From Shigella phage PSD9: DNA of 64,000 nucleotides. This document shows, in pieces, positions 1-64,000 of this stretch (positions are counted from its first letter, which is position 1; the number at the start of each line of letters is the position of its first letter). The stretch lies in sequence record MZ561532; one strand, 5' to 3'. The notes beneath the pieces were generated by a model that was not told the DNA's origin, did no database searches, and worked only from the letters and a program-made list of their open reading frames with translations. The position numbers and the translations under genes were made by a program.

Positions 1-60
1 CTTTAAATTTTCGACGGTATAATGAATCAAGGACTTTGCCTTTCAATTAAACCGGGTGGT

Positions 61-675
61 TCAGTAAGAAAGAACGGAAAGATTCCAAATGGTGTAATTA
101 TTCCATTTAGGATTTCTCTCAATAGAGTCTACGCGCAGCGTAGTTCCCGCAGGGAACATCATCTCATCTTCATCATTTATTAATTGTAAGTTTGCTACAC
201 GGGTAGATTCAGGAAATGCGCCAGGGAACTCTTCAGGGGGTGCAGCACATAACATTTTAAAGATTTCTTCCTGATAATTGTACACAAACGGTGCATCATT
301 AATACAAAAGATATTAAATGTGCCGTAGAAGTTATAAGATGCGAAGTTACGAGCTACATTGAAATCTTTTGAGAAGCTCATTACTCGGTCGAATTCAATT
401 ACGGCACCTACACACATTGTGGACTCTAGATACTTCATAGTCTTTTTAGATATGCCGCGATAGAGCTTATCAGGCACTACAGAAGTCAGGTTCTTACGGA
501 TGATTTTGTTCAGAGTTTCCTGGATAGTATCTGGTTTATTTTCCATACACTGCCAGAGCGTGCTCTGTTCTAAATCAGAATACACCTCATCAATTTCTAT
601 CTGAGTATTCTCACGGAAATCATCGCATTTGGCATTGTTGATAAATTCTGCTAATTTATGGCTTGGATATAACAT
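61..675 (-). CDS. ADP-ribosyltransferase, ModA/ModB-like
   Basis: R-S-E ART triad (LYRGI ... MSFSKD ... EDEMMF); lies upstream of soc as T4 modA/modB do. Confidence 0.55.
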   Translation of the reverse strand: MLYPSHKLAEFINNAKCDDFRENTQIEIDEVYSDLEQSTLWQCMENKPDTIQETLNKIIRKNLTSVVPDKLYRGISKKTMKYLESTMCVGAVIEFDRVMSFSKDFNVARNFASYNFYGTFNIFCINDAPFVYNYQEEIFKMLCAAPPEEFPGAFPESTRVANLQLINDEDEMMFPAGTTLRVDSIERNPKWNNYTIWNLSVLSY

Positions 676-729
676 ATTATTCTCCTCAGTTGATAGAAAG
701 ATAGTACCACAAGCTTCCTTGCCTGTAAA

Positions 730-1299
730 CTAAAAATCCAACATTTTTAAATGAATTGTTTTGTACTCGATTTCGTACGGGTCCCTTTTGACGGTTTCGA
801 TTTCAACAATCTCAAATCTTGATAGGCTGGAGACCATGAACTCACATTCAGTTTCAACCATATCATAGAGGTCAATACGGGTTTCATCTATTTCAAGCTC
901 ATCCACATTCCCTGCAAGAACAAGGTCGATAGCATGATTGTAGTAGTCGAAAATGAACGGTGCATTCCTGAGACTTAAAATGGTTTTGGTTCCATATTCC
1001 CATGCCCCTGCGAATTGACGAGCCTGAGAGTATTGTGTACTAAAAGAAGTAACTCGACCAGGAGACCATTGACAACCTACTGAAAGGAGCTCTAATTGCT
1101 CAAGTTCTCTGGTGGTAATCCCACGATACAACTCTACTGGAACCGCTGAAGTAACATGCTTGCGAACCAGTTTGTCAAGGTCGTAATGGAAGTTAGGGTC
1201 TTTTTTAGCATCCAGACATTTTTCTAAAAGATTCTGTTCGTGTTTTGAGAATTTGGAATTGATTCGGTCTTGATAAAGACATTTTTGTTCGATGTTCAT
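730..1299 (-). CDS. ADP-ribosyltransferase, ModA/ModB-like
   Basis: R-S-E ART triad (LYRGI ... TSFST ... ELEIDE); tandem paralog of the previous ORF. Confidence 0.55.
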   Translation of the reverse strand: MNIEQKCLYQDRINSKFSKHEQNLLEKCLDAKKDPNFHYDLDKLVRKHVTSAVPVELYRGITTRELEQLELLSVGCQWSPGRVTSFSTQYSQARQFAGAWEYGTKTILSLRNAPFIFDYYNHAIDLVLAGNVDELEIDETRIDLYDMVETECEFMVSSLSRFEIVEIETVKRDPYEIEYKTIHLKMLDF

Positions 1300-1310
1300 A
1301 TGACCTCCGG

Positions 1311-1352
1311 TGATTTAGAGGTCATTATAACATGAAGGGAGGAGGTGTAAAA
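1311..1352 (-). promoter_or_regulatory. early-promoter-like cassette (degenerate copy)
   Basis: GTTTTAC -35-like block plus TATAAT-like block upstream of the 730..1299 start. Confidence 0.35.
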
Positions 1353-1354
1353 CT

Positions 1355-1543
1355 TTATTTTACCCAAGGGGCCCAGGGTGGAGGGTCTAAGTAATAAGAA
1401 GCAAGGTCGCTAAGAGCATCTTTAGGCAACTTAAAACCGTGCTTCTGTATAATCATATCAAGTTCATTGACAAGGTCAACAGGCGGCTCCTGAGTTGTTT
1501 CAGGCTCAGGGTCCGGAATGACAAACATATCAAATAAGTCCAT
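1355..1543 (-). CDS. hypothetical protein (62 aa)
   Basis: ORF tiling the minus strand; stop overlaps downstream region. Confidence 0.4.
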   Translation of the reverse strand: MDLFDMFVIPDPEPETTQEPPVDLVNELDMIIQKHGFKLPKDALSDLASYYLDPPPWAPWVK

Positions 1544-2031
1544 TAGTAACCACCGATAGGACCGTACTCGTACATACGAGCTCGTACCTTAGCATCACGA
1601 ATAGCGTCTTCAGTCATGGTAAAGCGCAATCCAATATCAAAGTGCTTCCAAATCTGACGTTCAACTTCAATAAGGTCTTCGGTAGCGGAAATAAGATAAG
1701 TACGACCTTTAAGACGTTCGTTGGACATTCTATCGGTATCTTTATAGAAAATGTCCATTGTTCCTTCGCCATACGGGTCCGGATGGCGATAACCCTTGAT
1801 ATGTAATGCTTCAGCCAGGCTAAAAGGACAATCTTCAGCAACATCAACATTTTTGTTATGGTAAGCCTTCATCATAATATTTTCTGGAAGCTTAATATCT
1901 TTTAATCGTGTTTCTAACTGGGTTATAGAATTCGTACCATTGTCGACAAAGATAAGACACACTGTAGCATCATAAGGACGTGTCTGTCCAGATGAATCAC
2001 GTACATGGAATTCTAGTTCATAAACTTTCAT
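1543..2031 (-). CDS. hypothetical protein (162 aa)
   Basis: ORF with RBS; corresponds positionally to the T4 mrh region, no motif recognised. Confidence 0.45.
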
Positions 2032-2181
2032 TATGATTTCCTCTTCTTAGTTTACCTACTAAAGGACCATCCGGAATTTTATTTTCTTGGATGTATTTCT
2101 CGTTTTCTTCCATCATTTTACTACCAATTTTAAGAAGCAAATCCAGTGCCTCTTTAGCTTGTTTTTCGGCCTCTTCAGTAG

Positions 2182-2382
2182 TCATGATTTATCCCCATAG
2201 ATGTCACGCATAATTCTAAGAGCTTCGCGTTCTAATTTCTTTTCGCGTTCTTCACGGATACCTTTAAGAATCCATTCTTCGGACTCGCGTTTCATTTCTG
2301 CATTAGCTTGGTCCAACCACCCGTCATCAAGATAATCACCAGGACGGTCCAGCCAATCTTTAAGCCATGATAAAGGTTTCAT
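2182..2382 (-). CDS. hypothetical protein (66 aa)
   Basis: minus-strand ORF; stop/start overlap with neighbour. Confidence 0.4.
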
Positions 2383-2705
2383 TAATCACACGAGCCGGAC
2401 GATGAGTCACAGCTTCCTGAGTCATAAGACGAATAAGAAGAATCACCAGTCCAAGAACTGACAGCAGCCGCAACCATAATAGGAGTACTATCAATATGGC
2501 TTGTGCGACGAGCTTCTAAATGTTCTTTAAACTTTTTAGAATTCAAAGGAAGGGCACCCGGGCCTACATTACCGGCTTTTTCAGGTTGACGGATAACTTC
2601 TTCCATCATACCATCGCCCACATAAACATATTCCTTCAGACCTGAGATAGGAACCACCCCTTCACCAGGTTTGGTCTTGAAAAAATTCTTAAGCCAACGA
2701 ATCAT
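2382..2705 (-). CDS. hypothetical protein (107 aa)
   Basis: minus-strand ORF, Ser-rich C-terminus. Confidence 0.4.
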   Translation of the reverse strand: MIRWLKNFFKTKPGEGVVPISGLKEYVYVGDGMMEEVIRQPEKAGNVGPGALPLNSKKFKEHLEARRTSHIDSTPIMVAAAVSSWTGDSSYSSYDSGSCDSSSGSCD

Positions 2706-2947
2706 AGGAAACCTCGTTTAAATTCAACTTTATCGATATCATCAGTCTCGTGACGGATTTCGGCATTAAATTCGATAGAACCGTCTTCATGCATCATAAA
2801 TGAATGGACAATAACTTCGGTATACCAAGGAGTATAAAAGTACTTTTTCAATACATGATTAGCGATAATTTCATCCAAAGTTTTATTTGGTTTAATCCAA
2901 CGATTTAACATAGTGTTCTCCTCTATAAGATAAGACCATCTTAACAC
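2702..2947 (-). CDS. hypothetical protein (81 aa)
   Basis: minus-strand ORF with ATGA overlap to downstream gene. Confidence 0.4.
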   Translation of the reverse strand: MLRWSYLIEENTMLNRWIKPNKTLDEIIANHVLKKYFYTPWYTEVIVHSFMMHEDGSIEFNAEIRHETDDIDKVEFKRGFL

Positions 2948-2977
2948 GGCCTTCCTAGAAAGTAAACCCTTAAAACC

Positions 2978-3002
2978 AAAAAAAGGAACCCGAAGGTTCC
3001 TT
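2978..3002 (-). terminator. intrinsic terminator hairpin
   Basis: aggaacc-cgaa-ggttcct stem-loop followed by T-run on the minus strand, just 3' of soc. Confidence 0.6.
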
Positions 3003-3006
3003 ATAA

Positions 3007-3240
3007 TTAAACTACTGGGGTCGGCGTGAACATTGCTGCGTTCTTAGTTCGCCAATCGGCTGCATCAGTCACTACAGTAGTATAGGCTGCAACGGCCGAA
3101 GGGAAAGTCTGATAATGAGAGTCTGCAATACGGTGCTCGTTTGAATAAATCTCAAACGGGACCGAAACCTCAGTACCTTTAACTTCTTTACCTTCACCAG
3201 CTGGATGTGTAAAGGTTTTGATATTAACGAAACCACCCAT
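3007..3240 (-). CDS. soc: small outer capsid protein Soc
   Basis: direct similarity to T4 Soc (VNIKTF ... SHYQTFPS ... AAYTTV); late promoter upstream. Confidence 0.8.
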   Translation of the reverse strand: MGGFVNIKTFTHPAGEGKEVKGTEVSVPFEIYSNEHRIADSHYQTFPSAVAAYTTVVTDAADWRTKNAAMFTPTPVV

Positions 3241-3271
3241 AATTAACTCCTTTGTTGTTTAATTACAGGTG

Positions 3272-3279
3272 TATTTATA
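3272..3279 (-). promoter_or_regulatory. late promoter TATAAATA
   Basis: plus tatttata = minus TATAAATA about 30 nt upstream of the soc start. Confidence 0.55.
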
Positions 3280-3281
3280 AC

Positions 3282-3803
3282 TTAATAACCTCGGTCCTGG
3301 CGAGCAAAGTTCTCGGCATTTTTCAGGTAATACAATTTAAAGATTTCTTCAGCAGTCAGACCAAGACCCTGGAACATATTCAGAACGAAATGGAGAATAT
3401 CAATCATTTCAAATTTAATTTCGAGCTGGTCTTCAGGAGACAAATCGTTAATCAAGGTTTCACGACGTTCAGCATGTTGAGCTTTCCAAGGCTTCCATAC
3501 TGCTGATGCATCTTTTTCACCATTGCTCATACCGCCAAGAGAAGTCAGAAGTTCACGGAATTCATCATCAATATAATCTTTCTGATTACGCAGCCAATCA
3601 ACAACTTCACCTGCAGTAGCCAAATCATCAGGATGACGGTTATATTCAGGTTTATCTTTAGATAAACGAACCTGTAATGATTTCTGCATATCAAGCATAA
3701 CCTGCAGAGGGTCTTTATCTTCATGAATCAGAGCATTAAAATAAGCTTCCTCAGCTTTATCAACACCATCAATCAGGTTTGCGCATTCGTTAAAGTGTGC
3801 CAT
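3282..3803 (-). CDS. 56: dCTPase/dUTPase gp56
   Basis: near-colinear match to T4 gp56 (MAHFNECA ... IDDEFRELLTSLG ... EEIFKLYYLKN ... ENFARQDRGY). Confidence 0.85.
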   Translation of the reverse strand: MAHFNECANLIDGVDKAEEAYFNALIHEDKDPLQVMLDMQKSLQVRLSKDKPEYNRHPDDLATAGEVVDWLRNQKDYIDDEFRELLTSLGGMSNGEKDASAVWKPWKAQHAERRETLINDLSPEDQLEIKFEMIDILHFVLNMFQGLGLTAEEIFKLYYLKNAENFARQDRGY

Positions 3804-3867
3804 TATATTTTTCCTTTTTCAATTCATTAATAAGTTAGATAATTATAACATTAAAATTTGTAAGCAA

Positions 3868-4236
3868 TTAGGAAGACCAGCCGGTAAATTTACGTTGTCC
3901 TGAATCCCAGTGAACACCTACGTCAGGAGAATACCTATAATTAAAATCACCGTAGGATTCCGAAATTTCTAAAATATATCTTACAAAATATTCACAAAGC
4001 TCATTAGACCATGAATCAGAATACACCACGAAGTGGAAAGATGATTGGTCCTCATCATCGACATCAATCCATACCCGTTTTAATTTACCTTCCGGCGAAT
4101 CATAAACACCTGAAATATATTCACCTTTAACCGAAAGGCTTCCTTCTTCAAAAGCAGTATTCAAAACAAGCCCTAATTCTCCAGGGCTAGATTCTTCTAC
4201 CCAATCATCATGGGTATTCAATAAAATCTTAATCAT
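3868..4236 (-). CDS. hypothetical protein (122 aa)
   Basis: minus-strand ORF between 56 and the methyltransferase ORFs. Confidence 0.45.
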   Translation of the reverse strand: MIKILLNTHDDWVEESSPGELGLVLNTAFEEGSLSVKGEYISGVYDSPEGKLKRVWIDVDDEDQSSFHFVVYSDSWSNELCEYFVRYILEISESYGDFNYRYSPDVGVHWDSGQRKFTGWSS

Positions 4237-4245
4237 AATATTTCC

Positions 4246-4728
4246 TTAAAAATCAAATATGTCTAATAACGAATTAGTGGTATTAATATGAACTACTGGG
4301 GCTACATAATCATCCATCCATTCGGGATATCTGCGCCCTTCAGATCGGTCATTAGGGTCTAATGTATTTGCATATGCAAAGTTATATGAAATTATATCTC
4401 GATGTTCTTTAGTGTCACCGACAATATTTAAGATACGTTGGCATAAAAAATCATAGTTATCTTTCATATACTCAATACAATACATATCCTTTAAAGCTTG
4501 GGTTGGCGATACTCCTATTTCCAATTTCTTACGGATAACGGCTTCAACAAGATTACCATCTCCTGCTGAAGGTTCAAAGAATGTATTACCGGCCTTAAAG
4601 GATTCTTCACCACAAAGCTTTAAAAGAATTTTTGTACAGTACTCATTAGTGAATACCTCGTCAGTAGATTGTTGACGCTCACGAGATATTTCACCGTTTT
4701 TTCTTGAATTATCAATTGCTAATTTCAT
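4246..4728 (-). CDS. DNA methyltransferase AdoMet-binding module (motifs X and I only)
   Basis: DEVFTNEY ... FFEPSAGDGNL matches motif X + motif I (FxGxG) of N6A/N4C MTases; no (D/N)PP(Y/F); ATG at 4728 with GGGT RBS. Confidence 0.55.
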   Translation of the reverse strand: MKLAIDNSRKNGEISRERQQSTDEVFTNEYCTKILLKLCGEESFKAGNTFFEPSAGDGNLVEAVIRKKLEIGVSPTQALKDMYCIEYMKDNYDFLCQRILNIVGDTKEHRDIISYNFAYANTLDPNDRSEGRRYPEWMDDYVAPVVHINTTNSLLDIFDF

Positions 4729-6211
4729 CAAGACTTACCCCATTCACAACATTTTCTGCATACTGCCATTCTAAATCGGTAATGTTGAAGCGTTCTTGAA
4801 TCATTTCACGGGTCCACTTCTTGGTAAAATCAACTACAGGAGCGTTTTGAACCATTTTTTTACCGCCGGTACCACCGCCAAGTCCTAAAAAATATTGACA
4901 TGCTACTTTAATAGGGGCGTATGAATAAAATTCAATAGCATTTTCGGCTTCTTCAAAAGTATCAAAAGAGGCCCAAGCCTGTAAAGGTGGCTTTTCTTTT
5001 GTAATACGGGTTTTGGTGTTTGTCATAGCACTATAAAATAACTTGCCCATAATAATTTCAGAATTATCAGATGTAGTTGATGAAGGACCCAATTTCCTAA
5101 TAAAGTTCACATAGTATTCTTTTTCTACACCTTCATAATTATTAAGTTTTTCTTTAGTTCGGGTTTTATCTGCTATAGATTTTGCACTTTTATTATTCAA
5201 AATAATAGAAACAAAATCGTCATTATTATAATTATATTTAGCTTTTGTTCTTCCATTAATTAGGGTAAATCCTTGGGTTTCATTTTTAGAAAATTTTGAT
5301 ATCGCCAAAGCTGTTGTCGGTGAAGCAGAAAAGTACTTATTACCGCCATTGCAATCTATAATAGCATAATTTAGCCTTTTTTTAGCTTCAGGCCTGTGAG
5401 ATATAACTCCCATTGAATATAAAAAAGATGCTGGGGTGATAGATATTACATTATCTGCACATTCCAAGGCTTTATCTAAAAATTTCACATCACTCGTAAA
5501 TGGAGGATTCATGATAACTGTATTAAATTTCATTTTCTTAGGGGCCTTAATGAATTCAAATCCAGAGAAACATCCGAAAGTATCAAATACATATCGAGCT
5601 TTATCTGAATCAGTTGAAATGAATAAGATATCGGAAGTATCGTATCCGATAAGAGATAATAATGAAACAATTTCAAGGGATTCAATAACACAAATACGCT
5701 GAGACCAACCCATTGAATATGCAACCATTATATCACTCATTTCAATAAGCGTTTTTGCTGCTTCAAAAGTCATTACATTAGAGGTTTCCGCTGTTTGGGT
5801 GAATTTACCATCCATGGAGTGGATATAACGGTCATAATGGATTTTGGTATCAGGTTCAGATAAATCAAATTTAACAAAGCAGCGTTTTTCTTCAGAAAGA
5901 CCACGGACGCGGTTTGTTATAGAATCCCAATACTCATCAATGTAAATACCTTCAAGAGAAAAAGCTTCATGCTCATTAAGATTTGATTTAATAATTTCAA
6001 TCATGTCTGAAGGCTTAAGGCCTGATTCAAGAAGCTCTTGGATTTTAGCCAATTTTTCAGCATTACCTTGAGGGTCGGCCTTATTGAATTTTTTAGCTTC
6101 TTCAAAATGTTGCTCAGGCCGAGCACTTACACCTTTACCAAAGTAGAAAGGTTTTTTGTCTTGGTCTACTAAGCGATATACCTGATAAATTGTTTCCTGA
6201 TTGTAAGCCAT
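4712..6211 (-). CDS. GIY-YIG nuclease domain fused to DNA methyltransferase catalytic/TRD region
   Basis: N-term GIY-YIG pattern (IYQVYRL ... YFGKG ... R..QH ... E ... N); downstream VIMNPPF motif IV; occupies T4 dam locus. Confidence 0.55.
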   Translation of the reverse strand: MAYNQETIYQVYRLVDQDKKPFYFGKGVSARPEQHFEEAKKFNKADPQGNAEKLAKIQELLESGLKPSDMIEIIKSNLNEHEAFSLEGIYIDEYWDSITNRVRGLSEEKRCFVKFDLSEPDTKIHYDRYIHSMDGKFTQTAETSNVMTFEAAKTLIEMSDIMVAYSMGWSQRICVIESLEIVSLLSLIGYDTSDILFISTDSDKARYVFDTFGCFSGFEFIKAPKKMKFNTVIMNPPFTSDVKFLDKALECADNVISITPASFLYSMGVISHRPEAKKRLNYAIIDCNGGNKYFSASPTTALAISKFSKNETQGFTLINGRTKAKYNYNNDDFVSIILNNKSAKSIADKTRTKEKLNNYEGVEKEYYVNFIRKLGPSSTTSDNSEIIMGKLFYSAMTNTKTRITKEKPPLQAWASFDTFEEAENAIEFYSYAPIKVACQYFLGLGGGTGGKKMVQNAPVVDFTKKWTREMIQERFNITDLEWQYAENVVNGVSLDEISN

Positions 6212-6224
6212 TTTTGTATCTCCA

Positions 6225-6270
6225 GTAGTTGATATGTCTATAGTATCATATCTAGCAGGGATGTAAACTG
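6225..6270 (-). promoter_or_regulatory. early promoter cassette
   Basis: conserved gttgatatgtctatagtatca ... gatgtaaac block (minus-strand GTTTAC -35, TACTAT -10 region). Confidence 0.55.
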
Positions 6271-6275
6271 ATTTT

Positions 6276-6283
6276 TATAAATA
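6276..6283 (+). promoter_or_regulatory. late promoter TATAAATA (plus strand)
   Basis: exact tataaata about 20 nt upstream of the AGGAGG RBS of plus-strand ORF 6305..6505. Confidence 0.4.
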
Positions 6284-6304
6284 ATAATTTAACAGGAGGA
6301 TAAC

Positions 6305-6505
6305 ATGGGCAGTATTTTTTACCAAATCTGGAAATTGGCTGAAAAGAAAGACAAGAAAATGATGTTAGGTTTTCTTGCACTAGATGTGTTCCTTTGGAAT
6401 CTTCTGGTAGTCCCTGTAGCCGCCAGCCAAGGGATAATTTTACCAGCGGTTACAATGGAGCACGTGTTAAGCATAATTGGATTCTTTAGCGGAATTCCTG
6501 CCTAA
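6305..6505 (+). CDS. hypothetical small hydrophobic protein (66 aa)
   Basis: plus-strand ORF in an intergenic gap with strong RBS aggagga and late promoter; hydrophobic segments. Confidence 0.4.
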   Translation: MGSIFYQIWKLAEKKDKKMMLGFLALDVFLWNLLVVPVAASQGIILPAVTMEHVLSIIGFFSGIPA

Positions 6506-7530
6506 ATCTTGGAATATTTTGAAAGTCTCATTTTTGCCATTAAACCTTGGGCTATATTAGCTTTCATATATGCCAGTACATCATTTATATCAGCTTTATC
6601 TTTCATAATCATATCATTTATATCTTTAGAAGGCCATGGAGCCTTGTCCCAGAATAGAACCCTTTCGCCAGCATCAACTAATCGTTGCATACGCTTAATT
6701 GTGTCAGGATGGCGGGGTTCATTGTCCATTACCCAGGCACGAGTTTCTTTACACGGAACCATAGCCAAGTCCAACGACCCGCCAGTAATTGCTATTGCAT
6801 TCGGTACGAATAATGAATCGATAGGACCTTCCATTACCCACACCAACTGACGTTCGTCGACAGTATCCATTCCATATATTTTTGTAGCTTGGTCATGAGC
6901 TTTTATTGTAATATATTTTTGTGGAGCATCTTTACGTAAGGCTCGACCCTGAAAACTTTCAATTTGTTTATTCTTATTGAAAATTGGAATAACCAAACGA
7001 GGCTCAGGCATTTCTTTAGAATAGGTCCCTGGATTGACAGAGTTCACCAATGCCGGCCATTCTTTAGTAAACCATAAGCGATTCCATTTGTTTTCAGGAA
7101 TGCAACGTAGTGTTACATATTTGATAATAGGATGGTCCTTTGGCATTCTATCCAGACGTTCACAGAAATTAAGCTTTTCGATGACAGGCATCTTGGCTTT
7201 AATCTTTTCTGATATCTCCACCTTAGGTGCAGCTTGTCTCCCGAACGATTGCTCTTTATGTTTCTCAAGAATATATTCTCGATATAAATCAGGCTCATAT
7301 TCGTATAGATACTTCTTAATTCCTGCTGAATAGTCACAGTTAAAACAGTGCAGCATTACGGAGCCGTCATTGGCCGGATAGGCCCAAAAACGAGCTTTGT
7401 TCTCATCTTTTAGGGAGTCGCCACATACACGACAACGACAGTTTAATTTAAAATCACTACCAGTTACTTGTCTGAATTTAGGTTGATAATTCAAGGCACG
7501 TACAGCAAATTCTCTATCGACATATGACAT
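6502..7530 (-). CDS. 61: DNA primase gp61
   Basis: 342 aa as in T4 gp61; N-terminal Cys-rich zinc-binding region (CRCRVCGD ... CFNC); synteny next to 41. Confidence 0.85.
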   Translation of the reverse strand: MSYVDREFAVRALNYQPKFRQVTGSDFKLNCRCRVCGDSLKDENKARFWAYPANDGSVMLHCFNCDYSAGIKKYLYEYEPDLYREYILEKHKEQSFGRQAAPKVEISEKIKAKMPVIEKLNFCERLDRMPKDHPIIKYVTLRCIPENKWNRLWFTKEWPALVNSVNPGTYSKEMPEPRLVIPIFNKNKQIESFQGRALRKDAPQKYITIKAHDQATKIYGMDTVDERQLVWVMEGPIDSLFVPNAIAITGGSLDLAMVPCKETRAWVMDNEPRHPDTIKRMQRLVDAGERVLFWDKAPWPSKDINDMIMKDKADINDVLAYMKANIAQGLMAKMRLSKYSKI

Positions 7531-7568
7531 TATTTTTCCTTGGGCTCTAAATTAATAGAGCCATTATA

Positions 7569-7730
7569 TCATTCGTTTTCGGATTTTTCTTTACGCTTTT
7601 TAGATGGGATTTGTTCAGGCCCTTTGTTGACGACCGCGCCTGAGGTAGTTCCGGAGGCAATATTAGATGGGTTACCACCTGCATCGCCTGCGACCATATC
7701 TTCGTTCATAACTTCTTTAAAAGATTTCAT
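7569..7730 (-). CDS. hypothetical small protein (53 aa)
   Basis: unlisted ORF (MKSFKEVMNEDM ...) with AGGAG RBS in the gap after gene 61. Confidence 0.3.
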   Translation of the reverse strand: MKSFKEVMNEDMVAGDAGGNPSNIASGTTSGAVVNKGPEQIPSKKRKEKSENE

Positions 7731-7746
7731 AGGCTCCTGGCCTTAT

Positions 7747-7956
7747 TTATATTACGAAAATAGCTTTATCACCATTCGCATCAGTGACTTCATAGGTATC
7801 TTCATGATACAGTGGGATAATCCAAGTCACACCATCACCGGCAATAATATGGATAGCTTCTTGGTCCTTTGATACGATTTCATACTCTTCGAATAATTCG
7901 AATACAGAAATCTTAGAGCCCGTACACATTGCACTCATATTGTTCCCTTCTCTCAA
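7747..7956 (-). CDS. hypothetical protein (69 aa)
   Basis: minus-strand ORF. Confidence 0.4.
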   Translation of the reverse strand: MREGNNMSAMCTGSKISVFELFEEYEIVSKDQEAIHIIAGDGVTWIIPLYHEDTYEVTDANGDKAIFVI

Positions 7957-8134
7957 TCAGTTGGCGATGGGCCTTTTTAAGTTTACGAAGCTGGCGCTTA
8001 GTTGGCCGTGCAACATAAGCTTGAGTAGTTACTCGACCAAAAACACCGTACTTAGGTGAAGGAGAATCGATAAAGACTTCCCACTGACAAGAGTAACTAT
8101 ACACCGCTTTAGAGAATTGAGTTAAGACAAACAT
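7913..8134 (-). CDS. hypothetical protein (73 aa)
   Basis: minus-strand ORF, basic. Confidence 0.4.
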   Translation of the reverse strand: MFVLTQFSKAVYSYSCQWEVFIDSPSPKYGVFGRVTTQAYVARPTKRQLRKLKKAHRQLIERREQYECNVYGL

Positions 8135-8135
8135 A

Positions 8136-8576
8136 TTAACCTCGATTCATAAAGGCATTAAAAATCTGGTCATCTATTGAATAAACCGGAGCTTCCAGAA
8201 TTTTCAACAGACTGTTTTTGATATACTTGCTAGGGATGTCCATATTAACGCGGTCGTTCAATTCGTTGTCTGGGAGGATGTCTTTAAATTCGAATCCATC
8301 AAACTCAACCTTGTCAGGAATACCTTCAGCGAAAAAATAAACCAATTGGTGCATTGTATTGCACGAAAATAATTTAGACCTCACCGCGATAAGTTCTTGC
8401 CAATGGTTTAATTCTCTGTTAAGAAGTTTATGAGCCATTGTAATTCGATCATCGCTATCAACAAGAAAATAACCCAGGTATTGGTGGTCGTCGCTCCAAA
8501 ACATCCTGTATGCTTGTGCATTTGGATTTTTACAACGAAGTTTTTTGATAACTAAATTTCTGTTAATCTTATTCAC
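8136..8576 (-). CDS. hypothetical protein (146 aa)
   Basis: minus-strand ORF. Confidence 0.45.
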   Translation of the reverse strand: MNKINRNLVIKKLRCKNPNAQAYRMFWSDDHQYLGYFLVDSDDRITMAHKLLNRELNHWQELIAVRSKLFSCNTMHQLVYFFAEGIPDKVEFDGFEFKDILPDNELNDRVNMDIPSKYIKNSLLKILEAPVYSIDDQIFNAFMNRG

Positions 8577-8862
8577 CTGTCACCTCTTTAACGATATTTT
8601 TGTTATCGAAATTGGCATCACAATACAAATTCCAGTTATATTGCATAACACCACCTGAAGCTAATTGGTCTGACACTTCTTTAGCCATGTCAGGACGGTC
8701 GCGTTTAGTGATGTTCATGATATCAGCATAAATCTGATGCTCAACCGCTTCTTGATCGGCAGTCATAGACCATTCACAAAGGTCTTTATCCAATCCAGCC
8801 GTAACTGGAGCCGTGCCACATGACGCTACTGTAAGGATTGCTGCGATTAATAACTTTTTCAT
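8569..8862 (-). CDS. putative lipoprotein (97 aa)
   Basis: signal peptide with lipobox (MKKLLIAAILTVASC); start adjusted to the ATG preceded by GAGGAGAA RBS. Confidence 0.5.
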   Translation of the reverse strand: MKKLLIAAILTVASCGTAPVTAGLDKDLCEWSMTADQEAVEHQIYADIMNITKRDRPDMAKEVSDQLASGGVMQYNWNLYCDANFDNKNIVKEVTGE

Positions 8863-8874
8863 AATGTTCTCCTC

Positions 8875-8920
8875 GGTAGTTGATAGGTCCATAGTATCAC
8901 TACCATAGACCGTTGTAAAC
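8875..8920 (-). promoter_or_regulatory. early promoter cassette
   Basis: gttgataggtccatagtatca ... ttgtaaac. Confidence 0.55.
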
Positions 8921-8921
8921 T

Positions 8922-9161
8922 TTATTTTAATGAATCTTCCAAAGAAATTTTACGGAATTTACGTTTTGTCTGACGAATCTGACGCTTAGTGGGCTTCACA
9001 GGAAATTCGAAGAACTCTACGTATTCTTGTTCATAATCGTTGTGGCCCACTGAAAGAACTAGTTCCCAGTTGTTTACGGTACGTTGGATAAACATATTAT
9101 GCTTACCGAAAGATTTATTCCAAAAAGAGCTAGGAGTTGGTTTCATTAGTACGATATTCAT
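8922..9161 (-). CDS. hypothetical protein (79 aa)
   Basis: minus-strand ORF, basic C-terminus. Confidence 0.4.
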   Translation of the reverse strand: MNIVLMKPTPSSFWNKSFGKHNMFIQRTVNNWELVLSVGHNDYEQEYVEFFEFPVKPTKRQIRQTKRKFRKISLEDSLK

Positions 9162-9302
9162 TTATTCCTCGCCTTCATGTTTATGAGCAATTTCTTCGAA
9201 TTCGCTGTCACAGTCTAAACAGGTTGCGTTGTCCCAAGCATCAAATACCGCCTGGTCTTCACAGACCGAACAACCACATACTACACATTCAAATTCTTCC
9301 AT
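9162..9302 (-). CDS. hypothetical zinc-ribbon protein (about 46 aa)
   Basis: unlisted ORF MEEFECVVCGCSVCED ... CLDCDSEF with two CxxC pairs; hand-translated. Confidence 0.3.
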   Translation of the reverse strand: MEEFECVVCGCSVCEDQAVFDAWDNATCLDCDSEFEEIAHKHEGEE

Positions 9303-9497
9303 TTAGATTTCCTCAATGCGAGCATCATGTTCATAAACTTCTACGTCGTCGACATAGGCCTTGACTAGAATACTATTGACTTCAGCGAATTGGGTAGCCA
9401 CCCACACAATATCGTTTTCACGCACTGAAGCTTCTTTGGTAGCGGTATCACCGTTGGCGAAATGGCCGACAAATTTTACTTTAATTGATTCAGACAT
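9303..9497 (-). CDS. hypothetical protein (64 aa)
   Basis: minus-strand ORF. Confidence 0.4.
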   Translation of the reverse strand: MSESIKVKFVGHFANGDTATKEASVRENDIVWVATQFAEVNSILVKAYVDDVEVYEHDARIEEI

Positions 9498-9815
9498 TTA
9501 GATTTCCTCACAGAAGGCCCATTCAGCATGATAAACCGTAGCGCCTTTAGTATCATTTAAACAAACCACATCCACCGGAGCAATTACACGATAAAGACGA
9601 GGTTCTCCTCCCACTGAACGAGCTGCACGTCCAGCATAAATCTTAGCCAAACCGATATCTTCAGTAAAGAACACACGATTTAGGTTTTTCTTACGACCGG
9701 TTTCAGACAGAACTCCTGTTTCCTCAGGAGGACAAAGCATATTACCGATATTAGCGACACTACAACTTCCATGGTAATACACTTTATATTCTGCTTTACA
9801 GTCGATGGTTTTCAT
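9498..9815 (-). CDS. hypothetical protein (105 aa)
   Basis: minus-strand ORF; start adjusted to MKTIDCK after RBS. Confidence 0.45.
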   Translation of the reverse strand: MKTIDCKAEYKVYYHGSCSVANIGNMLCPPEETGVLSETGRKKNLNRVFFTEDIGLAKIYAGRAARSVGGEPRLYRVIAPVDVVCLNDTKGATVYHAEWAFCEEI

Positions 9816-9827
9816 TTTGTTCTCCAA

Positions 9828-9868
9828 GTTGATAGGTCTATAGTATCACGCCTACAGGAGATGTAAAC
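9828..9868 (-). promoter_or_regulatory. early promoter cassette
   Basis: gttgataggtctatagtatca ... gatgtaaac. Confidence 0.6.
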
Positions 9869-9878
9869 CCTTAAAAAC

Positions 9879-9900
9879 AAAAAAGGAGCCGAAGCTCCTT
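9879..9900 (-). terminator. intrinsic terminator hairpin
   Basis: ggagc-cgaa-gctcc stem plus T-run on the minus strand, at the 3' end of gene 41. Confidence 0.6.
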
Positions 9901-11338
9901 AAAATTTGATAGATGCTGCTAAATCGTCCAAATCACTTCTATTAACACGCGTCTGTCGATTGACCTCGGCCTGGCGATTCATCTCACCTGTAGCCTCACG
10001 AACAGTGTTCACTGGGCCTGGGTTGGAATCATCTTCAACTTCGTACCAACGTTGATTTCCTTTCTTAACGCCAATCTTAAATTTGTTGTAGTAGCTCTTA
10101 TCGCCATAACGAGATTTAAGCTGCTTAACCATCTGCATACCCATCTGAGCGAACTCTTCTGTCTCGACCACACCCAACATGAAGTCTGCAGTATGTGCAA
10201 TACCAAAGGATTCAGCAATATCGGCCATATCGATTTCGGCTGCAACGTTCGCACCACGAGTAGTCTGGGCTGCAGTCCACAACAGTAATTTCTTCTCTAC
10301 TGCAAGTCCACGTAGTTCTTCAGCAACCATCTTAATCAATCCGTAACTGTTTTCAGAGAAAACTTTCGTACGAGACGATGCACAGATAGCCAAGTAGTCA
10401 ACGATAACGACCTGTGGGACAAAGTTTTGTTTGAGCTTGTATTCGTTTAATAATGCACGGAATGTATCGGCATTAGCACCGCCAGTAGGATACTGTTTAA
10501 TCTTTAAACGACCTAAAGTAGCAGTTGAACGCCATTTATCCATCTTAGCTTTATATTCAGGCCACGAGACGTGACCATCATCGATATCATCCAGCGACAC
10601 GTCCAGAAGGTTGGCATCGATACGCTTAGCACATACTTCCTCTGCCATCTCCATGGAGATATAAAGAACATCGTAACCAGATTGAAGGTAATCAGCAGCC
10701 AATGAACAAAGACCAAGAGACTTACCTACGTTTGTTCCTGCCAACAATACGTTTTCAGTACCAAACTCAGCACCACCCTTGGTAATCTTATTCAGAATAT
10801 TAAGACGGAATGGAACCTTACGTGCTTTATCAGAATAACTTTTGAAACGTTCTTCATAGTCATCCATCCAGTCATGACCTAATTCAGAATCGAAACAAAT
10901 CGATAATGCATCACGCATGATATCCGGAATAGCACCAATACCTGGAAGTTTTCTATTTTGTTGCTCAACCGGAAGGTCGGCATTAGTTTGGATTTCAATG
11001 ATTTTTGAAGTTGCATTATACATCGCTGCTTTCTGAACGTATTTCTCCGTCTCTTTAACCAACCATTCTTGGTCTTCAGGTCCGGCATTCAGCGAACTTA
11101 AAAGCTCTTTAGCGCCTTGGTGTTCAACTTCTGAAAGCGTACTGTTATCTAATGCAATGCTCAATGCGTTCTTAGAAGGCACTGCATTATATTCATTGAC
11201 ATGTTTTTTAATTTCTTTGAAAAGGGTCTTTGCAGGACCCTGGTCAAAATAAGAATCATTCATATAAGGCCAGACCTTAGTGAAATAATCACTATTGCCT
11301 AGCAGTTGAGCCAAAATAGTTTCTACCACTTCCACCAC
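9899..11338 (-). CDS. 41: replicative DNA helicase gp41 (DnaB-like)
   Basis: Walker A GTNVGKS, DnaB-like C-terminal domain; synteny 61-41-40-uvsX. Confidence 0.9.
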   Translation of the reverse strand: MVEVVETILAQLLGNSDYFTKVWPYMNDSYFDQGPAKTLFKEIKKHVNEYNAVPSKNALSIALDNSTLSEVEHQGAKELLSSLNAGPEDQEWLVKETEKYVQKAAMYNATSKIIEIQTNADLPVEQQNRKLPGIGAIPDIMRDALSICFDSELGHDWMDDYEERFKSYSDKARKVPFRLNILNKITKGGAEFGTENVLLAGTNVGKSLGLCSLAADYLQSGYDVLYISMEMAEEVCAKRIDANLLDVSLDDIDDGHVSWPEYKAKMDKWRSTATLGRLKIKQYPTGGANADTFRALLNEYKLKQNFVPQVVIVDYLAICASSRTKVFSENSYGLIKMVAEELRGLAVEKKLLLWTAAQTTRGANVAAEIDMADIAESFGIAHTADFMLGVVETEEFAQMGMQMVKQLKSRYGDKSYYNKFKIGVKKGNQRWYEVEDDSNPGPVNTVREATGEMNRQAEVNRQTRVNRSDLDDLAASIKF

Positions 11339-11652
11339 CTCTTAGATTTAATTTTATCCAGTTCTTCTTGTATTTGCATTGTAACACATTTTTCTACATG
11401 AAGCGCCAGCTCTTCTTTTCGGTCTTCGGAAGGTGTTCCGAAATCAACCGACACTTTTCCATCTTTCTCAATAACAATATTCATCACATAAACGATGTGA
11501 GCAGTGCCATCGGGTAAAGTAAGCATAATTTCCTGCTTAACCGATCCCATTGACTTACGGATTATATCTAATGATTTCTCATAATAACGAGGGTCACTAG
11601 GACCCTCTTCGGTATCTTTAACGAAATTATCTAAATCAGATAAATCAGTCAT
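11323..11652 (-). CDS. 40: gp40-like protein (head vertex assembly chaperone in T4)
   Basis: 109 aa ORF exactly between 41 and uvsX as in T4; positional call only. Confidence 0.5.
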   Translation of the reverse strand: MTDLSDLDNFVKDTEEGPSDPRYYEKSLDIIRKSMGSVKQEIMLTLPDGTAHIVYVMNIVIEKDGKVSVDFGTPSEDRKEELALHVEKCVTMQIQEELDKIKSKRWWKW

Positions 11653-12817
11653 CTAAATCCATCTCTTCCAAATCGTTTTCGATATCAGCGGCGCTTTGGG
11701 CATTACCACCTAATTTAACAGCAACGTTCTTAGAGACACGAGAGTTAATAAGGTCGTTCACTGCATCGTCAACTTCTTTAATAGAATTAATTGCACCGAG
11801 CTTATACTTATTCTCGATTGCTTCACGGAACGGGGCATGTTTAAACAGCGGTCCCCAGAACTCGACACAATCGGTAGCTTTAGCACGCCATGCTTTTTCT
11901 TCTTGAACCATTTCGCCTGTGGTTTCGTCAAGGAATGCACGATTATACCAGCCAGCTTTAGGTTTCACGACAAAGCCAATATCAGTAGCCATTTCAAGCA
12001 ATCCACTGAATGGGTCGATACCACCTTCGAAGTTCACTGTAATCGGGAACGTTGATTTCTCTTTAACCGTACGAGATTTCTCGGCCTTCAGTGTGAAGTC
12101 ATAACCAGTGAGCTCAGTACCATCTTTAACCTGACGTTTAGAGATAAAGAACACGGTAGAAGCAGAGTACAGAATACCAGTACCACCACCCATAATCTCT
12201 TTAGGGTACATTCCACCAATTTCCATAGCCGTGTGGTTAATTGCTACACAAGGGATATCTTTGATAGTCAGATAAGGTGTTACGATACGGAACAGAGATT
12301 TCAGTGACTTAGCACGGGTCATATCACCTACAACTTTCTCGTTCAAAGCATCTTCGGTTTCTTTCTTAGAAGCAGTGTTACCAATGGAGTCGATAAAGAT
12401 AATAACCTTTTCGCCACGAGTAATTTCTTCTAACTGGTTGGTCATATCAACTTTAAGCTGTTCGACTGACTGGATTGGTGTATGAACCACACGTTCCAAA
12501 TCAACACCCATCGAACGGAAATAAGATTCTGAAGCACCAAACTCAGAGTCATAGAACAAACAAATTGCGTCTGGATATTTCTTCATATATGCCGCAACCA
12601 TGGTAAGTCCAAACAACGTTTTAAAGTGTTTAGATGGAGCAGCAAAGATTGTCAAACCTGATTGTAAGCCTGCATTCAACGCACCGCCTAATGCAATATT
12701 CAGCATAGGGATACGAGTAGGAACTTCGTCACGACCATTAAACAATTTAGATTTGGTCAGGTCGGCGGTCATTTTAGAAGTAGAAGCTTTAATCAAACGG
12801 GATTTTAAATCAGACAT
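11645..12817 (-). CDS. uvsX: UvsX recombinase (RecA-like)
   Basis: near-colinear match to T4 UvsX (MSDLKSRLIKASTSK ... FIDSIGNTASKKETEDALNEKVVGDMTRAK ...). Confidence 0.95.
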   Translation of the reverse strand: MSDLKSRLIKASTSKMTADLTKSKLFNGRDEVPTRIPMLNIALGGALNAGLQSGLTIFAAPSKHFKTLFGLTMVAAYMKKYPDAICLFYDSEFGASESYFRSMGVDLERVVHTPIQSVEQLKVDMTNQLEEITRGEKVIIFIDSIGNTASKKETEDALNEKVVGDMTRAKSLKSLFRIVTPYLTIKDIPCVAINHTAMEIGGMYPKEIMGGGTGILYSASTVFFISKRQVKDGTELTGYDFTLKAEKSRTVKEKSTFPITVNFEGGIDPFSGLLEMATDIGFVVKPKAGWYNRAFLDETTGEMVQEEKAWRAKATDCVEFWGPLFKHAPFREAIENKYKLGAINSIKEVDDAVNDLINSRVSKNVAVKLGGNAQSAADIENDLEEMDLDD

Positions 12818-12894
12818 TATATTTTTCCATAGGCATCATTATATTTTACTCACGTTTTAAGATAGGGTAATTATATCACTTCACATTTACAGCG

Positions 12895-13788
12895 TTAAAG
12901 GACCACGTCCTCATAACTTGGCATTTCGTGCTCAGAATGGATGTGGGCACCGAAATAAATGAATTCAGCCAGACCAGGATGAAATACTAAACTGGGATTC
13001 TCATGATAAATGATATGAGGTCTTGATTTCAGAATCTGATAATATTCAACCTTACTCGGTTTGAATTTAATAATCTCTACATCAGGACGATAGTCTTCAC
13101 GCTTAAATGAATCATTCGGATCGGTGATATAAAGGCGAGAACCTTCAGCCGCAGCTTGGTCTACAACTCTTTCGAATTGATAACATTTATCAGAGATACG
13201 GAATGGATGGAAAATACCATCAATTTTAATAGGCGCTAGACCTTCAGAGTAACGCTCAATTACTGCGGGATTAATTACCTTTTGGTCTACAAAAATCTTA
13301 TCAGAGGACGCACCTCGTGACACCAGGACGTCTTTCTGACATTGATTCAAGACTGTAGTATAAATCGAACGTTCAACTGAACCCACGTCGGTATCAATAA
13401 ACTCATCGATGTAATAACGAGGAACTTCAGGGTCCATTGTAATGTTAAAGTTGAATTGTACGGTATGAGCACCATCATAACCTGTGATATCGGTTACCAA
13501 TCCTGAGCAGTCATAGTATTCGATTAACGAATCAACAACGAACTCATTTTCAGACCAAAAATGTTTACGAGTTTCATAAGCATTTTCTTTATACCAAAGA
13601 GGTACAAAATTCAGTTCAGGAAATAATTCAATGCATTCTTTGATATCGCTCGAATTTCTAGGATAAGCCAGATAATCACCTGGGCAAGCACGGTTTAAAT
13701 GGAGTTGAAAATTACCGTCCTTAAGGACGGCATATTCACCTGTTTCGTAACTACGCATACTGAAAATAGGAACGATAAACAAACTCAT
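12895..13788 (-). CDS. hypothetical protein at the beta-glucosyltransferase locus (297 aa)
   Basis: occupies the T4 beta-gt position between uvsX and 42 but has no similarity I recognise to T4 beta-gt. Confidence 0.5.
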   Translation of the reverse strand: MSLFIVPIFSMRSYETGEYAVLKDGNFQLHLNRACPGDYLAYPRNSSDIKECIELFPELNFVPLWYKENAYETRKHFWSENEFVVDSLIEYYDCSGLVTDITGYDGAHTVQFNFNITMDPEVPRYYIDEFIDTDVGSVERSIYTTVLNQCQKDVLVSRGASSDKIFVDQKVINPAVIERYSEGLAPIKIDGIFHPFRISDKCYQFERVVDQAAAEGSRLYITDPNDSFKREDYRPDVEIIKFKPSKVEYYQILKSRPHIIYHENPSLVFHPGLAEFIYFGAHIHSEHEMPSYEDVVL

Positions 13789-14483
13789 TTCAGGAATCCT
13801 CGAACGTAGTCAAAATCACGTTCAAATACGTGTGCACTAACCATAGTATGGGAATACGTACCCAGACCAACACCACACTGTTCAGCAATAAAGGCCATCA
13901 GTTTACCCTGCAGATAGAAATCCAGCTGCATAACAATAGCACAGTTCTGTGAACGCATATGGGTATGTGCATAAAGACGTCCATCACGAATATAATATGT
14001 CACTGAATCAGTACATGGATATTCTAAGGATTCGTCAGAATCAAGGAGGGCTTGGTCTTGTTCTTGGAGAATTTGGAACACAACTCGTCTTGAGTTAGGC
14101 TTCTCTTTAAGCTCTTTAAGTAAGGCTGGGAGTTGGGCCACAATTCTAGGTCCATAGAAAGTGTTGAAGTTTGCAGGCAATACGTCACTTTTCGGCTTAT
14201 CAATGAACTTAGCAACATTAGGGTATTCCTTAAATGCTTCGGCGGCGTCAGTACCACCAGAAATCATAAACTTCCAGAAAGATTCGGCATAATCATAGCT
14301 GATACGATTAATACGAGGGTCGGTGAATTTATAGGTGCTTGCATCCAGTACTTCTACCGAAGCAGAACCAATTTCATAACAACGGCCGATACGAGAATCA
14401 ACTGCAAACTGTGGAGCTTCCAGGATTTCTTCGTTCATTTGCTTAAACGCGTTTTCAAAACTAACAGCGGTAATGTGTTTCAT
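13785..14483 (-). CDS. 42: dCMP hydroxymethylase gp42 (ThyA fold)
   Basis: thymidylate-synthase-family C-terminal region (PCTDSVTYY ... H.R. ... MQLDFYL); T4 position. Confidence 0.8.
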   Translation of the reverse strand: MKHITAVSFENAFKQMNEEILEAPQFAVDSRIGRCYEIGSASVEVLDASTYKFTDPRINRISYDYAESFWKFMISGGTDAAEAFKEYPNVAKFIDKPKSDVLPANFNTFYGPRIVAQLPALLKELKEKPNSRRVVFQILQEQDQALLDSDESLEYPCTDSVTYYIRDGRLYAHTHMRSQNCAIVMQLDFYLQGKLMAFIAEQCGVGLGTYSHTMVSAHVFERDFDYVRGFLK

Positions 14484-15016
14484 TTATTCACCTTATTTTC
14501 AATATATTCATTCAGACGTTTTAATTCTACCATATCGACGTTAAGCAAGTTATTATGGCCGTCGTGATTTAAGATTTTAAACACGTTTTCAAAACATGTT
14601 TCGTATTGGCGGATAGTTAGGTTGAACTCATCTTTGGTTAATTTAATAAGGTCATCTTCAAAGTCTTTATCCAGTGGATTACGGGTTAAAATAACCTCAA
14701 TAATATTGAATTCAGATTTAAACCTTTTCCAATCTTCCAGTTCTACATAAGGGTCCATTTCACCGCGAAGGAATCCCGAGTAAACAATATTACTTGGATA
14801 ACCACGGTCAAGGATGTAAACGAAATTAGGGTCTAAAAACTTATACAACGTCTCGACTAAAGCCTTGTCATTATCGGTCCCTAATGAAATGCATTTGCCA
14901 TTAATCTTTTTAGGGAAATCAATAAGACGATATTTCTTATCAGATAAAAGTGATTCAATTAAAGTAGACTTCCCGGAATTATCCGGGCCGTCGATAACAA
15001 TGATTTTTGGTTTCAC
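14480..15016 (-). CDS. P-loop nucleoside/nucleotide-type kinase (178 aa)
   Basis: Walker A IVIDGPDNSGKST at the N-terminus, typical of small NMP/dNK-type kinases. Confidence 0.6.
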   Translation of the reverse strand: MKPKIIVIDGPDNSGKSTLIESLLSDKKYRLIDFPKKINGKCISLGTDNDKALVETLYKFLDPNFVYILDRGYPSNIVYSGFLRGEMDPYVELEDWKRFKSEFNIIEVILTRNPLDKDFEDDLIKLTKDEFNLTIRQYETCFENVFKILNHDGHNNLLNVDMVELKRLNEYIENKVNK

Positions 15017-15387
15017 GGATGATATGCCTTATAGGTTTCAAGAGTTCCTTCACGAACCATTTCTTTAAAGTGGTCAGGACGGATTGCTCGGTCATCGATG
15101 ATAAAAGTATAACTCGGCTTATGTGTAAGCAGATTGTGATATTTCAATCCAATCTTTTCAAGGTTCTTAACTAATGCAGGAACTACTTCAACCAAGATTC
15201 GACCCGGGCCGCATGAAGTCATACCACGGGCAGTGAACAAGGTAATCTCGTACCCTTCATCATAAAGCTTATTAATCATGGACACCATTTCGGTGTCCGG
15301 TTTAAAGTTTTCGTAATCACGGTCATCTTGCCAGTGAGTAATGGTATTATCGATATCAAAACACAGATGCATTAAATTTTCTTCCAT
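15013..15387 (-). CDS. HAD-superfamily phosphatase (124 aa)
   Basis: HAD motif I DIDNTIT, motif II-like TARG, motif IV IIDD. Confidence 0.65.
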   Translation of the reverse strand: MEENLMHLCFDIDNTITHWQDDRDYENFKPDTEMVSMINKLYDEGYEITLFTARGMTSCGPGRILVEVVPALVKNLEKIGLKYHNLLTHKPSYTFIIDDRAIRPDHFKEMVREGTLETYKAYHP

Positions 15388-17045
15388 TGTTTGTGGAGTT
15401 CGGTAGAACCTGTAGGTTTATATTTTACACCAGTTTCCTGGTCAAGCAAAACCCACTTATCAGGACAACGAGTGATAATTTGAGCCGTGATAGGGTCGCG
15501 AACTTCATCAACGAATTCACCTGTGATAAGCTTACGCTTACGAGGATGCCGCTTCAGCAGCACACTCAGTTGATATAGCCCATTGTAATAAGCGCCCAGA
15601 GCTTTCAGAGGGTTATTTTTAAAGTAACCTGCCAATGCCATCCAAATAACGGCAATCCAGAGCTTGTGCTTAAATGTACACATCGGAATATCATCTAAAG
15701 GCATAACCTTTTCAATATCAACGAATACACGAGTTCCGTTACGAGTTAAGCCACCCCATAGAGGGTCAGAGTTAAATTTGTCATAACCATCGATAGAATA
15801 AAGCACCTTAGCTTCATCATAAATCGCAGGGCCTTTAGAACTATTACCAAAATAACCACGTGGGTCGATGATTTTAATATTACCTTCGTCCGACAACATA
15901 ATATTACTGTAGTGCGGGTCGCCATGAATAAGTTGGTACGGTTCTTTATGTTCAGACAGAATTTCTAGTGCATGACGAAGAAGTTTTTCAGGGTCGCCTA
16001 CCTTAAAGTCATTGACATGGGTAATGCCCTGTGGAGCAAAGCCTTCAATCAATCCGGCAATAGAAGCATTACGAATAAGGACCTTGTCCAATACTTCTTT
16101 CTTAACATCAGAATACCATTGCTCATCGGACGGATTATCGATAGTCCCACCGAACGAACGTAATGCACTAATAACCTTATAAACCATTAGGACTTTAGTT
16201 TCTTTAGACATAAACCGGTAGGCATCTGCCATGGTTCGACCAAAGATACGTTCCATTTTAATGAATTCGCCTGGAGCAAAGTCTACAATGCTAGGAACGA
16301 ATTCGGAATCAATAGAATTATACCAATTGATTTCTTTAGATTGGATTTCTTTACCCAATTCGTTAGTTGGTACTTTAATAGCTAGATTCTCGGTGAACTC
16401 TAATTTATTAAATTCACGGTTAATTTCAGAATCTTCATGCGCCTTAGCCAGTTTCAGTTTGTCACCAACATCAACTACAAAGTCTAACTTACGTTCAGTC
16501 AAATGGACCATTGAATCCAGGTTGTCAGCAAGGTCTTCACCATAATTAGAACGGTCGAAACCTGTCCAATTAGCCACCTGATACAAGCCAACTACGCCAC
16601 CACCGGTACCAATTTCACGCAAGTACGGTTCTTCAAATGTAAAACGACAGTCAGTCCCATAGGTATAACAGTAGTCGTTATCCCACTCAACTTTATGACC
16701 TTCAGGAATAATATCACACCAGTTAAACAAGACATTGTGCCCAATGATATCTTCGGCAATGCAATCGATAGCATGAGCCGAACCATTGGCAACATCAACG
16801 TTACGAATAGTGAATTTAGGCTTATCACTATTAATCATGTTAATGGATTTAATATAGCCTTTAACGAGGTCGTTAAATTTGCTGTGAATAACCAGAATAA
16901 TTTCATCTGATTGATTACTATACAAATCATACAAATGTTTTAATACAGTATGTTGTTTGTAGTTAACCAGTACCTTCGGGATTTCGTTGGTAATTGGATA
17001 CAACCGTGAGCCAAGACCCGCGCCTAAAATAACAACCTTTTTCAT
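15372..17045 (-). CDS. bifunctional sugar-1-phosphate nucleotidyltransferase / APH-fold kinase
   Basis: N-term ILGAGLGSRLYPIT (RmlA/GlmU-type NTase signature); C-term LIHGDPHYSNIM ... IIDPRG (choline-kinase/APH catalytic loop); start adjusted to MKKVV. Confidence 0.7.
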   Translation of the reverse strand: MKKVVILGAGLGSRLYPITNEIPKVLVNYKQHTVLKHLYDLYSNQSDEIILVIHSKFNDLVKGYIKSINMINSDKPKFTIRNVDVANGSAHAIDCIAEDIIGHNVLFNWCDIIPEGHKVEWDNDYCYTYGTDCRFTFEEPYLREIGTGGGVVGLYQVANWTGFDRSNYGEDLADNLDSMVHLTERKLDFVVDVGDKLKLAKAHEDSEINREFNKLEFTENLAIKVPTNELGKEIQSKEINWYNSIDSEFVPSIVDFAPGEFIKMERIFGRTMADAYRFMSKETKVLMVYKVISALRSFGGTIDNPSDEQWYSDVKKEVLDKVLIRNASIAGLIEGFAPQGITHVNDFKVGDPEKLLRHALEILSEHKEPYQLIHGDPHYSNIMLSDEGNIKIIDPRGYFGNSSKGPAIYDEAKVLYSIDGYDKFNSDPLWGGLTRNGTRVFVDIEKVMPLDDIPMCTFKHKLWIAVIWMALAGYFKNNPLKALGAYYNGLYQLSVLLKRHPRKRKLITGEFVDEVRDPITAQIITRCPDKWVLLDQETGVKYKPTGSTELHKQWKKI

Positions 17046-17105
17046 TATCTGTTCCTCAAGTGAATGTAGGTACATTATACACTATTTTTAATAAATTGGT
17101 ATTGC

Positions 17106-17606
17106 TTAAATCTTATCTTTACCGATTTCAATACACTGTTCTATTGCCGCCGGTACTTTGGTCTTGAGCTTATCGATTTGTTTCTTATAATCACGAGCTT
17201 TACCGAAGCTCTCGGTTTCGAGCATTTCGTAATAACGAGCCTCGTGGATGGAAATCTGTAGATTGATATGGTTTACGCACATCGCATACAGTTTCTGCTT
17301 TTTGTACAAATCATCTTGACGCTTCATTTCTGCCTGGTGTTTGGCTAGTACCGCTTCACGCTTGGACTCTTGTTCACGTTGGAATTCGATTTCTTGTTGA
17401 GCATATTTTGCACAGTTATTACCGCATTGATTATTAGCTCGGGTGTACACAAGTCCAGAACCTGCACGGAATTTCATTTCGCCATCGAATTGTTTCTGTT
17501 CAGCTGCGATACGAGCTTTACCAACTTCATCGGCCGAAACTGTATCACCATATTGGACCGCGCAACCTGATAGGAGCATACTCATTGCGATAATTAACTT
17601 TTTCAT
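17106..17606 (-). CDS. putative lipoprotein (166 aa)
   Basis: signal peptide with lipobox LLSGC; coiled-coil-rich mature part. Confidence 0.5.
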   Translation of the reverse strand: MKKLIIAMSMLLSGCAVQYGDTVSADEVGKARIAAEQKQFDGEMKFRAGSGLVYTRANNQCGNNCAKYAQQEIEFQREQESKREAVLAKHQAEMKRQDDLYKKQKLYAMCVNHINLQISIHEARYYEMLETESFGKARDYKKQIDKLKTKVPAAIEQCIEIGKDKI

Positions 17607-17747
17607 AATATCCTCAATTAAAACAGTTATACTTAATTTGTGCTATAAGAATAATCCATCCAATGATGAGTGTCGGAATCATTGGCGGAATTGCCACTGC
17701 CCAATAAACGGTAAAGGCAGCCATTATAAGAAATAAAACAATTATTT

Positions 17748-17984
17748 TCATTGTTTAACAATAATGATTTGTGCGTTTGATTTACGTTCAGCGACGATAG
17801 CCCAGATTAAAGCCACTACCCAACCAATCATCGTCCAGCCTAACAGGAGATTAAGGAAGAAAATTCCTACATTACTACGAGTGCCTCGCAGAAGAGCCAG
17901 AATCCATGGTAAAAAGTAACCGATGAACATAATAACCAGAGAACCGAATCCTAAAACACCAGCACTAACGATTAAAGCTTCCAT
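17748..17984 (-). CDS. imm: superinfection immunity protein Imm
   Basis: two-TM protein with the Imm-family pattern YFLPWILA ... NLLLGWTMIGWVVALIWA; T4 position beside 43. Confidence 0.7.
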   Translation of the reverse strand: MEALIVSAGVLGFGSLVIMFIGYFLPWILALLRGTRSNVGIFFLNLLLGWTMIGWVVALIWAIVAERKSNAQIIIVKQ

Positions 17985-17998
17985 TGTAATTTCCTCAT

Positions 17999-18046
17999 GT
18001 AGTTGATAGGAAGGATACTACCACGTTCCTTGTGGTATGTAAACAC
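17999..18046 (-). promoter_or_regulatory. early promoter cassette (variant)
   Basis: gttgataggaaggatactac ... gtatgtaaac immediately 3' of gene 43. Confidence 0.45.
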
Positions 18047-20758
18047 TTAAAAGTCGAACATATCAAATAATGTTGCTTTTTTCTCGTAGTCGATTTTAGC
18101 AGACTCAGTAAAACCGGTCAGAGGTTTGATAAAGGTCTTTTGGAACAGTACGTTGTAGTCCATCCAACGGAGGACTTGGTCACGAATCTGAACCGGAAGT
18201 TCAATACCTGACGGCCATGCCATACAAGCTTCACCAAACGGGTTGCCTTCTTTAAGTGGCAGTACATATACCTTTTCACCATCAACGATACGAGGCATAG
18301 TCAAATCACCTGCAGAAGCACGCATGTAAGCTAAGCAACCTTTGATGTGGTATGGACATTTAGAACCCGGGAATCCACCTTCATTATATTTCTCGATGTT
18401 GTTAGCACTGGATACTGCTGCAATGCTTACATAATCGAGTTCGTTAAATTCCTTATTAAACTGTTTGAAATATTCTTGCAAAGATGCCTCGCCTTCCTGA
18501 AGCATACGACGGATACATTCCTTCAGAGCTTTCTGAACTGCTTTAGGTGTACTTGATTTCTGAGTTTCGAGACCCATGATTTTCAAGTGTGGTTCAGCAT
18601 AACGAGTACCTTCCATGTCCCAAACGTTAAGTGCATAACGTTTCTTGCCTGTCCAGAATCCACCAAGGCCTTTAGAACCAAGTGGAGGACCTGCGATAGC
18701 TTCTCGGTCCATGAACATCAAGTGTTGTTTGTTGTTCATGTATTCGCACATCTCACGGAAGCCTGCATCAATAGCTGGTTCCATACGTTCACGTGCAAAT
18801 TTATCTAAGAAGTCGACCCAGTGGTTAGTATCACGGAATTTATCTTCGCCTACTTTATTGATGATTGCATCTGCCTTAACATAAATGGAGTCAGTATCAC
18901 CGTAGAGCACGAACTTCTGGTTTTCAGTCTTACACACACTATTCAGATATTCGTTAACCTTACGTTCAATCCATTGGAGGGCCATTTGACCAAACAATGT
19001 GATTGCAGTTGCGTTCCTGAGGTCATAGTAACGGAACCATACGTTACCAAGTGCACCATAAAGGGAGTTGATAAGCAACTTACGGTTAATCTGAGCAGTG
19101 TTACCTGCAACTTCAGTGAGCTCGGCTTTCTTCAACATTTCTCTTAAAGAAGGCGCTGACAGTGCTTTAATCTGGGCTTTGATTTCGTCAGAGAAGTCAA
19201 AACGATAATCGATATCCAGTGGACTATCAACTGAGAGATTAGGATTTTCCAATGCTTCTTTAATTAACTCGCCATTACGTTGAGCTGCAAGCATGTAACC
19301 TTTATGTTCTTTACGCTGCAAGAATACCTTTGTGATTTCTGTCGGAATCACACCTTCACGGTCTTTATAATACATCATGCCGTTAGGAGAGCAACTGTAG
19401 GTGTCGCTAGGACGCGGAGCTGTTCCGGCAATATATTCATGTATCGGTGCGTTAGCGAATGTCCCTGCGATGGTCTCTGGGCTTATATTCACTTGTCGAA
19501 TGATACTCGGATACAGAGATGTAAGGTCGAAACTCATTACATATTTGTAAGCGTTAGGAATCGGTTCCTTAACGAAAGCACCAGGATAAGGTTGGACCAC
19601 GTGTGAGCGAGCTTGTGGAATTACCTTGCCTTGTTCTTTAAGGCTATTAAAGATAATAGCGTCCCAAGTCTTAATTGGGCTGAACACCGACTGAATCTGC
19701 ATCTTGGCATAATAACCCATGTCCAAACTCAGAAGAATGAACTGACGCTTCATATCAATCTGCACTACACGATATACGTCGATAATGTTATAGGAAATAT
19801 ATCGTTGGTGGTTCGTCTCACGTAACTTAGAGATTGGACCATCATATTTCAACTTACCCACTTTCAATTCATATTCAGAAACATAATCCAGAGAATAAGA
19901 AGGCTGGTTGGTGAAGCTGAATTTTTTATAGAGGTCGATATAATCCAGAACAGAGATACCGAACAATGTAATGATTTCACGAGCACCGTACATGTTCTCA
20001 ATAACTTTAACACGAGTTTTACGATGTGGGCTTAATCGCTTAGCAGTGTTCTCACCGAACAGATTTTTCAGACGGTTATAAACGTACGGTACGTCAAACG
20101 ACTCAACGTTCCATCCAGTCAAAATCACAGGAGTTTTCTGTTGCCAGAAATTCAAGTACTCAAGCATCATTTCTTCTTCAGAATTAAACGGAAGATAAAC
20201 GATTTTGTCAATGATTTCCTGTGGAACTTCGTCACCGCCTTCGTCTTGGAGTTTCTCAGCGATTTTAATCGACCACTCTTCGACAGTACCATAAGGCGAA
20301 ACTAAAAGGTCGAATACATAGAATTTATCGTCAATCGAGTCGTAGTGGGTAATGGCATCGATAGGATGTTTAGCCTGAGCTGGTTCAGGGAATCCATCAG
20401 GAGATGTTACCTCGATGTCGAAGTTAGCAATACGAATCTTAGAAGAATCATATCTGATTTCTTTACGATAGGTATCAGACAAATAGGCTAATTTATAGTC
20501 GTCCATACCCAGGGCTTCGAGACCCATATCGTCCATACGTTTCATCCATTGGGATGCATCACGCATAGAGTCGAATTCTTTCTTAACACAACCCTTACCA
20601 TAGATATCAATGTATTTTACGGCTTGCTCTGGATTAGCATGCATAAACATTGTAGGCTTGTAAGGAACTTCACGACTACGTTCGTTACCATTTTTATCGA
20701 TGTAACGTTCGAGAATATTATCACCGATTTGTTCGACTGTCAAATAGAATTCTTGCAT
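18047..20758 (-). CDS. 43: DNA polymerase gp43
   Basis: colinear with T4 gp43 over the full length (exo and pol motifs such as YGDTDS); start set to MQEFYL, matching the T4 N-terminus MKEFYI. Confidence 0.97.
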   Translation of the reverse strand: MQEFYLTVEQIGDNILERYIDKNGNERSREVPYKPTMFMHANPEQAVKYIDIYGKGCVKKEFDSMRDASQWMKRMDDMGLEALGMDDYKLAYLSDTYRKEIRYDSSKIRIANFDIEVTSPDGFPEPAQAKHPIDAITHYDSIDDKFYVFDLLVSPYGTVEEWSIKIAEKLQDEGGDEVPQEIIDKIVYLPFNSEEEMMLEYLNFWQQKTPVILTGWNVESFDVPYVYNRLKNLFGENTAKRLSPHRKTRVKVIENMYGAREIITLFGISVLDYIDLYKKFSFTNQPSYSLDYVSEYELKVGKLKYDGPISKLRETNHQRYISYNIIDVYRVVQIDMKRQFILLSLDMGYYAKMQIQSVFSPIKTWDAIIFNSLKEQGKVIPQARSHVVQPYPGAFVKEPIPNAYKYVMSFDLTSLYPSIIRQVNISPETIAGTFANAPIHEYIAGTAPRPSDTYSCSPNGMMYYKDREGVIPTEITKVFLQRKEHKGYMLAAQRNGELIKEALENPNLSVDSPLDIDYRFDFSDEIKAQIKALSAPSLREMLKKAELTEVAGNTAQINRKLLINSLYGALGNVWFRYYDLRNATAITLFGQMALQWIERKVNEYLNSVCKTENQKFVLYGDTDSIYVKADAIINKVGEDKFRDTNHWVDFLDKFARERMEPAIDAGFREMCEYMNNKQHLMFMDREAIAGPPLGSKGLGGFWTGKKRYALNVWDMEGTRYAEPHLKIMGLETQKSSTPKAVQKALKECIRRMLQEGEASLQEYFKQFNKEFNELDYVSIAAVSSANNIEKYNEGGFPGSKCPYHIKGCLAYMRASAGDLTMPRIVDGEKVYVLPLKEGNPFGEACMAWPSGIELPVQIRDQVLRWMDYNVLFQKTFIKPLTGFTESAKIDYEKKATLFDMFDF

Positions 20759-20814
20759 TTCATTTCCTTTATAGACGAGTGATTGTCTTTTGTTTGTTGA
20801 TGAATCATTATACT

Positions 20815-20837
20815 CCAAAAGGGACCGAAGTCCCTTT
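20815..20837 (-). terminator. hairpin (terminator or gene 43 leader structure)
   Basis: gggac-cgaa-gtccc stem followed by T-run on minus strand, between regA operon and gene 43. Confidence 0.5.
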
Positions 20838-20839
20838 GC

Positions 20840-21055
20840 TTAAATTTCTATTGTAAAACGTTTAATGGATGGATTGCCATATTCGTCTTTAGTTCTAATC
20901 ATAACCTGGAAGACTTGCTGTCCGGGATGTAATAACTTATGGAGGTCCTTTTGAAATTCTATTTGGAGCTCTTCGGAAAGGTCAAAAACAGTTTGAGTTG
21001 GAGAAAGTCCGTATACCTCTTTAAGACGTTCACATGTTTCAATTTCAAGAATCAT
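20840..21055 (-). CDS. hypothetical protein (about 71 aa)
   Basis: ORF between regA and 43, absent from T4 as I recall it; start taken at the ATG adjoining the regA stop. Confidence 0.35.
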   Translation of the reverse strand: MILEIETCERLKEVYGLSPTQTVFDLSEELQIEFQKDLHKLLHPGQQVFQVMIRTKDEYGNPSIKRFTIEI

Positions 21056-21056
21056 A

Positions 21057-21419
21057 TTAATTACCAATGGTGTACTTAGACAGTAGTTCCCAGTCATTTT
21101 TCTGCTTAAAGGAAATGACACGGAAGTTATTGGTGATTTCGAACAGTTCAGAGTCGTCTACGATATCAATCAGTCCCCACTCCTTAAGAAGCTGGGCAAT
21201 TGAATCACGACGTTGGTAGTCTTCACCATCGATATCAACTTGGCGGCCATCCATACGCAACATCTCTTTAAAGTGGACGATATAGTATAGCCCTTGCTTT
21301 TGCAGAATGTGGCAGGATTGATATAGTTTCTTTTCTTTATTATTAGCGATACCCATACGAGTTAGGGTCTCTTTCACTTTCAAGAAGTCTTCAGGTTGTT
21401 TCAGAGTAATTTCAATCAT
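21057..21419 (-). CDS. regA: translational repressor RegA
   Basis: almost identical to T4 RegA (MIEITLK.PEDFLKVKETLTRMGIANNK ... TNNFRVISFKQK). Confidence 0.95.
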   Translation of the reverse strand: MIEITLKQPEDFLKVKETLTRMGIANNKEKKLYQSCHILQKQGLYYIVHFKEMLRMDGRQVDIDGEDYQRRDSIAQLLKEWGLIDIVDDSELFEITNNFRVISFKQKNDWELLSKYTIGN

Positions 21420-21425
21420 TTTAAT

Positions 21426-21998
21426 TTACCATTCCAATGCTTTCTTTTTCAAGTCTTTTTGTTCTTTAACATTTTTAGTTACGGATTTCAGGAACTCGTC
21501 AGTAACCAGCCCTTTCATCTTCTTAAGAACCGCTGGAAGATGTCCTTTAATTTTATAAGTCTCGAGATAACGATAAGCGTCATCATTATTAATTGAATGG
21601 TATTTCATCAATAAACGAGTAATAAAAACTACACTAACTTCATCATCATGGGCCTTAGCCCATTTACCAAATCTCTTACCCTTAGGAACTGTGTGTAAAA
21701 GATAGTTGAAATGACTTTGGTCATCAAGTTTCAAACAGTTAACCATTGCAGCTTGCATAATGCAATCCACATGTTGGCTCAAACTATTATCGAGCCAAAA
21801 TTGATTATAGTTTTCCGATTGAGCCAGGTTACGTTGGTTCTTACCATACGTGATATCGTTCATAATAGCGAACAGTTCGTTTTCAGCCTTTTCTTTAAAT
21901 GAATCGGCCAAGGCTTGAATTGCAGCGTCATTACGTGATTTCCAAGCAACTTCATGTTCGTTCAGTTCGACGTCATCATCAAAAAGACTTATAGCCAT
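21426..21998 (-). CDS. 62: clamp loader small subunit gp62
   Basis: matches T4 gp62 (ADSFKEKAENE ... GKWAK ... LKGLVTD.FLK.VTKNVKEQK.LKK.ALEW). Confidence 0.9.
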   Translation of the reverse strand: MAISLFDDDVELNEHEVAWKSRNDAAIQALADSFKEKAENELFAIMNDITYGKNQRNLAQSENYNQFWLDNSLSQHVDCIMQAAMVNCLKLDDQSHFNYLLHTVPKGKRFGKWAKAHDDEVSVVFITRLLMKYHSINNDDAYRYLETYKIKGHLPAVLKKMKGLVTDEFLKSVTKNVKEQKDLKKKALEW

Positions 21999-22948
21999 TG
22001 GAGCTCCAGAGCAAGTTGGATGAACAGATAAGTCATGTGAATTTCTGGGTTAGCCGCAATACCATGGTATTGGTTATTTTCACCGACAATTTCGTACATT
22101 CTAACAATGCTTGGCCCAGGCAATTTACCATAGAGTTCGTTAGCCAGCGACATAATAAAGTTGGAATAATCGTTGACATGACGTGGAGCTAACGCACGGA
22201 GTTCTTTAAAGTTTTTATCTTTAAGTGCAGCCACTACTTCATCAATAGGCGAATTGGTATTCATTACAATACTCAAAATGCCTGTATCGATTTTACCACT
22301 GGATGAGTAACGGTCTAGTTGGTTAACTGTTTTACGGAAGTCAGGAAAGTTTTGTTTAACTAAGGCAGCAATAACTTTAAGGTCTTCGACTTCGATATTT
22401 TCGTTTTTACAGATTGCTACAGCACGATGAATCATTTCTTTCATCATGGATGTTTGGTCGGCCGGAGTGGCTTCACCAAATTTAATAACACGACAACGGG
22501 ATTGAAGTGGGCCGATAATACCATCAATATTGTTTGCTGTAATAATTACAGAACAGTTTGAGGAATAGGCTTCTAAGAACGAACGAAGGTGACGTTGAGC
22601 TTCAGCAACACCGGCGCGGTCGAATTCGTCGATAACAATTACCTTACGCTTACCTTCGATAGATTTAGAAGATGCAAAACGAGTAAGTTCATTACGAACG
22701 AAATCAATACGGCAGTCAGAACCGTTAACAAACAGCATATCTGAATTTGTATCAGCACACAATGCTTTAGCTACGGTAGTTTTACCTGTGCCTGGTGAAG
22801 CAGAGACTAGGATAATGTTAGGGATTAGACCCTTATTAACAATGGCTTGGAGGGTTTCTTTATCATGCGCAGGCAGAATACACTCAGATAAAGTACCTGG
22901 ACGATATTTCTGTTCCCACATGAATTCATTATTGTTTACTGTAAGCAT
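21989..22948 (-). CDS. 44: clamp loader ATPase gp44
   Basis: 319 aa; Walker A SPGTGKTT, DEFD Walker B; T4 order 62-44-45. Confidence 0.9.
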   Translation of the reverse strand: MLTVNNNEFMWEQKYRPGTLSECILPAHDKETLQAIVNKGLIPNIILVSASPGTGKTTVAKALCADTNSDMLFVNGSDCRIDFVRNELTRFASSKSIEGKRKVIVIDEFDRAGVAEAQRHLRSFLEAYSSNCSVIITANNIDGIIGPLQSRCRVIKFGEATPADQTSMMKEMIHRAVAICKNENIEVEDLKVIAALVKQNFPDFRKTVNQLDRYSSSGKIDTGILSIVMNTNSPIDEVVAALKDKNFKELRALAPRHVNDYSNFIMSLANELYGKLPGPSIVRMYEIVGENNQYHGIAANPEIHMTYLFIQLALELQWL

Positions 22949-23009
22949 ATTAATTTCCTCAGGTTTGTTTTTACATTATACTCCAAGGGAGGAATTTCCT
23001 CCCTATGCT

Positions 23010-23708
23010 TTAGAACGAGTGGCTTGAGCCTGCTTCCATAGCCAATACATAAGAAGCTTGTGAACCTTCAAACTTGGCTGCGAAACGAGCGTCCTGGCCT
23101 TCACCACGGGCCCATAACAATACATGGTAATCGGCAGGCATCATTTTCATATTAGTTTTGTTGATAATGAATTTGAATTCAGGGCCATCATGGTCTGCAA
23201 CCACTAAGGAATACAATGGACGTGCCAGGTCCTTATCATCAACTTGTTTGTAGCCATTGATTACAATTTTACCATTGTCTACAGTAATAGCAAATGTATC
23301 AATACTCAGTCCAGAGGACACACGCATCAACTGTTGGTAATCTTCGGCTTTAAGGTCAAAAATAACTTCAGCCACCGGGAACGGAATAGCTTTGCTTGGG
23401 AATGCAATTGTACTTGGGTCGGCAATAGGCCACTTAATAGTTGAACGTTGGTCTTTAATAATTAGAGTGGTTTGGTCTTCACTTACCGAAACTTCAGCAC
23501 TTTCAGATACCAATGACAGAATACTTAAGAAGCCGTTCAAATCATAGATTGCGGCTTCGATATCAAAGGTATCACTTACAGTAGCTTCACCATAACTTGC
23601 ACCCGTTACTGAACGAGTTAGAATAGTGTTACCAGGCTTAAGCATGATACCTGGGTTAATACTGGAGAAGTTTTTCAGAATGTTCAGAGTTTCTTTAGAG
23701 AATTTCAT
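23010..23708 (-). CDS. 45: sliding clamp gp45
   Basis: 232 aa ORF upstream of gene 44, as in T4 (228 aa); positional plus size. Confidence 0.85.
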   Translation of the reverse strand: MKFSKETLNILKNFSSINPGIMLKPGNTILTRSVTGASYGEATVSDTFDIEAAIYDLNGFLSILSLVSESAEVSVSEDQTTLIIKDQRSTIKWPIADPSTIAFPSKAIPFPVAEVIFDLKAEDYQQLMRVSSGLSIDTFAITVDNGKIVINGYKQVDDKDLARPLYSLVVADHDGPEFKFIINKTNMKMMPADYHVLLWARGEGQDARFAAKFEGSQASYVLAMEAGSSHSF

Positions 23709-23736
23709 AATGTTTCCTTATCAAGTCAAAAATTAA

Positions 23737-24150
23737 TTAAGCAATAACGATCATTTGTTTACGAATGGATTCAGGCAGAGATTCAATATACTCTGGAATC
23801 TGGGAAGCAACAATAGCACCGGCTTCAAGCAGTTGTTCGTCAAAATCTACGCAATAATCATCTTCGAGACGTTCAGAACCATCACGGTCGATAACCAGTT
23901 TAGCACCTGCGGCCAATGAATCATTATAATGGCGACGCATAATTTCTACCCACTTATCAGATACGTCGTTATCAATGATACCGTAGAGCATGAACTTAGT
24001 TTCTTGTGGAAGAGACTGCAGACGACGTGCAGAGTCGGTATCAATATTCAGTACCCATGATTTACGGATACGGTTTTGATTATGTGGGTTGGAATCAGTA
24101 CGAATGGTTTTAACTTGGATATCTTTAACAGTAATAGCGTTAGCAAACAT
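23737..24150 (-). CDS. rpbA: RpbA-like protein (positional)
   Basis: ORF at the T4 rpbA position between 45 and 46; start adjusted to ATG after RBS; no motif check possible. Confidence 0.35.
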   Translation of the reverse strand: MFANAITVKDIQVKTIRTDSNPHNQNRIRKSWVLNIDTDSARRLQSLPQETKFMLYGIIDNDVSDKWVEIMRRHYNDSLAAGAKLVIDRDGSERLEDDYCVDFDEQLLEAGAIVASQIPEYIESLPESIRKQMIVIA

Positions 24151-24210
24151 AATATTTTCTCTCATTTGGTTGGTAGATGTATTATAAATCAATATTTTAA
24201 AGCACTTAAT

Positions 24211-24402
24211 TTAATCAAAGTATTCATAAACGAACCAGGCAGGATTCCTGTTCGACATGATTCTATCATACTCTGACTTAAAAGCATTTCGGAGATAATC
24301 TTCAGTAACAAGATGTTCGTCTCCAGAGAAGTTATTAACTAAAACATACCGCTTTAGTTCAGGAACGGCCAACAAATGCTGGCCTGTTATAAAATCACTC
24401 AT
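24211..24402 (-). CDS. hypothetical protein (63 aa)
   Basis: minus-strand ORF overlapping the gene 46 stop. Confidence 0.4.
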   Translation of the reverse strand: MSDFITGQHLLAVPELKRYVLVNNFSGDEHLVTEDYLRNAFKSEYDRIMSNRNPAWFVYEYFD

Positions 24403-26081
24403 TCCATCACCGTGAATCGTCCAACTTTCTTCATTTGAAGATGTTGGCCATAAGCTTGTGGGTCATGGTCTCGGTGAGAGATAATGAACACGTTCGTATC
24501 CTCAAGGCTATTCAAGATGGTTGCAATGGTCTTAACGCCTTCAGCGTCAGTAGCACTGTCAAATACCTCATCAAGAATTAACGTGCTGATATTAACACCT
24601 GATACCTTAGAAGCAATATCGCGCCATGTAAAAAGTAGTGCGATATCAATACGTGCTTTCTCACCCTGTGAAAATGAAGCATAACTAAAGTCTTCACGTC
24701 CACGTGATTTAATCGTCTCATTGAACTCTTCGTCTAGTGTAAAGACGTAGTCCGCTTCCATAATCTTCAAATAAGAATTTATCTGCTTATTAAAGATAGG
24801 AATGTATTTCTTAATAATGGAACCTTTAATACCGGTATCCTTCAACATTTCTGTTAGAATTCCACGATGATATTTTTCCATTACCAATGTGGATTTGGTA
24901 GAGACGATTTTATCAAGCTCTGCTTGAAGCGCGGCAATCTCTTCGGCATTACTTACGAACTCAGCAGCTGCTTGGTCGATTAATACTTTAACTTTTTTAG
25001 CTTTCTCTACGGCAGTAATGGCTTGTTGCTTATGAGTAGCTATCTGAGATTTAATAGCCAGCGCTTTATTACGTTGTTCGGTTACTTGGTCCTTAATGAG
25101 CTTGAGTTCTTGGTACTGTTCGTTAATCTTATCCAAAGATTTTTGAAGCTCAAAGTTCTTATCCTTAATTTTAGTAAGGATATTTCCATGCTCTTCCAGT
25201 CCTTGCATACATGTAGGACAACTACCACCGGTTTCGTATAATTTCACGACCTTAGTAAAGGTTGCCATATCATTCTTGATTGCAAATCCTTTATTGCTCA
25301 GGTCACTCATAGAGTTGCTAGGGTCATCATCGACGATGACATTGAGTAATTCATCAGTCAGTTTTTCTATATTGCCCTTCGCAGTCCTGGCTTCTTTAAC
25401 TAGCTCGTCATACATTACTTGTAGACGTGCTGCGTTCTCGCCGGATAATTTACGCTGACGTTCTTCGTTGTCATTATAAATTTTAATCTGTTGGGTAATA
25501 GAATCCTGTTTAACGTCGATTACTTGGATTTGGCTATTAGTCTCACGAATCAAAGATTTGTTCAACTTATCCATATCCGCTAATACAGAAACCTCTAAAA
25601 GGTCTTCCACCAGCTTTCGACGCGCTGGGGTTGACAAACCCATGAAAGGGGTATACCCTGCCGTGCCAAGAACGACAATCTGTTTGAAGCTTGCATAGGA
25701 CATTCCGATAAGCTGTTCAAATTCTGCTTGGAAGTCTTTACTGCTGGCAGATTCATCAAGACGTTCACCGCCACAAGAGATTTCAAAAATATTGGGTTTT
25801 TGCCCGCGCTTGATATAGTATTCTTTGCCATCATATTCCATCCACAGTTCGACCAAAAGGTCTTTCTTATTACTTGAGTTAATCAACTGCCCTTTCTTAA
25901 CATCACGAAAAGGCTTACCGAACAGAGCAAATGTAACGGCTTCAAGGAACGTAGATTTACCAGCGCCGTTTTTACCGGTGACTAAGGTCTTTTGGACCTT
26001 ATCAAGTTGGATTGTAATAGGTTGCTGGCCTACCGACATAATATTTTTATACGTTACTTTCTTTAACTTAAAAGTCTTCAT
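24399..26081 (-). CDS. 46: recombination nuclease subunit gp46 (Rad50/SbcC-like)
   Basis: colinear with T4 gp46 (MKTFKLKKVTYKNIMSVGQ ... GKNGAGKST ... ILDEVFD ...); start set to MKTFKL. Confidence 0.95.
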   Translation of the reverse strand: MKTFKLKKVTYKNIMSVGQQPITIQLDKVQKTLVTGKNGAGKSTFLEAVTFALFGKPFRDVKKGQLINSSNKKDLLVELWMEYDGKEYYIKRGQKPNIFEISCGGERLDESASSKDFQAEFEQLIGMSYASFKQIVVLGTAGYTPFMGLSTPARRKLVEDLLEVSVLADMDKLNKSLIRETNSQIQVIDVKQDSITQQIKIYNDNEERQRKLSGENAARLQVMYDELVKEARTAKGNIEKLTDELLNVIVDDDPSNSMSDLSNKGFAIKNDMATFTKVVKLYETGGSCPTCMQGLEEHGNILTKIKDKNFELQKSLDKINEQYQELKLIKDQVTEQRNKALAIKSQIATHKQQAITAVEKAKKVKVLIDQAAAEFVSNAEEIAALQAELDKIVSTKSTLVMEKYHRGILTEMLKDTGIKGSIIKKYIPIFNKQINSYLKIMEADYVFTLDEEFNETIKSRGREDFSYASFSQGEKARIDIALLFTWRDIASKVSGVNISTLILDEVFDSATDAEGVKTIATILNSLEDTNVFIISHRDHDPQAYGQHLQMKKVGRFTVME

Positions 26082-26331
26082 CGTTATAAGCATCCTTGAT
26101 GCATGATTCGGCCATATGGATTAATGTTTCTGGAGTATCATCTACCATTACATTAAAGCTAAATTCCACAGCCCAATCAGTAGCAACATAAACTTTAATA
26201 AGCTCGTTGGTGTCGCGAGTGCTCACGGCTTCAAACCAGAACTTAATGATATTCGTTTGGTTATCGTCATCAATAACGATGCAGTCGTGTTCTAGTTCAA
26301 GGCCTGATTTTTTGAATTCATCTAAAGTCAT
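26068..26331 (-). CDS. hypothetical protein (87 aa)
   Basis: small acidic ORF between 47 and 46. Confidence 0.45.
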   Translation of the reverse strand: MTLDEFKKSGLELEHDCIVIDDDNQTNIIKFWFEAVSTRDTNELIKVYVATDWAVEFSFNVMVDDTPETLIHMAESCIKDAYNDEDF

Positions 26332-27350
26332 CGTGTAACCTCATTATAAAGTTGTGCGGCCATAGTCTTAAGGGCTTTAACATCGTCTTCAGTGTGGCCA
26401 TCAGGAAGGGCATCGATATAATCATACATCATATCCAAGAGGGACTTAACTTCATCTTCCTCTTCAGAATCATCGATATCAACACTGTTATCTACCTTAG
26501 ACACAATACGTAAAGAGTGAACAACCTTTTCAAGTTCAGATTCGAACTTGGTAAGCCCGTCATCAATTTTATCGACTATAACACGAACCGCAATATTTGT
26601 AAAATCTTTGTAATCGATAGTCGCATTCGGATAATGAATCTTACGATGCCAACAAGTTTCATTGATGATGAAATCCATTTTATGGGTTTCTGTATCGAAA
26701 ATCCAGAAGCCACGAGGGTCGTTCTCATCACCTGCAGTCAGGGTCCATGGCGTACCAATATACTTGACGTTTGCTGCATCAGAAATGGTGTGGAAGTGAC
26801 CAGACCATACTTGCTTATACTTCTTAAGGAAATCAGGTTCTAAACCATGTGATTTCATTCCTTTATAGAAATAGAAACCATTTAATTCCCAGTGGCCAAT
26901 GCAGAAATCTGCTGTAGTATTTTTGATATGGTCCATGATATCGGTCGTGTTTTCTTCACACATCCATGGAATCAAATCAATTTCGGTGCCATCAAAGTTA
27001 ACAGTAGTAGGTTTCTCGTAAACAGTAAAATTTTCATACTGAGTAAGAAGTTCAGAAACCGCATTAGGAGTTATGCTATTTTTAAACGTTGCATCATGGT
27101 TACCAATTATAACATGGACTTTAATACCTGCATCGCTGATAATTTCCACCAGACCACGATTAAATTCCATACATTTATGGGTGATAGCCTTGCGTACATC
27201 GAACCAATCACCATATTGAATCCATGTATCAATATTGTTTGCTTTAGAATATTCTACAGCCTGTTTAATACCGTTAAGCTGGATTTCCTGAATCCAAGGG
27301 TCATCGGCTTTTACTCCGATATGCAAATCACCTATATTCAAAATTTTCAT
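26328..27350 (-). CDS. 47: recombination nuclease subunit gp47 (Mre11/SbcD-like)
   Basis: calcineurin-like phosphoesterase motifs (GDLHIG ... GNHD ... GHWE ... GHFH); 340 aa. Confidence 0.9.
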   Translation of the reverse strand: MKILNIGDLHIGVKADDPWIQEIQLNGIKQAVEYSKANNIDTWIQYGDWFDVRKAITHKCMEFNRGLVEIISDAGIKVHVIIGNHDATFKNSITPNAVSELLTQYENFTVYEKPTTVNFDGTEIDLIPWMCEENTTDIMDHIKNTTADFCIGHWELNGFYFYKGMKSHGLEPDFLKKYKQVWSGHFHTISDAANVKYIGTPWTLTAGDENDPRGFWIFDTETHKMDFIINETCWHRKIHYPNATIDYKDFTNIAVRVIVDKIDDGLTKFESELEKVVHSLRIVSKVDNSVDIDDSEEEDEVKSLLDMMYDYIDALPDGHTEDDVKALKTMAAQLYNEVTR

Positions 27351-27404
27351 AATCTACCTTTATAATGTATTTCATAGATTCATTTTATCATCCAAATATA
27401 AAGC

Positions 27405-27426
27405 AAAAAAGGAGCCTAAGCTCCTT
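27405..27426 (-). terminator. intrinsic terminator hairpin
   Basis: ggagc-ctaa-gctcc stem plus T-run on minus strand. Confidence 0.55.
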
Positions 27427-27647
27427 TACCAACTAATACACCGTACAGAGGTTCGTGATTAGACCTGAACTTGATAGGCTTATAGGTAATAGTACCTTCA
27501 TTTTCTGCTTTAATACGAGCGGCTTCAAATTGAAGTATCATCTCATTTTTGTCAGATTTAATCTTATCAAAATCCATCGAATTCGTCATTCATACAACCT
27601 CTTAAACTTTTTCGTATTCGTCTTTCATTAGCCGCCTGTCCACGTTA

Positions 27648-27848
27648 TCATCGTTGCCACCATTTCTTAAGTTGATGAGAATCTACCCAAACCTTGGCTA
27701 CGGGCTCAATCCGAAAAATTCCATCGGAATACTGGCCGACCATTTTATATTCGGTTTCGGACTGCTTAATACAGATATTACCGTATGAGCGAAGTCTAAA
27801 GGCGGCTCCAATAAGAAGCCGTTTAAAGGGTTTATTTACTAGGGCCAT
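27648..27848 (-). CDS. hypothetical protein (66 aa)
   Basis: minus-strand ORF in the region where T4 carries alpha-gt. Confidence 0.35.
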   Translation of the reverse strand: MALVNKPFKRLLIGAAFRLRSYGNICIKQSETEYKMVGQYSDGIFRIEPVAKVWVDSHQLKKWWQR

Positions 27849-28143
27849 TGACGATTTCCCAAATTTGTTTGCGGGTAGATTCCCACATCAATTGAACAAG
27901 TTCATCAGTAACAGGTTGACGGTAAATACCACGTAATTTAATTAAAGCGTACTTATATGCTTCAAAGTTGTTTTCAAGTACAGCGCCTTGGGCATGGAGA
28001 TTTAAACGACGGATTTCACGAGCATTCTTCTTAAGAATCTTAGCCGCTTGAGAATTAGCTTCTTTAATATTGTGCTCTTCTAAACGTTGCTGGGCTTCTT
28101 CAATTTGCTCATCAGTCAATTGAGAAATGTCATGGCTTTGCAT
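27832..28143 (-). CDS. hypothetical protein (103 aa)
   Basis: minus-strand ORF. Confidence 0.45.
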   Translation of the reverse strand: MQSHDISQLTDEQIEEAQQRLEEHNIKEANSQAAKILKKNAREIRRLNLHAQGAVLENNFEAYKYALIKLRGIYRQPVTDELVQLMWESTRKQIWEIVNGPSK

Positions 28144-28144
28144 A

Positions 28145-28411
28145 TTAATCCTTTGGAGTCAATTCAATAGTGAAGTAGAAATTAGCGTTCTCAACATGAT
28201 AACGGTAATCTACGTTATTGTCAGGAGAAGTGAATTCAATATTCCTGACGTTAAGTGGGTCAATATCAATAGGAAGGCCTTTAACATCCCGTAATATCAA
28301 TTTAATAAAATAAGGGAGTGCTTCGAAGTCTTCCATTCCATCTAAAAGTGGAGTGATATTAATCTGATGTTCCATATAAAAAATCCAGTTCACCGACTTT
28401 AGGTTCGGCAC
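28145..28411 (-). CDS. hypothetical protein (88 aa)
   Basis: minus-strand ORF overlapping the gene 55 stop. Confidence 0.4.
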
Positions 28412-28916
28412 TCTTATCAGACCCTGGTGCTTTAGTTAAAGAGGTTTCATACTGAGTCATTTTGTCGTAGATATCTTGGATAAAGGTTTCATCTGCAATA
28501 CCTACCATGTCGTCATCATTACTGTCATAGACATTATGGACGAAGTAGCTATATTTCTTTGCCATTTCTTTACGTTCTTTTTTGATACGCTGAACGAAGG
28601 CATTAAAACAAGCCATAGTGATATATGCATGTGGGTTGTCGTATTTTGTTTCGTCGAAGTTGTGAAGACCTTTAATCGAAGCTTCGATTCCATCAGCAAT
28701 CATTTCTTGCTTCCAAGATTGGGTATATCCTGAGAAGTTGAAACGTTTACTTAGTCCTTCAGCAATGAGCATAATAGCCAAGCCGATAACGTCGTTCTGG
28801 CGAACTATTTTATTAGGATCGGTATTTTCTCTGAGTTCTGTTTTCCATTGGGTGATAGCTTTCAGAAGCTCCTTATTATTTACATAGTTATTTTTAGTCA
28901 GTTTAATTTCGGTCAT
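28359..28916 (-). CDS. 55: late-transcription sigma factor gp55
   Basis: colinear with T4 gp55 (NYVNNKELL ... [55 protein letters not shown] ...). Confidence 0.95.
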
Positions 28917-28982
28917 TGTTACCTCAGATAACTCAAATCATAGGTCTATTATATCATAGTATTTGAAGACCCTTTTAAAGCA

Positions 28983-29246
28983 TCAACGGAGTAAGCAATA
29001 AGCCTGAAATACGGTTTCAAGGATTTGTGTGAACTCGGAATAAGAAATTGTATCAGTACATCCATGTTCAGACATATATCCACAAAATTCTTTAAAAAGA
29101 CCTGGATATTCGCGATGGTTGTATTTGGAAATATGAGACTTCCATACTAAAGAAGTCTCACCACAAACAAACTCAACATCCATACAGTTATCTATTAAGA
29201 AAAATCCGAGACCTTCGTAGGCGAGGGTGGTGGATATGGGTTTCAT
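28983..29246 (-). CDS. hypothetical protein (87 aa)
   Basis: minus-strand ORF. Confidence 0.4.
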   Translation of the reverse strand: MKPISTTLAYEGLGFFLIDNCMDVEFVCGETSLVWKSHISKYNHREYPGLFKEFCGYMSEHGCTDTISYSEFTQILETVFQAYCLLR

Positions 29247-29509
29247 TGTAGGAATCGAGCTCCTTCCAATGCGTCATCTAGGTTATCGAACTCGTCGACG
29301 TAATCAACACCGCCAACCTCATCTTTTGCATACAGCCAATACTGTTTAAACTCGTATTCAATAATAAAGTGGTCGCCTTCAATTTGAAGAACCCCATCAC
29401 CATTAAATTGAACTGCATAACCTGTAAAGCGGACATCATTCAAGAGTTCTTCTTTCATAGCAATCATTTCCAAGTTTTTATCGTAATTAGAGAGTTTTAT
29501 TTTAATCAT
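29243..29509 (-). CDS. hypothetical protein (88 aa)
   Basis: minus-strand ORF with ATGA overlap. Confidence 0.4.
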   Translation of the reverse strand: MIKIKLSNYDKNLEMIAMKEELLNDVRFTGYAVQFNGDGVLQIEGDHFIIEYEFKQYWLYAKDEVGGVDYVDEFDNLDDALEGARFLQ

Positions 29510-29835
29510 TTCGCTGCCTTAACAATTTTCAGGTCAACGAATTTTTTCTTACGTTGGTTTTTCATACGACGGATAGTTTTATCAGAGATTTCACCAGGGG
29601 CCCAAGCTTTAGATTCTACACCAAAGGCAGCGACATCGAATTCATCGAGGATATATTGAACCAGAATTTCACGAATACCGTTCTTACCAATTTTCTGGTC
29701 TTTAGAGTGCATGATAGGTAACAGTTCAGCAACCCATTGGTCAAGAACCTGAGGAGTTACAAAACCTGTTTTCATCAGTTCGTTTACTTTATCGAAAGCG
29801 AAAGAGTTCAGTACGTTTTTAATAGCTTGTGACAT
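29506..29835 (-). CDS. hypothetical protein (about 109 aa)
   Basis: start adjusted to MSQAIKN after GAGGAAA RBS; early-promoter-like block upstream (29851-29895). Confidence 0.4.
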   Translation of the reverse strand: MSQAIKNVLNSFAFDKVNELMKTGFVTPQVLDQWVAELLPIMHSKDQKIGKNGIREILVQYILDEFDVAAFGVESKAWAPGEISDKTIRRMKNQRKKKFVDLKIVKAAK

Positions 29836-29903
29836 AATAATTTCCTCAGTTTTAAAGTTATAATCCGTAGGACCATTATACTCTGGTCCCAAGAGTTTGT
29901 AAA

Positions 29904-30104
29904 CTATTTTTGACTCATTGCACCTTTCCAGCCTTCGTACATAGATGCAGCTGAAATTAATAAAGCGCCTGAACAACTTGAATATTTGTGGTTCCAAAAC
30001 CAGTTCAGAAAAACTTCGTCATCAATACCTTGGGCTATCATATTTTCAAAGAACTGACGACGAGCTTCAGCAATTCGCTGTGATAATTTAGATTCAGGAT
30101 TCAT
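29904..30104 (-). CDS. hypothetical protein (66 aa)
   Basis: minus-strand ORF. Confidence 0.35.
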   Translation of the reverse strand: MNPESKLSQRIAEARRQFFENMIAQGIDDEVFLNWFWNHKYSSCSGALLISAASMYEGWKGAMSQK

Positions 30105-30243
30105 TTAAATTTTCCAGTTTCCGTGTTTATCAATGAATTTAATCCAGTCATTTACTGACCACGTGGTTGTATCGCCCTTTGGACTAACATTTAAAGTGTA
30201 TAGTCCTTGCTTAAAAAGCATTCGTTTGATATTCATATTTTCC

Positions 30244-30537
30244 TCAGCTATAACGATAACATTCGTTTGATTTACGTTTTGCAACTCGATGAGAAGTATT
30301 GTAATCAGGTTCATCGTCATTGTAAACATCTTTTTTCAGCTTTCTCACTTCTTTACGAAGCTGGCGGTTCATTTCGTTCTTAACTTCAGAATCAACACCG
30401 CGCATACGTTTCCACTTGTCGGAACGGAAGATATTTTCTTCAACCAGTTCCTGACTTACTCCGTCCGGTGCTTTACGACGTCCGGAATAATAAAAATCTT
30501 TTACAGACAATTCTTTACGACGAATAGTTTTACCCAT
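30244..30537 (-). CDS. hypothetical basic protein (97 aa)
   Basis: Lys/Arg-rich ORF. Confidence 0.4.
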   Translation of the reverse strand: MGKTIRRKELSVKDFYYSGRRKAPDGVSQELVEENIFRSDKWKRMRGVDSEVKNEMNRQLRKEVRKLKKDVYNDDEPDYNTSHRVAKRKSNECYRYS

Positions 30538-30539
30538 AG

Positions 30540-30794
30540 TTACCTCAGCAGTTTGTATCCAATAAGATTTTTAATGTATTGGACATCTTTGACATCCAAA
30601 TCTAACTTAATATCTTTCAGACGGTCGCACAGGGTCAAAAAGGTTACATGTTTCCAATTCTTCACTGGGCAACAATAAGTCTTAGGACCATTTGCAATTT
30701 CAATATTCTTATCAGTGACGGTGAGAAAAATCAGGCGCTCATCATCCAGATTAAGGGTAACGATATTTTTCATTGAATGTAATTTCAGACTCAT
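30540..30794 (-). CDS. hypothetical protein (84 aa)
   Basis: minus-strand ORF. Confidence 0.4.
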   Translation of the reverse strand: MSLKLHSMKNIVTLNLDDERLIFLTVTDKNIEIANGPKTYCCPVKNWKHVTFLTLCDRLKDIKLDLDVKDVQYIKNLIGYKLLR

Positions 30795-30973
30795 GATTTA
30801 ATTTCCTTAGCTACTGAACAAAATAAAGAACGGTCGCACACCATCAATGGAGCATCAGGGTGAGTCAAAGGTTGATACCATACATCGAGATTTGTTACCT
30901 TTGTTACTTGAACAGGGTAGCCATTTACTGAATAATACTGGTCGGCTTTAATTTCTTTATCTTGGATAGTCAT
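30791..30973 (-). CDS. hypothetical protein (60 aa)
   Basis: minus-strand ORF downstream of an early-promoter-like block. Confidence 0.35.
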   Translation of the reverse strand: MTIQDKEIKADQYYSVNGYPVQVTKVTNLDVWYQPLTHPDAPLMVCDRSLFCSVAKEIKS

Positions 30974-30980
30974 AATGTTC

Positions 30981-31025
30981 TCCTCATGTGTTGATAGGAT
31001 AGACTATAACACGTGAGGAGAGGAA
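30981..31025 (-). promoter_or_regulatory. early-promoter-like cassette (degenerate)
   Basis: gttgataggatagactataaca ... gtaaatac. Confidence 0.35.
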
Positions 31026-31032
31026 GTAAATA

Positions 31033-31350
31033 CTAATCTTCAATTAAATCTTGGTCATAACCAAGTTCAATCAAAAGCGATTTGAAGGCAGGAATATTTT
31101 CTATTTTCTTATTATCGACAAATATGACAGGATAGCGTATCGCTAAGCTCTTGAAGCCTGCACGTTTGGCCAATGATACTATAAGAGGCTTGTCGTATAC
31201 TGCGCCTGACGGCGTCTGGTTAATCACAGGATAGAAAGTATGTGGGATAGAAAGGGAATTTAGGAGCGATAGAACAGCAATGCACCCTGGACAGCGCATG
31301 ACTGTCTCAGGGATACCGTAAATCTCAATTTTAGTTAACTTTTGGTCCAC
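31033..31350 (-). CDS. thioredoxin-fold protein, glutaredoxin-like
   Basis: CPGC redox motif near N-terminus (VMRCPGCIAV); size 105 aa. Confidence 0.4.
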   Translation of the reverse strand: MDQKLTKIEIYGIPETVMRCPGCIAVLSLLNSLSIPHTFYPVINQTPSGAVYDKPLIVSLAKRAGFKSLAIRYPVIFVDNKKIENIPAFKSLLIELGYDQDLIED

Positions 31351-31627
31351 AGGAAATAACTCCTTGGTAGTCCCAAGTTTTTAGAACTTCGTCTTCATTA
31401 GTTCCGTATGGGACGTAAATCTGGATAAGGAACCCGGTATCATCAAAAGAGAAATAGACAGTAGGTTTAATACCATGAATCTCTGACAGAGCATAGATGT
31501 CCTTGAGGTCGTCTTCCTTACCTTTAAAGAATTCAGGGTTCAGGTCACAGTCATGGAAGTACCAATCATCACCAAACTTGTCCCAAGCGGTCCAATTCAA
31601 AGCTACATATTCTTCAAAACGTTTCAT
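31331..31627 (-). CDS. hypothetical protein (98 aa)
   Basis: minus-strand ORF. Confidence 0.4.
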   Translation of the reverse strand: MKRFEEYVALNWTAWDKFGDDWYFHDCDLNPEFFKGKEDDLKDIYALSEIHGIKPTVYFSFDDTGFLIQIYVPYGTNEDEVLKTWDYQGVISCGPKVN

Positions 31628-31851
31628 TCTTTCACCTTCATCATTTTTGCAATAACACTATGAACAGCCTGGATTCGTTTGTCGAACTCGGACCCTTCAA
31701 GACCTTTTTCAGTACTCAGAGCACCAATAATCATGAACAGCAATCCAAACGGAATAGCCAGGATTAAAAGGCATACGATAAACAGAACCAATGTTATATT
31801 AGCCAGGATATCAGAAACAGCATTACGAAATTTATTCATTAAAGAACCCAC
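31624..31851 (-). CDS. hypothetical membrane protein (75 aa)
   Basis: two hydrophobic helices. Confidence 0.4.
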   Translation of the reverse strand: MGSLMNKFRNAVSDILANITLVLFIVCLLILAIPFGLLFMIIGALSTEKGLEGSEFDKRIQAVHSVIAKMMKVKE

Positions 31852-31980
31852 ATGTTAGTTACAACAAATAACCATTGAGCAGGATACTCAACACCCATGC
31901 GCCGGATAATATCATTCATAGATTCGGTTAAAGCATAAAATGTGTAGCCATAAAAATTAATCATTTAAGCGATTTCCTCA

Positions 31981-33054
31981 TTAAGATTTCAAATAAGTTA
32001 TATAACTTTCCAACCATTCAATCATTTCTGATTTTTCGGCAGTAGTCATAGGATTAACTATATCTTTAAAACTGTTAAGCATTACTTGAGACGTAACTTT
32101 TGTCTTTTCGGTTTTTACCAATTCGATAGAGCCAAGTTTTTTAATATGGTCTTCTTTGCTTTCGACTACTAATTTAACAGCTCTTCCATCTTTAATAGCT
32201 TTGTTAGCCTGACCGCGAGTCATACCGTAAAATTCTTCTAACTCGGAATTGGATAAAAATTTTGTTCCTGAAGAAACGTCCTGAAATTTATAACGCTGAC
32301 GAGCAATATCTGGTGGAAGGCCCCATCGGTCTTTAATTAGGTCGAGGGTTCCTTGAAGAAGCCTTGTTAAATGGTTGCTACTTAAATCATTATTACGAGC
32401 GAATTCGTTTTGATTTATTACTTCCACCGGCTTGTTTTCTTCATAGTCCCATATAGTAAATTTAGAGCAATTATAGGTAACAGAATGTTTTTCCATTTTA
32501 GAACGACCAAATTGCCATCCAGATTTAATATACTCACTAACTTCATCAGGTTTAACGTACTTGGTTTTCTGGCCAATTTTATACATCATAGGCCAAGAAA
32601 CATGCTCATTCCCTTTATCAAATTCCATCCATCTTGCAATATCATCCTCTGTTAAATCGTCAAAGCAGTTAGGGTTGAAATGCCCGCCAATTTGTTTATT
32701 GAGCCACATAGGGTCTCGTAAAACATCATTGGCTAATTGCATTTCCATTTCTGCCATAAGAGTTTTACCCCAAGTAGGGTACCATCCTACAATAAGATAT
32801 TCTTTTGGACTTATACCCTTTTCTATCATTGCGTTCAATTCATTGGATGATGAGGTATAGGTTTTCCAATCAGATTCCTCAAACCCTTTTTTAGGACCAC
32901 GTTTAAATGTGCAAGGTGCAGCTTTGATTCGTTTCCAAATCTTTTTAGCACCGACATATTTTTTGCCATCTTCAAAAGTGATTACATACACAAATCCAAT
33001 ATAATTTTTAATATCAACTTCTTCAAATACCGCCCAATGCCCGAAATCTTGCAT
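31981..33054 (-). CDS. putative GIY-YIG homing endonuclease (Seg-like)
   Basis: N-terminal GFVYVITFEDGKKYVGAKK GIY-YIG-like block; 357 aa; lies where T4 carries nrdD/nrdG. Confidence 0.45.
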   Translation of the reverse strand: MQDFGHWAVFEEVDIKNYIGFVYVITFEDGKKYVGAKKIWKRIKAAPCTFKRGPKKGFEESDWKTYTSSSNELNAMIEKGISPKEYLIVGWYPTWGKTLMAEMEMQLANDVLRDPMWLNKQIGGHFNPNCFDDLTEDDIARWMEFDKGNEHVSWPMMYKIGQKTKYVKPDEVSEYIKSGWQFGRSKMEKHSVTYNCSKFTIWDYEENKPVEVINQNEFARNNDLSSNHLTRLLQGTLDLIKDRWGLPPDIARQRYKFQDVSSGTKFLSNSELEEFYGMTRGQANKAIKDGRAVKLVVESKEDHIKKLGSIELVKTEKTKVTSQVMLNSFKDIVNPMTTAEKSEMIEWLESYITYLKS

Positions 33055-33091
33055 GACCTATACCCTTACCATTATTAGATAAGGGTATTTA

Positions 33092-33277
33092 TTATTTTTC
33101 AAATGTACTATAAAACGAGCGATGCAAACGTTTAAATTGGCGAATCATCTTTTTAGTAGGACGGGTGTATAATCCTACACAGGTGGCCATAAACTGGTCA
33201 GTTGGACTTCCTTTAATAAGAAGTTTCCAGACCTTGGCACCGTTTAACTTTTCGGTATAGACTAATACAGTTTTCAT
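33092..33277 (-). CDS. hypothetical protein (61 aa)
   Basis: minus-strand ORF. Confidence 0.35.
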   Translation of the reverse strand: MKTVLVYTEKLNGAKVWKLLIKGSPTDQFMATCVGLYTRPTKKMIRQFKRLHRSFYSTFEK

Positions 33278-33576
33278 GCGACCTCAAATTCATTATCATC
33301 GTTAGTCCAAAAACACCAGAATGCAGATTTGGTGCCTTCATACATTTCTTTAGTGTATTCATATACCTTACCATTGAACTCAATAGCAGTCACACCAATG
33401 ATTTCAGGATTACCCCAGGGAGAAATCTCCACCTTCAAGATTTTAACTTCAGCACCTTCACAGAGCTTACCAGATTCAAAACCGCGATTTCCGTTTAATT
33501 CAGGCCAGTCAACATAATGGTCAACGGTTTCTTCAGTAATACGAACAGTTTTACCTTCAAATTCAAATAAATTCAT
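33274..33576 (-). CDS. hypothetical protein (100 aa)
   Basis: minus-strand ORF. Confidence 0.4.
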   Translation of the reverse strand: MNLFEFEGKTVRITEETVDHYVDWPELNGNRGFESGKLCEGAEVKILKVEISPWGNPEIIGVTAIEFNGKVYEYTKEMYEGTKSAFWCFWTNDDNEFEVA

Positions 33577-33791
33577 CAGAAGGCCTCATCGGAAAAGCGA
33601 AGTTGAGCTTCAAGCCAATGAATATAATCGGCGGCAGCTTTAATCAAATCGGATTCTAAGTCAGGTAAAGAACCTGAATCCGACAATTCGTAAAGCGAAT
33701 GTTCAATCAGACGGCCTTTATGACGGCCAACTTCAATTTTGGTACTCATATCCAAACTCCATATCGATGAAATCATTGTTTGAAGGTTCAT
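33576..33791 (-). CDS. hypothetical protein (71 aa)
   Basis: minus-strand ORF. Confidence 0.4.
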   Translation of the reverse strand: MNLQTMISSIWSLDMSTKIEVGRHKGRLIEHSLYELSDSGSLPDLESDLIKAAADYIHWLEAQLRFSDEAF

Positions 33792-33865
33792 TATACTCTA
33801 TTTCGGAATCGTTGTAAACCGGTTCCTCTGGCTCGGTAGTTTTCCACCGAGCGACATACCATGGC

Positions 33866-34243
33866 TTATCGGTCACACCAATAACAACTTACTTCAAAAT
33901 CAGGTTCACCGTTGTCCCAGTACCAAGGACCAACCGGATGCCAATCGCCGTGTTCATCTTCTTCAAATTCTTCGGATTCAAGCCCAACGTATTGCCATTG
34001 GACTTCGTAATCGGCGGCGCCGATTACAACAGTGTTCTCGCCATATGGATGGGCTACAGCAAAGTCTATACCTTCTGCTTTAGCCAACCAAACCATATAT
34101 TCGTATAGTTTATATTCCAGGTCATCTTCGGTACCATCACCTAGAAAAATGGTTTGTTCGTTTAATTCAATCATTTGAAGTTCCAGAATGAAGCACCAAC
34201 CAGAAATAAAGGCCAACAAATCATAGACGTCAACCACCAACAA
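33866..34243 (-). CDS. hypothetical protein (125 aa)
   Basis: minus-strand ORF, acidic. Confidence 0.4.
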   Translation of the reverse strand: MLVVDVYDLLAFISGWCFILELQMIELNEQTIFLGDGTEDDLEYKLYEYMVWLAKAEGIDFAVAHPYGENTVVIGAADYEVQWQYVGLESEEFEEDEHGDWHPVGPWYWDNGEPDFEVSCYWCDR

Positions 34244-34328
34244 AAGTCACCTGAATCATCTAATTTAGCTAGGGTCTTAGCATAACCAATACCGATGATA
34301 AGATACAAAACAACCAACAATAATTCAA

Positions 34329-34592
34329 TCATTTGAAGTATGCTCGCAGTTGGTCAAAGCCACCAATATGACTTCCATCAGGAGCAAATACCTGAGGCAT
34401 AGTCAAACCTACCTGAGATTCACGTCCAAGAGCAGTCAAGAGTTCAGCAATCTTCTCATCATCAAATACGCCTTTTTCCGGCATCACGTTAATGAATTCG
34501 TAAGGTTGTTTCTTAACATCAAGCAGACGTTTGGCATTATCACAGAAAACACAACGGTGAATATTTGAATCATAACCATAAACTTTAAACAT
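34329..34592 (-). CDS. nrdC: thioredoxin/glutaredoxin NrdC
   Basis: near-identical to T4 NrdC as I recall it (MFKVYGYDSNIH.CV.CDNAKRLL ... GGFDQLR.YFK); 87 aa. Confidence 0.9.
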   Translation of the reverse strand: MFKVYGYDSNIHRCVFCDNAKRLLDVKKQPYEFINVMPEKGVFDDEKIAELLTALGRESQVGLTMPQVFAPDGSHIGGFDQLRAYFK

Positions 34593-34593
34593 T

Positions 34594-34830
34594 TTAAATT
34601 CCTAATATTTGTTTGAATGCTTCAGAACGGTCAAGTTCTGTTCCATATTTTTCCATGTGCTCATATTTTAAATTATACACATCAGATAGTATATTATTAT
34701 ACGAGCGAGTTAAAGCAGATTTTAAAACCGAATAACTGTCTGGGAATTTACCATGCTCTTTATAATAAGCTAGGGTAAGTTCGCGGACTGCCTTATCGGC
34801 AGCCTCTACATATTCTTTACGCTTTGCCAT
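34594..34830 (-). CDS. hypothetical protein (about 78 aa)
   Basis: start adjusted to MAKRKEY to avoid a long overlap. Confidence 0.35.
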
Positions 34831-35128
34831 TTTCTTCTCGCTCAAATTTATGTTTACAATGGCGGCATTTGTAACGAAGATTACTAGTCTGCCAATGGAC
34901 CAATTGAACCTGTTCTGTGCCGCACTTAGGACAGTTAGGAACATTCTTAGAAGCTTGTTCTCGTCGTGCGACCATAGCCATTACAGCATCCCAATTAACG
35001 GCATCACCATAATCATCACAACCATGAATTTTACCAACCAATTCAACTTCAACATCCGCGGCTTTAATAAATTTCAATAAGCCGGTATTAGATGCTGAAG
35101 CAATATCTTCAGCTAAACGTTGTTTCAT
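34817..35128 (-). CDS. hypothetical zinc-finger protein (103 aa)
   Basis: CPKCG ... CRHCKHKF zinc-ribbon pattern. Confidence 0.4.
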
Positions 35129-36135
35129 TTCAGCAGCTCCAGAGCCTGTTCAAGACGGTCTAAACGATTGGTAGACTCTTCCAAAAGTTTTTTGGCAGCA
35201 GTATATTGTCCGGCCAGTTTTTTGTTGATAGCAAGGGCATCTTTATACGCTTTTTCTAAGGCAACGACTTCTGGTAACTTGGATTTAGTAATTGGTGTAG
35301 GGGCCATGATAGGGCTGTTCAAGTCGTTAATCAAGTCTTCTAATGTTGCAGGCTCTTTATCAGTATTCACAATTTCCTCACATTTTTCTTGGTAAATTTC
35401 AGCGTCAGTTTTTGGAACGGTACATTTGATTTCACGGACTGTTACTAAGACTTCATATCCTTTCCAGCCTAAGTGGTGTTTAACTTCTTGGGTCTCATAT
35501 TTCTCTACGGTATCCATCAGAGCTAAAGCTTGTTCGATAGTATTCAAGGTATCGTAAGCAATATCTTGATACTTTACAACTTCCACATCATCTTTAGGTT
35601 TCCTATTAGGCGACCAAATAACAGAAATAATAGCTTTTCCTTTATAACTATTTGTTTTAATCATGCAATTAGCCATAGGGTGAATAGTACGACAATCACC
35701 GGAAACTATAGTTTTAGAGGCCGCTTTGAGAATTAATGCAGAGTTAGCCTTGAATTCGCTAACCCAACGTTGCGGAAATAACCTATTAGGGTCCATACCT
35801 TTAATTTTGATATAACCTTTTATGGTATCACCAAACCATTTGTAGCTAACAACACGGTTGGAACCTGGATATTTCTCTTTACCGAACTCAGAAAGGATGT
35901 CCTTATTGACCAGTCGCGAAAGCAGTCGAGAACCTTTAAATGTTTTAATGATATCATGAATGCACAAACGGCCTGCAATCTTTTCGATTTCAGCTTTGAA
36001 ACAGCGCGATAATGCATCATCAATTTGGTCGACCCATTTATTGATATTAGAAACTATTACCTCGTATGGGGTTAACGGAGGGGTGTTGGTAGTGATATAC
36101 GTAGTAAAGGCATTAATGTATTCAGTACGAGTCAT
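35125..36135 (-). CDS. hypothetical protein with C-terminal coiled coil (about 336 aa)
   Basis: start adjusted to MTRTEY after GAGGAGAA RBS; C-terminal heptad-like [12 protein letters not shown]. Confidence 0.45.
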   Translation of the reverse strand: MTRTEYINAFTTYITTNTPPLTPYEVIVSNINKWVDQIDDALSRCFKAEIEKIAGRLCIHDIIKTFKGSRLLSRLVNKDILSEFGKEKYPGSNRVVSYKWFGDTIKGYIKIKGMDPNRLFPQRWVSEFKANSALILKAASKTIVSGDCRTIHPMANCMIKTNSYKGKAIISVIWSPNRKPKDDVEVVKYQDIAYDTLNTIEQALALMDTVEKYETQEVKHHLGWKGYEVLVTVREIKCTVPKTDAEIYQEKCEEIVNTDKEPATLEDLINDLNSPIMAPTPITKSKLPEVVALEKAYKDALAINKKLAGQYTAAKKLLEESTNRLDRLEQALELLK

Positions 36136-36193
36136 GATATTCTCCTCAGTAGATTTAAAAAGATTATACTCCATCCATCCTTGGATGTAAACA

Positions 36194-37063
36194 TTATTTT
36201 AGAGCTAATACTGCCGCGCGGAGCTTGTCACGCTGGAGTTCCATGTTCTTGATGCGAATCAATACGTCTTGAATACTCTTTTTCTCATCTTCGATCTGGC
36301 CGTTTAAACGGTGGATTGATTCCTGGAGGTGGTCCTCATGATACTTCTCGATAGGTTTCATCGTAGGGTTAGTAACCACCAAAGAATTCTCGGGTTTAAT
36401 TTTCCAATGATACGGTTTGGAATTGAATGGACTCGGTACAGCCGTGGTTTTGAATTTGTCATAGGCTGCATACTGGCCTACAGGCCCATATGATGCGGTA
36501 GAGATACGTCGTTCCATTTGTGGGTCCTTTTGTTGGGATTGATAAGGGGCATAAGACAAAAGATATTCACGAGTTAGTTTAACATTAAAATACACTGCAT
36601 CAGCCCGCTCAAAACAATCAGCATATTCATCGGTTGTAACTTTATATGATTCTACTGCCTTAATACGGGTCATTGCCTCTCTGAATAAGGTTTCGAATGC
36701 TTCACGAAGGGCCTTATTACCTTTTGAGGTAGGACGGAAACGAACTTGAATACCGTCAGGCAGAATATTAATGACTAGGTTACGAGCCGTAAAATTAATA
36801 TTCTTGATATTGACAGGAACCGTAGAAATACGTCCTGCAGTAGCCAAGAGGTCTTTGATATTAGCTCGCAGTGTTGCACCAAATAAATGAGCAGGGCAAC
36901 GGCAATAATCGTTCAAAGAACTAATATAAGTCCCTTTACGACCTACACCATAAGTATAATTACCATTACAAATATGACCGAAGTCGGCCAGCCGATCGAT
37001 AGCGATACGACGAGTCGTGTCATGGTCATAGATGGAATATTCTTTACGTGTTTTAATGTTCAT
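36194..37063 (-). CDS. hypothetical protein with C-terminal coiled coil (about 289 aa)
   Basis: N-terminus MNIKTRKEY resembles neighbour MTRTEY; C-terminus ELQRDKLRAAVLALK. Confidence 0.45.
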   Translation of the reverse strand: MNIKTRKEYSIYDHDTTRRIAIDRLADFGHICNGNYTYGVGRKGTYISSLNDYCRCPAHLFGATLRANIKDLLATAGRISTVPVNIKNINFTARNLVINILPDGIQVRFRPTSKGNKALREAFETLFREAMTRIKAVESYKVTTDEYADCFERADAVYFNVKLTREYLLSYAPYQSQQKDPQMERRISTASYGPVGQYAAYDKFKTTAVPSPFNSKPYHWKIKPENSLVVTNPTMKPIEKYHEDHLQESIHRLNGQIEDEKKSIQDVLIRIKNMELQRDKLRAAVLALK

Positions 37064-37064
37064 A

Positions 37065-37280
37065 TCAGAGTCCAAATAATTTTTCATAGAGTTTAGCGAT
37101 AGGCCACAGAATTAGCATACATAACCAGGCAAAGCAAAATACTGGCCATACAAATGTAATGAATACCGCATCATAGCTTGATTCAATTTTAACCGGGTTC
37201 CACGCGCCTGTTTTATGCGCAATCAAAGCAGTAATAAATCCTATCACAAGATAAGCAAGAATAAAACCAATAATTTCCAT
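37065..37280 (-). CDS. hypothetical membrane protein (71 aa)
   Basis: two predicted TM helices. Confidence 0.4.
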   Translation of the reverse strand: MEIIGFILAYLVIGFITALIAHKTGAWNPVKIESSYDAVFITFVWPVFCFAWLCMLILWPIAKLYEKLFGL

Positions 37281-37282
37281 AA

Positions 37283-38125
37283 TTAATCCTTAAGAAGATT
37301 TAGGATATCGATATATTTTTGACGTTCAGCCTTGGCTTTAGCATTCAGACCAGAGAGTCGGAAAATCTCATCATCTTGTTGTTGAATTGTAACATTAAGA
37401 CAAGTAAGCAAATTGCTAAAATACTCGATTTGAGCTTGGTGCTTCTCATTGCTGCGCACTGGTACAGGTTCCGGTTTAGGAGCTTCTGAATGACTCTTAA
37501 CATCATTACCTGGCTTAACAAGTTTAATACGCCAGCCTGTACTGGTATTAACATTATCGAAGGTAAGAATACCACTACGTTCGAGTTCGGACAAAGCCAA
37601 TCGAAGATGGAATTTCCAGTTGTCATATTGACAACCACTAAAAGTTGAAGTAAGATACTCGTTTTCGTTACCTGGTTGGTTGACAATATTAAAGATAATC
37701 CAATCGCCTGAACCATTAGTCTTAAATGGCATTTGCTTATCTTGACCTTTTGCAAGGCGAGCACCCAGTGCTAGTAAACGACGTTGGTTAGTACGAAGGT
37801 CTTTAACAACTTCATCAAATGACATCGCTGGAATTAAACGACCATAGAGGTCATAGCCTTTGTTATAATTTCTAAGAATAATTCTGGCGTTAGCACGAGT
37901 CAACATACCGGCCCTGTGAAGAGATTTCATGACTCGGTCTTCTAACGTAAACAAACCTTTAGTCTTGTCAAATATTTTAGTGAATTCATCTACAGAAATA
38001 CAAACTTCAAACTTTTCCCACATCATGGCCAAAACCTTTTCAACCACTTCTTTATTCAGTGGAATACGACCAAATTTAATAACTTTTTTAACTTCAGAAC
38101 GAATTTGATTAATTGCCTGTGACAT
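37283..38125 (-). CDS. hypothetical protein (280 aa)
   Basis: minus-strand ORF; coiled-coil-like C-terminus. Confidence 0.45.
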   Translation of the reverse strand: MSQAINQIRSEVKKVIKFGRIPLNKEVVEKVLAMMWEKFEVCISVDEFTKIFDKTKGLFTLEDRVMKSLHRAGMLTRANARIILRNYNKGYDLYGRLIPAMSFDEVVKDLRTNQRRLLALGARLAKGQDKQMPFKTNGSGDWIIFNIVNQPGNENEYLTSTFSGCQYDNWKFHLRLALSELERSGILTFDNVNTSTGWRIKLVKPGNDVKSHSEAPKPEPVPVRSNEKHQAQIEYFSNLLTCLNVTIQQQDDEIFRLSGLNAKAKAERQKYIDILNLLKD

Positions 38126-38188
38126 AATAATTTCCTCAGTAAGTAATTAAGAACCTAGAACCATTATACCATCCTTGGTATAAAGCGT

Positions 38189-38713
38189 TTATGCGAGAAC
38201 CGTCTTTAAACGCTCTTCAAATTTATGAAGCAGAGCTTGGCGTTCAGCTCGTTGTGATTTGTACTGCTCGATACGACCTGAAGTGAGGGCGTACTGTTCG
38301 TTTACTGATTCCCGCATAAATTCAGGAATCTCTTTACAAGCTTTGATTTCGTCAAACTTATCAATAACTGCTTGTTGTTCAGCAATCAGATTATCGAAAT
38401 AAGCGATATCAGATTTAACGTTTGCCAGGTCAGATTCGGTAGGCATTAAACGTTTGTTACGTTCATCTTGATAAGCTTGATTGGTTTCACGACTCCAGTG
38501 AAGAGTACGTTTTTTGTTAGTGTTTTTATAGAGCTCTACAATACCAACTGAATCGATGATAACAATCCAGTTCCAACGGCTTTTGTAAATCTCTCCTCCA
38601 GATACAGTAATCTCATTACCACAAGCAACGTCGTTAAAGAACTTGCTTTGTTTTTCGGATTTGAAATTACCATTGTTATAATTGATGAGTGAAAAAATAT
38701 CTTTAGCGTTCAT
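38189..38713 (-). CDS. hypothetical protein (174 aa)
   Basis: minus-strand ORF following an early promoter cassette. Confidence 0.45.
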   Translation of the reverse strand: MNAKDIFSLINYNNGNFKSEKQSKFFNDVACGNEITVSGGEIYKSRWNWIVIIDSVGIVELYKNTNKKRTLHWSRETNQAYQDERNKRLMPTESDLANVKSDIAYFDNLIAEQQAVIDKFDEIKACKEIPEFMRESVNEQYALTSGRIEQYKSQRAERQALLHKFEERLKTVLA

Positions 38714-38724
38714 GTTAACCTCCA

Positions 38725-38770
38725 GTAGTTGATAGGTCTATAGTATCATTTCTACTGGAGATGTAAACAA
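38725..38770 (-). promoter_or_regulatory. early promoter cassette
   Basis: gtagttgataggtctatagtatca ... gatgtaaac. Confidence 0.6.
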
Positions 38771-39112
38771 CTAATAGAAACTTTTTTCACCGGCTTGACC
38801 ACTAAACCAGGCGGATTGGGTGTTCTCTTTCCGTTGGTGTTCAATACGAATGCGATATTCATTCCTGATGGCGCAGAGTTCATCTCGGAAGTAGCCTGCC
38901 AACTTTACCTGCTTGCGGTCTAGATTTATTAAGGCCTGGGTGTTAACGGCCAAGCGCAGTCTCCTGAAGTCTCCTCCACTACACGGATTTTTATAGAATT
39001 TCTCAGAAAACTTAGTACTACATTCATTAGTATAGTCTTCAACAGACTGTTTCATAGCTTTGGAAAAAGTCTGACCTGCGTTATAAAGATTGTAAATAAA
39101 TTGTTCAAACAT
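38771..39112 (-). CDS. hypothetical protein (113 aa)
   Basis: minus-strand ORF. Confidence 0.4.
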   Translation of the reverse strand: MFEQFIYNLYNAGQTFSKAMKQSVEDYTNECSTKFSEKFYKNPCSGGDFRRLRLAVNTQALINLDRKQVKLAGYFRDELCAIRNEYRIRIEHQRKENTQSAWFSGQAGEKSFY

Positions 39113-39121
39113 AATTCACCC

Positions 39122-40102
39122 TTATTTCAGAAGTGTAACTTCAGCGATTTCGCTCCAGTCATTTTTATCGGTGGCAATGAAGTCCGCCAGATAAAGAGCT
39201 GTACGTAATGATACGTTACGAAGACGAGATACATTAGCCTTCATCCATGCTAAAGCTTGGTAAGTCTCGGCATCAGTCAGACCACGGTTTTGCATCATAT
39301 CAGTGGACAGGATAACGTCTTCAACACGAACCATAATCTCTTCGTTAGAGTGAACTCCGAGGTCTAAGTAAACTGAACGAGATACTAAAGCCTGGAGGTG
39401 TGGAGCAAGTTTAGTTCCACGCTCTAATTCACGGTCAATATCAACGTTGGTGATGAACACGATGGTGCCTTCATACTCAAATTCTTTATCGATATTTTTA
39501 TCATCAAGATAAGAACTTGAAGTGCTCCAGCACACCTTACGTTTTTCACCAGTATCCAATGCTGCTTTTAACAGGTTCAGGATATCCATATCAGAGAATA
39601 CATCAACATCATCAATAAGAAGAACACTATTAGGGCCGCGGTTATTCCAAAGCTGCTCGTAAAGACCGATTCCACTAATCTTTCCGTTGATTGATTTATA
39701 TTCGATAGTTTCATTTTCGTGGGCATTCTGTAATGCTTTATCCAAAGAATATGTTTTACCAATACCTGCGGCACCAGAGATTATAAGGGAACGAATTTTA
39801 CCATCGATGATTCCGTTAGTCATCATGTTCATTACTTTAAAACGTTTGTTGATACGGTGTTTCATTTCTTCAGCGGATTCAGTAACCATTGCAGGAGCTG
39901 GTGCGCCTTCGGTTTCGATATCACATTTGAATACCCATACACCACGTTCAACACCATCAATCTGTACGAATACCTTGCCATCACCGAGGTGAGCTTCGGA
40001 TTCATGAATTTTGTTAGGGAACCAGGTTTTACCTGAACTCATGAAAGTACCAGAGATTTCATTACCGCGATAGATACCTTTGTTGATTTTGATAGTTAAC
40101 AT
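39122..40102 (-). CDS. P-loop ATPase (about 326 aa)
   Basis: Walker A ISGAAGIGKT, Walker B LLIDDVD; start adjusted to MLTIKINKG after GGAGAATA RBS. Confidence 0.55.
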   Translation of the reverse strand: MLTIKINKGIYRGNEISGTFMSSGKTWFPNKIHESEAHLGDGKVFVQIDGVERGVWVFKCDIETEGAPAPAMVTESAEEMKHRINKRFKVMNMMTNGIIDGKIRSLIISGAAGIGKTYSLDKALQNAHENETIEYKSINGKISGIGLYEQLWNNRGPNSVLLIDDVDVFSDMDILNLLKAALDTGEKRKVCWSTSSSYLDDKNIDKEFEYEGTIVFITNVDIDRELERGTKLAPHLQALVSRSVYLDLGVHSNEEIMVRVEDVILSTDMMQNRGLTDAETYQALAWMKANVSRLRNVSLRTALYLADFIATDKNDWSEIAEVTLLK

Positions 40103-40122
40103 TATATTCTCCATTTCACTCA

Positions 40123-40170
40123 GTAGATTTGATAGGTCTATAATAACATGTTTAAAGCAGATGTACACAC
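40123..40170 (-). promoter_or_regulatory. promoter cassette with MotA-box-like element (middle promoter candidate)
   Basis: minus strand reads GTGTACATCTGCTTTAAACATGTTATTATAGACC: TGCTTTA box upstream of a TATTAT -10. Confidence 0.45.
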
Positions 40171-40401
40171 TTATTTTGCAATAATTTCACAGAAGCCATC
40201 TTTATAGCGGGCCCATGTTTCACCATTTACTGTATAAAGAGCAGCTTTACGGCCATTAGGCATAACAACTTGTTTACCTTTGTTTTTAGTTACTGCTTCA
40301 ATAATTTCGTATTCTTCAGCACGATCAGCTTTAAAGGTATCTTCCAGAGCGATCAAGTTAGTAGTGTAAGAACCGTATTTGTAATTTTTGATAGCGTACA
40401 T
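40171..40401 (-). CDS. hypothetical protein (76 aa)
   Basis: ORF flanked by two near-identical promoter cassettes. Confidence 0.4.
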   Translation of the reverse strand: MYAIKNYKYGSYTTNLIALEDTFKADRAEEYEIIEAVTKNKGKQVVMPNGRKAALYTVNGETWARYKDGFCEIIAK

Positions 40402-40433
40402 TTTTATATCTCCGTTTGGTTTAAGTTTTCAGC

Positions 40434-40480
40434 TCTTTAGCTGATAGGTCTATAATAACATGTTTAAAGCAGATGTACAC
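40434..40480 (-). promoter_or_regulatory. promoter cassette with MotA-box-like element (duplicate of 40123-40170)
   Basis: gataggtctataataacatgtttaaagcagatgtacac repeated about 310 bp apart. Confidence 0.45.
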
Positions 40481-40500
40481 TACTTTTTTGCACTAAACCC

Positions 40501-40524
40501 ATAAAAGGCCCGAAGGCCTTTTAT
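40501..40524 (-). terminator. intrinsic terminator hairpin
   Basis: aaaggcc-cgaa-ggccttt palindrome with flanking T-run, at the 3' end of the NTase gene. Confidence 0.55.
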
Positions 40525-41534
40525 CATTTATAATACGAGTTATGGTTTTCTAGGTAAACCTGCTCAACGAACTTGTCCCAGAACTTCATGTCTACCTTCT
40601 CAGGCATACCGTTCTTGGCCGCCCAGATGGCATTGGTTTCGACTTCATCAACGATAGCTTCAAGTTCGGCCTGTACATCTTTAAAAGCATGAAGCCCTTG
40701 TTTGATTTCAAGGATAAACGGTGCTGTACGTAAAGGATATTGGAGGTCACCTGTTTGATAGATTTCCTTCAACTGGTATCCAGCACGATAAGCGTGGCTC
40801 AGAGCTTTCCAGTCAATACCTTCGTTAGCTTCAGCTTTACGAGCACGTTCACCATATTCCGCATCAAGCTTATTCAGGGATTGCTTGAGCTCTGTAATTG
40901 ATAACGTTGTTTGGTACTTACGTCCGAGAACAGTATAGAACGTTTGCGGACCTGTTTTCTCATGGTTATGGAATACCCATTCACAGAACTCATTTTCAGG
41001 GAGTCTGTGTTTGATATCTTCTACCTTAGTACGACGAAGTCTATCAGGGATTCCTTCTTGATAATCGACCCACTGTTCAGGAATCTGGTTAACAATAGCC
41101 AGTACACCACGCAGTGCAGCTAGTCGAGAACCCTTAACACCATATTTAGAAGCTTGCTTACGGACGTACCCTAAATAGGCTTTCATGTTAGTCGTATAGA
41201 ACCGAGAACGATTGTCTTGGATAAATTTCCATACACCAGGTAAATCAGATTTAACCACCAGTTCAGGTGGAGTGTGGAGCATATCCAGAGCAACGGTTTC
41301 GCCTTCAGCAGCCAGTTTAAAGAAATATTTCAGACTGTAAAGCTCGTGGTCAACATCATCTTTAGTGTTTTTGGAAGCAGTGTTATTCGTATTCAGGTTG
41401 GTATGGTTCATAGCCGTACCTAACAGAATATCACGCGGATGTGGAACAAAGATTTCTTTAAAATCAACATCAGATTCTGGAGTACTTGTTCCATAAAGGT
41501 GGCTACCGAAGTAGCCTTTCATAACTGTTCTCAT
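40524..41534 (-). CDS. Pol-beta-superfamily nucleotidyltransferase (336 aa)
   Basis: N-terminal GS ... SDVDF NTase signature (YFGSHLYGTSTPESDVDFKEIFV) followed by a helical region. Confidence 0.55.
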   Translation of the reverse strand: MRTVMKGYFGSHLYGTSTPESDVDFKEIFVPHPRDILLGTAMNHTNLNTNNTASKNTKDDVDHELYSLKYFFKLAAEGETVALDMLHTPPELVVKSDLPGVWKFIQDNRSRFYTTNMKAYLGYVRKQASKYGVKGSRLAALRGVLAIVNQIPEQWVDYQEGIPDRLRRTKVEDIKHRLPENEFCEWVFHNHEKTGPQTFYTVLGRKYQTTLSITELKQSLNKLDAEYGERARKAEANEGIDWKALSHAYRAGYQLKEIYQTGDLQYPLRTAPFILEIKQGLHAFKDVQAELEAIVDEVETNAIWAAKNGMPEKVDMKFWDKFVEQVYLENHNSYYK

Positions 41535-41989
41535 TCTTTGTCCTCGAAGTGGATTACCGGACAGACCTTAGATTTACGAGCTTTAATGTATTGAATAACG
41601 ATGGTTTCTTTAGTTTCTCGGCCTTCACGCTCAGCTTGAATACGTTGCCATTCCTTTTCTTCTCTACGGGCATCATACCATGCGTGTAAATTCATCGCAC
41701 CGAATGCCAAACCAATGGATAGCGCAATAATAAGAGCTATTGCAACCAATCCTAAAACAAACCCTAGACTCAACAGAACAGGGGTACTTAATACAAAGAA
41801 ATGCTCTAATACACCAACACCTGCAACAGTTAATCCAAAAAGCGTACTACCTGCAACAACAGCACAAGCAAAACAAGCCCAAACCATTTTCCAGAAGTAA
41901 GCACATAAAGAGTGCGGTCGAGAATGACTGTCATAAAAACGGTCATGAAGTTTAGCGTGCCAAGAGTTTGCATTGATAATCATAATCAT
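41531..41989 (-). CDS. hypothetical multi-TM membrane protein (152 aa)
   Basis: long hydrophobic helices; ATGA overlap with the NTase gene (translational coupling). Confidence 0.45.
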   Translation of the reverse strand: MIMIINANSWHAKLHDRFYDSHSRPHSLCAYFWKMVWACFACAVVAGSTLFGLTVAGVGVLEHFFVLSTPVLLSLGFVLGLVAIALIIALSIGLAFGAMNLHAWYDARREEKEWQRIQAEREGRETKETIVIQYIKARKSKVCPVIHFEDKE

Positions 41990-41999
41990 AATATTTTCC

Positions 42000-42560
42000 T
42001 TAAGAGTTCATAGTTGGGATAACAGAGTTCAGATAAGAGACTAAAACTTTTAGTTCGTCTTTAGTAAATACCACTTCACTTTCACCATCGTGTCTTTGGG
42101 TCAAGGATAACAAATCACGGCCCTGATGTTGATACACGGTTAATTCAGTATCATAATTCAGTTCTTCTTCATCACCTTCAAAGGTTTCACTAGAACGAAT
42201 CACGGCATCTTGGCCAGGGACTTTCCATTCAACTTCCGGCTTGCATTCTTCCTGGAACAGTTTGAAAATACAATCAAAGAATTTATCAGAATCGCTGATG
42301 CTCAGACATTCAATACCATTTTCCAGATTAAACCCGGTTTCATTTTTATAGATATAGGCAAACATATCATCATTGATATCGATAGGAGCACTAGCCCGAC
42401 CGTTAAGATAATCGTGTCTATCTAAAACCATTAAATCATAAAGCGGTTTAATATCAGCGATAGTCAGTACGATTTTATCGTCTTCTTGTGAAAGCTCAAT
42501 TGCGTTATTAACTACTTCAGCGGACAGTTCGCCAAACAATTCAGTTGTTTCAATAATCAT
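42000..42560 (-). CDS. hypothetical acidic protein (186 aa)
   Basis: minus-strand ORF. Confidence 0.45.
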   Translation of the reverse strand: MIIETTELFGELSAEVVNNAIELSQEDDKIVLTIADIKPLYDLMVLDRHDYLNGRASAPIDINDDMFAYIYKNETGFNLENGIECLSISDSDKFFDCIFKLFQEECKPEVEWKVPGQDAVIRSSETFEGDEEELNYDTELTVYQHQGRDLLSLTQRHDGESEVVFTKDELKVLVSYLNSVIPTMNS

Positions 42561-42570
42561 TTTCTATTCC

Positions 42571-42768
42571 TCAACGGTTATGTTTTAAAATACTATAAAG
42601 CTCTTCGACTTGGTCTGCATTCAGACAAATCATATCATTTTCTTGTTGGAGCGTGATTCCACCTTTTTCTTCCCAATCTTTAACAAAGACGTCATCGTCA
42701 GATTCTTCAACATCTGCTAAAAGGGCAATCACACCATCTTCAGAACAACCATTTGGATCGTATAACAT
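42571..42768 (-). CDS. hypothetical protein (65 aa)
   Basis: minus-strand ORF, acidic. Confidence 0.35.
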   Translation of the reverse strand: MLYDPNGCSEDGVIALLADVEESDDDVFVKDWEEKGGITLQQENDMICLNADQVEELYSILKHNR

Positions 42769-42889
42769 TTACAATTTCCTCACTAACCATGAAAAGAATA
42801 AACCGATTAAAATAGGGCCTATAATCATTGTTGACCAAGCCCAAGGTTCAAGATAGTAAATCATCTTCAGGCTCCTGTGCCATCAGCCA

Positions 42890-43072
42890 TTATGCTTTCA
42901 ACTCATTAAGATACTCAACCAAGGCCGCTTTAGAATTAGCCAAATCTCGTTTACACTGCTCTATTCCGGAATATGAATAGCCTTCGCAATGTTCTACTGC
43001 ACTATCATAAGAATCACGTTCAATAGCAGTAGCTAGTTTAAGGATTTGTTCAATCTGTTCAGTAGTTAACAT
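42890..43072 (-). CDS. hypothetical protein (60 aa)
   Basis: minus-strand ORF. Confidence 0.35.
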   Translation of the reverse strand: MLTTEQIEQILKLATAIERDSYDSAVEHCEGYSYSGIEQCKRDLANSKAALVEYLNELKA

Positions 43073-43076
43073 AATA

Positions 43077-43313
43077 TCACCAGTATTTGTTGATAGTAGA
43101 AATTAATTCTTGGGCTTGGGTAGTCTTCAGTTTACATCCACAACCCTTTAATGTGTCTTTAAGGAGCCACGGTTCCTTGAGCTCGTCCTTTTCTAGACGA
43201 ATTCTGTATCCTCGATAATCAGCGAAGATACTTCGGTCGTCGAATATCTTAATCTCAAGGATACGACCGTTGATTTCATATTCTAATGAAACCGTAGTAC
43301 TTGTAAGTTTCAT
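43077..43313 (-). CDS. hypothetical protein (78 aa)
   Basis: ORF following an early promoter cassette. Confidence 0.4.
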   Translation of the reverse strand: MKLTSTTVSLEYEINGRILEIKIFDDRSIFADYRGYRIRLEKDELKEPWLLKDTLKGCGCKLKTTQAQELISTINKYW

Positions 43314-43327
43314 ACTGTTCTCCTCAT

Positions 43328-43370
43328 TAGTTGATAGGTCTATAGTATCATGTTCCTAGAGGATGTAAAC
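43328..43370 (-). promoter_or_regulatory. early promoter cassette
   Basis: gttgataggtctatagtatca ... gatgtaaac. Confidence 0.6.
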
Positions 43371-43378
43371 ACCTAAAC

Positions 43379-43407
43379 GAAAAAAGGTCCCACCGAAGTG
43401 AGACCTT
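43379..43407 (-). terminator. intrinsic terminator hairpin
   Basis: ggtctcac-ttcg-gtgggacc stem with T-run on minus strand. Confidence 0.5.
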
Positions 43408-43410
43408 TGA

Positions 43411-43794
43411 TTATTCTAACGTCAGCAAATACTTAGTCTGGTAAAAGACGCCAGTGATATCGTCCAAAGTCGACTGGATGGCCTTAGGAAGTGTATCATA
43501 GATTTTATCAGATGCTTTAAGAAGCTCGTCAAGGAAATCTACAGGGTCCTTAGGCAAGTCTGAAGCAGACGGTAATGATGCTTTATATTCTTTGCCACTG
43601 AATCCAAGATATTGCTCACTAAATTGGTCCAGCGGTCCTTGAACTTCTACATAATAGAAGTCATACGCTTTGTGTCTTGCATAGCTTTTGGTTTCTAAAT
43701 GGGCTGACTTAAAATAGGCTAAAGAAACCAGTAGCCAACCAATATAAGAATCCACTTCAGACCCTCGACTGGGTACGAAATCATTGAACTTCAT
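43411..43794 (-). CDS. hypothetical protein (127 aa)
   Basis: minus-strand ORF. Confidence 0.4.
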   Translation of the reverse strand: MKFNDFVPSRGSEVDSYIGWLLVSLAYFKSAHLETKSYARHKAYDFYYVEVQGPLDQFSEQYLGFSGKEYKASLPSASDLPKDPVDFLDELLKASDKIYDTLPKAIQSTLDDITGVFYQTKYLLTLE

Positions 43795-44074
43795 CTTCCA
43801 CCTTCATTAGTTTTACATAACGCTCTCCGATGGCCCGACCTTCAATTGAGCACGCTTCTATAGTCCGACAACTTGAAATCTTCCAGGAAGCCGTAACATA
43901 GGCCCAATAGTCTTCGGAGGCCTTTACGCTGGGTCTACTCATTTGCGCATAAACAGGCATCGCACTACTAGCAAATGCATCCATCAATTTATCATTGGCA
44001 CCATTTGCTAGTGAAACTGTAGGGCTTAAACATCCCGCCATAAGGATACAAGCCGCTGTACGGAAAATATCCAT
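43781..44074 (-). CDS. putative secreted/lipoprotein (97 aa)
   Basis: N-terminal signal sequence with LMAGC lipobox-like site. Confidence 0.4.
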   Translation of the reverse strand: MDIFRTAACILMAGCLSPTVSLANGANDKLMDAFASSAMPVYAQMSRPSVKASEDYWAYVTASWKISSCRTIEACSIEGRAIGERYVKLMKVEDEVQ

Positions 44075-44166
44075 ACAAAAGTCCTTTGTTGTTTTATACT
44101 ATTTGCCTTTCGGCCTTAACCGATAGCGATTACCAAAAGCTAAAGCTCTACGGTTAGTATTATTAT

Positions 44167-44445
44167 TTATAGCTTTTTAAGCTTACGACAATAAGAATAG
44201 AACACGTCGTTAAAATTATATTCAACCCAATTCCTCTGTATAGGCGAGGTAATGGAAAGCATATAATGCGCTTTAATTAAATCCATCCCGTTTTTATTAG
44301 GACACTCTTTATTATTAGCATTATACGTCGCTGCTACAACCTCTATCTCTCTTTTGTAAGCCACATCATCCATGATAGGCGAAAGAACAATATAAGAAAT
44401 AGCCACAGCGAACGCTAGAATTAAAATCTTTGAATTTAGGTCCAT
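44167..44445 (-). CDS. signal-anchored periplasmic protein (RI-like by position)
   Basis: N-terminal hydrophobic anchor; sits beside tk where T4 has rI/rI.1; no sequence match verified. Confidence 0.3.
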   Translation of the reverse strand: MDLNSKILILAFAVAISYIVLSPIMDDVAYKREIEVVAATYNANNKECPNKNGMDLIKAHYMLSITSPIQRNWVEYNFNDVFYSYCRKLKKL

Positions 44446-44452
44446 AATACCC

Positions 44453-45025
44453 TCAACTCGTTATTTCTATCCAGTGCTTCCTGCACAATGACACGTAAGA
44501 ATCGTTGCCACCTATAGAAACTTGGGCGCCGTCCTTAATTGCGATACCATCCTGGACCCTAGCAGTCATAGTAGCTTTACGGCCACAATGGCACACACCT
44601 TTGTACTCAACGAGTTTATCTGCCGTAGCGAGTAATTCAGCAGAGCCAGGAAACAGTTTACCCTGAAAATCAGTTCTTAGCCCATAGCACATAACCGGAA
44701 CATTATAATTGTCTACTATCTTCGCCAGTTGTTTTATCTGTGCAGGTTCTAAGAACTGTGCTTCATCCACAAATACACAGTGGATATCTTTTTGAGATTC
44801 AGCCCAACGATAGAACTCGTATAGGTCCATATCCGGAGTCACGGCATTAGCCTCTTGACTAATCCCTATACGAGACGAAATGCTATGGCTTGATTCTCTA
44901 TTGTCTATCGCAGGCTTTAAAAGGAGTACGCCCATACCGCGTTCTTTGTAGTTATGAGCTGCCGTTAGCAATGAAGCGGTTTTCCCGGAATTCATCGCCG
45001 CATAGTGAAAATAAAGTTGAGCCAT
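44453..45025 (-). CDS. tk: thymidine kinase
   Basis: TK-family P-loop (AAMNSGKT), C-terminal Cys zinc site; 190 aa. Confidence 0.85.
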   Translation of the reverse strand: MAQLYFHYAAMNSGKTASLLTAAHNYKERGMGVLLLKPAIDNRESSHSISSRIGISQEANAVTPDMDLYEFYRWAESQKDIHCVFVDEAQFLEPAQIKQLAKIVDNYNVPVMCYGLRTDFQGKLFPGSAELLATADKLVEYKGVCHCGRKATMTARVQDGIAIKDGAQVSIGGNDSYVSLCRKHWIEITS

Positions 45026-45034
45026 ATTACCTTC

Positions 45035-45220
45035 TTAAAGACTATTTACATAAGCAATTAATTCATTTTCTTTCTCATCAAACCGACTGGCGAATTCTTC
45101 CTGGTGTTCGGCATCTATAGGGCCATATTCATCATAAAAAGAATTTGCTTCTGCATGCTCATCTAGAAGTTCATGGATAAGCTCAAACAATTTATCTTTC
45201 TGCTCTTTACTCAGACTCAT
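45035..45220 (-). CDS. hypothetical acidic protein (61 aa)
   Basis: minus-strand ORF. Confidence 0.35.
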   Translation of the reverse strand: MSLSKEQKDKLFELIHELLDEHAEANSFYDEYGPIDAEHQEEFASRFDEKENELIAYVNSL

Positions 45221-45444
45221 TTTGGTTCACCATATCGTACAAATTTAGGATGTTCGCAATAACCAGAATGAAAACCTTCGCCTTTATGGTTAATGCACCC
45301 TTTATTGGAACAGTACCACCAGTAATCAAATTCACATTCCATTTCATCGTTGCATAAAGCTGCTATTACTGGCCATTCGCATTTTTCACATTTAGCCGTT
45401 TTAAGAATTCGGGCTTGGCTCATAACCATTGCACCTTTAAGCAA
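45217..45444 (-). CDS. hypothetical Cys-rich protein (75 aa)
   Basis: CEKCEW ... CNDEMECEF ... CSNKGC ... C.H pattern suggests zinc binding. Confidence 0.4.
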   Translation of the reverse strand: MLKGAMVMSQARILKTAKCEKCEWPVIAALCNDEMECEFDYWWYCSNKGCINHKGEGFHSGYCEHPKFVRYGEPK

Positions 45445-45632
45445 TATTCTTCTACATGCTGTTTACGTTTATTTTTATCTATAAAAGTATATTCAACGTA
45501 TTCACCGATATACCGTTTATCGGTGTTGTGTTGACTTTTTATAGGGCATTTAGTTACTCGGGTTTCGGTCCAACGTCGAATAATTTCCGCTTTGTTTTTA
45601 GGGTCAAACGGATGCGGGTAATGGGCTTTCAT
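45420..45632 (-). CDS. hypothetical protein (70 aa)
   Basis: minus-strand ORF. Confidence 0.35.
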   Translation of the reverse strand: MKAHYPHPFDPKNKAEIIRRWTETRVTKCPIKSQHNTDKRYIGEYVEYTFIDKNKRKQHVEEYCLKVQWL

Positions 45633-46071
45633 AATCTACCACCACTAAATTAATATCAGGAGTAAACAAATTAATCAATTGGTAAACCTTGTCCCAATCA
45701 CCACCAGCAATACCACAACCAATGCGAGGAATATAAATTCTTGGTTTAAACAAAAGACCTTTTGCGGTACGGTTTAATTCTATCATACAGTTTACTAAAG
45801 CACCATAATCAAGATTAGGGCCTGGTTCGTATTGGGTATATAAATTATAGCAAATTTGGCCATTATTACCTGTAGCTTGAGTAAACGTGCCAAGTTTTGC
45901 CAAATTGCCTAAATAAGTAGTTTTATCGATAGCGAGAATAGGCGGATAAGCCTTAGCCAATTGCCCAGCTACACCTGAACCCATTGTGTGGAAACAGTTG
46001 CACCCGTGTGCAACATTATTACCTTGAAGAAACAGGGCGACGATATCGCCCTTAATATAATCAATAATCAT
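45604..46071 (-). CDS. macro-domain-like protein (putative ADP-ribose binding/hydrolase)
   Basis: GDIVALF ... VAHGCNC ... GSGVAG ... IPRIGCGIAGG resembles macro-domain core blocks; tentative. Confidence 0.4.
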   Translation of the reverse strand: MIIDYIKGDIVALFLQGNNVAHGCNCFHTMGSGVAGQLAKAYPPILAIDKTTYLGNLAKLGTFTQATGNNGQICYNLYTQYEPGPNLDYGALVNCMIELNRTAKGLLFKPRIYIPRIGCGIAGGDWDKVYQLINLFTPDINLVVVDYESPLPASV

Positions 46072-46424
46072 TTAGAGTTTAATCCTCGATTGTATGAGTC
46101 AACGAGTCTGTCTACCATAGACGCGCACATTTCTTTGTACTTTTTATCAGATGGAATACATTCAGTAACGTTTAGACGTTGCTCGTATCTTTTAGAAAGA
46201 GTTTTCTCTTTCATTCGGCGATGCTCTACGTCATTCTGCCCATCTTTAAAAGCAGCCGTGATTTTTGAACTGAATTCGATAATGCATTCAGTATTACTCG
46301 GATGACAATAATCTTTTGCTGTACGGGTAGCATACTCGACAATTGAATTATTACTATCATAAACTTGTGACGCTAATACTCCCGGAGCAATCAACATAAG
46401 CGCTATAGTCATCTGCTTAATCAT
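46068..46424 (-). CDS. hypothetical secreted protein (118 aa)
   Basis: cleavable N-terminal signal peptide. Confidence 0.4.
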   Translation of the reverse strand: MIKQMTIALMLIAPGVLASQVYDSNNSIVEYATRTAKDYCHPSNTECIIEFSSKITAAFKDGQNDVEHRRMKEKTLSKRYEQRLNVTECIPSDKKYKEMCASMVDRLVDSYNRGLNSK

Positions 46425-46964
46425 TTAATACACCGCCTCAAACATCTTTTTAGATTTTAGGTAATTGGCCTTTTCTAGAACTTCAGAAGCATATTTACTG
46501 CCTGCTTTGGCGTTCCAGCCCGCATTATAAGAAGCAATCGCTTTTCTCAGGTCACCTTTGTGAACATCAATCCAATAAGACAGTTCAATGTAGGCCCAAG
46601 AGGCACTGTTCTGTCGTTTTTGGACCATACGAATTATTTCTTTGTCAGACATCTTCCAACCTACCTGTTGAACACGACTTCTTAACGTAGGCAAGTAATT
46701 TTGGAACATGCCATAAGCATGGTGCTTATCTTTATTTAAACCCTGATTAATTCCGGCAGATGATTCCTGCCATAGTAATCCGGCCATAATATATCCTAAT
46801 CCTTTTTGATTAGGGTTTTCTTTGAACTTTCCCGACTTTTGGTATTGTTCACCGAAAGCATACGCATAATGTAAATTATCGAGTTGTTCATTACTGAAAG
46901 TAGGCTCTACGCTATGGGCAGACATACTAACTGTCAATAGTAAAGTGGCTAATACTTTTTTCAT
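46425..46964 (-). CDS. soluble lytic transglycosylase-like protein (SLT domain)
   Basis: signal peptide; SLT motifs (QESS ... YGMFQ ... ASYNAGWN). Confidence 0.55.
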   Translation of the reverse strand: MKKVLATLLLTVSMSAHSVEPTFSNEQLDNLHYAYAFGEQYQKSGKFKENPNQKGLGYIMAGLLWQESSAGINQGLNKDKHHAYGMFQNYLPTLRSRVQQVGWKMSDKEIIRMVQKRQNSASWAYIELSYWIDVHKGDLRKAIASYNAGWNAKAGSKYASEVLEKANYLKSKKMFEAVY

Positions 46965-46976
46965 GAGACCTCATTA

Positions 46977-47435
46977 TTAAAGATAGATTACTTTCGTGCT
47001 GGTTTTACCTTCTAAACGTTTAGAGTTAACAAATGCCATACGACATTTAAGGGAATATCCTTTATCAGGATGTTTACGGTCTACAGTCATACCTAGCCAT
47101 AAGGTTTTATCGGTAATTTCGAGACGCAATGGGCGATACACTTTACCAGGGACAATTTCGGATTCTACATCAGGTAGAGGTTCCTGGATTAAAAATTCAT
47201 GAATTTCTTTAACATGGTTATGGAGTTGCTTGAATAAAGCAAAAACGTATTTTTCGTCGATTTCACGTTGGATAGCACGGTCCAACAAGTGATTAGAGTA
47301 CTTAATAAAGAAGGCTGGGACTCCGCTCTTGATGGCGGCTTTTTTGATGGACGTATTCAGTTCACGGAATTCGGTTTCGAACTGACGACGTAATTTATTG
47401 CGGCGGATGAATACTTCTGAATTAATTTCTGACAT
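46977..47435 (-). CDS. regB: endoribonuclease RegB
   Basis: colinear with T4 RegB (EVFIRRNKLRR.FE.EFR ... HLLDRAIQREIDE.YVF ... RLEITD..LWLG). Confidence 0.9.
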   Translation of the reverse strand: MSEINSEVFIRRNKLRRQFETEFRELNTSIKKAAIKSGVPAFFIKYSNHLLDRAIQREIDEKYVFALFKQLHNHVKEIHEFLIQEPLPDVESEIVPGKVYRPLRLEITDKTLWLGMTVDRKHPDKGYSLKCRMAFVNSKRLEGKTSTKVIYL

Positions 47436-47448
47436 TTTGTAATCTCCT

Positions 47449-47494
47449 GTAGTTGATAGGTCTATAGTACCACGTCTACAGGAGATGTAAACTG
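47449..47494 (-). promoter_or_regulatory. early promoter cassette
   Basis: gtagttgataggtctatagtacca ... gatgtaaac directly upstream of regB. Confidence 0.6.
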
Positions 47495-47496
47495 CT

Positions 47497-47706
47497 TTAT
47501 TCTTGGAATGGGGTAAGTTTTCCAGCAGCTGAACAAATTTCTACCAGTACAGGGTAAAACTCTTTCACTTGTTCAAGGCGTTGGGCTGCATACTGTACTT
47601 CACCTTCTTCGAGACAAGCCATTTGGTCGTCAAGCAAGTATTTGTGGTAGCCAGTACAGGCTTCACCGATGATACGCTGGAAATCTTGTAAACTTTCAAT
47701 TTTCAT
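47497..47706 (-). CDS. hypothetical protein (about 69 aa)
   Basis: start adjusted to MKIESL. Confidence 0.35.
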   Translation of the reverse strand: MKIESLQDFQRIIGEACTGYHKYLLDDQMACLEEGEVQYAAQRLEQVKEFYPVLVEICSAAGKLTPFQE

Positions 47707-47984
47707 CAGTATTTTTCCTCGGGTTGGAAAACGGAACGACACGCCCACATGCTTGCTTCTTTCAGACGGTCAATTGCATTACGAATCTGGGTGATGCGTT
47801 CATGAGCCTGGTCTAGTTCTTGTTCAGAAACCTCTTCGGTATCTAAGTTCATATAATGAGTAACATGTTCTTCTTCCAGAGCTTTAAACATTAACCCAAG
47901 ACGAACTTCAGCATCTTTGATAGCGTTTACTTTACCGATTTTATCGTCGGTATGCGGCTTATAACCCTTGATATCTTCAATCAT
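47706..47984 (-). CDS. hypothetical protein (92 aa)
   Basis: minus-strand ORF. Confidence 0.4.
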   Translation of the reverse strand: MIEDIKGYKPHTDDKIGKVNAIKDAEVRLGLMFKALEEEHVTHYMNLDTEEVSEQELDQAHERITQIRNAIDRLKEASMWACRSVFQPEEKY

Positions 47985-48199
47985 TTCACTTCCTCGCCAG
48001 TTGCGATATCATATTCTACCAAACGAAGGCCTTCAGTCCAACCTTGCACGGAGATATAGGTAGTCGGGTAAATCATTTCTTTACCATTCCACCGACCGCC
48101 ATCCCAGACTTCCAGAAAGTCTTGTTCACCTGGTCCATTAAGCCATTCAACAAATCTTTTCAGAGCTTCTTCAGAACCTTCAATTGTCAATTTAGACAT
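47981..48199 (-). CDS. hypothetical protein (72 aa)
   Basis: minus-strand ORF. Confidence 0.4.
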   Translation of the reverse strand: MSKLTIEGSEEALKRFVEWLNGPGEQDFLEVWDGGRWNGKEMIYPTTYISVQGWTEGLRLVEYDIATGEEVK

Positions 48200-48536
48200 A
48201 TTTTTTCCAATCAGAAATCATATGAATCTCTTGGTCATAAGTCAAGAGACTACGAGCAATAATACCCTTACAAGGCCCTGAGATGAACTCGAGAGTGAAG
48301 TAAGGAACCTGTTTCATTAATCGGATACTAGGAGCATGACATCTAAAACGAGAGCCCTTAAAGGGCCCTGTCATGAATACATATTCCAATGGGTAGAAAT
48401 AAGCATATTCGAAATTTGCAGTAAGGTCCTCTCTTCGAACCTTACGTGAGAAATAACAGAACTCAAAAAGTTCTTCATCAGTCATCATTGCATTCCTATC
48501 ACAAAGAACAGAGGCAAAGGCTTGTCGCCTTGGCAC
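48192..48536 (-). CDS. hypothetical protein (114 aa)
   Basis: minus-strand ORF. Confidence 0.4.
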   Translation of the reverse strand: MPRRQAFASVLCDRNAMMTDEELFEFCYFSRKVRREDLTANFEYAYFYPLEYVFMTGPFKGSRFRCHAPSIRLMKQVPYFTLEFISGPCKGIIARSLLTYDQEIHMISDWKKYV

Positions 48537-49012
48537 ATAAATTTATTAATCATTACCTGGTAAGCTTCATAGAACTTATCCATCGCTGGAAGGCGCATTG
48601 GCTCTTCGATAATAATCAATAATCGAGTAACAGATAGTCCACGATACTTATGGAAATTGTCTTCATCAAGGAAACTGCGCACAGTATCATAGACAACAAA
48701 ACCAGGACCTTCGACTTGGAGATGTGGGTGTGCCTTAGAAACCTGTTTTATTACATTACAAATTTCTCGCGAGCGATGCGAAGAACTCGACATAACAATC
48801 ACATCATTACCCTTGGAAACCCAATCAGCGGCGAACTGAGCAAGGGCACTTGTTTTACCTGTTTGGCGTCCGCCATCAAGTCGAAGAGTACCAAACTCTT
48901 GCATTCTTGAAGCAGGTTCATACCAGGTATATTGGTCTGAGTCTAAACGTTCAATGGCGCGTTCAGCGAAGGCGTGCATTAAGGTTAGATAAATGGGAGT
49001 TAAAAATTTCAT
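48485..49012 (-). CDS. P-loop NTPase-like protein (about 175 aa)
   Basis: GGRQTGKTSAL Walker A; start adjusted to MKFLTP. Confidence 0.45.
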   Translation of the reverse strand: MKFLTPIYLTLMHAFAERAIERLDSDQYTWYEPASRMQEFGTLRLDGGRQTGKTSALAQFAADWVSKGNDVIVMSSSSHRSREICNVIKQVSKAHPHLQVEGPGFVVYDTVRSFLDEDNFHKYRGLSVTRLLIIIEEPMRLPAMDKFYEAYQVMINKFMCQGDKPLPLFFVIGMQ

Positions 49013-49161
49013 AGTATTTCCTTTGAGGGCCGTTCCTTGGCACATTAATTCGTCCCTTTCTGCATTTACCCATTACCGCACTTGGGCTCGACCTTATTAC
49101 AGGTTGGCGGGAGTCCCTCACAGAATTGTGAGGTCCAGGTTGCTCCCATTTAAAATGCTAA

Positions 49162-49419
49162 TTAACGTTCTTCGTGTTTAAAACCTTTCTTAGTAAACAG
49201 CTTAACAACATCTGCTACTTTACGAAGTTGATCTGCATCAGCAACCAGTTGCTTAACCACTTTCTCGTCAGTTTCTTTAGAGCTAAAAGCGTGCTCAAGT
49301 TCGTCATCATTAGGGTCGGCCATAGAAACTTCAGTGCCGGAAGGTTTAACGTTTACAATCATATTCCAACGTTTAGAAACTAAAGTGGATTCTGTAATAA
49401 ATTCTTGGTAAGTTTTCAT
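49162..49419 (-). CDS. internal head protein (CTS-bearing)
   Basis: N-terminus MKTYQEFITES = T4 capsid-targeting sequence consensus. Confidence 0.6.
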   Translation of the reverse strand: MKTYQEFITESTLVSKRWNMIVNVKPSGTEVSMADPNDDELEHAFSSKETDEKVVKQLVADADQLRKVADVVKLFTKKGFKHEER

Positions 49420-49427
49420 ATTAAGCC

Positions 49428-49787
49428 TTAAAGATGGTCTAGTGCCGGGTTATGAGGTTTTTCTGCTTTAGTAGTGTTTTTATGCCAATCTGATTTAGAA
49501 ACACGGATGGCATCCGCGCCATAAGAACTCTTAAGGAGACCTTTTTTATTGTACACACTTATTGAAGTAAGAGAATCACCATTCCATGTAGCATGAATGA
49601 AGTTAGATTTAGATTTAAGTTCTTTAGCCAAGCTCTGGTTAGTGGCCATGGAAGCAAAGTCTTTACCTGTAACTTTAAAAACTTCAGATGGGTTCAGCCC
49701 TTCTTTGGCCTTAGCCAATTGTTCAGGAGACATAGCTTCGTTAATGCGCTGAGTAGATTCAGTAATAAATTGTTGGTAAGTTTTCAT
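49428..49787 (-). CDS. internal head protein (CTS-bearing)
   Basis: N-terminus MKTYQQFITEST capsid-targeting sequence. Confidence 0.6.
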   Translation of the reverse strand: MKTYQQFITESTQRINEAMSPEQLAKAKEGLNPSEVFKVTGKDFASMATNQSLAKELKSKSNFIHATWNGDSLTSISVYNKKGLLKSSYGADAIRVSKSDWHKNTTKAEKPHNPALDHL

Positions 49788-49829
49788 ATTATTCCTTAAG
49801 TTGATAGAAGTATTCTATCACGGATTTAA

Positions 49830-50246
49830 TTAAGCGTAAATAGCCTTGCCGTAATGTTTGTACCAGGTAGAGCGTTGTGCAATTTTTTCGTCCAAACGGG
49901 CCTGAGATATAGCAATAGAAGCTTCGTGTGGAGTATAGTCACCACGGAATTCCTGAGGAATGTCACTAATGTCCTGGACAGTAGTATCCTTGATATTAAA
50001 ACCACGTTTTAAACATTCGGCTATAAGCTCAATTTGTCGCTTACGTAAAAATTCAAGCTTATCGTAAAAGAATGTAACATGGCCTGTGCCAAGGATAAAA
50101 GTAGGACTGATTTTGAAATCACGGACACGTTTACCATTAGCAACATGCTTACGAACTACACCGAAAACACGTGGCAATTCACGATATTCAGCCATTAAGT
50201 GTTGGTCAGCCAATTCAGATACTAAGGTAAGGTTGATACGAGTCAT
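49830..50246 (-). CDS. denV: endonuclease V (pyrimidine dimer glycosylase) DenV
   Basis: 138 aa, essentially identical to T4 DenV as I recall it ([29 protein letters not shown] ...). Confidence 0.95.
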
Positions 50247-50258
50247 TTTTAATCTCCT

Positions 50259-50304
50259 GTAGTTGATAGGTCTATAGTATCATGACTACAGGAGATGTAA
50301 ACAA
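50259..50304 (-). promoter_or_regulatory. early promoter cassette
   Basis: gtagttgataggtctatagtatca ... gatgtaaac upstream of denV. Confidence 0.6.
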
Positions 50305-50326
50305 CTTTTATCAAGTATCGGCTTTA

Positions 50327-50923
50327 TTAATTACCACGGGCTGCATTAGCAACGGCGTAAGCGTACTGAATATTAGCGTCTTTAAACGTACCTTTAGAGG
50401 TATCTATCTCTGCCTTAAAGCCGCCTTTAACCATAACATCGGCAAATTCTTTACGGAAAGTCATTGCATCAAGACCTTTCCATGCGGATTTATGCTTGGC
50501 AAATTCAAGACCGGCGAAGTTAACTGCTTTAGCCAATTTATTATCAATAGTCCATTTACCTGCTTTAGGTACAAATACAGGACCTTTCTGTTTAGAGAAC
50601 AGTTTTAAATTCCAGCGACGAAGGTCACCGTCAGCTTTAACAAAAGCTGCGTCCAAGTTACTAGCAACAACATCTTGGATATGGGCAAATTTAAGTCCAT
50701 CAGCTTCAATATTTAGGTCGTTACGCCAGCGAAGTCCTTCCCAGGCGAAAGCTTTAAAGTCGGAAGCTTTTGTAGCCAAGTACCGTTCAATAGGAGCTGT
50801 TTTAGCGTCAAAACCGTTTCCTGGGTTGTCAACGCCGTTTCCTTTGTAAGTCCACTCATCTTTATTAATGCCTTGGACCTTTCCTACAGAAGCTTCGGCG
50901 ATAAATTCTTTATACGTTTTCAT
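50327..50923 (-). CDS. ipIII: internal head protein, IPIII-like
   Basis: N-terminus MKTYKEFIAEA capsid-targeting sequence; 198 aa, size and position of T4 IPIII. Confidence 0.6.
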   Translation of the reverse strand: MKTYKEFIAEASVGKVQGINKDEWTYKGNGVDNPGNGFDAKTAPIERYLATKASDFKAFAWEGLRWRNDLNIEADGLKFAHIQDVVASNLDAAFVKADGDLRRWNLKLFSKQKGPVFVPKAGKWTIDNKLAKAVNFAGLEFAKHKSAWKGLDAMTFRKEFADVMVKGGFKAEIDTSKGTFKDANIQYAYAVANAARGN

Positions 50924-50968
50924 ACGGGTTCCTTAAAGGTAAATATTTTAATTGGTCTGTTCAAGTAA

Positions 50969-51007
50969 CTGTAGATATACTATCACAATTCTAGGAGATG
51001 TAAACTG
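50969..51007 (-). promoter_or_regulatory. early promoter cassette (partly degenerate)
   Basis: ctgtagatatactatca ... gatgtaaac. Confidence 0.45.
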
Positions 51008-51010
51008 CTT

Positions 51011-51499
51011 TTATCTATAAGCAGCCCATGTGCCGGTTTTAAAGGTGGCGATAACACGCTTAGCACGATTAGGAGTTTGTTTATACCAACGGGATTGAGC
51101 CAGGTTAACTGCTGCATCGTTCCAACGTTTCTGTTGGAGCATACGTAAAGAGTTAGTGAACCCTGCTACACCTGCTTCACCCATTTGGAATACCATATTA
51201 ATCAGTGCACAACGACGAACTTCGTCCAATACATCATAAACAGGTTTCAATTTAGGATTACGCAGAATAGCTCTACGAGCATTTTCAACCGATCGATTAA
51301 AGAGTTGCTCGGCTTCAGCCATAGTAATACGACCATTACAAACTCGACCCATAAGCTTATCAAGTTCAGCACGAGCAACATCTTTAGAAGGGTTCTTAGT
51401 AATCAATTGGCCAATACCAATAGTCCAATAACCTTCAGTGTCTTTATAAAGATTTAAATCAAGACCTTCGTCTTGACGTAACATATCAAAAATATCCAT
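51011..51499 (-). CDS. e: lysozyme (endolysin) E
   Basis: colinear with T4 lysozyme ([17 protein letters not shown] ... [43 protein letters not shown] ...). Confidence 0.95.
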
Positions 51500-51500
51500 A

Positions 51501-51529
51501 ATACCTCCTGAGTATAGGAGGTATTTATA
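51501..51529 (-). promoter_or_regulatory. RBS-sequestering hairpin overlapped by late promoter TATAAATA
   Basis: inverted repeat atacctcct/aggaggtat (51501-51524) contains the SD of e; minus-strand TATAAATA at 51522-51529. Confidence 0.6.
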
Positions 51530-51979
51530 TCAAAAGAGCGAATCTAAAACCTTAAACATCGACGGGCCCATGACATATTCCCATTGCGGACGTTTAATCA
51601 AGGCAAAAGCATCAAATTCAGGAATAGTACGACCATCAGGGAACGTATGGTAAGCCGTACATTTGCAATCCTTGAACTGCTCGTGTTCCACAGGCACTGT
51701 ATATAAGAACAGATGTAGATTCTTATTGCTTGAATATTTGAACTCACCTAGGTCTTTCAGGAACGCAGGATCGTATGCTGTGAATCCAATCTCTTCTTCG
51801 GTTTCGCGCATTGCCGCTTGAATAGGCTCTTCGCCTGGTTCGACATGACCCTTAGGAATGTCCCATTTATGACGCATATTCTCTGGATTACGAGAGCCTG
51901 TTACACGGCCCATGACCAGTTCTTTATCAACGGTCATGAATAAAATACCGGCAGATAGTTCTTTCACTTTCTTACTCAT
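51530..51979 (-). CDS. nudE: Nudix hydrolase NudE
   Basis: Nudix box GHVEPGEEPIQAAMRETEEEIGF; start adjusted to MSKKVKEL (149 aa). Confidence 0.8.
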   Translation of the reverse strand: MSKKVKELSAGILFMTVDKELVMGRVTGSRNPENMRHKWDIPKGHVEPGEEPIQAAMRETEEEIGFTAYDPAFLKDLGEFKYSSNKNLHLFLYTVPVEHEQFKDCKCTAYHTFPDGRTIPEFDAFALIKRPQWEYVMGPSMFKVLDSLF

Positions 51980-52208
51980 CGTCTCGTTCCCATGATTGTT
52001 TAAAAATATCTTGCATAATAATTTGAAGTCTATTTTCTGATGATGGACTTTCACTATCAGACACTTGAAGCATATAGTCACCAATAGGACAGAACATATC
52101 CATATCGCTTTCTAAGTCTTCTTTAATTTTCTCTTCTGATGTTCCGGTATCATAGGAATACAGGTAAGAATCACATGACTCAGATTTAATATAAATTGCA
52201 ATACTCAT
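51972..52208 (-). CDS. hypothetical acidic protein (78 aa)
   Basis: minus-strand ORF. Confidence 0.4.
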   Translation of the reverse strand: MSIAIYIKSESCDSYLYSYDTGTSEEKIKEDLESDMDMFCPIGDYMLQVSDSESPSSENRLQIIMQDIFKQSWERDDE

Positions 52209-52792
52209 TTACGGCATTCCTTAATAAAAGAGTTTAATGTATTTTTCTTAGTGATATCGTCATATACCTTTTTAACTTTAGAAATACGAAAAGGTACTTC
52301 GATAACAGAGGTCCATAAAAATGATGCGATAAGACCTAAGATAGCAGCAGACATCGCTGAAGCGAATACACAAATAGGCAGGTCATTATCTGTTGTCAGG
52401 AAAAACCCTAGGAGTGGGAAAAATAATATACCCATCCAAACATAGAATCTAGAACTCACCAATTTGTCGTATTCATCACTCCAGGCACGGAAGCCGTATT
52501 TTTTGCTATAACAAATCAATGGGTCTGGAGTCTGTTCTTTATGTGGTTCCGCTTGCCAGCCGTTTACGATATAGCCCATTTTATATTCCTCAATTAAAAG
52601 CTGCTTCATTTCGGCAGTACAACCTGACCAATCTATTGTACTGGCTGAAATTCCTTCATCACCGTCATCGATATTTCGCCAGGACTTTTTAATAATCATA
52701 GTCTCACCACTTGGGATAATAATTCCAGCATTTTCCGACCGACGGATGAAGTTTGTATCAATACCCATACAACCAGGTTCATAAAGGGCCAT
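52205..52792 (-). CDS. hypothetical membrane protein (195 aa)
   Basis: two C-terminal TM helices. Confidence 0.45.
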   Translation of the reverse strand: MALYEPGCMGIDTNFIRRSENAGIIIPSGETMIIKKSWRNIDDGDEGISASTIDWSGCTAEMKQLLIEEYKMGYIVNGWQAEPHKEQTPDPLICYSKKYGFRAWSDEYDKLVSSRFYVWMGILFFPLLGFFLTTDNDLPICVFASAMSAAILGLIASFLWTSVIEVPFRISKVKKVYDDITKKNTLNSFIKECRK

Positions 52793-53478
52793 TACCAGCC
52801 CTCCATAGGGAATTCCAGATATACTTGAGCATTAACGCGGATTTCATTAGTAATCTTTTTAACACGGTCGGTATTACGAGAGACACGACCAAACCAGCGC
52901 CAACCGTTACTTACTGCACGAGAACCTGTATGCCACGTCTGCCAATCAAACTGGAGCAACGTGCGGTCAGGAGCATCCCACTTAGTTAATTCATTAGACT
53001 CAATTTTTTCCAGAACTTCTTTATGCCACTGGCGATAGATAAGTTCGCCTTCAGGAATCTGACTGAACTGGGCAGTTCCGGTTGCAAAATGAGTAGGACA
53101 CACATCAGCGTTAACAAGACCAAGAATATGTTCAGAATGGTATCGAGGATTATCATAATCAGGTTGCCCTGCGGTAATAAAGTGTTGACCCACCGGAATA
53201 TCCGGGCGTGGTACATCATCATGGTGGAAGCCTGGAATTGCAGGGTACCAGCCGGGCATTAACATGTGTACACGGGAATCAAATACGCATTCAACGGCTT
53301 TCCACTCATCAGGGAGATTAGTAATAAAGCTACGAGTAATAGGACCACCATTTTGTGCAGCAAAATTCAAATCACAGTTAAAGAACATAGGCTCGTTTTT
53401 AATATCATCATTAGAAATATGACCTGCAAAACCACCTACTGCACGAGCTTTAGAATTAAAAGTTTTCGGACCGTTCAT
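52792..53478 (-). CDS. hypothetical protein (228 aa)
   Basis: minus-strand ORF; His/Asp-rich segments, no secure motif. Confidence 0.45.
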   Translation of the reverse strand: MNGPKTFNSKARAVGGFAGHISNDDIKNEPMFFNCDLNFAAQNGGPITRSFITNLPDEWKAVECVFDSRVHMLMPGWYPAIPGFHHDDVPRPDIPVGQHFITAGQPDYDNPRYHSEHILGLVNADVCPTHFATGTAQFSQIPEGELIYRQWHKEVLEKIESNELTKWDAPDRTLLQFDWQTWHTGSRAVSNGWRWFGRVSRNTDRVKKITNEIRVNAQVYLEFPMEGW

Positions 53479-53492
53479 AATATTTTCCTCAC

Positions 53493-53705
53493 TTACTTTT
53501 TGTTGAAAAAGTACATTTTACCTTTAGGAGATAAGGATACACGAAGTGCGTTACCAATACCAACTGAACATTTAACCAGGTCAGCAGATTTCAATTCACC
53601 AAATGCTTGACGAAGGTCACCATCACGAGTGTTAACCATCAGGCATTTAGCACCAGCTGCACGAACTTCGTTTAACATGTTGATTGCTTGGTTAGAAAGT
53701 TTCAT
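53493..53705 (-). CDS. hypothetical protein (about 70 aa)
   Basis: start adjusted to MKLSNQ after GGAGAATAA RBS. Confidence 0.4.
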   Translation of the reverse strand: MKLSNQAINMLNEVRAAGAKCLMVNTRDGDLRQAFGELKSADLVKCSVGIGNALRVSLSPKGKMYFFNKK

Positions 53706-53728
53706 TTTATTCTCCATTTCACTCTGTT

Positions 53729-53771
53729 GTTTTGATAGGTCTATAGTATCACACCTATAGACCTTGTACAC
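53729..53771 (-). promoter_or_regulatory. early promoter cassette (GTACAC variant)
   Basis: gttttgataggtctatagtatca ... ccttgtacac. Confidence 0.5.
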
Positions 53772-53783
53772 TGTTTTGTGCAA

Positions 53784-54743
53784 TTATTTTTCGAAAGGAC
53801 GAATTAAATGTTGGTTACGCTTAAACCGTTCAATGTAGTCGTTTTCACCTAAAGTCTTGTACATATTAACCACAGCTTGGTAGTTTTCCCATGCATAAGT
53901 GCGGAACCAACCTGAAGTGATTGAGGTGCACACTTTCTCAAGGGCCATATAGAAACTTAATGATGGTGAAATATTGAAGTCATTAGGAACCTGTGAACGT
54001 TCTAGTGCCAGGACACAAGTTTCTTCATACACACCAGCCAGTTTAATAGCTTCAGGCAAAGCCTCGAACTTCTCACGAGAGGTCATGACTTCAGAACCTT
54101 CCTTCATATAAAAGGTATATGCAGGGCGCCCTGCCAATGCCACTGCTTCATGAATAGAGTCATGGTCCAGCGTATAAATGGTATCATTAAAGAACGATGA
54201 TTTGTTTACATCCAATTTAGGGTGGGAATAGCTCAACGTTTCTTTTTGACGTTGCAACATAATTTCCTGGAGTTCTTCGTTAAGGGTGATACCTTTATTA
54301 CGAAGGTATTTGATGTGGGACATGGTTTTCAAGAAGAACGGATTATTCTTAAGGAAACGATGAGAGGTTTTGATAGCCAGACAGATATCAGGGGTGGCCC
54401 AATAGAAACCAGTAAGACGGTCCTTTTTAATATGATTTTCAGCATATTTCAGGAGACGATAGCTTGAAGTGAAATCTTCGTCTTGAAGCTCACCGGTAAT
54501 TTCTCGTACGTTAGTCAGAGCACGAACGATATAAGCTTCAAAATAGGTTTCTTTACCATTATGCATACATTTGAAAGCCTGGACATCAGGATTGTCAACG
54601 TGTACATGGGCGCCGAACATACGTGCTTTAAAGTGATTCCATGAGCCTTGGTCGGCAATGAAATCCCAATCAGAATTTTCGATATGCTTACTTTCAATCA
54701 GACCAGCGTGGTGCAGTGCACGAGAACCAATAACTAACATCAT
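53784..54743 (-). CDS. hypothetical protein, possible NTase-like fold (about 319 aa)
   Basis: N-terminal IGSRALHHAGL ... SDWDFIA loosely resembles Pol-beta NTase signature; start adjusted. Confidence 0.4.
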   Translation of the reverse strand: MMLVIGSRALHHAGLIESKHIENSDWDFIADQGSWNHFKARMFGAHVHVDNPDVQAFKCMHNGKETYFEAYIVRALTNVREITGELQDEDFTSSYRLLKYAENHIKKDRLTGFYWATPDICLAIKTSHRFLKNNPFFLKTMSHIKYLRNKGITLNEELQEIMLQRQKETLSYSHPKLDVNKSSFFNDTIYTLDHDSIHEAVALAGRPAYTFYMKEGSEVMTSREKFEALPEAIKLAGVYEETCVLALERSQVPNDFNISPSLSFYMALEKVCTSITSGWFRTYAWENYQAVVNMYKTLGENDYIERFKRNQHLIRPFEK

Positions 54744-54762
54744 AATATTTTCCTCAGTAAAC

Positions 54763-55002
54763 TTAAATTTCAGCGACGTAATCGTTATGCAATTCCCACA
54801 TATCATCAGAATTATTCTTAATGATAGGAATTATCTCATTAGAGATTTCTTCAGCATAAGGGTCATTGATACAGTGGGCATCTTCAAAACGAACACCGTA
54901 ATCAGACTTCTTATAAGAGAAGCCATAAATCTTTTTAAACTTGGCGCGAGTAATGCGTACCGGTTCATTGGACTTATCGGACATCGGAGCGTAATACCAC
55001 AT
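54763..55002 (-). CDS. hypothetical protein (79 aa)
   Basis: minus-strand ORF. Confidence 0.4.
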   Translation of the reverse strand: MWYYAPMSDKSNEPVRITRAKFKKIYGFSYKKSDYGVRFEDAHCINDPYAEEISNEIIPIIKNNSDDMWELHNDYVAEI

Positions 55003-55045
55003 ATGTTCTCCTCATGTTTGTGTAGGGTAATAGTAACATGATTTT

Positions 55046-55396
55046 CTAGAGTTGTACATCACTTCTGCAATATTCTAAAAATAATTTATCATTGTCTACT
55101 GTATCCCAACGACGCCAAGACGGGTTCCAGACCAAAGCGTTGTCACCACAATCATTGAGCTTAAAATGGTCGTAGTACATAGCTATGTGTCTAGTCTCGT
55201 CACCAGAGAACCCCAGTATAGGCTCACCGCGGGTGTGATACATATGATGGTGCATTGAGAGGTCGCATTTGTAAAACATCTCACGTTTACCACGAACGAA
55301 CAAGAAGGCCTGTCCATTCATATAGAATTCTTTATTTGTTTTCAAAAGATATTTGAATACTGAATCTTTATGCATAAGTCCTCCTACCACATCCAT
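55046..55396 (-). CDS. hypothetical protein (116 aa)
   Basis: minus-strand ORF. Confidence 0.4.
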   Translation of the reverse strand: MDVVGGLMHKDSVFKYLLKTNKEFYMNGQAFLFVRGKREMFYKCDLSMHHHMYHTRGEPILGFSGDETRHIAMYYDHFKLNDCGDNALVWNPSWRRWDTVDNDKLFLEYCRSDVQL

Positions 55397-55405
55397 GTGG
55401 TTAAA

Positions 55406-55633
55406 TTATTTTCCTAACGAAATACGAGTAGGTTTTTTACCGAAATAGTCTTCATAAGAACCATCTAAACGACCTGCTTTAGACCGACAATATGAATCGT
55501 ACTTTTTGTAATAAGTCATCTCAGTATTATAACGCGGGTGTCTATCAGCCATAATAATACTTAACGGCCAACCTTTGGCATAATCGCGAAGACCATTTAT
55601 TTTACGAATGTATCTTTTCTTTAATTTTAGCAT
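55406..55633 (-). CDS. hypothetical basic protein (75 aa)
   Basis: minus-strand ORF. Confidence 0.4.
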   Translation of the reverse strand: MLKLKKRYIRKINGLRDYAKGWPLSIIMADRHPRYNTEMTYYKKYDSYCRSKAGRLDGSYEDYFGKKPTRISLGK

Positions 55634-55851
55634 GAGCTCGGATACCAGATTTTACCATCGGCCTGAGCAACGAAGGTGCGTCCAGCTTCTTCACCATAAC
55701 AAGAACTATTCAGCCAATCTTCGAGACGAACTTCACCGTCATAATCGTCGAGCTCAACACCAAAACTTTGAGCAGAAGCCATATCTTTTACTTTCTTATA
55801 CAGTGCAGCCAGTTCAAGTGCAGCTTTTTCTAATTCATTAATATCAGACAT
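55627..55851 (-). CDS. small acidic protein, W-x-SS-x-C C-tail family (paralog 4)
   Basis: ends ... KIWYPSSC. Confidence 0.45.
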   Translation of the reverse strand: MSDINELEKAALELAALYKKVKDMASAQSFGVELDDYDGEVRLEDWLNSSCYGEEAGRTFVAQADGKIWYPSSC

Positions 55852-55862
55852 TTTTTATCACC

Positions 55863-56075
55863 TTAGCAAGACATAGAGGATGTAAACCAGAAACCTTCAC
55901 CTTCCGGAATACCGTAGTCATCACGGACCCATTCGTAATCATCATATTCCGGGTTCTTTGGAGAAATGTATTCTCCACGACCAGAAACACGGAACTCTTC
56001 ACCCGTTTCGTCAGCCACAGACTGGCCTTTACGTACTAATTCACGGATTTGGTTTTCAATTTCATCAATAGTCAT
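55863..56075 (-). CDS. small acidic protein, W-x-SS-x-C C-tail family (paralog 3)
   Basis: ends ... FWFTSSMSC. Confidence 0.45.
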   Translation of the reverse strand: MTIDEIENQIRELVRKGQSVADETGEEFRVSGRGEYISPKNPEYDDYEWVRDDYGIPEGEGFWFTSSMSC

Positions 56076-56084
56076 TTTATTTCC

Positions 56085-56366
56085 TTAACATTCAGAAGAA
56101 GAGGACACCCAACCACCATTTTCTAGGCTGGTAGTGTAATCATGTTGGTTTACAATAGCGTACTGAGCTTCACCGTATTCTTCCCAGTGGGCAAGGTCGG
56201 CTTTCAAGGCGCCAGGAGAATAATAGTCACCGCCCATACCGCGAGCAGGGTATATATTAAAATGAGTCTCATATTTGTTTGCAATTTCCTCGGCACGACG
56301 AATAGCTTTATGGATATCATTTACTGCGTCAGCCAGCTCTTTATTTTTATGGTAATCATTCATCAT
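56085..56366 (-). CDS. small acidic protein, W-x-SS-x-C C-tail family (paralog 2)
   Basis: ends ... GGWVSSSSEC. Confidence 0.45.
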   Translation of the reverse strand: MMNDYHKNKELADAVNDIHKAIRRAEEIANKYETHFNIYPARGMGGDYYSPGALKADLAHWEEYGEAQYAIVNQHDYTTSLENGGWVSSSSEC

Positions 56367-56375
56367 AAAATTTCC

Positions 56376-56666
56376 TTAGCACATTGCCGAAGAGGAGATC
56401 CAAGCACCAACTGTAACGACGCCATTTTCAACTTCACCACCGTTGTTTTCAATTTCATCTTTAAACCACTGGGAGCATTCATAACCGACAGGATAATATG
56501 TACGGCCTGAACCATAATCACCAGTACCGAATTGGATACCATACTTATCGGCAATAGCTTCACATTCATGTTCGATGGTATCTACTTTATTTAGAAGAGC
56601 ATAGATAGCCTTTTCTGCAGATTTCTCGTCGTTGTGTTCTGGGATTTCGATTTCAATTTTATTCAT
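56376..56666 (-). CDS. small acidic protein, W-x-SS-x-C C-tail family (paralog 1)
   Basis: ends ... GAWISSSAMC. Confidence 0.45.
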   Translation of the reverse strand: MNKIEIEIPEHNDEKSAEKAIYALLNKVDTIEHECEAIADKYGIQFGTGDYGSGRTYYPVGYECSQWFKDEIENNGGEVENGVVTVGAWISSSAMC

Positions 56667-57013
56667 GATTTACATTCCTTAATAAAGGTTTCAAGGTCAT
56701 TACGTTTGGTTTGTTTTACATACTCATTATAATTAGCCATCGATACAGCATATCTCTTTTTACGTGGCTTGTTTATTTTATTGGTTTGGGCAATATCAAA
56801 GACCAATGGGATAAAATACCCTATTAAAGCAGGAACCCAAATCCAGGCAAGGTTCAATTCAAATATGTTTTGTGTCGTATCATTAACGACTCCACCAGCA
56901 ATTAGTCCAACAAGTCCGGCAATCGTACCAGTGACAAGTCCAGCGAATAAAGAAATAGCAATATCATAATCTGCTAATGCGTAACCAGGGTCGGTTTTAC
57001 TAGGCTTATACAT
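56663..57013 (-). CDS. hypothetical membrane protein (about 116 aa)
   Basis: TM helices; start adjusted to MYKPSK. Confidence 0.4.
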   Translation of the reverse strand: MYKPSKTDPGYALADYDIAISLFAGLVTGTIAGLVGLIAGGVVNDTTQNIFELNLAWIWVPALIGYFIPLVFDIAQTNKINKPRKKRYAVSMANYNEYVKQTKRNDLETFIKECKS

Positions 57014-57542
57014 TTTGAACCTCTTTAGCGTATTCACGGCATTCAGCAATAAAACGATTAAGCTTCCGTTGTTGTTTTCGAATCTCTGATGTATACTCAT
57101 TGGCTAAAATAATAAGCTCGTCTTTATCGTAATTTTTAATATCAGAGTAAGATGGGCGGCGGTCGACCATACCAAAATGGTCACCATTTTCTAACATCAA
57201 ATAGCATACTAAATGGTAATCATCGTCGGCATTAGTAAGCTGTTTATAATCGCTTGGTTCATTTAAAGAGTATACTGAATAGCGTAGCCCAGCGAATTCC
57301 ACTCGTTGAATAGCCAGATTTACGTCAATAATTTCCAAAGCATCTTCAAAAGAAAGGTCTTCAGCTAAAGCAAAAATAAAAGGTAATTTGGTAGTATCGC
57401 CACGGCTAGATGTTCTGCTTAAGAAATCGTTTGAATAGCCTAGGTCTTGGCGAATTCTATAAAGAACTGAATTGGTTTCATGGGAAAGACCACTATTTTT
57501 AAACCAATCAATATTTGATATCAAATTATCATATAAACCCAT
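57006..57542 (-). CDS. hypothetical protein (178 aa)
   Basis: minus-strand ORF. Confidence 0.45.
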   Translation of the reverse strand: MGLYDNLISNIDWFKNSGLSHETNSVLYRIRQDLGYSNDFLSRTSSRGDTTKLPFIFALAEDLSFEDALEIIDVNLAIQRVEFAGLRYSVYSLNEPSDYKQLTNADDDYHLVCYLMLENGDHFGMVDRRPSYSDIKNYDKDELIILANEYTSEIRKQQRKLNRFIAECREYAKEVQNV

Positions 57543-57590
57543 AATATTCTCCTCTCCTCCAAATAGGGAGACCGAAGTCTCCCAGTAAAA

Positions 57591-58184
57591 TTACTTAAGT
57601 GAATTAATGTAGTCTTCGATATCAGCAGAAGTCGTATCCATTCCAACTTGTGGGCCTTTAAACGTTTCTACACGCAGTAGGGTGTCTTCAATATCAATCT
57701 TGGTCAGTGCAGCGATTTCAACAACATCATCGGCAGTAGCAATACCAAGGGCAGCCATATTACGAGTTTCACGAATGTACTCGAGCTTAACGGCTAGTTC
57801 CTGACGAGAGTCATCAAGTTCCTTAACCTTCAGTTTAATTTCATTACGCATTTCGATATAATCATCGGCTTTCTTACGAAGCTGGGTAGCTGTACGACGA
57901 TAAAGGAGGCCAAGTTTAGCATGTACCTGGACATCAGCGCCTTCGGCAATCAGTTTACGAATTTCACGTTCTTTAGAAGCAGCGAGCTGGTCTTTTTCAT
58001 TAGCCAACGCACGAATACGTTTTTCTTCATTCACAGACTTAACATGAGCAGTCTGGAGTTCAGTGATTTTATCAATCAGAGTAGAAGCAGCTTTTGTGTA
58101 TTGGTCTTCGATTGACAGGTTCTGAGCCATTGCGGTGCCCAGTTTAGAACGAATGAATTCAACGATTTTCTTTAAAGTGTTCAT
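57591..58184 (-). CDS. hypothetical coiled-coil protein (197 aa)
   Basis: heptad-rich sequence, loosely PspA/IM30-like. Confidence 0.4.
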
Positions 58185-58260
58185 AGTATTTCCTTCAGTT
58201 GGTTAACGTTTTGTAATCCATGAGGACATTATACCCTGTCCTCTGAGGTTTGTAAACATT

Positions 58261-58659
58261 TTATTTCATTTTTGCGAGGCAAATTTCATTGGCTTCCCAT
58301 TGAGCTTGCTTAATAATAGCTTTGGATACAGGAGCCCTTTGGCCATAAGTTTTTGACGTTGAGAGAACAATACATTTGTTTGCTTCATTATGCCAGCCCC
58401 ATGATTTTTCGCCATGAGTACCTTTAACTACAGCTGACACCTCAACAGAGCAACCACCATCAGAAATCTTGGTTTCGACAACCCATTCATTTCTCTCAGC
58501 AGCTTCAATTTCTAATCTAGTTTTTTCTTCATACATCGCGGCCCAATCAGTTTTTGCCAAGTTGAAAGTAAGAGCTTTCTCTAATTCTTTGGCATATTTT
58601 TGTTGTTCAGGTGTTAATGAATTATACAACTCTTGCATTTCTTTATCTTCGATATTCAT
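58261..58659 (-). CDS. hypothetical protein (132 aa)
   Basis: minus-strand ORF. Confidence 0.4.
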   Translation of the reverse strand: MNIEDKEMQELYNSLTPEQQKYAKELEKALTFNLAKTDWAAMYEEKTRLEIEAAERNEWVVETKISDGGCSVEVSAVVKGTHGEKSWGWHNEANKCIVLSTSKTYGQRAPVSKAIIKQAQWEANEICLAKMK

Positions 58660-58717
58660 TATGTTCTCCTCAAATTATGGGCTCATAATATCTTAATCAT
58701 GAGCCCATGTAAACGTT

Positions 58718-58996
58718 TTATTTCATATTATTGAAATAATTTTCTGCATCAAAATCATTACCATGGTAAACTTTGGTAGACGATTTGGCGTAACCTTCAG
58801 CTGAGAACATATTAATCACAACTTTAATTGTATACCACTGTCCATCTTCATTACCCATTACTGCATAGGTTTCATACACCGGGTGTTCAGGACCGATAAC
58901 CTTAATATCGTTAACTGTGGCACCAAATTCTTCCGGAACACATTTCATAAAGAAATTAAACACTTCACCATAATTATCCATTTTACTCTCCTTCAC
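58718..58996 (-). CDS. hypothetical protein (92 aa)
   Basis: ORF downstream of an early promoter cassette. Confidence 0.4.
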   Translation of the reverse strand: MKESKMDNYGEVFNFFMKCVPEEFGATVNDIKVIGPEHPVYETYAVMGNEDGQWYTIKVVINMFSAEGYAKSSTKVYHGNDFDAENYFNNMK

Positions 58997-59001
58997 TCTG
59001 T

Positions 59002-59048
59002 TGTTTTGATAGGTCTATAGTATCATGTTCTACGAAAGAGTAAACATC
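59002..59048 (-). promoter_or_regulatory. early promoter cassette
   Basis: gttttgataggtctatagtatca ... gagtaaac. Confidence 0.5.
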
Positions 59049-59069
59049 TTTTTTAAACCTTTTAGAAAC

Positions 59070-59100
59070 AAAAAAAAGGCCCAACCTTTCGGAAGGGCCT
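59070..59100 (-). terminator. intrinsic terminator hairpin (copy A)
   Basis: aggccc ... gggcct stem with A-run on plus = T-run on minus; identical hairpin at 59696-59724. Confidence 0.6.
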
Positions 59101-59104
59101 AGAA

Positions 59105-59659
59105 TCAGTTCTTGTAGAACCGGAATGGGTTTATGTGGAAGGCTAACATAGCCTTAGGGATTTTACGAGACAAAAGGCTCTTAAGCTTCCAACCACAGTA
59201 CACGCGAAGGTAAAAGGTAATCCCACCAACCTTAAGATATGGAACTGAAGCAAATACACCCCAGGCGTCGTCATTCCACATCCATAACCATCCGTGATGA
59301 GCTTTATCAGGAGAACCGGATTCCACGTCGGGATTACCTCGATAATGGAATTCCGAGCTACAATCACGACCGAGTTTATGGTAAGCAAAGTTATAAGCTT
59401 TATTTCGCCATAGCCAAGCTACTCTCTGAAGATAAACACCACCCGGCATTTTCCTGATGTTAGCCCAACGTTTAATATGACCTTTGTCGCCGTCAATTGG
59501 ATTATCGTATGTCATCATCCAATCAAAGCCATATGGTAATTTACCGGTCTTTTTATTGTGGAAAGGGACTACAAAAGGTGCAAGGATAACAGCCAGAACC
59601 ATAGAGATAAAATCTAGAGGAACCAACAGTACCCAACTCAAATATTTTAAAAGTTTCAT
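59105..59659 (-). CDS. hypothetical membrane protein (184 aa)
   Basis: N-terminal TM helix; Trp/His-rich; late promoter upstream; flanked by identical terminators. Confidence 0.45.
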   Translation of the reverse strand: MKLLKYLSWVLLVPLDFISMVLAVILAPFVVPFHNKKTGKLPYGFDWMMTYDNPIDGDKGHIKRWANIRKMPGGVYLQRVAWLWRNKAYNFAYHKLGRDCSSEFHYRGNPDVESGSPDKAHHGWLWMWNDDAWGVFASVPYLKVGGITFYLRVYCGWKLKSLLSRKIPKAMLAFHINPFRFYKN

Positions 59660-59686
59660 ATTATTTCCTAGGTTAGTTTAACTACA

Positions 59687-59694
59687 TATTTATA
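59687..59694 (-). promoter_or_regulatory. late promoter TATAAATA
   Basis: plus tatttata about 25 nt upstream of the 59105..59659 start. Confidence 0.5.
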
Positions 59695-59695
59695 C

Positions 59696-59724
59696 AAAAA
59701 AGGCCCAACCTTTCGGAAGGGCCT
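59696..59724 (-). terminator. intrinsic terminator hairpin (copy B)
   Basis: same aaaaaaggcccaacctttcggaagggcct element, 3' of the tRNA cluster. Confidence 0.6.
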
Positions 59725-59774
59725 TTAACCTAGGGTAACCTTGTCGGGGTTCCACCTGCTAGGCAAGTGTTTGT

Positions 59775-59866
59775 ACGAAACGCCGGGATTCGAACCCGGT
59801 TATTAAGTAGTTGACGCCACTCAATATTTTTAAAAGGCCGTATCTCGACCATATCCGAACGTTCCG
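59775..59866 (-). ncRNA. tRNA-like element (aberrant; canonical T-arm, no clear anticodon arm)
   Basis: minus strand has CCGGG-TTCGAAT-CCCGG T-arm and a 7-bp acceptor-like closure (CGGAACG/CGTTTCG) but an AT-rich interior I cannot fold as a tRNA. Confidence 0.3.
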
Positions 59867-60108
59867 TCAAAAACGCTACTCGGCTTACGGCAAAGATATT
59901 TCCTCGAATCGATAATTCGGTGCGCCGTTTCTGCTGTGATGTAAGGGGACGTTAACAGATCGTAAAGATTTGTTAATGCCAGTCCTTACTCAGGGAACAT
60001 CAGTCCGACGACTTACCGGTAGCGACCCGGTTTCTTGTTTGTTGCGCCGGTGAATGCTGGTAATCAGTCTTCATACGACGGCTTGACTATATAATAGTCT
60101 TCATTTGG

Positions 60109-60180
60109 TATCCCGCCCTGGGATCGAACCAGGACCGCAAACTTAGAAGGATCGTATGCTATCCATTACACCAGCGGGAC
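60109..60180 (-). tRNA. tRNA-Arg (anticodon UCU)
   Basis: hand-folded cloverleaf: acceptor GTCCCGC/GCGGGAT, D-loop AATGGATA, anticodon loop CTTCTAA, T-arm CCTGG-TTCGATC-CCAGG. Confidence 0.6.
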
Positions 60181-60188
60181 GTAGTTGG

Positions 60189-60262
60189 TGACCCAGACCA
60201 GATTTGAACTGGTAACCTTTCCCTTATGAGGGGACTGCTGCTAACCATTGAGCTACAGGGCC
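60189..60262 (-). tRNA. tRNA with CAU anticodon (Ile2-like or Met)
   Basis: hand-folded: GGCCC acceptor start, D-loop AATGGTTAG, anticodon loop CTCATAA, T-arm ACCAG-TTCAAAT-CTGGT; several stem mismatches. Confidence 0.5.
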
Positions 60263-60267
60263 TTAAT

Positions 60268-60540
60268 TTAAATTACAAATCCAGCAGGAGCATTATCATC
60301 TTTAGCCATGTGCTGAATTGTGTGATAAGTCATTTCTTCAGGAGCAACCAGATAAGCCGCAGCGTTAACTAGTGGAATTATTTTTGGTTTAGCGAATGTG
60401 CTATCGGCAATTGCCATAAAGGGCTCGCCGTCGGTCTCAACTTCGCCAAATTGACATTCATATGAAATAGAACAACGTTTGGTAGTTGTTGTCTTGGTTT
60501 CTGGGTCGTAAAAAGCTAATTTTAATACTAACATAAACAC
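60268..60540 (-). CDS. hypothetical protein (90 aa)
   Basis: minus-strand ORF adjacent to the tRNAs. Confidence 0.4.
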   Translation of the reverse strand: MFMLVLKLAFYDPETKTTTTKRCSISYECQFGEVETDGEPFMAIADSTFAKPKIIPLVNAAAYLVAPEEMTYHTIQHMAKDDNAPAGFVI

Positions 60541-60708
60541 CTCAAATAAAATTAAGTAAAGTAAGTTTGATTAATAGACCTTGTCTATTATGAAAGGTTC
60601 TTTGAGGGAAGAACCTTTGGTAATAGAGGGTATTAATGATAGAGTAATAATAACACATTACTCTTAAAGCATATTACTATTTTTAGGAATAGTCTGGTCA
60701 AATTTGAT

Positions 60709-60999
60709 TCATTGTGGCCACATATTAATGTAATCAAGTTTAATAGAAGCAATCTTCAAAGGATTTTTAAAGATGTCGTATTCGATCAATCCGTTTTCAG
60801 TTGCGGTGTAGAAAGTAAAGTTAACAGAATTATAACGGCGACCATTAACTTTTAGTTTAACGTCGCTTGAACTACGACCAATATTAACCTGTTGGACATC
60901 AAGCACAGCACCTTTGCCAAAGTTGCGAATCAGTAGCTCTGCTGCAACCTGGTCTGAATTATAGCCATTCTCTGGATTAGTAACCTTAACGTATAGCAT
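60709..60999 (-). CDS. hypothetical protein (96 aa)
   Basis: minus-strand ORF. Confidence 0.4.
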   Translation of the reverse strand: MLYVKVTNPENGYNSDQVAAELLIRNFGKGAVLDVQQVNIGRSSSDVKLKVNGRRYNSVNFTFYTATENGLIEYDIFKNPLKIASIKLDYINMWPQ

Positions 61000-61407
61000 T
61001 TAACCCTCGTCTACAATAGTATGGGTATTAGCATTAACAATCTGCCACCAGTCACAGTCAAAACGATTAGAACCGTAACGAGGCTTTTTCTCATTTTCGT
61101 TAATAATATCACGTAGTTCGTCTTCAGAAAATGCTTTAGCGATTAAATCGGTATAGCCACCACGTGGATAATAGTTATCACCCGCGAACAAAAGGAAATT
61201 TACTTTACCAGAAGGAACATATGCTTCCTTAGGATACTTGTTTCCTGCATGGTCTACCACTTCAATATAACGATAAGGGATATCAGTACTTTCAACCCAT
61301 TGCCAAGCTGCAGAAGGGGATTCAAAAGCATCTACACCTAAACGGTTATCTTCATCTTTAGACGGGTTATTTTCATAATCCGCATATACATAATATTCAA
61401 TGTTCAT
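61000..61407 (-). CDS. hypothetical protein (135 aa)
   Basis: minus-strand ORF with ATGA-type overlap. Confidence 0.4.
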   Translation of the reverse strand: MNIEYYVYADYENNPSKDEDNRLGVDAFESPSAAWQWVESTDIPYRYIEVVDHAGNKYPKEAYVPSGKVNFLLFAGDNYYPRGGYTDLIAKAFSEDELRDIINENEKKPRYGSNRFDCDWWQIVNANTHTIVDEG

Positions 61408-61592
61408 TATTCACCTTTAGAGATTTTATCCATAACGAAAGAAATTGAACCAATTAAGAATGCCACTACTAAAGAGATTATATTCTCGGAAGTTGAAAGC
61501 ATATCGAGCATGAATCCTGCAAACATACTAAAGCCAAAAGCAGTAACAGCGGCCGGTGCAGTAACATTTCTAATTAATTCACAACGTTTCAT
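61407..61592 (-). CDS. hypothetical small membrane protein (about 61 aa)
   Basis: two hydrophobic helices; start adjusted to MKRCEL. Confidence 0.4.
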   Translation of the reverse strand: MKRCELIRNVTAPAAVTAFGFSMFAGFMLDMLSTSENIISLVVAFLIGSISFVMDKISKGE

Positions 61593-61612
61593 TTTATTCT
61601 CCAATCACTCAT

Positions 61613-61658
61613 TTGTTTTGATAGGGCTATAGTACCATCACTAAAGCCCGTTGTAAAC
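61613..61658 (-). promoter_or_regulatory. early promoter cassette
   Basis: gttttgatagggctatagtacca ... gttgtaaac. Confidence 0.5.
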
Positions 61659-61660
61659 AA

Positions 61661-61933
61661 TTATTTTAAATAAATTGCATATTTTTTATAACCAGCCGTC
61701 TCGTGGCGCAGCCCTTTTTCATTAGCAAAACGTTCAATATTGTTAATTTGATTCTGGTCAAGTTCTGAAGTATCAAATACAAAAAAGTTTCGCTTATTGC
61801 CTAAAGTTACGTGATTAGTCAAATCGATGTTATAGAGATGATTTATATTATCAATCATGGTCTTAACAGATTTGTTAATTTTTACTTCTTCATTAAGAAT
61901 AGATTCAGCGATAAATTCTTGGTATGATTTCAT
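61661..61933 (-). CDS. internal head protein (CTS-bearing)
   Basis: N-terminus MKSYQEFIAES capsid-targeting sequence. Confidence 0.55.
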   Translation of the reverse strand: MKSYQEFIAESILNEEVKINKSVKTMIDNINHLYNIDLTNHVTLGNKRNFFVFDTSELDQNQINNIERFANEKGLRHETAGYKKYAIYLK

Positions 61934-61934
61934 T

Positions 61935-62159
61935 TTATTCAGCGCCAGCGGCTTTCAAAAGTTTTTTAAGATTGGCTATGCCGCCAGCAGAAAACGTGAC
62001 CTTGCCACCTTTTTCATTGATAGAGCCAGTCAATTTAGCAAGCTTATCACTAGGGACTTTTTTAAAATCAGCCAGTGTGCCATCAAAGGTTTTTGTAACA
62101 ATTGGCAGTTCATCTTCATGTCTTTTAGCTTCGGTGATAAATTCTTGATAAGTTTTCAT
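61935..62159 (-). CDS. internal head protein (CTS-bearing, IPI-position)
   Basis: N-terminus MKTYQEFITEA; lies beside 57B as T4 ipI does. Confidence 0.55.
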   Translation of the reverse strand: MKTYQEFITEAKRHEDELPIVTKTFDGTLADFKKVPSDKLAKLTGSINEKGGKVTFSAGGIANLKKLLKAAGAE

Positions 62160-62183
62160 TTTGATTTCCGTTTGGTTAGTTTG

Positions 62184-62228
62184 TTTTGATAGGTCTATAG
62201 TATCATGCCTATAGACCTTGTAAACAAC
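62184..62228 (-). promoter_or_regulatory. early promoter cassette
   Basis: gttttgataggtctatagtatca ... ccttgtaaac. Confidence 0.55.
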
Positions 62229-62236
62229 TTTTTAAA

Positions 62237-62929
<693 letters not shown>

Positions 62930-62937
<8 letters not shown>

Positions 62938-63691
62938 TTTTATTTCCTAATAATTTATCAATAGTGGTGTATAGTTCAGAAAGAGTGCCGTTATTTTCAA
63001 CAACAACGTCACCAGGTAAAATTGGTAGACCCGCTTCAGTGATGTGCGAGTCTTGTACTTGACCGGTTTCAGCGCGAACTACATGAATAATCGTAGCACC
63101 CATCGCTCTGAGCGAATCAATTTCGTGTGTTTGACGAACATCAGGTACGACATAGTATTTCGCATCAGAGTATATTTTATCAAAATAGTCTAAAGCGAAC
63201 AACTTAACCCAATACATCTTATCAAATTGGTTAACAATAATATCAGTCCCAAGGGTCTGCATGAGACGACGTACTGACCAATTGTTATTTTTATTTATTA
63301 CTTCAAACAGTTGGTCTTTTGTTTCTTCAGACAGATACTGGACTGGGGTAAGACCATAATGATATGCGGTACGAACATCAATCCCTGGAATAGGAAGGAT
63401 ATTATTCAGTTTAACAATAGCATTTTCAAAGATATCAATAACGTCATATGGTTTTAAAGGAATGATTTCTTCACGGTCGTAACCGATACCTTCAAAACAG
63501 TTGAAATCCAGTTTAGGCATATAACTACGGTCGAATACAGGGTCATCAGAGATGTATTCATAGGCTTCAGCCAGATACTTTTTAATAGGACCTGCGAGCT
63601 GAAATTTTACCGAATCCATATTTTCGATTACATAGTTAGCAACGGTATCCTTACCGCTACGTTTGATTCCTACAATTGATATTAGTTTCAT
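62930..63691 (-). CDS. 1: deoxynucleoside monophosphate kinase gp1
   Basis: colinear with T4 gp1 (KRSGKDT ... QLAGPIK ... RRLMQ.LGTD.IVN.FD.MYWVKLFALDY ... HITEAGLPI). Confidence 0.9.
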
Positions 63692-64000
63692 TATTTTCTC
63701 ATAGATGGATGCATAGACATACGAGCCACACGTTGTTCGGCATACGAATCAATTTGTGGACGACCTGTAACTATTGTACCATCTATTTCTACAGCAAACG
63801 ATTTGAAGTTGAATGTTGCTGTAGCGATTATCGCAGGGTCAGAATCCTCTTTATAAGAGTACTGGATTTCCGAGAGGTCGGATGGCCAACCACCGTAATA
63901 ATGAATACTCATTACTATTTTCTGTTTGTTATTATCAAGGATATGGAGCGTAATTGCTTCAGGTAAGCCTTTAGGATGCCAGGCTTCTGAATCATGGGTT
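63691..64000 (-). CDS. partial CDS running off the window edge (gene 3 position)
   Basis: open minus-strand frame continuing past 64000; follows gene 1 as T4 gene 3 does; no sequence verification. Confidence 0.3.
   Translation of the reverse strand, partial: THDSEAWHPKGLPEAITLHILDNNKQKIVMSIHYYGGWPSDLSEIQYSYKEDSDPAIIATATFNFKSFAVEIDGTIVTGRPQIDSYAEQRVARMSMHPSMRK

Follow-up and report, generated by a model that had tools for sequence, protein, structure and literature searches.

Enzymes of the nucleotidyltransferase (NTase) fold are known to act on the hydroxyl of a dedicated protein substrate, as in the pairs GlnD-PII, GlnE-glutamine synthetase, and MntA-HepT, and the Pol-beta-fold members known to nucleotidylate proteins (GlnE, GlnD, and MntA) use Tyr and not Ser as the acceptor. 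In the case of CitX/MdcG, the substrate is a small acidic acyl-carrier protein of ~100 aa that is modified on Ser. Arrays of precursor genes accompanied by one modifying enzyme are found in the pathways for ribosomally synthesized and posttranslationally modified peptides (RiPPs), where conservation usually lies in the leader and variation in the core and where a C-terminal S/T-x-x-C gives rise to lanthionine or aminovinyl-cysteine rings. The MenAT1/AbiE pairs, in turn, consist of a DUF1814 NTase and an antitoxin encoded upstream of it. The antitoxin of MenT1, MenA1, is a helical protein of 68 aa encoded upstream of the toxin, and its C terminus is dispensable (PMC10435456), while MenT-type enzymes are reported to transfer a phosphate to the hydroxyl of Ser or Thr (PMC11375011).

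Here we analyze an array of four small acidic genes in a phage genome together with an NTase gene that lies downstream of it. The superfamily of the enzyme is known, while the small-protein family, its C-terminal tag, and the pairing of the two are new. Judged from sequence, the array and the enzyme gene appear to be one instance of a two-component module conserved in T4-like, jumbo, and other large virulent phages.

The window, by which we mean the whole stretch of 64,000 nucleotides of Shigella phage PSD9 (MZ561532) that was analyzed, belongs to a Dhakavirus (T4-like) genome. The region of interest shares 99% identity with Escherichia phage LQ5 and 97% with phage Bp7; the two are T4-like, and Bp7 is classified as Dhakavirus, Straboviridae. 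It sits between homologues of T4 e.2 and e.6, and all of the genes there are annotated as "hypothetical"; the small-protein genes carry a CDS annotation in related phage genomes. The original prediction had placed four consecutive small acidic genes at 55627-56666, and all four are present, on the minus strand, with predicted pI values of 4.2 to 5.0 (Table 1). Each of p96, p93, p70, and p74 is preceded by a Shine-Dalgarno sequence (TAAGGA or AAGGTGA) located 5 to 9 nt upstream, and the Cys codon of p74 overlaps the ATG of the next gene. Three small genes unrelated to the array (54763..55633) follow, none of which has the tail; they match phrog_7065 and phrog_9796, whose function is not catalogued, and an NCBIfam search with them returned no match. 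The enzyme gene then lies ~0.8 kb downstream of p74 on the same strand. Its mechanically called ORF extends to 54806, and its homologues begin at MMLVIGS.

Table 1. Array genes, C-terminal tails, intervening ORFs, partner gene, and promoter in the PSD9 window
Feature	Coordinates	Strand	Description or evidence
p96, array gene 1	56376..56666	-	96 aa, pI 4.35; ORF and ribosome-binding site; phrog_899 E 2.5e-23
p96 tail, GAWISSSAMC	tail codons 56379-56402	-	
p93, paralogue 2	56085..56366	-	93 aa, pI 5.02; phrog_899 E 6.9e-20; tail-less HMM E 7.8e-18
p93 tail, GGWVSSSSEC	tail codons 56088-56111	-	
p70, paralogue 3	55863..56075	-	70 aa, pI 4.17; phrog_899 E 6.2e-14; tail-less HMM E 1.9e-9
p70 tail, GFWFTSSMSC	tail codons 55866-55889	-	
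p74, paralogue 4, most divergent	55627..55851	-	74 aa, pI 4.22; phrog_899 E 1.4e-9; body-only BLAST
p74 shortened tail, KIWYPSSC	tail codons 55630-55647	-	
Small ORF between array and enzyme gene	55406-55633	-	75 aa
Small ORF between array and enzyme gene	55046-55396	-	116 aa
Small ORF between array and enzyme gene	54763-55002	-	79 aa
DUF7277-DUF7275 partner gene	53784..54746	-	~320 aa, Pol-beta-type nucleotidyltransferase fold
Sigma-70-like promoter, TTTACA-17-TATAAT	58228..58256	-	11/12 matches; consensus match only

The array genes lie in a leftward early-type unit behind sigma-70-like promoters. One of these is situated upstream of the e.6 homologue and likely starts an early-type unit that would run through the array to the enzyme gene. 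No T4 late-promoter box (TATAAATA) was found within 53.5-59.5 kb. Because of the sigma-70-like promoters and of the lack of a late-promoter box nearby, early expression is expected for these proteins and not a role in the virion, which is what the original prediction had implied by proposing mass spectrometry of virions.

All four proteins end in the motif W-x-[S/T/P]-S-S-(x-x)-C, with WISSSAMC, WVSSSSEC, WFTSSMSC, and WYPSSC as the last residues of p96, p93, p70, and p74, respectively. When the window was cut into stop-to-stop segments in all six frames, the four genes alone terminated in this motif, and 10 of the 321 segments of at least 60 aa terminated in Cys at all. The shared tail of Trp, Ser run, and Cys was thus correctly recognized from the start.

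The bodies of the proteins are related as well. We built an HMM from 140 metagenomic relatives, with no sequence of the window included and the final 10 columns of the alignment deleted, and searched it against 406 ORFs of the window. This tail-less HMM retrieved p96 (E 9e-20), p93 (8e-18), and p70 (2e-9). It missed p74, the orthologue of which is joined to the orthologue of p96 by body-only BLAST through one intermediate. The PHROG family phrog_899 is matched by all four window proteins (E 1.4e-9 to 2.5e-23), the alignment covering the C-terminal third of its 221-position profile. Since the HMM without tail columns still finds p96, p93, and p70, the similarity is not merely a matter of composition, the outcome that the original prediction had named as its own refutation, and on these comparisons we take the four ORFs to be homologous paralogues.

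Within one genome the bodies are 22 to 32% identical. Their shared core, described beforehand as rich in Gly, Tyr, and Glu, is better described as a long helix at the N terminus, a loop rich in Gly (consensus YGxGGTYYP), and a small beta unit, in that order. The loop is missing from p74, whose tail is also shorter by two residues and which contains WLNSSC internally, at residues 46 to 51. The AF2 model of p96 (pLDDT of 91.9) consists of a 29-residue helix spanning residues 14 to 42 and the small beta unit; its last block, the tail, has a pLDDT of 77, below that of the body.

An exhaustive profile search of 1.84 billion representatives yielded 333 clusters of the small-protein family at 50% identity (E <=1e-3), nearly all of them 64 to 144 aa in length and with a profile match that reaches the last residue. 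As far as sampled, the family appears to be confined to phages. Its members are folded proteins of 52 to 172 aa with no signal peptide and a median pI of 4.45, and N-terminally extended members of 134 to 172 aa occur; a domain search with the extended or divergent tagged proteins identified no recognizable domain. In the body, A39, G52, G54, Y57, and W67 are near-invariant.

The tail is the most conserved feature of the family. Among the 147 listed representatives outside the query alignment, 133 end in Cys and have Trp eight residues from the end, and every one of these 133 has Ser at both -5 and -4, positions that were not imposed by the selection criterion. In the listed representatives, S, A, or P occupies position -6, and the Trp usually comes after Gly-Gly. 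The tag of the family reads W-x-[S/A/P]-S-S-x-x-C, or W-x-x-S-S-C in its short form. In a small subgroup one extra residue follows the Cys (W-x-S-S-T-x-x-C-x), and the fixed quantity there is therefore the spacing from Trp to Cys and not a free Cys carboxylate; p74 and its relatives, with two residues fewer in the tail, show that the geometry is not rigid. In many members the W-x-S-S unit occurs two or three times within an acidic stretch rich in D, E, and S, for example, ...WESSSEGWESSSEGWVSSSSQC. At the nucleotide level, 87 distinct tail sequences make use of all six Ser codons (TCN and AGY) for the two serines and of both codons for the Cys. Since all six Ser codons are in use, selection acts on the protein, and an overlapping ribosome-binding site is not its target.

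The terminal Cys is the sole Cys in 145 of 248 family members, and there is no further conserved Cys or His column. Metal binding by the protein alone, one of the functions originally suggested for the tail, is therefore unlikely, and we discarded an intramolecular metal site. Three other assignments were also discarded: the proteins do not have the several conserved Cys/His ligands per chain of zinc ribbons or Cys clusters, they are not beta-grasp sulfur carriers of the ThiS/MoaD type with a C-terminal Gly-Gly, and, being acidic folded proteins with no signal peptide, they are not secreted signaling peptides. Searches of Pfam, NCBIfam, and PDB sequences with the four proteins and 144 relatives gave sub-threshold noise and helix-like matches to designed proteins only, no fold match for the small proteins was found in the PDB, and BFVD returned uncharacterized relatives only, such as RB69ORF139c. 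The catalogue entry for phrog_899 states that its function is unknown and records neither the tail motif nor a link to phrog_2141, the PHROG family of the enzyme, and some tail-bearing proteins adjoining the enzyme gene fall outside phrog_899. In the literature, we found no paper mentioning DUF7275/DUF7277, these phrog identifiers, the RB69 ORFs, or this module. It was therefore fair to call the family unrecognized.

We retrieved 80 viral loci through the enzyme query alone. Tail-bearing genes are present in 79 of them, at 1 to 6 per locus, a typical array having 2 to 5. Counted by HMM plus a plain tail regular expression over 5,801 ORFs, there are 232 tail-bearing genes, of which 228 lie upstream of the enzyme gene on the same strand, 4 downstream, and none on the opposite strand, against a background of 1484 upstream, 1451 downstream, and 2866 opposite-strand ORFs. 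The HMM alone gave 154 matches, all on the enzyme strand (151 upstream versus 3 downstream, in equal amounts of sequence), and by this measure linkage was seen in 25 of the 29 enzyme clusters at 70% identity. For 19 of the 232 tagged proteins, the body could not be linked to the family by BLAST. Apart from these, the 760 kb of flanking sequence contain essentially no tail-bearing ORFs.

The same association was observed from the opposite direction. In 10 of 10 reverse look-ups that started from proteins of the small family, an enzyme gene was found close downstream, with 0 to 3 small genes in between. The first three of the look-ups from distant members led to unrelated phages, two of them jumbo phages (395 kb and 378 kb) and one of 122 kb, in which the next or next-but-one downstream gene encodes a DUF7277+DUF7275 protein of 313 to 349 aa. 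The linkage spans 98-kb Pseudomonas phages, jumbo phages of 350 to 395 kb, and Aeromonas, Acinetobacter, and T4-like phages, with neighborhoods that are otherwise scrambled. In an all-against-all clustering of neighbors from 31 representative loci, no third gene family recurred in more than 5 of the loci. Array and enzyme gene are 0.3 to 1.6 kb apart in the window and its relatives, with unrelated genes between them; in other phage lineages they are directly adjacent, and the smallest gap in the enzyme-anchored loci is 4 nt. Phage CC31 is an exception in that no tagged gene lies within 5 kb of its enzyme gene. Other neighbors, among them RNA ligase and Acb1, occur sporadically around these loci.

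The enzyme is encoded in at least 734 sequenced phage genomes, the hosts of which include Escherichia, Acinetobacter, Aeromonas, Pseudomonas, Vibrio, Streptomyces, and Gordonia. A scan of the whole T4 genome showed that the enzyme, the small-protein family, and the tail motif are all absent from it; T4 Tk.1, which came up at E 0.005 when the filters were switched off, lacks the tail and was treated as noise. Representative bacterial and archaeal genomes covering 185,579 species contain 2 loci only, one on a 167-kb contig of a bacterial bin and the other in a metagenome-assembled genome of Saccharibacteria, and phage DNA that was mis-binned could account for both. We therefore rejected an origin of the module as a cellular toxin-antitoxin or defense system.

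In Pfam, the window enzyme matches PF23940 (E 5e-77) and PF23942 (E 2.6e-27), and a scan of this protein and 51 homologues returned DUF7275 and DUF7277 above threshold and nothing else. PDB sequence-profile searches with the enzyme alignments gave no matches. Its structural neighbors are the MenT1 toxin, the closest of them (score of 10.2), followed by ANT(2'') (8.6), TglT/MenT3 (8.6), MenT4 (7.7), and LnuA (7.3). Residues G7-S8, D26-x-D28, and E70 are invariant in the 52 homologues and, from the alignment, correspond to the classic motifs of Pol-beta NTases, the enzyme having hG[GS], [DE]x[DE], and a third carboxylate on a minimal NTase alpha/beta core. Conservation is stronger still in the helical lobe at the C terminus (DUF7275), where many charged residues and two cysteines are invariant, and we suspect that H129, H175, D194-H195-D196, and H199 of this lobe form a candidate HD-like metal site.

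Taken together, the small proteins and the NTase very probably form a functionally coupled module, and it is likely, with somewhat less assurance, that the tail engages the enzyme directly. In our best reading of the sequences, the tail would be the handle whereby the enzyme engages the small proteins, which would probably be acceptors on a tail serine. The array would be expressed early, together with the enzyme; the exposed tail would then dock into the enzyme, and the enzyme, using an NTP, would move a nucleotidyl or phosphoryl group onto one of the two invariant tail serines. The small proteins would thus be tagged clients, that is, acceptor substrates, and the terminal Cys may help to position the tail or may join in follow-up chemistry. 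A shared tag for modification or targeting had been proposed from the outset; the tag itself is strongly supported by the invariant serines and by codon use, and modification or targeting fits the linkage to an NTase, the chemistry being a prediction.

We assign a probability of roughly 0.4 to the small proteins being covalently modified substrates of the enzyme. Several observations favor such clients. The invariant tail serines adjoin the Trp in a W-x-S-S unit that many members carry more than once, up to six tagged genes accompany a single enzyme gene, and a minority of the tagged proteins have unrelated bodies; enzymes of the NTase fold use hydroxyl attack, and those of the MenT type phosphorylate the hydroxyl of Ser or Thr (PMC11375011). 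The lower model confidence of the tail compared to the body also supports a substrate over an inhibitor. On the other hand, simple nucleotidylation of Ser leaves the invariance of the terminal Cys unaccounted for. Further points against a substrate role are the Tyr acceptors of the Pol-beta-fold enzymes known to nucleotidylate proteins, the shorter tail of p74 and its relatives, the lack of a tagged gene near the enzyme gene of CC31, and the three unrelated small genes between array and enzyme gene in the window. A more specific proposal, which we put forward only tentatively, is a dedicated protein-tagging system in which the NTase covalently modifies the W-x-S-S-x-x-C tail of an array of small acidic clients. 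This could result in a stable Ser-O-nucleotide conjugate or, through activation of the Ser, elimination, and attack by the terminal Cys, in a C-terminal thioether ring on a folded protein.

The main rival to the substrate reading is that the small proteins are antitoxin-like inhibitors or regulators of a MenT/AbiEii-like NTase effector, one that, e.g., extends tRNA 3' ends and whose activity they would restrain or time. The tail would then either block the active site or cause the enzyme to phosphorylate its own invariant Ser8, an effect that MenA antitoxins have on MenT. By analogy, the gene order, with a small acidic helical protein first and the NTase second, and the likeness of the enzyme to MenT1 would fit an inhibitor equally well, given that this closest structural relative is controlled by an upstream-encoded helical protein of 68 aa (PMC10435456) and that the phage proteins, which are acidic, have a long helix at their N terminus. 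We nevertheless find this reading somewhat doubtful: the dispensable C terminus of MenA1 is at odds with a phage tail under such strong conservation, up to 6 tagged genes per enzyme gene would be unusual for an antitoxin, and the near absence of the module from cellular genomes is unlike toxin-antitoxin systems. In sequence, moreover, the enzyme does not match the DUF1814 family to which MenT and AbiEii belong, and the small proteins show no relation to known antitoxin families. It is less likely that the proteins are adaptor or specificity subunits, anchored through the tail, with bodies that bind varied host or phage targets or mimic nucleic acid and would in this way guide the NTase to several substrates. 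A constant tag on such diverged bodies, the presence of several paralogues per genome, the N-terminally extended members, and an acidity like that of nucleic-acid mimics would all be in keeping with adaptors, but the near-invariant body residues argue for a common function and not for the binding of varied targets, and the extended members carry no recognizable binding domain. We know of no precedent for such an arrangement among Pol-beta NTases.

The distance and the unrelated genes that separate array and enzyme gene in the window and its relatives, together with the retention of the enzyme in CC31 with no tagged gene nearby, would also be compatible with a tag that serves some other purpose, the linkage reflecting co-regulation or shared descent alone. 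Candidates would be recognition by a host factor (a protease, a chaperone, or a defense sensor), oligomerization, or a metal or disulfide bridge between molecules, formed by the lone Cys. Shared descent alone is insufficient, since the linkage persists across lineages with scrambled neighborhoods, no other gene is conserved alongside, and the tail is found essentially nowhere else in the flanks, and this reading seems to us rather improbable. Even for the simplest view, that the C-terminal similarity is due to chance, composition, or a nucleotide signal such as a ribosome-binding site, or that the ORFs are noncoding, there is something to be said: three of the genes have a TAA stop that belongs to the TAAGGA/TAAGGT Shine-Dalgarno sequence of the next gene, which implies some nucleotide constraint just after the Cys codon. 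The breadth of codon use for both Ser and Cys, the significant similarity of the bodies on their own, the number of family clusters, the confident AF2 model, and the CDS annotation in related phages refute it, and we give it practically no weight.

If the coupling is functional, these genes would represent a widespread two-gene module, with the enzyme in hundreds of phage genomes and hundreds of small-protein clusters alongside. One NTase serving arrays that share an eight-residue C-terminal tag is an arrangement without a described counterpart, and two DUFs (DUF7275 and DUF7277) and one PHROG family of unknown function would become a testable system. The outcome may be a new protein modification or a phage-borne MenT-like effector with its own regulators, and either would have a bearing on the means by which large phages control or protect translation and escape host defenses. 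Should the tagging proposal be true, it would amount to a previously undescribed posttranslational modification pathway, probably for host takeover or counter-defense. The invariant tail could also serve biotechnology as a portable recognition tag.

Compared to the known systems, the likeness of the phage module to MenAT and AbiE is one of fold only, with no sequence relationship. Searches of Pfam, NCBIfam, and the PDB place the small proteins outside the COG5340/AbiEi and MenA1 antitoxin families, and the Pfam scans do not place the enzyme among the DUF1814 (AbiEii) toxins with their motifs III and IV. The module also differs from MenAT in having arrays of 1 to 6 partners and in its distribution, which covers virulent phages and hardly any cellular genomes. 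The likeness to RiPP pathways lies in several precursor-like genes beside one enzyme gene, in an invariant Ser three residues ahead of a terminal Cys, and in the Gly-Gly that often precedes the motif. In contrast to RiPP precursors, the phage proteins are folded and have no signal peptide, their conserved part is the putative modified site, and the p74-type tail (S-S-C) is too short for such a ring; in addition, no recurrent dehydratase, cyclase, flavin/Cys decarboxylase, protease, or exporter was found in the 31 representative loci, and the Pfam labels of the neighbors in the ten reverse look-ups included none either. The chemistry that we propose for the tail serines would, by analogy, be that of GlnD, GlnE, MntA, and CitX/MdcG, in which an NTase-fold enzyme acts on a hydroxyl of its own dedicated protein.

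Within the array of four tail-bearing genes, which runs from p96 to p74 on the minus strand, hardly a nucleotide separates one reading frame from the signals of the next. In three genes, the TAA stop behind the terminal Cys codon is at the same time the start of the Shine-Dalgarno sequence of the following gene (TGC/TGT-TAAGGA or TAAGGT), and the Cys codon of p74 itself overlaps the ATG of the gene behind it (TCATGCTAA). The array genes are tightly packed and probably translationally coupled. The ORF directly upstream, which has hydrophobic stretches and weak matches to transporter families, ends in an ATGA overlap with the p96 start, and this overlap suggests that coupling extends from that ORF into the array. 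Its position next to the module of array and enzyme gene is not conserved in other lineages.

Coordinates of features in and around the array and the enzyme gene
Feature	Coordinates	Strand	Remarks
Stop/Shine-Dalgarno overlaps	56376-56385, 56085-56094, 55863-55872		Ends of the p96, p93 and p70 genes
ORF upstream of array	56663-57100	-	145 aa mechanically, 116 aa in Bp7 annotation; phrog_2330 match
p93-p70 junction	56076-56084		9 nt
Internal WLNSSC of p74	55699-55716		Residues 46-51
Upstream extension of enzyme ORF	54747-54806		20 codons
tRNA-Arg(TCT) and tRNA-Met(CAT) genes	60106-60262	-	~3.5 kb upstream of array
Fifth tail-bearing paralogue	L011:3469-3666		65 aa; equivalents in L012-L018
Split enzyme gene	L100:4262-5221		ORFs of 150 aa and 134 aa
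Sporadic neighbours (Acb1, Gad2, RNA ligases)	L091:6304-6765, L008:11139-12071, also L003, L090, L091		Metagenomic phages

The number of array members varies even among close relatives. Whereas p93 and p70 are adjacent in the window, the related phage loci L011-L018 carry an insertion of ~200 bp at this junction that holds a fifth tail-bearing paralogue (...SGTSWVSSSYEC), so that one array member has been gained or lost recently. Tail-like units also recur within single proteins: p74 has an internal copy besides its terminal WYPSSC, and 25 of the 219 family members (~11%) have two to three tandem W-x-S-S units in the acidic stretch ahead of the terminal motif. Among the 80 loci retrieved with the enzyme as the query, only Enterobacter phage CC31 (L032; GU323318.1) lacks a tail-bearing ORF within 5 kb.

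The mechanically called ORF of the enzyme, the DUF7277-DUF7275 protein encoded downstream of the array, runs further upstream (MICGNCITITSLKFKFTEEN...) than the MMLVIGS start found in its homologues and in the Bp7 annotation, and this extension is therefore probably not translated. The protein, encoded at 53784-54746, contains an invariant segment, C273-T-S-I-T-S-G-W280, which when reversed mirrors the tail, with W, a Ser/Thr run and C seven residues on; a second invariant cysteine is C244. The likeness may be a coincidence, or the segment and C244 may hint at antiparallel pairing with the tail or at a metal or disulfide site common with the tail Cys. A contig from one metagenomic phage has the enzyme gene broken into two ORFs, both matching DUF7275, with a tagged gene directly upstream; a pseudogene, a frameshift or faulty assembly could account for the break.

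Public records label the enzyme inconsistently. The structural names given to the gene or its surroundings in vB_EcoM_005 (NC_055783.1/MK295203.1) and Klebsiella phage vB_KpnM-VAC36 ('prohead assembly scaffold protein', 'major capsid protein', 'tail completion protein') seem to be mis-annotations. In a few records of Acinetobacter phages the gene is called 'putative nucleotidyltransferase'.

In metagenomic phages, genes such as those for RNA ligases, Gad2 and Acb1, the last an anti-CBASS phosphodiesterase family, occur sporadically close to the module. Their presence suggests that this is an accessory or counter-defence region, but none of them is consistently linked to the module. The two tRNA genes of the window lie where T4 has its tRNA cluster. 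Their proximity to the array is of possible interest because the closest structural relatives of the enzyme modify tRNA 3' ends.

Follow-up and report, generated by a model that had tools for sequence, protein, structure and literature searches.

A putative late-gene cassette between direct repeats of a terminator-like hairpin in a T4-like Shigella phage

The DNA analyzed here, a 64-kb stretch of the Shigella phage PSD9 genome (the window), belongs to the T4-like genus Dhakavirus and is 98% identical to QL01 around the locus described. All features of the locus are read on the minus strand. An operon of small RNAs, with the rnaC homologue as its last gene, is followed by the first copy of a hairpin repeat, a T4-type late promoter motif, a single protein gene, the second copy of the repeat, and a homologue of e.8 with its own early-type promoter (Table 1). 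As both the repeat and the genes are read on the minus strand, the copy with the higher coordinates lies upstream of the gene and the other downstream. The initial annotation had placed the locus beside a tRNA cluster. The tRNA genes are present (Rfam scores 48.8 and 53.9 bits), but the cluster consists of only tRNA-Met and tRNA-Arg, after which the rnaD and rnaC homologues follow.

Table 1. Features of the rnaC–e.8 region of the window, in the direction of transcription.
Feature	Position	Strand	Details
tRNA-Met(CAU)	60186-60262	-	ARAGORN; Rfam tRNA
tRNA-Arg(UCU)	60106-60180	-	ARAGORN; Rfam tRNA
rnaD homologue (T4 stable RNA, species 2)	59919..60035	-	104/116 aligned bases identical to T4 rnaD
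rnaC homologue (T4 stable RNA, species 1)	59774..59912	-	136/139 bases identical to T4 rnaC
Upstream repeat copy	59696..59724	-	hairpin 59723-59702 (+ closing A-U), U6 59701-59696; exact 29-mer
T4-type late promoter motif TATAAATA	59687..59694	-	exact match, 1 base past the upstream U-run
Ribosome-binding site AGGA	59666..59669	-	6 nt before the DUF7338 ATG; read from sequence
DUF7338 cargo gene	59105..59659	-	184 aa, ATG at 59659
Downstream repeat copy	59070..59100	-	hairpin 59099-59078 (+ closing A-U), U8 59077-59070; exact 29-mer 59072-59100
e.8 early-type promoter	59017..59045	-	GTTTAC 59045-59040, 17-nt spacer, TACTAT 59022-59017; read from sequence
e.8 homologue	58718..58981	-	ORF; conserved gene; phrog_2678; annotated e.8 in QL01 and JS98

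The 29-mer AAAAAAGGCCCAACCTTTCGGAAGGGCCT has two exact copies in the window, both in direct orientation on the minus (coding) strand. When the copies were extended outward the exact repeat remained 29 bp long, with a period of 624 bp. No other match with three or fewer mismatches was found on either strand of the whole window, and none in 100 shuffled sequences. Of the two repeat intervals given initially the second was exact, while the first, 59070-59100, merely adds two A's of an A-run to the 29-mer. Read on the minus strand, the repeat is AGGCCC-UU-CC-GAAA-GG-UU-GGGCCU with a GNRA loop, followed by U6 or U8. The upstream hairpin folds as RNA with -17.8 kcal/mol (z -3.5) and the downstream one with -16 kcal/mol (z -3.2). 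Both copies are GC-rich stem-loops directly before a U-tract on the transcribed strand, one situated 49 nt past the rnaC homologue and the other 4 nt past the DUF7338 stop codon. These properties are consistent with a rho-independent (intrinsic) terminator, the role first assigned to the repeat. The built-in promoter and terminator scan reported neither the repeat hairpin nor the T4-type promoters, and the hairpin was missed by the terminator scanner because of its 2x2 internal loop. A permissive Rfam scan of 58500-61000 returned the two tRNAs and otherwise just one sub-threshold match, to a toxic sRNA family (19 bits against a threshold of 50). This candidate was rejected, as the match merely covers the terminator.

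The rnaC terminator of T4 offers a close parallel. In T4 the hairpin GCCCCGACCGAAAGGTTGGGGC-U5 lies 51 nt past rnaC, and it shares with the window hairpin the CC-GAAA-GG apex, the GC-rich 5-bp base, the U-run, and 18 of the 22 core bases. T4 has only a single copy, and its stem is paired throughout (-20.3 kcal/mol); a U.U/U.U internal loop interrupts the stems of Dhakavirus and Mosigvirus. From this homology the upstream copy is predicted to be the terminator of the tRNA-Met/tRNA-Arg/rnaD/rnaC unit. What is duplicated here would be a resident terminator, and not a sequence unique to the cassette.

If the hairpin were a generic terminator with many copies, its occurrence on both sides of one gene would carry little information. 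A third exact copy is indeed present in each of the six Dhakavirus genomes checked, in the part corresponding to DNA outside the window, on the uvsW.1/uvsY side and with no cassette there; related hairpins are found in T-even genomes by the hundreds. However, there are only two copies in the 64 kb and at most three in a Dhakavirus genome, and in other genera it is the homologous rnaC site that is matched. A crude scan found only four strong sites with a hairpin and a T-run in the window, and the two that are not repeat copies are unrelated to the repeat in sequence. Multiple copies at unrelated intergenic sites, which had been named in advance as the result that would speak against a cassette, were thus not what the genomes contained. 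The reading as a generic terminator is largely refuted, and we regard it as very improbable.

Between the repeat copies there is one open reading frame, as initially described, and it has its own late promoter motif. The motif is situated 27 nt 5' of the ATG with AGGA in between. None of the other five TATAAATA sites in the window has a strong hairpin ahead of it. The same junction of hairpin and TATAAATA is present in JS98, JS10, MX01, LHE83 and QL01, and also in Mosigvirus KMB38 and in Tequatrovirus RB51 and fPS-65. The exact match to the T4 motif suggests that the gene is expressed late in infection, in agreement with the initial annotation.

The 184-aa product matches the Pfam family DUF7338 (PF24027) over residues 1-183, aligned to profile positions 1-179 of 180, with a score of 212 bits (gathering cut-off 27), and PF24027 was present in all of 38 homologues. 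A hydrophobic N-terminal transmembrane helix (residues 2-33) precedes a basic alpha/beta domain, and the product is a predicted membrane-anchored accessory protein, in line with the earlier naming of a membrane protein. PHROGs assigns it to phrog_2143, listed as of unknown function. Searches of NCBIfam and PADLOC gave no match, a sequence profile run against the PDB matched no solved structure significantly, and a literature search under the name DUF7338 yielded no paper. The BFVD matches were uncharacterised relatives and one protein auto-named 'envelope protein'. Some Felixounavirus homologues are named 'holin', but this name is confined to some deposited annotations, and no holin family was matched in Pfam, PHROGs or NCBIfam; we rejected it as unsupported. 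An architecture like that of the T4 holin T, with one transmembrane helix and a large domain, was also considered and rejected, as no fold match was obtained. The 'structural protein' label of the YerA41 homologue derives from a particle proteome that is also rich in replication enzymes (PMC7354516), and gives only a weak hint of the role of DUF7338.

On the other side of the downstream hairpin, the motif before e.8 is identical to the one found 5' of e.8 in T4, and in fPS-65 the motif before the e.8 homologue is annotated as 'predicted early promoter'. It fits the PST/T4 PeSL consensus TTTACW-N17-TAYWAT (PMC4122927) except that the spacer, when counted from the TTTACW hexamer, is 16 nt. The downstream hairpin and the e.8 early promoter together form a PeSL-like composite of stem-loop and early promoter.

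Comparison within Dhakavirus showed that the content of the rnaC–e.8 site varies. The site is empty, with a single hairpin, in Salmonella phage ABTNLS3 and in phage vB_EcoM_FB. The left flank of this lone hairpin corresponds to the left flank of the downstream copy in the window, and its right flank to the right flank of the upstream copy. ABTNLS3 is colinear with the window minus 59101-59724: the hairpin is free of mismatches, and the lengths differ by just two A's. Beyond the hairpin, the two sequences have 0.9% mismatches towards the RNA genes and 7.2% towards e.8, which marks a mosaic boundary. In occupied genomes the cargo is DUF7338 alone (the window, MX01, LHE83 and JS10), DUF7338 together with a gene of 154 aa (QL01 and vB_EcoM_005), or a 52-bp remnant of DUF7338 together with the 154-aa gene (PSD2002 and IME341). 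The genomes of the JS98 type have an extra downstream module, hairpin-TATAAATA-205-aa gene. Not all differences end at the hairpins: PSD2002 has lost most of DUF7338 through an internal deletion, and the window and QL01 differ by a 506-bp segment bounded by two similar leaders with their ATGs and not by hairpins. Some rearrangements at the site proceed without the hairpin.

Also in Tequatrovirus the site is polymorphic. T4, RB3 and other members of the genus have one hairpin and no cargo gene, while in fPS-65 and RB51 hairpins of the T4 type enclose TATAAATA and a homologue of the 154-aa gene, the two hairpins being identical to each other in fPS-65 and imperfect copies in RB51. The match is ca. 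718 bp long where the site is empty and ca. 1275 bp where it is occupied. The genes RB32ORF132c and RB51ORF140 of RB32 and RB51 share with the window both the rnaC–e.8 site and the layout hairpin-TATAAATA-gene-hairpin, T4 representing the empty site. They are homologues of the 154-aa gene accompanying DUF7338 in QL01, and differ from the window in their cargo, in the hairpin (GCCCCGACC...), and in the imperfection of the copies. The GenBank record of RB51 (FJ839693) notes that the gene is 'flanked by 34 bp imperfect direct repeat'; beyond this annotation, no description of such a terminator bracket was found in the T4 genome review (PMC2993671) or in general literature searches.

In Mosigvirus the bracket was found at another locus. 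KMB38 has the arrangement hairpin-TATAAATA-homologous leader-DUF7338-hairpin after rI, with exact repeats of 36 bp and a period of 623 bp, and RB69 has a single copy of the KMB38-type hairpin at rI. When 60 sampled Mosigvirus records were compared with a constructed empty junction, 50 were uninterrupted, nine had a 623-bp insert, and one was partial. The hairpins of the genera differ by a compensatory G-C/C-G swap (GGCCC..GGGCC vs GCCCC..GGGGC). A simple local duplication unique to the phage of the window was rejected, because three genera have the same bracket, one of them at a second locus.

The presence and absence of the cassette across Dhakavirus, Tequatrovirus and Mosigvirus emerged from the comparison with related phages that the initial annotation had called for. 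The empty sites, the alternative cargo and the polymorphism in the latter two genera favour its proposal that a cassette was shuffled at the repeats. We consider it probable, at roughly 0.7, that the hairpin pair bounds a late-gene cassette which recombination between the direct repeats deletes, and whose insertion recreates them. Directly behind the resident terminator, the module would consist of TATAAATA, a short leader that includes the ribosome-binding site, the gene for DUF7338, and a second copy of the terminator. The upstream hairpin would stop the early and middle transcripts of the RNA operon ahead of the DUF7338 gene, the downstream hairpin would stop the late transcript of the cassette before e.8, and past it transcription would restart from the e.8 early promoter. 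Insulated in this way by two hairpins, DUF7338 would be expressed mostly at the late stage of infection. An exchange between the direct repeats would remove the module and leave one hairpin, either by homologous recombination or by replication slippage, and possibly with an excised circle as in PeSL elements. Run in reverse, this exchange could take place at any resident hairpin of the family; the module would then be inserted and the flanking repeats regenerated. For efficient recombination T4 needs ca. 50 bp, and repeats of 29-36 bp are short by comparison. The compensatory swap between the genera also counts against the reading: simple transfer between genera via the hairpin would leave hybrid stems, so either later homogenisation or separate origins would be needed; IME341 has one hairpin copy of each stem type. 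The end products expected of these exchanges are observed in the genomes, and they suggest the reaction that may connect them; the public genomes hold every expected state, that is, empty, occupied, with alternative cargo, and at an alternative locus.

The repeats could instead be irrelevant to mobility. Cargo genes with their own terminators, of a hairpin type widespread in T-even phages, would then have been inserted beside a resident terminator of this type by illegitimate recombination or by homologous exchange in larger flanks, and selection for an effective terminator would keep the copies identical. Hairpins of the same family do occur as plain terminators without a cassette at T4 rnaC, at RB69 rI, and on the uvsW.1/uvsY side of Dhakavirus, and some breakpoints at the rnaC–e.8 site are away from the hairpin. 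DUF7338 also moves without repeats in other phage groups: its genes in STP4-a, PG7, RB43, Miro and FelixO1 (the FelixO1 homologue being 56% identical to the window protein) have no flanking repeats, so the repeat is not obligatory for the mobility of this gene. Nevertheless, the hairpin copies match within each genome down to lineage-specific compensatory changes and flanking bases (the 36-bp repeat of KMB38 includes CTAATCAAA where RB69 has CTAATTTACTA). An identical loop, internal mismatch and tail is not what one would expect convergent selection to fix. Moreover, the empty sites are the exact one-copy product, and three genera show the bracket, at two loci and around different cargo. Insertion independent of the repeats is for these reasons unlikely.

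Another explanation places the driving force in SegB-like homing endonucleases, which would make double-strand breaks near the tRNA genes followed by co-conversion from a co-infecting phage, the hairpins being simply where the similarity of the parents resumes. Genes of homing endonucleases lie between the tRNA genes of LHE83 and in the same region in AnYang, IME540 and GRNsp7, as does segB in T4, and the mosaic boundary between ABTNLS3 and the window falls at the hairpin. As a parallel mechanism, the authors of the PeSL studies cited the way in which SegB drives inheritance of the tRNA region (PMC4122927). Yet there is no endonuclease gene at 59000-60600 in the window, and no annotated endonuclease or tRNA gene in the 4.5 kb around the Mosigvirus rI cassette. 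Such a model would account for the spread of the insert but not for the exact duplication bounding it, and we consider it quite improbable as the source of gain and loss.

The recombination between the hairpins favoured here resembles a process known in T4-like phages. For PeSLs it has been demonstrated that the repeated elements of stem-loop and promoter recombine and that circles are thereby excised (PMC2839356; PMC4122927), the excised mini-circles having been detected by inverse PCR only in RB49 and phi1 (PMC2839356). As in the PeSL and PmSL systems, a composite of stem-loop terminator, promoter and ribosome-binding site occurs in direct repeats around small accessory genes in plastic regions, and in all three genera close relatives differ exactly by the DNA between the elements, with one element left. 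The proposed route is likewise similar: recombination of the flanking elements, an excised circle, and reinsertion at another element. The differences concern first the promoter. PeSLs combine a stem-loop with a sigma-70-like early promoter, while the upstream copy, which would drive the cargo, is combined with TATAAATA and has no -35/-10 pair; only the downstream copy with the e.8 promoter fits the PeSL definition, being of the T4/PST type. The cargo is accordingly placed under a late promoter motif and not under a sigma-70-like early or a Mot-box middle promoter, and late promoters are not mentioned in the PeSL/PmSL papers PMC2839356 (Arbiol et al. 2010) and PMC4122927 (Comeau et al. 2014). 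Secondly, the repeated part is here the hairpin with its U-run, 29-36 bp, whereas PeSL crossovers were mapped to the segment from promoter to ATG. Thirdly, there are two to three copies per genome instead of the dozens of copies that PeSLs have in hyperplastic regions, and what serves as landing site is the resident terminator of a conserved unit (the rnaC operon or rI). The cassette with its late promoter motif and resident terminators is a new version of the PeSL-like gene shuffling already described in T4-like phages; it takes the PeSL concept beyond the early and middle promoters of hyperplastic regions, to late genes and the terminators of conserved units.

Lambdoid morons are units of promoter, gene and terminator between conserved genes, typically expressed from the prophage and without bounding direct repeats. 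The cassette is similar to them in having an autonomous promoter, one accessory gene and a terminator, in its patchy occurrence between conserved genes, and in having homologues in unrelated phages. It differs in its residence in a virulent phage, in the late promoter, and in the bracket of duplicated terminators. Integron cassettes have imperfect palindromes as attC sites, a circular intermediate, a dedicated tyrosine recombinase and a single attI platform. The likeness to these lies in single-gene cassettes bounded by sites of imperfect palindromes and inserted at a cognate site; the phage cassettes differ in that no recombinase is associated with them, the hairpin doubles as a terminator, and each cassette has its own promoter.

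A wider reading, which we offer as tentative and think rather doubtful as it stands, is that the terminator family (a 5-bp GC base, NN, CC-GAAA-GG, NN, base, U-run) serves as an att-like landing pad that needs no recombinase, so that cassettes with late promoters hop between the rnaC, rI and possibly uvsY-side terminators and also between genera. If true, this reading would be the late-gene counterpart of PeSL shuffling and make the terminators themselves hotspots of recombination. The surroundings of DUF7338 may add a further layer: in five or more phage groups, among them the unrelated Felixounavirus, its genes lie beside tRNA gene clusters or within them, which hints at co-transfer with tRNA genes or at a functional link to them.

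The locus provides a natural example of how virulent T4-like phages may gain, lose and relocate single accessory genes while the expression of the neighbours stays intact, the module carrying its own late promoter motif and being bounded by copies of the terminator at its landing site. This suggests the hairpins as safe insertion sites in the engineering of therapeutic T4-like phages, and hairpin-bracketed genes such as DUF7338 as good candidates for functions in host adaptation.

The 29-mer AAAAAAGGCCCAACCTTTCGGAAGGGCCT was present exactly twice in the 64-kb window, and, as the initial annotation had proposed, the exact duplicates flank a single ORF of 184 amino acids. No third copy was found at ≤3 mismatches on both strands of the 64-kb window, and none in 100 shuffles. 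Extension of the copies gave an exact direct repeat of 29 bp with a period of 624 bp. The earlier reading of the bracket needed only the adjustment that its elements are read on the minus strand, where the copies are predicted to fold as hairpins of -17.8 and -16 kcal/mol (0 of 200 shuffles were as stable). A crude scan detected four strong hairpin-plus-T-run sites in the whole window, two of them being these copies and two unrelated in sequence. Among the six TATAAATA motifs of the window, the one beside copy 1 was the only one following a strong hairpin.

Features of the cassette region in the window, coding strand 5' to 3', and of related loci (L-numbers denote extracted loci)
Feature	Locus	Position	Strand	Remarks
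tRNA-Met	window	60262-60186	minus	
tRNA-Arg	window	60180-60106	minus	
tRNA-Arg to rnaD gap	window	60036-60105		ca. 70 nt, without T4 counterpart
T4 rnaD homologue	window	60035-59919	minus	104/116 bases identical
T4 rnaC homologue	window	59912-59774	minus	136/139 bases identical; 49-nt trailer, then copy 1
Hairpin copy 1 (RNA side)	window	59696-59724	minus	AGGCCC-UU-CC-GAAA-GG-UU-GGGCCU + U6
TATAAATA	window	59694-59687	minus	one base past U6 of copy 1
Leader of 184-aa gene	window		minus	17 nt after TATAAATA, AGGA, six bases, ATG
184-aa gene (DUF7338)	window	59105-59659	minus	only ORF between the repeats
Hairpin copy 2 (e.8 side)	window	59072-59100	minus	same hairpin + U8; 4 nt past stop codon
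Early-type promoter	window	59045-59017	minus	GTTTAC-N17-TACTAT; past copy 2, before e.8
154-aa gene (QL01_137)	L001, QL01	3603-4067		
205-aa gene (orf135)	L002, JS98	3005-3622		
Homing endonuclease gene	L009, LHE83	4087-4752		between tRNA-Arg and tRNA-Met
Bracket hairpins	L018, IME341	480-501, 1128-1149		
Third hairpin core	L022, QL01	4247-4268		also in L013, L015, L016, L020, L023
RB51ORF140	L027, RB51	1925-2398		
Hairpin core	L011, IMG/VR contig	4085-4106		
Hairpin core	L019, IMG/VR contig	547-568		

Identity of the region was 98% to Escherichia phage QL01 and 92–97% to WG01, JS98 and other Dhakavirus, and the phage group is, judged by sequence, the genus Dhakavirus (Straboviridae, Tevenvirinae). 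No Rfam model detected the rnaC and rnaD homologues, though they are close to the T4 genes, and rnaC is polymorphic, its 144-nt segment being absent in JS98, JS10, MX01, IME281 and vB_EcoM_005. T4 has one hairpin, GCCCCGACCGAAAGGTTGGGGC followed by U5, 51 nt past rnaC, and no gene from there up to the e.8 promoter. Copy 1 agrees with this hairpin at 18 of 22 core positions, has the same GAAA loop and location, and is therefore regarded as native, i.e. the resident predicted intrinsic terminator at the end of the operon of tRNA and stable-RNA genes.

Mapping of conserved modules and hairpins on 15 related loci identified five architectures of the interval from the e.8 promoter to the RNA operon, described here in that direction. 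The gene encoding the DUF7338 protein stands alone between two hairpins in the window, MX01, LHE83 and JS10, shares the bracket with a 154-aa gene on its RNA-operon side in QL01 and vB_EcoM_005, and is reduced to a 52-bp remnant beside that gene in PSD2002 and IME341. In JS98, IME281 and MN04 the order is 205-aa gene, hairpin, DUF7338, hairpin, with TATAAATA also after the middle hairpin, while Salmonella phage ABTNLS3 and vB_EcoM_FB have a single hairpin and nothing else. The left flank of this lone hairpin corresponds to that of the e.8-side copy of the window and the right flank to that of the RNA-side copy. ABTNLS3 is colinear with the window minus 59101-59724, without mismatches in the hairpin and with two A's in an A-run as the sole gap. 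A junction of this kind is exactly what recombination between the two copies should leave behind, and it could equally be the starting point of an insertion that duplicates the hairpin. Mismatches between the two genomes amount to 0.9% on the RNA side of the hairpin and 7.2% on the e.8 side, and by this measure the hairpin is a mosaic boundary as well.

Some further variation was seen at the site. The 154-aa and 205-aa genes have their first 25 nt in common (MKTYNEFL) and diverge beyond. In QL01, another small terminator, GCCCC-GTCT-GGGGC-T5, lies between the 154-aa gene and DUF7338, which has lost its own TATAAATA. Homing endonuclease genes occur in the tRNA region of the Dhakavirus genomes LHE83, AnYang, IME540 and GRNsp7, the T4 parallel being segB; the window has none.

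A second locus was found in Mosigvirus. The DUF7338 gene of KMB38 (76% amino-acid identity) lies after rI, remote from all tRNA genes; AAAGCCCCTTCCGAAAGGTTGGGGC-T5-GTATAAATA and a leader resembling that of the window stand before it. Downstream, the upstream hairpin is repeated and followed by an early promoter, the direct repeat being exact over 36 bp at a 623-bp period. In RB69, a single KMB38-type hairpin lies between rI and mobD.2a. When a synthetic empty junction made from KMB38 was searched against phage genomes, it was uninterrupted in 50 of the 60 Mosigvirus records sampled, nine included the 623-bp insert and one matched partially. KMB38 and the window therefore have the entire unit at two resident terminators in two genera, with empty alleles at each, so that alleles of every kind, empty, occupied and relocated, are represented. 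This two-locus occurrence is the strongest argument that the bracket reflects module movement rather than a chance local event.

Also Tequatrovirus has a bracket. In Yersinia phage fPS-65, identical T4-type hairpins 559 bp apart surround a gene preceded by TATAAATA; in the record both hairpins are annotated as terminators, and a late promoter is annotated at the junction. The arrangement is the same in RB51, whose GenBank record describes RB32ORF132c as 'flanked by 34 bp imperfect direct repeat'; the bracket is already known to annotators, and the literature search found no published analysis of it. The cargo (RB32ORF132c, RB51ORF140) is a homologue of the QL01 154-aa gene. The e.8–rnaC distance is bimodal across Tequatrovirus records, ca. 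718 bp (T4, RB3, RB55 and others) or ca. 1275 bp (RB51, RB68, fPS-2, GiZh and others), and T4, belonging to the short class, therefore represents the empty state.

The most likely reading is that the two terminator copies serve insulation, loss and reinsertion. The paired intrinsic terminators would insulate a presumably late-expressed gene with its late promoter on both sides, from the early/middle RNA operon that precedes it and from e.8 that follows. As direct repeats, the same copies would allow precise loss of the module; run in reverse with any resident hairpin of this family, the reaction could insert it elsewhere. The closest described system is that of the promoter-early and promoter-middle stem-loops (PeSL/PmSL) of Krisch and colleagues, in which stem-loop-plus-promoter composites flank accessory ORFs, one element remains at an empty site, and PeSL mini-circles were demonstrated by inverse PCR (PMC2839356, PMC4122927). 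The window element behaves like a PeSL, and its recombination pathway and any circular intermediate are putative. However, it departs from two defining features of a PeSL, its promoter being late instead of early and its copies numbering 2–3 instead of dozens. In addition, the repeated conserved part is the terminator instead of the promoter-leader segment; it is therefore classed as a variant of the PeSL kind, part of which is already in GenBank. The duplicated terminator around one gene is a real feature that was read correctly from the sequence. It provides a neat and amply represented natural case of T-even phages shuffling genes within terminator boundaries, and its cargo is widespread; the principle is not new.

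The hairpin is not exclusive to the cassette. In six Dhakavirus genomes the 22-nt core recurs exactly a third time, outside the window, between convergent uvsW.1 and uvsY-side genes, with the tail T6-GTTT as at the e.8-side copy; this could be a further landing site. Nor do all breakpoints coincide with hairpins: PSD2002 lost DUF7338 through an internal deletion, and a 506-bp difference between the window and QL01, spanning the stretch between the ATGs of the 154-aa gene and of DUF7338, ends within two similar leaders, resembling the promoter-to-ATG crossovers mapped for PeSL. A compensatory swap in the stem distinguishes the Mosigvirus hairpin from that of Dhakavirus. IME341 combines both: its hairpin on the RNA side, beyond which the sequence is T4-like, is of the Mosigvirus type (GCCCC..GGGGC), and the one on the e.8 side is of the Dhakavirus type. 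This natural hybrid bracket indicates exchange between genera at the site. No repeats were found around the DUF7338 genes of STP4-a, PG7, RB43, Miro and FelixO1; a terminator-CATAAATA-gene layout is retained in PG7. The exact core was also present in two GC-rich IMG/VR metagenome viral contigs, where its flanks are unrelated and a U-run is lacking, probably by convergence of a stable tetraloop hairpin.

Over its full length, the 184-aa protein belongs to Pfam DUF7338 and to phrog_2143, the latter listed as unknown function; homologues occur in 591 phage records of many genera (Felixounavirus at 56% identity) and a few in bacterial records. Invariant residues, including T50, D52, W82, R85, N86, Y89, R152, G156, W157 and K158, suggest a conserved site. 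AlphaFold2 (34-sequence alignment) produced a confident model (pLDDT 93.5) with a long N-terminal helix (2-33), short helices and an antiparallel five-stranded sheet. Hydropathy supported one transmembrane segment, in agreement with the membrane protein initially suggested, the rest being basic (Lys+Arg 26, Asp+Glu 12). The labels 'holin', 'envelope protein' and 'structural protein' in some records found no support. Our best guess, held with low confidence, is that late in infection the protein works at the envelope as an accessory factor anchored in the membrane.

Except in Mosigvirus, DUF7338 lies inside or beside tRNA gene clusters also in distant phage groups: between tRNA-Arg and tRNA-Gln in FelixO1 (L031), between tRNA-Phe and tRNA-Met in Karamvirus PG7 (L034), 127 nt after tRNA-Arg in STP4-a (L028), and ca. 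1 kb past a tRNA-Met in RB43 (L030) and Miro (L035), the Dhakavirus order being tRNA-Arg, rnaD, rnaC, DUF7338. Joint transfer with tRNA genes, a common hotspot or a functional link could each account for this proximity.

Follow-up and report, generated by a model that had tools for sequence, protein, structure and literature searches.

It was in the 1970s that rnaC and rnaD became known as small RNAs of phage T4, and what these two abundant phage RNAs do has been a standing question ever since. Domains that resemble tRNA are familiar from other RNAs, namely tmRNA, bacterial YrlA, mascRNA, the 3′ tRNA-like structures of plant viruses and the tRNA-like RNAs of gammaherpesviruses. Complementary hairpin loops form the kissing complexes of ColE1 RNA I/RNA II, HIV-1 DIS and TAR-TAR*. 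In T4, both rnaC (species 1 RNA) and rnaD (species 2 RNA) accumulate as discrete stable RNAs, and species 1 RNA is detected by northern blot as a species of about 140 nt (PMC9697503). The T4 record (NC_000866) annotates tRNA-Arg, rnaD (119 nt, 71053-71171) and rnaC (139 nt, 70908-71046) in this order, and a T4 transcript has been reported to end after the species I gene (PMC2330249). How does the corresponding locus look in Shigella phage PSD9, of which a stretch of 64,000 nt (record MZ561532; hereafter the window) was analysed here?

Probable distal end of the PSD9 tRNA operon

The genome that hosts the locus is that of a T4-like (Dhakavirus-type) phage, and every element lies on the minus strand. 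In all likelihood, a T4-type tRNA operon ends here, and its distal part reads tRNA-Ile(CAU), tRNA-Arg(UCU), a 66-nt truncated rnaD-like element, rnaD, rnaC, a trailer hairpin and an intrinsic terminator. Its features are as follows.

60186-60262, minus strand: tRNA with a CAU anticodon, encoded CCA included (ARAGORN; Rfam tRNA model 60189-60262, 53.9 bits)
60106-60180, minus strand: tRNA-Arg(UCU), encoded CCA included (ARAGORN; Rfam tRNA model 60109-60180, 48.8 bits)
60036-60101, minus strand: 66-nt lineage-specific insert ('mini-rnaD') between tRNA-Arg and the rnaD core
59919-60035, minus strand: core of the rnaD homolog (T4 species 2 RNA), from alignment to T4 rnaD and a covarying fold
60015-60031, minus strand: rnaD 5′ hairpin ACCGG-GUCGCUA-CCGGU
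60006-60012 with 59920-59927, minus strand: rnaD closing stem, GUCGUCG with CGGCGCAC
59774-59912, minus strand: rnaC homolog (T4 species 1 RNA), 139 nt, 136 of 139 positions identical to T4 rnaC
59753-59769, minus strand: predicted hairpin CACUUGC-CUA-GCAGGUG in the trailer that separates rnaC from the terminator
59696-59724, minus strand: intrinsic terminator of the tRNA/small-RNA operon, a GGCCC..GGGCC hairpin followed by U6 (sequence and predicted fold)

By ARAGORN, the whole 64-kb window holds two tRNAs and no more, and both are encoded on the minus strand. An earlier note, made by hand-folding, had placed tRNA-Arg(UCU) at 60109-60180 and a CAU-anticodon tRNA at 60189-60262; the Rfam model returns the same coordinates for both, and the longer ARAGORN intervals add the encoded CCA. 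tRNA-Arg(UCU) is identical to T4 tRNA-Arg in a pairwise alignment. The CAU tRNA, which the note had read as Ile2-like, is identical at 74 of 74 positions to the T4 gene annotated as tRNA-Ile and is, by sequence identity, the T4 tRNA-Ile homolog of the Ile2 type. Its acceptor stem carries C4-G69 and C5-G68, two pairs that E. coli ileX also has. Software reads an Ile2-type CAU tRNA as Met.

Downstream of the two tRNAs, the spacer and the "odd tRNA" are, by homology, the PSD9 copies of rnaD and rnaC, elements that were already known; the guess that 59867-60108 encodes small stable RNAs as in T4 thus turned out well. tRNA-Arg, rnaD, rnaC, the trailer, and a hairpin with U6 follow each other in the same order in the PSD9 window and in T4. 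The trailer hairpin is nearly invariant between the two and is kept even in phages without rnaC. The terminator is homologous to the T4 sequence after rnaC, and the equivalent site of Yersinia phage fPS-65 carries a terminator annotation. A consensus promoter and terminator scan of the minus strand gave nothing useful, and it missed this terminator because the stem is imperfect; its one terminator-like match, on the plus strand at 60015-60031, is the rnaD 5′ hairpin read in reverse complement. rnaD and rnaC would be co-transcribed with the tRNAs of the operon.

The two RNAs are widespread. rnaC matches occur in 743 phage records, 727 of them with at least 80% of the length covered, and rnaD matches in 734. 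Public records mostly leave them unannotated or mislabel them, at times as tRNA-Met, tRNA-Lys or small hypothetical proteins; they are routinely missed since a curated RNA family is lacking. No family of Rfam 15 covers rnaC: searches of the window at the gathering threshold and at E<=10, and a gathering search of eight related loci, returned tRNAs only, and weak matches to BjrC68 (over the terminator), tRNA-Sec and isrK were judged to be chance. Neither ARAGORN nor Rfam finds a tmRNA in the window. A metagenome scan with a pattern that leaves out T4-type rnaC copies gave no matches. At times, tRNA finders report a tRNA of 92-96 nt in the 3′ part of rnaC.

Fold of rnaC

Comparison of homologous sequences makes rnaC a conserved four-way architecture, in which the own 5′ and 3′ ends of the RNA form a terminal stem (P1), with two hairpin domains (P2 and P3) and a T-arm. 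In PSD9, its parts lie as follows, in the 5′ to 3′ order of the RNA.

59905-59911 with 59776-59782, minus strand: terminal stem P1
59835-59904, minus strand: long hairpin domain P2, apical hexaloop UUGACG at 59865-59870
59827-59834, minus strand: A/U-rich linker
59801-59826, minus strand: hairpin P3, hexaloop CGUCAA at 59811-59816
59783-59799, minus strand: T-arm CCGGG-UUCGAAU-CCCGG

P1 is an acceptor-like stem of 7 positions, CGRUUCG with CGUUYCG, which holds two invariant U.U and adjoins the canonical T-arm with its GGUUCGAAUCC-type loop (59783-59799). P2 is a bent hairpin of 70 nt at the position of the D-arm, and P3 a hairpin of 9-10 bp at that of the variable arm; an anticodon arm with a 7-nt loop is absent from the predicted fold. 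T4 rnaC has the same length and also stands after rnaD and before the terminator. Three substitutions separate it from PSD9 rnaC: one falls at an unpaired position, another turns an A-U of P3 into G.U, and the third an A-U at a helix end into A.C. The 3′ end of rnaC reads U-ACA in PSD9 and U-CCA in Marfavirus.

The comparative set consists of 25 distinct homologs from at least eight genera. In a joint alignment, which is fitted to the model, 96.7% of the pairs are formed against 36-47% when the pairing is slid (0 of 500 shuffles as high), and both sides change in 33 of 52 pairs. Further counts gave 96.2% of pairs formed against 36-51% slid, and 97.9% against 36-43%. MAFFT alignments agree with the joint alignment but overlap with it in sequences. 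When nine divergent 'type B' sequences are folded alone with RNAalifold, the same architecture comes out, with compensatory changes at 16 of 42 pairs. P1 is paired in 100% of the cells across the homologs, and one of its pairs occurs as G-C (14 sequences) or as A-U (11); the middle pair of the T-arm covaries among G-C, U-A and A-U. The hexaloops, the tandem U.U and a GGCC motif are invariant over at least eight genera while the stems turn over. With the covariance model of rnaC (R1), one copy is detected in the window, at 169.7 bits; the divergent copies are all recovered too, with scores of 74-99 bits, against at most 22 bits for true tRNAs. PSD9 rnaC forms all pairs of the family model but one, and its minimum-free-energy fold is the covariation fold itself (-46.6 kcal/mol, z = -2.3), with P1 pair probabilities of 0.79-0.91. 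Folds and counts favour P2c, which pairs with the first AUAYGG repeat, over an alternative pairing GCCRU:AYGGC that uses the second one.

Does the tRNA-like part stand by itself? The earlier note took 59775-59866 for a degenerate or interrupted tRNA with a perfect T-arm, a 7-bp closure and no anticodon arm, or else for a different structured RNA. Both the T-arm and the closure (CGGAACG at 59860-59866 with CGUUUCG at 59776-59782) are indeed in the window and an anticodon arm is indeed missing, and yet the element is not self-contained: it is the 3′ two-thirds of the 139-nt rnaC, so that the boundary drawn at 59866/59867 falls inside one RNA, and the covarying rnaC fold bears out the second choice of the note. 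A pseudo-tRNA closed by the internal stem, independent of upstream sequence, would explain why ARAGORN or annotators call a tRNA in some relatives, and descent of rnaC from a tRNA gene is conceivable since P3 occupies the site of a class II variable arm. The called anticodons, however, conflict with each other (Met in PQ824230, Phe in L004, Lys in G4500), and the internal stem has no compensatory pairs, its third pair (49:138) being broken in 8 of 17 sequences. All type-B homologs lack it while they keep the terminal stem; in PSD9 it costs 7.7 kcal/mol in stability and has a pair probability of about 0, and the species 1 RNA annotated in T4 has 139 nt, with its 5′ end 46 nt further upstream. 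ARAGORN makes no call in 59775-59866, and RF00005 stays without a match there at thresholds up to E<=10; tRNA-Sec comes closest, at 16.2 bits (E=3.1). On covariation and energetics, the internal acceptor is rejected as a model for rnaC, and we consider an independent pseudo-tRNA highly improbable. That the region encodes small proteins is less credible still, and we give this reading next to no weight. There is something for it to build on, as the region overlaps with ORFs of 27-46 aa, and the records of Klebsiella phage EI, Citrobacter phages NM4.3 and Ursula, and Kosakonia phage 305 place CDSs on their homologs of rnaC or rnaD. Nevertheless, the annotated ORFs vary in frame and strand among records, homologs differ by indels of 1-2 nt in loops and linkers, and substitutions are doubles that preserve base pairs with no codon pattern; the T4 record annotates the products as stable RNAs. 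These short ORFs are the only ones that overlap the region; with none of at least 60 aa in 59867-60108, the absence of an ORF claimed there holds.

The two hexaloops of rnaC deserve a separate consideration. Those of P2 and P3 are fully complementary in every homolog, as UUGACG/CGUCAA in 22 of the 25 sequences and UUGGCG/CGCCAA in the other three, so that one pair between the loops is A-U in the former and G-C in the latter. The latter are confined to the Marfavirus clade, and a change in a single lineage is therefore probably one covariation event. A pattern free of the hexamer constraint, run on metagenomes and genomes, yielded no further loop-loop covariation; its matches were copies of the T4 type, a further Marfavirus copy and, by chance, 5-6 sites at real tRNAs. 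From the complementarity and the one covariation event, we suppose that the hexaloops may kiss within one rnaC molecule and thereby lock it in a rigid, non-tRNA shape. They might instead pair between molecules to give rnaC dimers or multimers, or each with another target. Covariation is blind to the difference between intra- and intermolecular pairing, the 6-bp duplex on its own has a modest energy of -5.5 kcal/mol, and P2 has about 26 bp against 10 bp in P3, a difference in length by which an intramolecular contact requires P2 to bend. Against this, bulges and internal loops of P2 are conserved in all lineages and could supply the bend, both loops are exactly 6 nt and fully complementary to each other, and no other conserved partner sequence is seen. 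Pairing in trans thus appears unlikely to us, and the kiss within one molecule is the contact that we take further below.

rnaD and the 66-nt insert

rnaD combines the 5′ hairpin with a long domain whose closing stem is GUCGUCG:CGGCGCAC, and it has conserved core strings. The covariance model of rnaD (R2) scores 147.3 bits on 59913-60034, and 13 of 23 pairs of the fold are compensatory when distant homologs from other genera are included. As in PSD9, T4 rnaD lies between tRNA-Arg and rnaC, and its 5′ hairpin, closing stem and 3′ tail are homologous, while the central module of PSD9 rnaD has diverged from it. This module varies between lineages in general, and sharply even among close relatives. 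During adaptation of a T4-like phage to a new host, rnaD acquired a convergent SNP (PMC12685909).

T4 rnaD starts 2 nt after the CCA of tRNA-Arg, whereas in PSD9 the 66-nt insert intervenes. It is not in T4 and occurs in just 26 phage records, with 98.7-100% identity. Its own 5′ hairpin, GACUAU/AUAGUC (60085-60099), is followed by GCCGUCG ... CGGCGCA, and the rnaD covariance model aligns to it over the full length with a score of 12 bits (E=3.6e-4 when the insert stretch alone is searched). The chained-block similarity of the insert to rnaD is marginal, being matched by 12-57 of 1000 shuffles, and a loose gapped alignment of the two is not significant (84 of 500 shuffles as high). Judged from its sequence, the insert is probably a truncated tandem copy of rnaD, a reading with moderate support; of the three comparisons, only the targeted one with the covariance model speaks for it. 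A block of about 125 nt upstream in Marfa-, Moon- and Karamvirus loci was also considered as an rnaD homolog and was rejected: the rnaD model matched a different element in these loci, so that the block is a separate RNA-like element.

Possible roles and comparison with other tRNA-like RNAs

What could the two RNAs be for? It is possible, although we hold it only tentatively, that rnaC is a tRNA mimic that would occupy or titrate a factor recognizing the acceptor/T-arm or the elbow of tRNA, and that rnaD, with its variable central module, is a host-specific modulator. Candidate targets of rnaC would be a tRNA processing or modification enzyme, or a host defence that targets tRNA. The host tRNA-processing machinery would release rnaC, with RNase P acting on the acceptor/T-arm minihelix, followed by 3′ trimming. 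Somewhat more speculative is the full picture, in which rnaC would be a Tevenvirinae-wide tRNA mimic absent from Rfam, made rigid by its kissing loops and serving as decoy or adaptor for a tRNA-recognizing host factor, while rnaD would modulate host range under diversifying selection. The convergent rnaD SNP of experimental host adaptation fits this reading of rnaD (PMC12685909).

Alternatively, neither RNA may have a function in trans, both being structured segments that act in cis, where they aid processing or shield the 3′ end of the tRNA transcript. T4-type phages place rnaD and rnaC at the 3′ end of the operon, directly before the terminator, and 50 years have passed without a function being found for either (PMC3014915). 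Moreover, two natural relatives, dhabil and vB_EcoM_005, carry a precise deletion of rnaC and are viable; rnaC is thus dispensable at least on some hosts. On the other hand, rnaC is not 3′-terminal but lies between tRNAs in Karam- and Gelderlandvirus, and in Kanagawavirus it has no adjacent tRNA at all. The invariance of the hexaloops, the U.U and the GGCC exceeds what a protective hairpin needs, and in T4 both accumulate as the discrete stable RNAs mentioned above (PMC9697503). We therefore think a role in cis alone unlikely, if less so than the pseudo-tRNA, and return to rnaC as a possible tRNA mimic.

As the result of a genome scan, the locus is ordinary, since it holds the known rnaC/rnaD pair of T4. 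What makes the old question of their role more testable is the set of comparative handles: the rnaC fold, the rnaD core with its cassette, distant homologs, and the natural deletions of rnaC.

Among known RNAs, rnaC is like the tmRNA domain, YrlA, mascRNA and the viral tRNA-like RNAs in that an acceptor-like stem made from both ends sits on a canonical T-arm, with the anticodon arm absent, and one would expect it to be matured by enzymes of tRNA processing. It differs from them in having no sequence or Rfam relationship to any and no tag reading frame, and we know of no member of these families with a tandem U.U in the acceptor-like stem or a loop-loop lock like that of P2 and P3. With class II tRNAs (Ser, Leu, Tyr) it shares a hairpin directly 5′ of the T-arm, where P3 stands like a long variable arm, but it has no anticodon stem, and its acceptor strand finds its partner 130 nt away, at the far 5′ end. 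Like the kissing complexes of ColE1 RNA I/RNA II, HIV-1 DIS and TAR-TAR*, finally, rnaC has two 6-nt loops of full Watson-Crick complementarity; unlike in these, both loops belong to one RNA of 139 nt, where the predicted contact would form beside a tRNA-like minihelix.

Two tRNA genes, rnaD and rnaC on the minus strand

In the T4 reference record, tRNA-Arg is directly followed on the same strand by rnaD (119 nt) and then by rnaC (139 nt), the stable RNAs known as species 2 and species 1. These T4 RNAs behave as late RNAs and have been detected by northern blot (PMC9697503). The window has the following elements:

60186-60262, minus: tRNA with a cat anticodon (ARAGORN; Rfam tRNA model 60189-60262, 53.9 bits)
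60106-60180, minus: tRNA-Arg(tct) (ARAGORN; Rfam tRNA model 60109-60180, 48.8 bits)
60036-60101, minus: 66-nt insert, extra relative to T4, between tRNA-Arg and the rnaD core (pairwise alignment)
59919-60035, minus: rnaD core, 5′ and 3′ parts conserved with T4, centre diverged (pairwise alignment)
59774-59912, minus: rnaC homolog, 136 of 139 positions identical to T4 rnaC (pairwise alignment)
59696-59724, minus: operon terminator, hairpin plus U6, 3′ of rnaC after a conserved trailer

From the alignment with T4, the 59775-59866 stretch, for which the earlier note had offered a degenerate or interrupted tRNA or a different structured RNA, is the 3′ 92 nt of rnaC; a self-contained degenerate tRNA does not hold. 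The roughly 240 nt that the note left unexplained comprise the first 46 nt of rnaC together with rnaD and the insert. Its guess of small stable RNAs as in T4 was right, since the spacer holds homologs of T4 rnaD and rnaC. Its tRNA coordinates coincide with the Rfam model spans, and both tRNA identities stood: the ARAGORN tct call agrees with tRNA-Arg(UCU), which shows no differences from T4 tRNA-Arg in pairwise alignment, and the CAU tRNA is identical at 74/74 positions to the T4 gene annotated tRNA-Ile, so that the Ile2-type reading holds and the label "Met" is a software default. ARAGORN calls these two tRNAs in the whole 64-kb window, an Rfam search of the window at gathering score returned nothing beyond them, and the extra matches of a permissive Rfam search of 59600-60350 were all at chance level. 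The 701-nt region has matches in 763 T4-like phage records, with 98.7% identity to Escherichia phages QL01, WG01 and KIT01 (Dhakavirus).

The terminator agrees with the reported end of the T4 tRNA-cluster transcript, beyond the species I gene (PMC2330249), and with the terminator annotated at the equivalent place in Yersinia phage fPS-65. The trailer before it (59731-59773, minus) is almost invariant relative to T4, holds a hairpin (59753-59769, minus), is kept even in phages with rnaC deleted, and may be a processing site. A consensus scan gave a single terminator-like match, 60015-60031 on the plus strand. It corresponds to the rnaD 5′ hairpin in reverse complement with a T-rich run after it, and most likely just reflects the structure of the minus-strand RNA.

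Architecture of rnaC

Which stem closes the rnaC molecule? About 670 records carry rnaC at 95-99% identity, and divergent copies also exist. Our comparison set has 25 distinct sequences from Tequatro-, Dhaka-, Mosig-, Gapriver-, Karam-, Moon-, Kanagawa-, Gelderland- and Marfavirus and unclassified relatives. R of the 5′-terminal CGRUUCG tracks Y of the 3′ CGUUYCG, being A-U in T4-type phages and G-C elsewhere, and therefore the 3′ strand beside the T-arm pairs with rnaC's own 5′ end, in a terminal stem (59905-59911 with 59776-59782) with two invariant U.U at its middle. Just 5′ of the T-arm, the P3 hairpin (59801-59826) has a stem of 9-10 bp, rich in compensatory changes, and the invariant hexaloop CGUCAA. 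Minimum-free-energy folds of single sequences from different lineages have the same architecture, and RNAalifold, given nothing but the nine most divergent sequences, recovered it too, with compensatory changes at 16 of its 42 pairs.

Pairing in rnaC alignments, with the control in which it was recounted with partners slid:
Type B (nine divergent homologs), MAFFT, 9 sequences: 96.2% of cells paired vs 36-51% slid; 17 pairs changed on both sides
Type A (window included), MAFFT, 14 sequences: 97.9% vs 36-43%; 13 pairs changed on both sides
Joint, covariance-model alignment, 25 sequences: 96.7% vs 36-47%; 33 of 52 pairs changed on both sides

The joint alignment is fitted to the model, and the two unfitted MAFFT alignments agree with it; none of 500 shuffles of the joint alignment reached the observed values.

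The internal 7-bp acceptor by which the earlier note closed its tRNA was compared head-to-head with the terminal stem on one alignment. The terminal stem had 100% of its cells paired, with one pair G-C in 9 sequences and A-U in 8, whereas the internal stem had no compensatory change and its third pair was broken in 8 of 17 sequences. For the window's rnaC, the terminal-stem fold is the minimum-free-energy structure (-46.6 kcal/mol, z = -2.3); forcing the internal acceptor costs 7.7 kcal/mol, and the terminal-stem pairs have probabilities of 0.79-0.91, those of the internal stem about 0. Of the three substitutions relative to T4, one is at an unpaired position, one turns A-U into G.U, and one turns A-U into A.C at the end of a helix. 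The rnaC covariance model finds a single copy in the window (169.7 bits) and recovers every divergent copy at 74-99 bits, while real tRNAs score at most 22 bits. T4-type phages have U-ACA as the 3′ tail beyond the terminal stem, and Marfavirus has U-CCA. A hypothetical tRNA-like 3′ end is possible, because host enzymes repair T4 tRNA precursors without encoded CCA (PMC11143913).

It is to be noted that the invariant UUGACG in the apical loop of P2, a long hairpin domain (59835-59904), is the exact complement of the P3 hexaloop. Each loop is exactly six nucleotides long; the two are complementary throughout and invariant in lineages with stem turnover, and the sole substitution seen in one is matched by the complementary one in the other: in the Marfavirus clade they have changed together, to UUGGCG and CGCCAA. 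This co-change was probably one event, as a single clade carries it, and further scans for a second loop-loop covariation event found none. We consider it fairly probable that the two predicted loops pair. That they would do so within one molecule is our reading of a covariation equally compatible with intermolecular contact.

rnaD, its distant homologs and a probable 66-nt relative

rnaD folds into a covarying 5′ hairpin, RCCGG/CCGGY, and a long domain closed by GUCGUCG:CGGCGCAC. Its central module has three unrelated versions among close relatives: near-identical genes, compared between window 59940-60000 and two groups of related-phage loci (L022/L032/L031 and L033/L034/L035), differ in this module within invariant flanks, a pattern that suggests exchanged cassettes more than gradual divergence. 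With a covariance model made from these rnaD sequences, full-length homologs of 96-103 nt that BLAST did not find came up in Moon-, Marfa- and Karamvirus loci (29-33 bits, E about 1e-6):

Minus strand: L012:785-886, L019:2273-2368, L020:12765-12860
Plus strand: L026:139-239, L024:28-123, L008:6809-6911

In these homologs the 5′ hairpin is rewritten with pairing kept, one closing-stem pair is flipped from G-C to C-G, and the core strings AAGUCGUCS, GUUCCCUG, UCACAGC and GGCGCA remain, with the central module almost absent. With them aligned, compensatory changes affect 13 of 23 pairs, and pairing holds in 91.5% of cells vs 29-46% slid. They lie several hundred nucleotides upstream of rnaC, not adjacent to it.

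Only 26 records carry the 66-nt insert, all near-identical and of Dhakavirus type. A 5′ hairpin of its own precedes GCCGUCG ... GACUGAU ... CGGCGCA, and the insert aligns end-to-end with the rnaD model (12 bits, E = 3.6e-4, in a search limited to the insert stretch); sequence-only tests were marginal. With moderate confidence we regard it as a truncated tandem rnaD copy, a mini-rnaD.

A further conserved non-coding element, the third, is a block of about 125 nt in the tRNA clusters of Marfa-, Moon- and Karamvirus (L024 about 268-390; L004 about 45-165; also L019, L020, L026, L012, L008, L003), to which Rfam gave no match. Its 10-bp closing stem shows clear compensatory substitutions (GUCUAAAGAG/CUCUUUAGAC, GUCCAGAGAG/CUCUCUGGAC, GUUCUUGAAG/CUUCAAGAAU), and its hairpin GUUCCCACAG-N4-CUGUGUUCU is that of one rnaD central-module version (G4500, fPS-65, L009).

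Placement, natural loss and possible function

rnaC lies between tRNA-Trp and tRNA-Gly in Karam- and Gelderlandvirus and without a neighbouring tRNA in Kanagawavirus; thus it is not simply a 3′-end cap. Two natural Dhakavirus phages, dhabil (L031, about 308-470) and vB_EcoM_005 (L036, about 372-530), have precisely lost rnaC and retained rnaD and the trailer, so that rnaD is joined directly to the trailer (...GCGCACCGAA|CACTTGCC...); a search with the rnaC model found no copy in either locus. rnaC is therefore dispensable on some hosts, and these natural knockouts are useful for functional tests.

Other elements accompany rnaC elsewhere. In some Marfavirus-like contigs (L019, L020, L050), a short distinct element with complementary ends, GUAAGGGGUGG...CCCACUCCAAGG, occupies about 65 nt directly upstream of rnaC, between it and a CAU tRNA; it is absent in Klebsiella phage EI. 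Downstream of rnaC in Kanagawavirus is a conserved block, GAGUAAGGCGGAARCCGGUGC...GGUUCGAGCCC, with a T-arm-like end (L007 from about 856, L025 from about 728, L028 from about 784; also L019, L020). ARAGORN called no tRNA there in L007, and the block may be another tRNA-like RNA or a tRNA fragment. Some public records label the 3′ part of rnaC tRNA-Met or tRNA-Lys, and others draw short hypothetical-protein CDSs across rnaC or rnaD homologs: PQ824230 (L005 746-840), MK327945 G4500 (L033 466-559), MN106245 (L024 517-654), PV400811 (L026 443-616), PQ589834 (L027 463-573) and MZ348423 (L028 605-733). These are probable misannotations, owing to the lack of a curated RNA family.

What could these RNAs do? 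The window's rnaC and rnaD are homologs of the T4 genes, with the same operon position and conserved folds. They would be co-transcribed with the tRNAs, RNase P and 3′ trimming would release rnaC via its acceptor/T-arm minihelix, and the loop-loop lock would give it a rigid body unlike that of tRNA. Tentatively, and with considerable doubt, rnaC might mimic a tRNA and thereby titrate or recruit a factor that recognizes the acceptor, T-arm or elbow of tRNAs, and rnaD might act as a host-specific modulator. The main rival, a purely cis role in processing or stability, seems to us unlikelier still. A 2025 experimental evolution study, which again termed rnaC and rnaD of unknown function, found a convergent SNP in the rnaD homolog of a T4-like phage adapting to strain ECOR34 (PMC12685909).

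Both elements are already known from T4. Added here are a covariation-supported architecture for a family without an Rfam entry, wider rnaD homologs, a lineage-specific mini-rnaD and natural rnaC deletions, and with these the old question of the T4 species 1 and species 2 RNAs becomes more directly testable.
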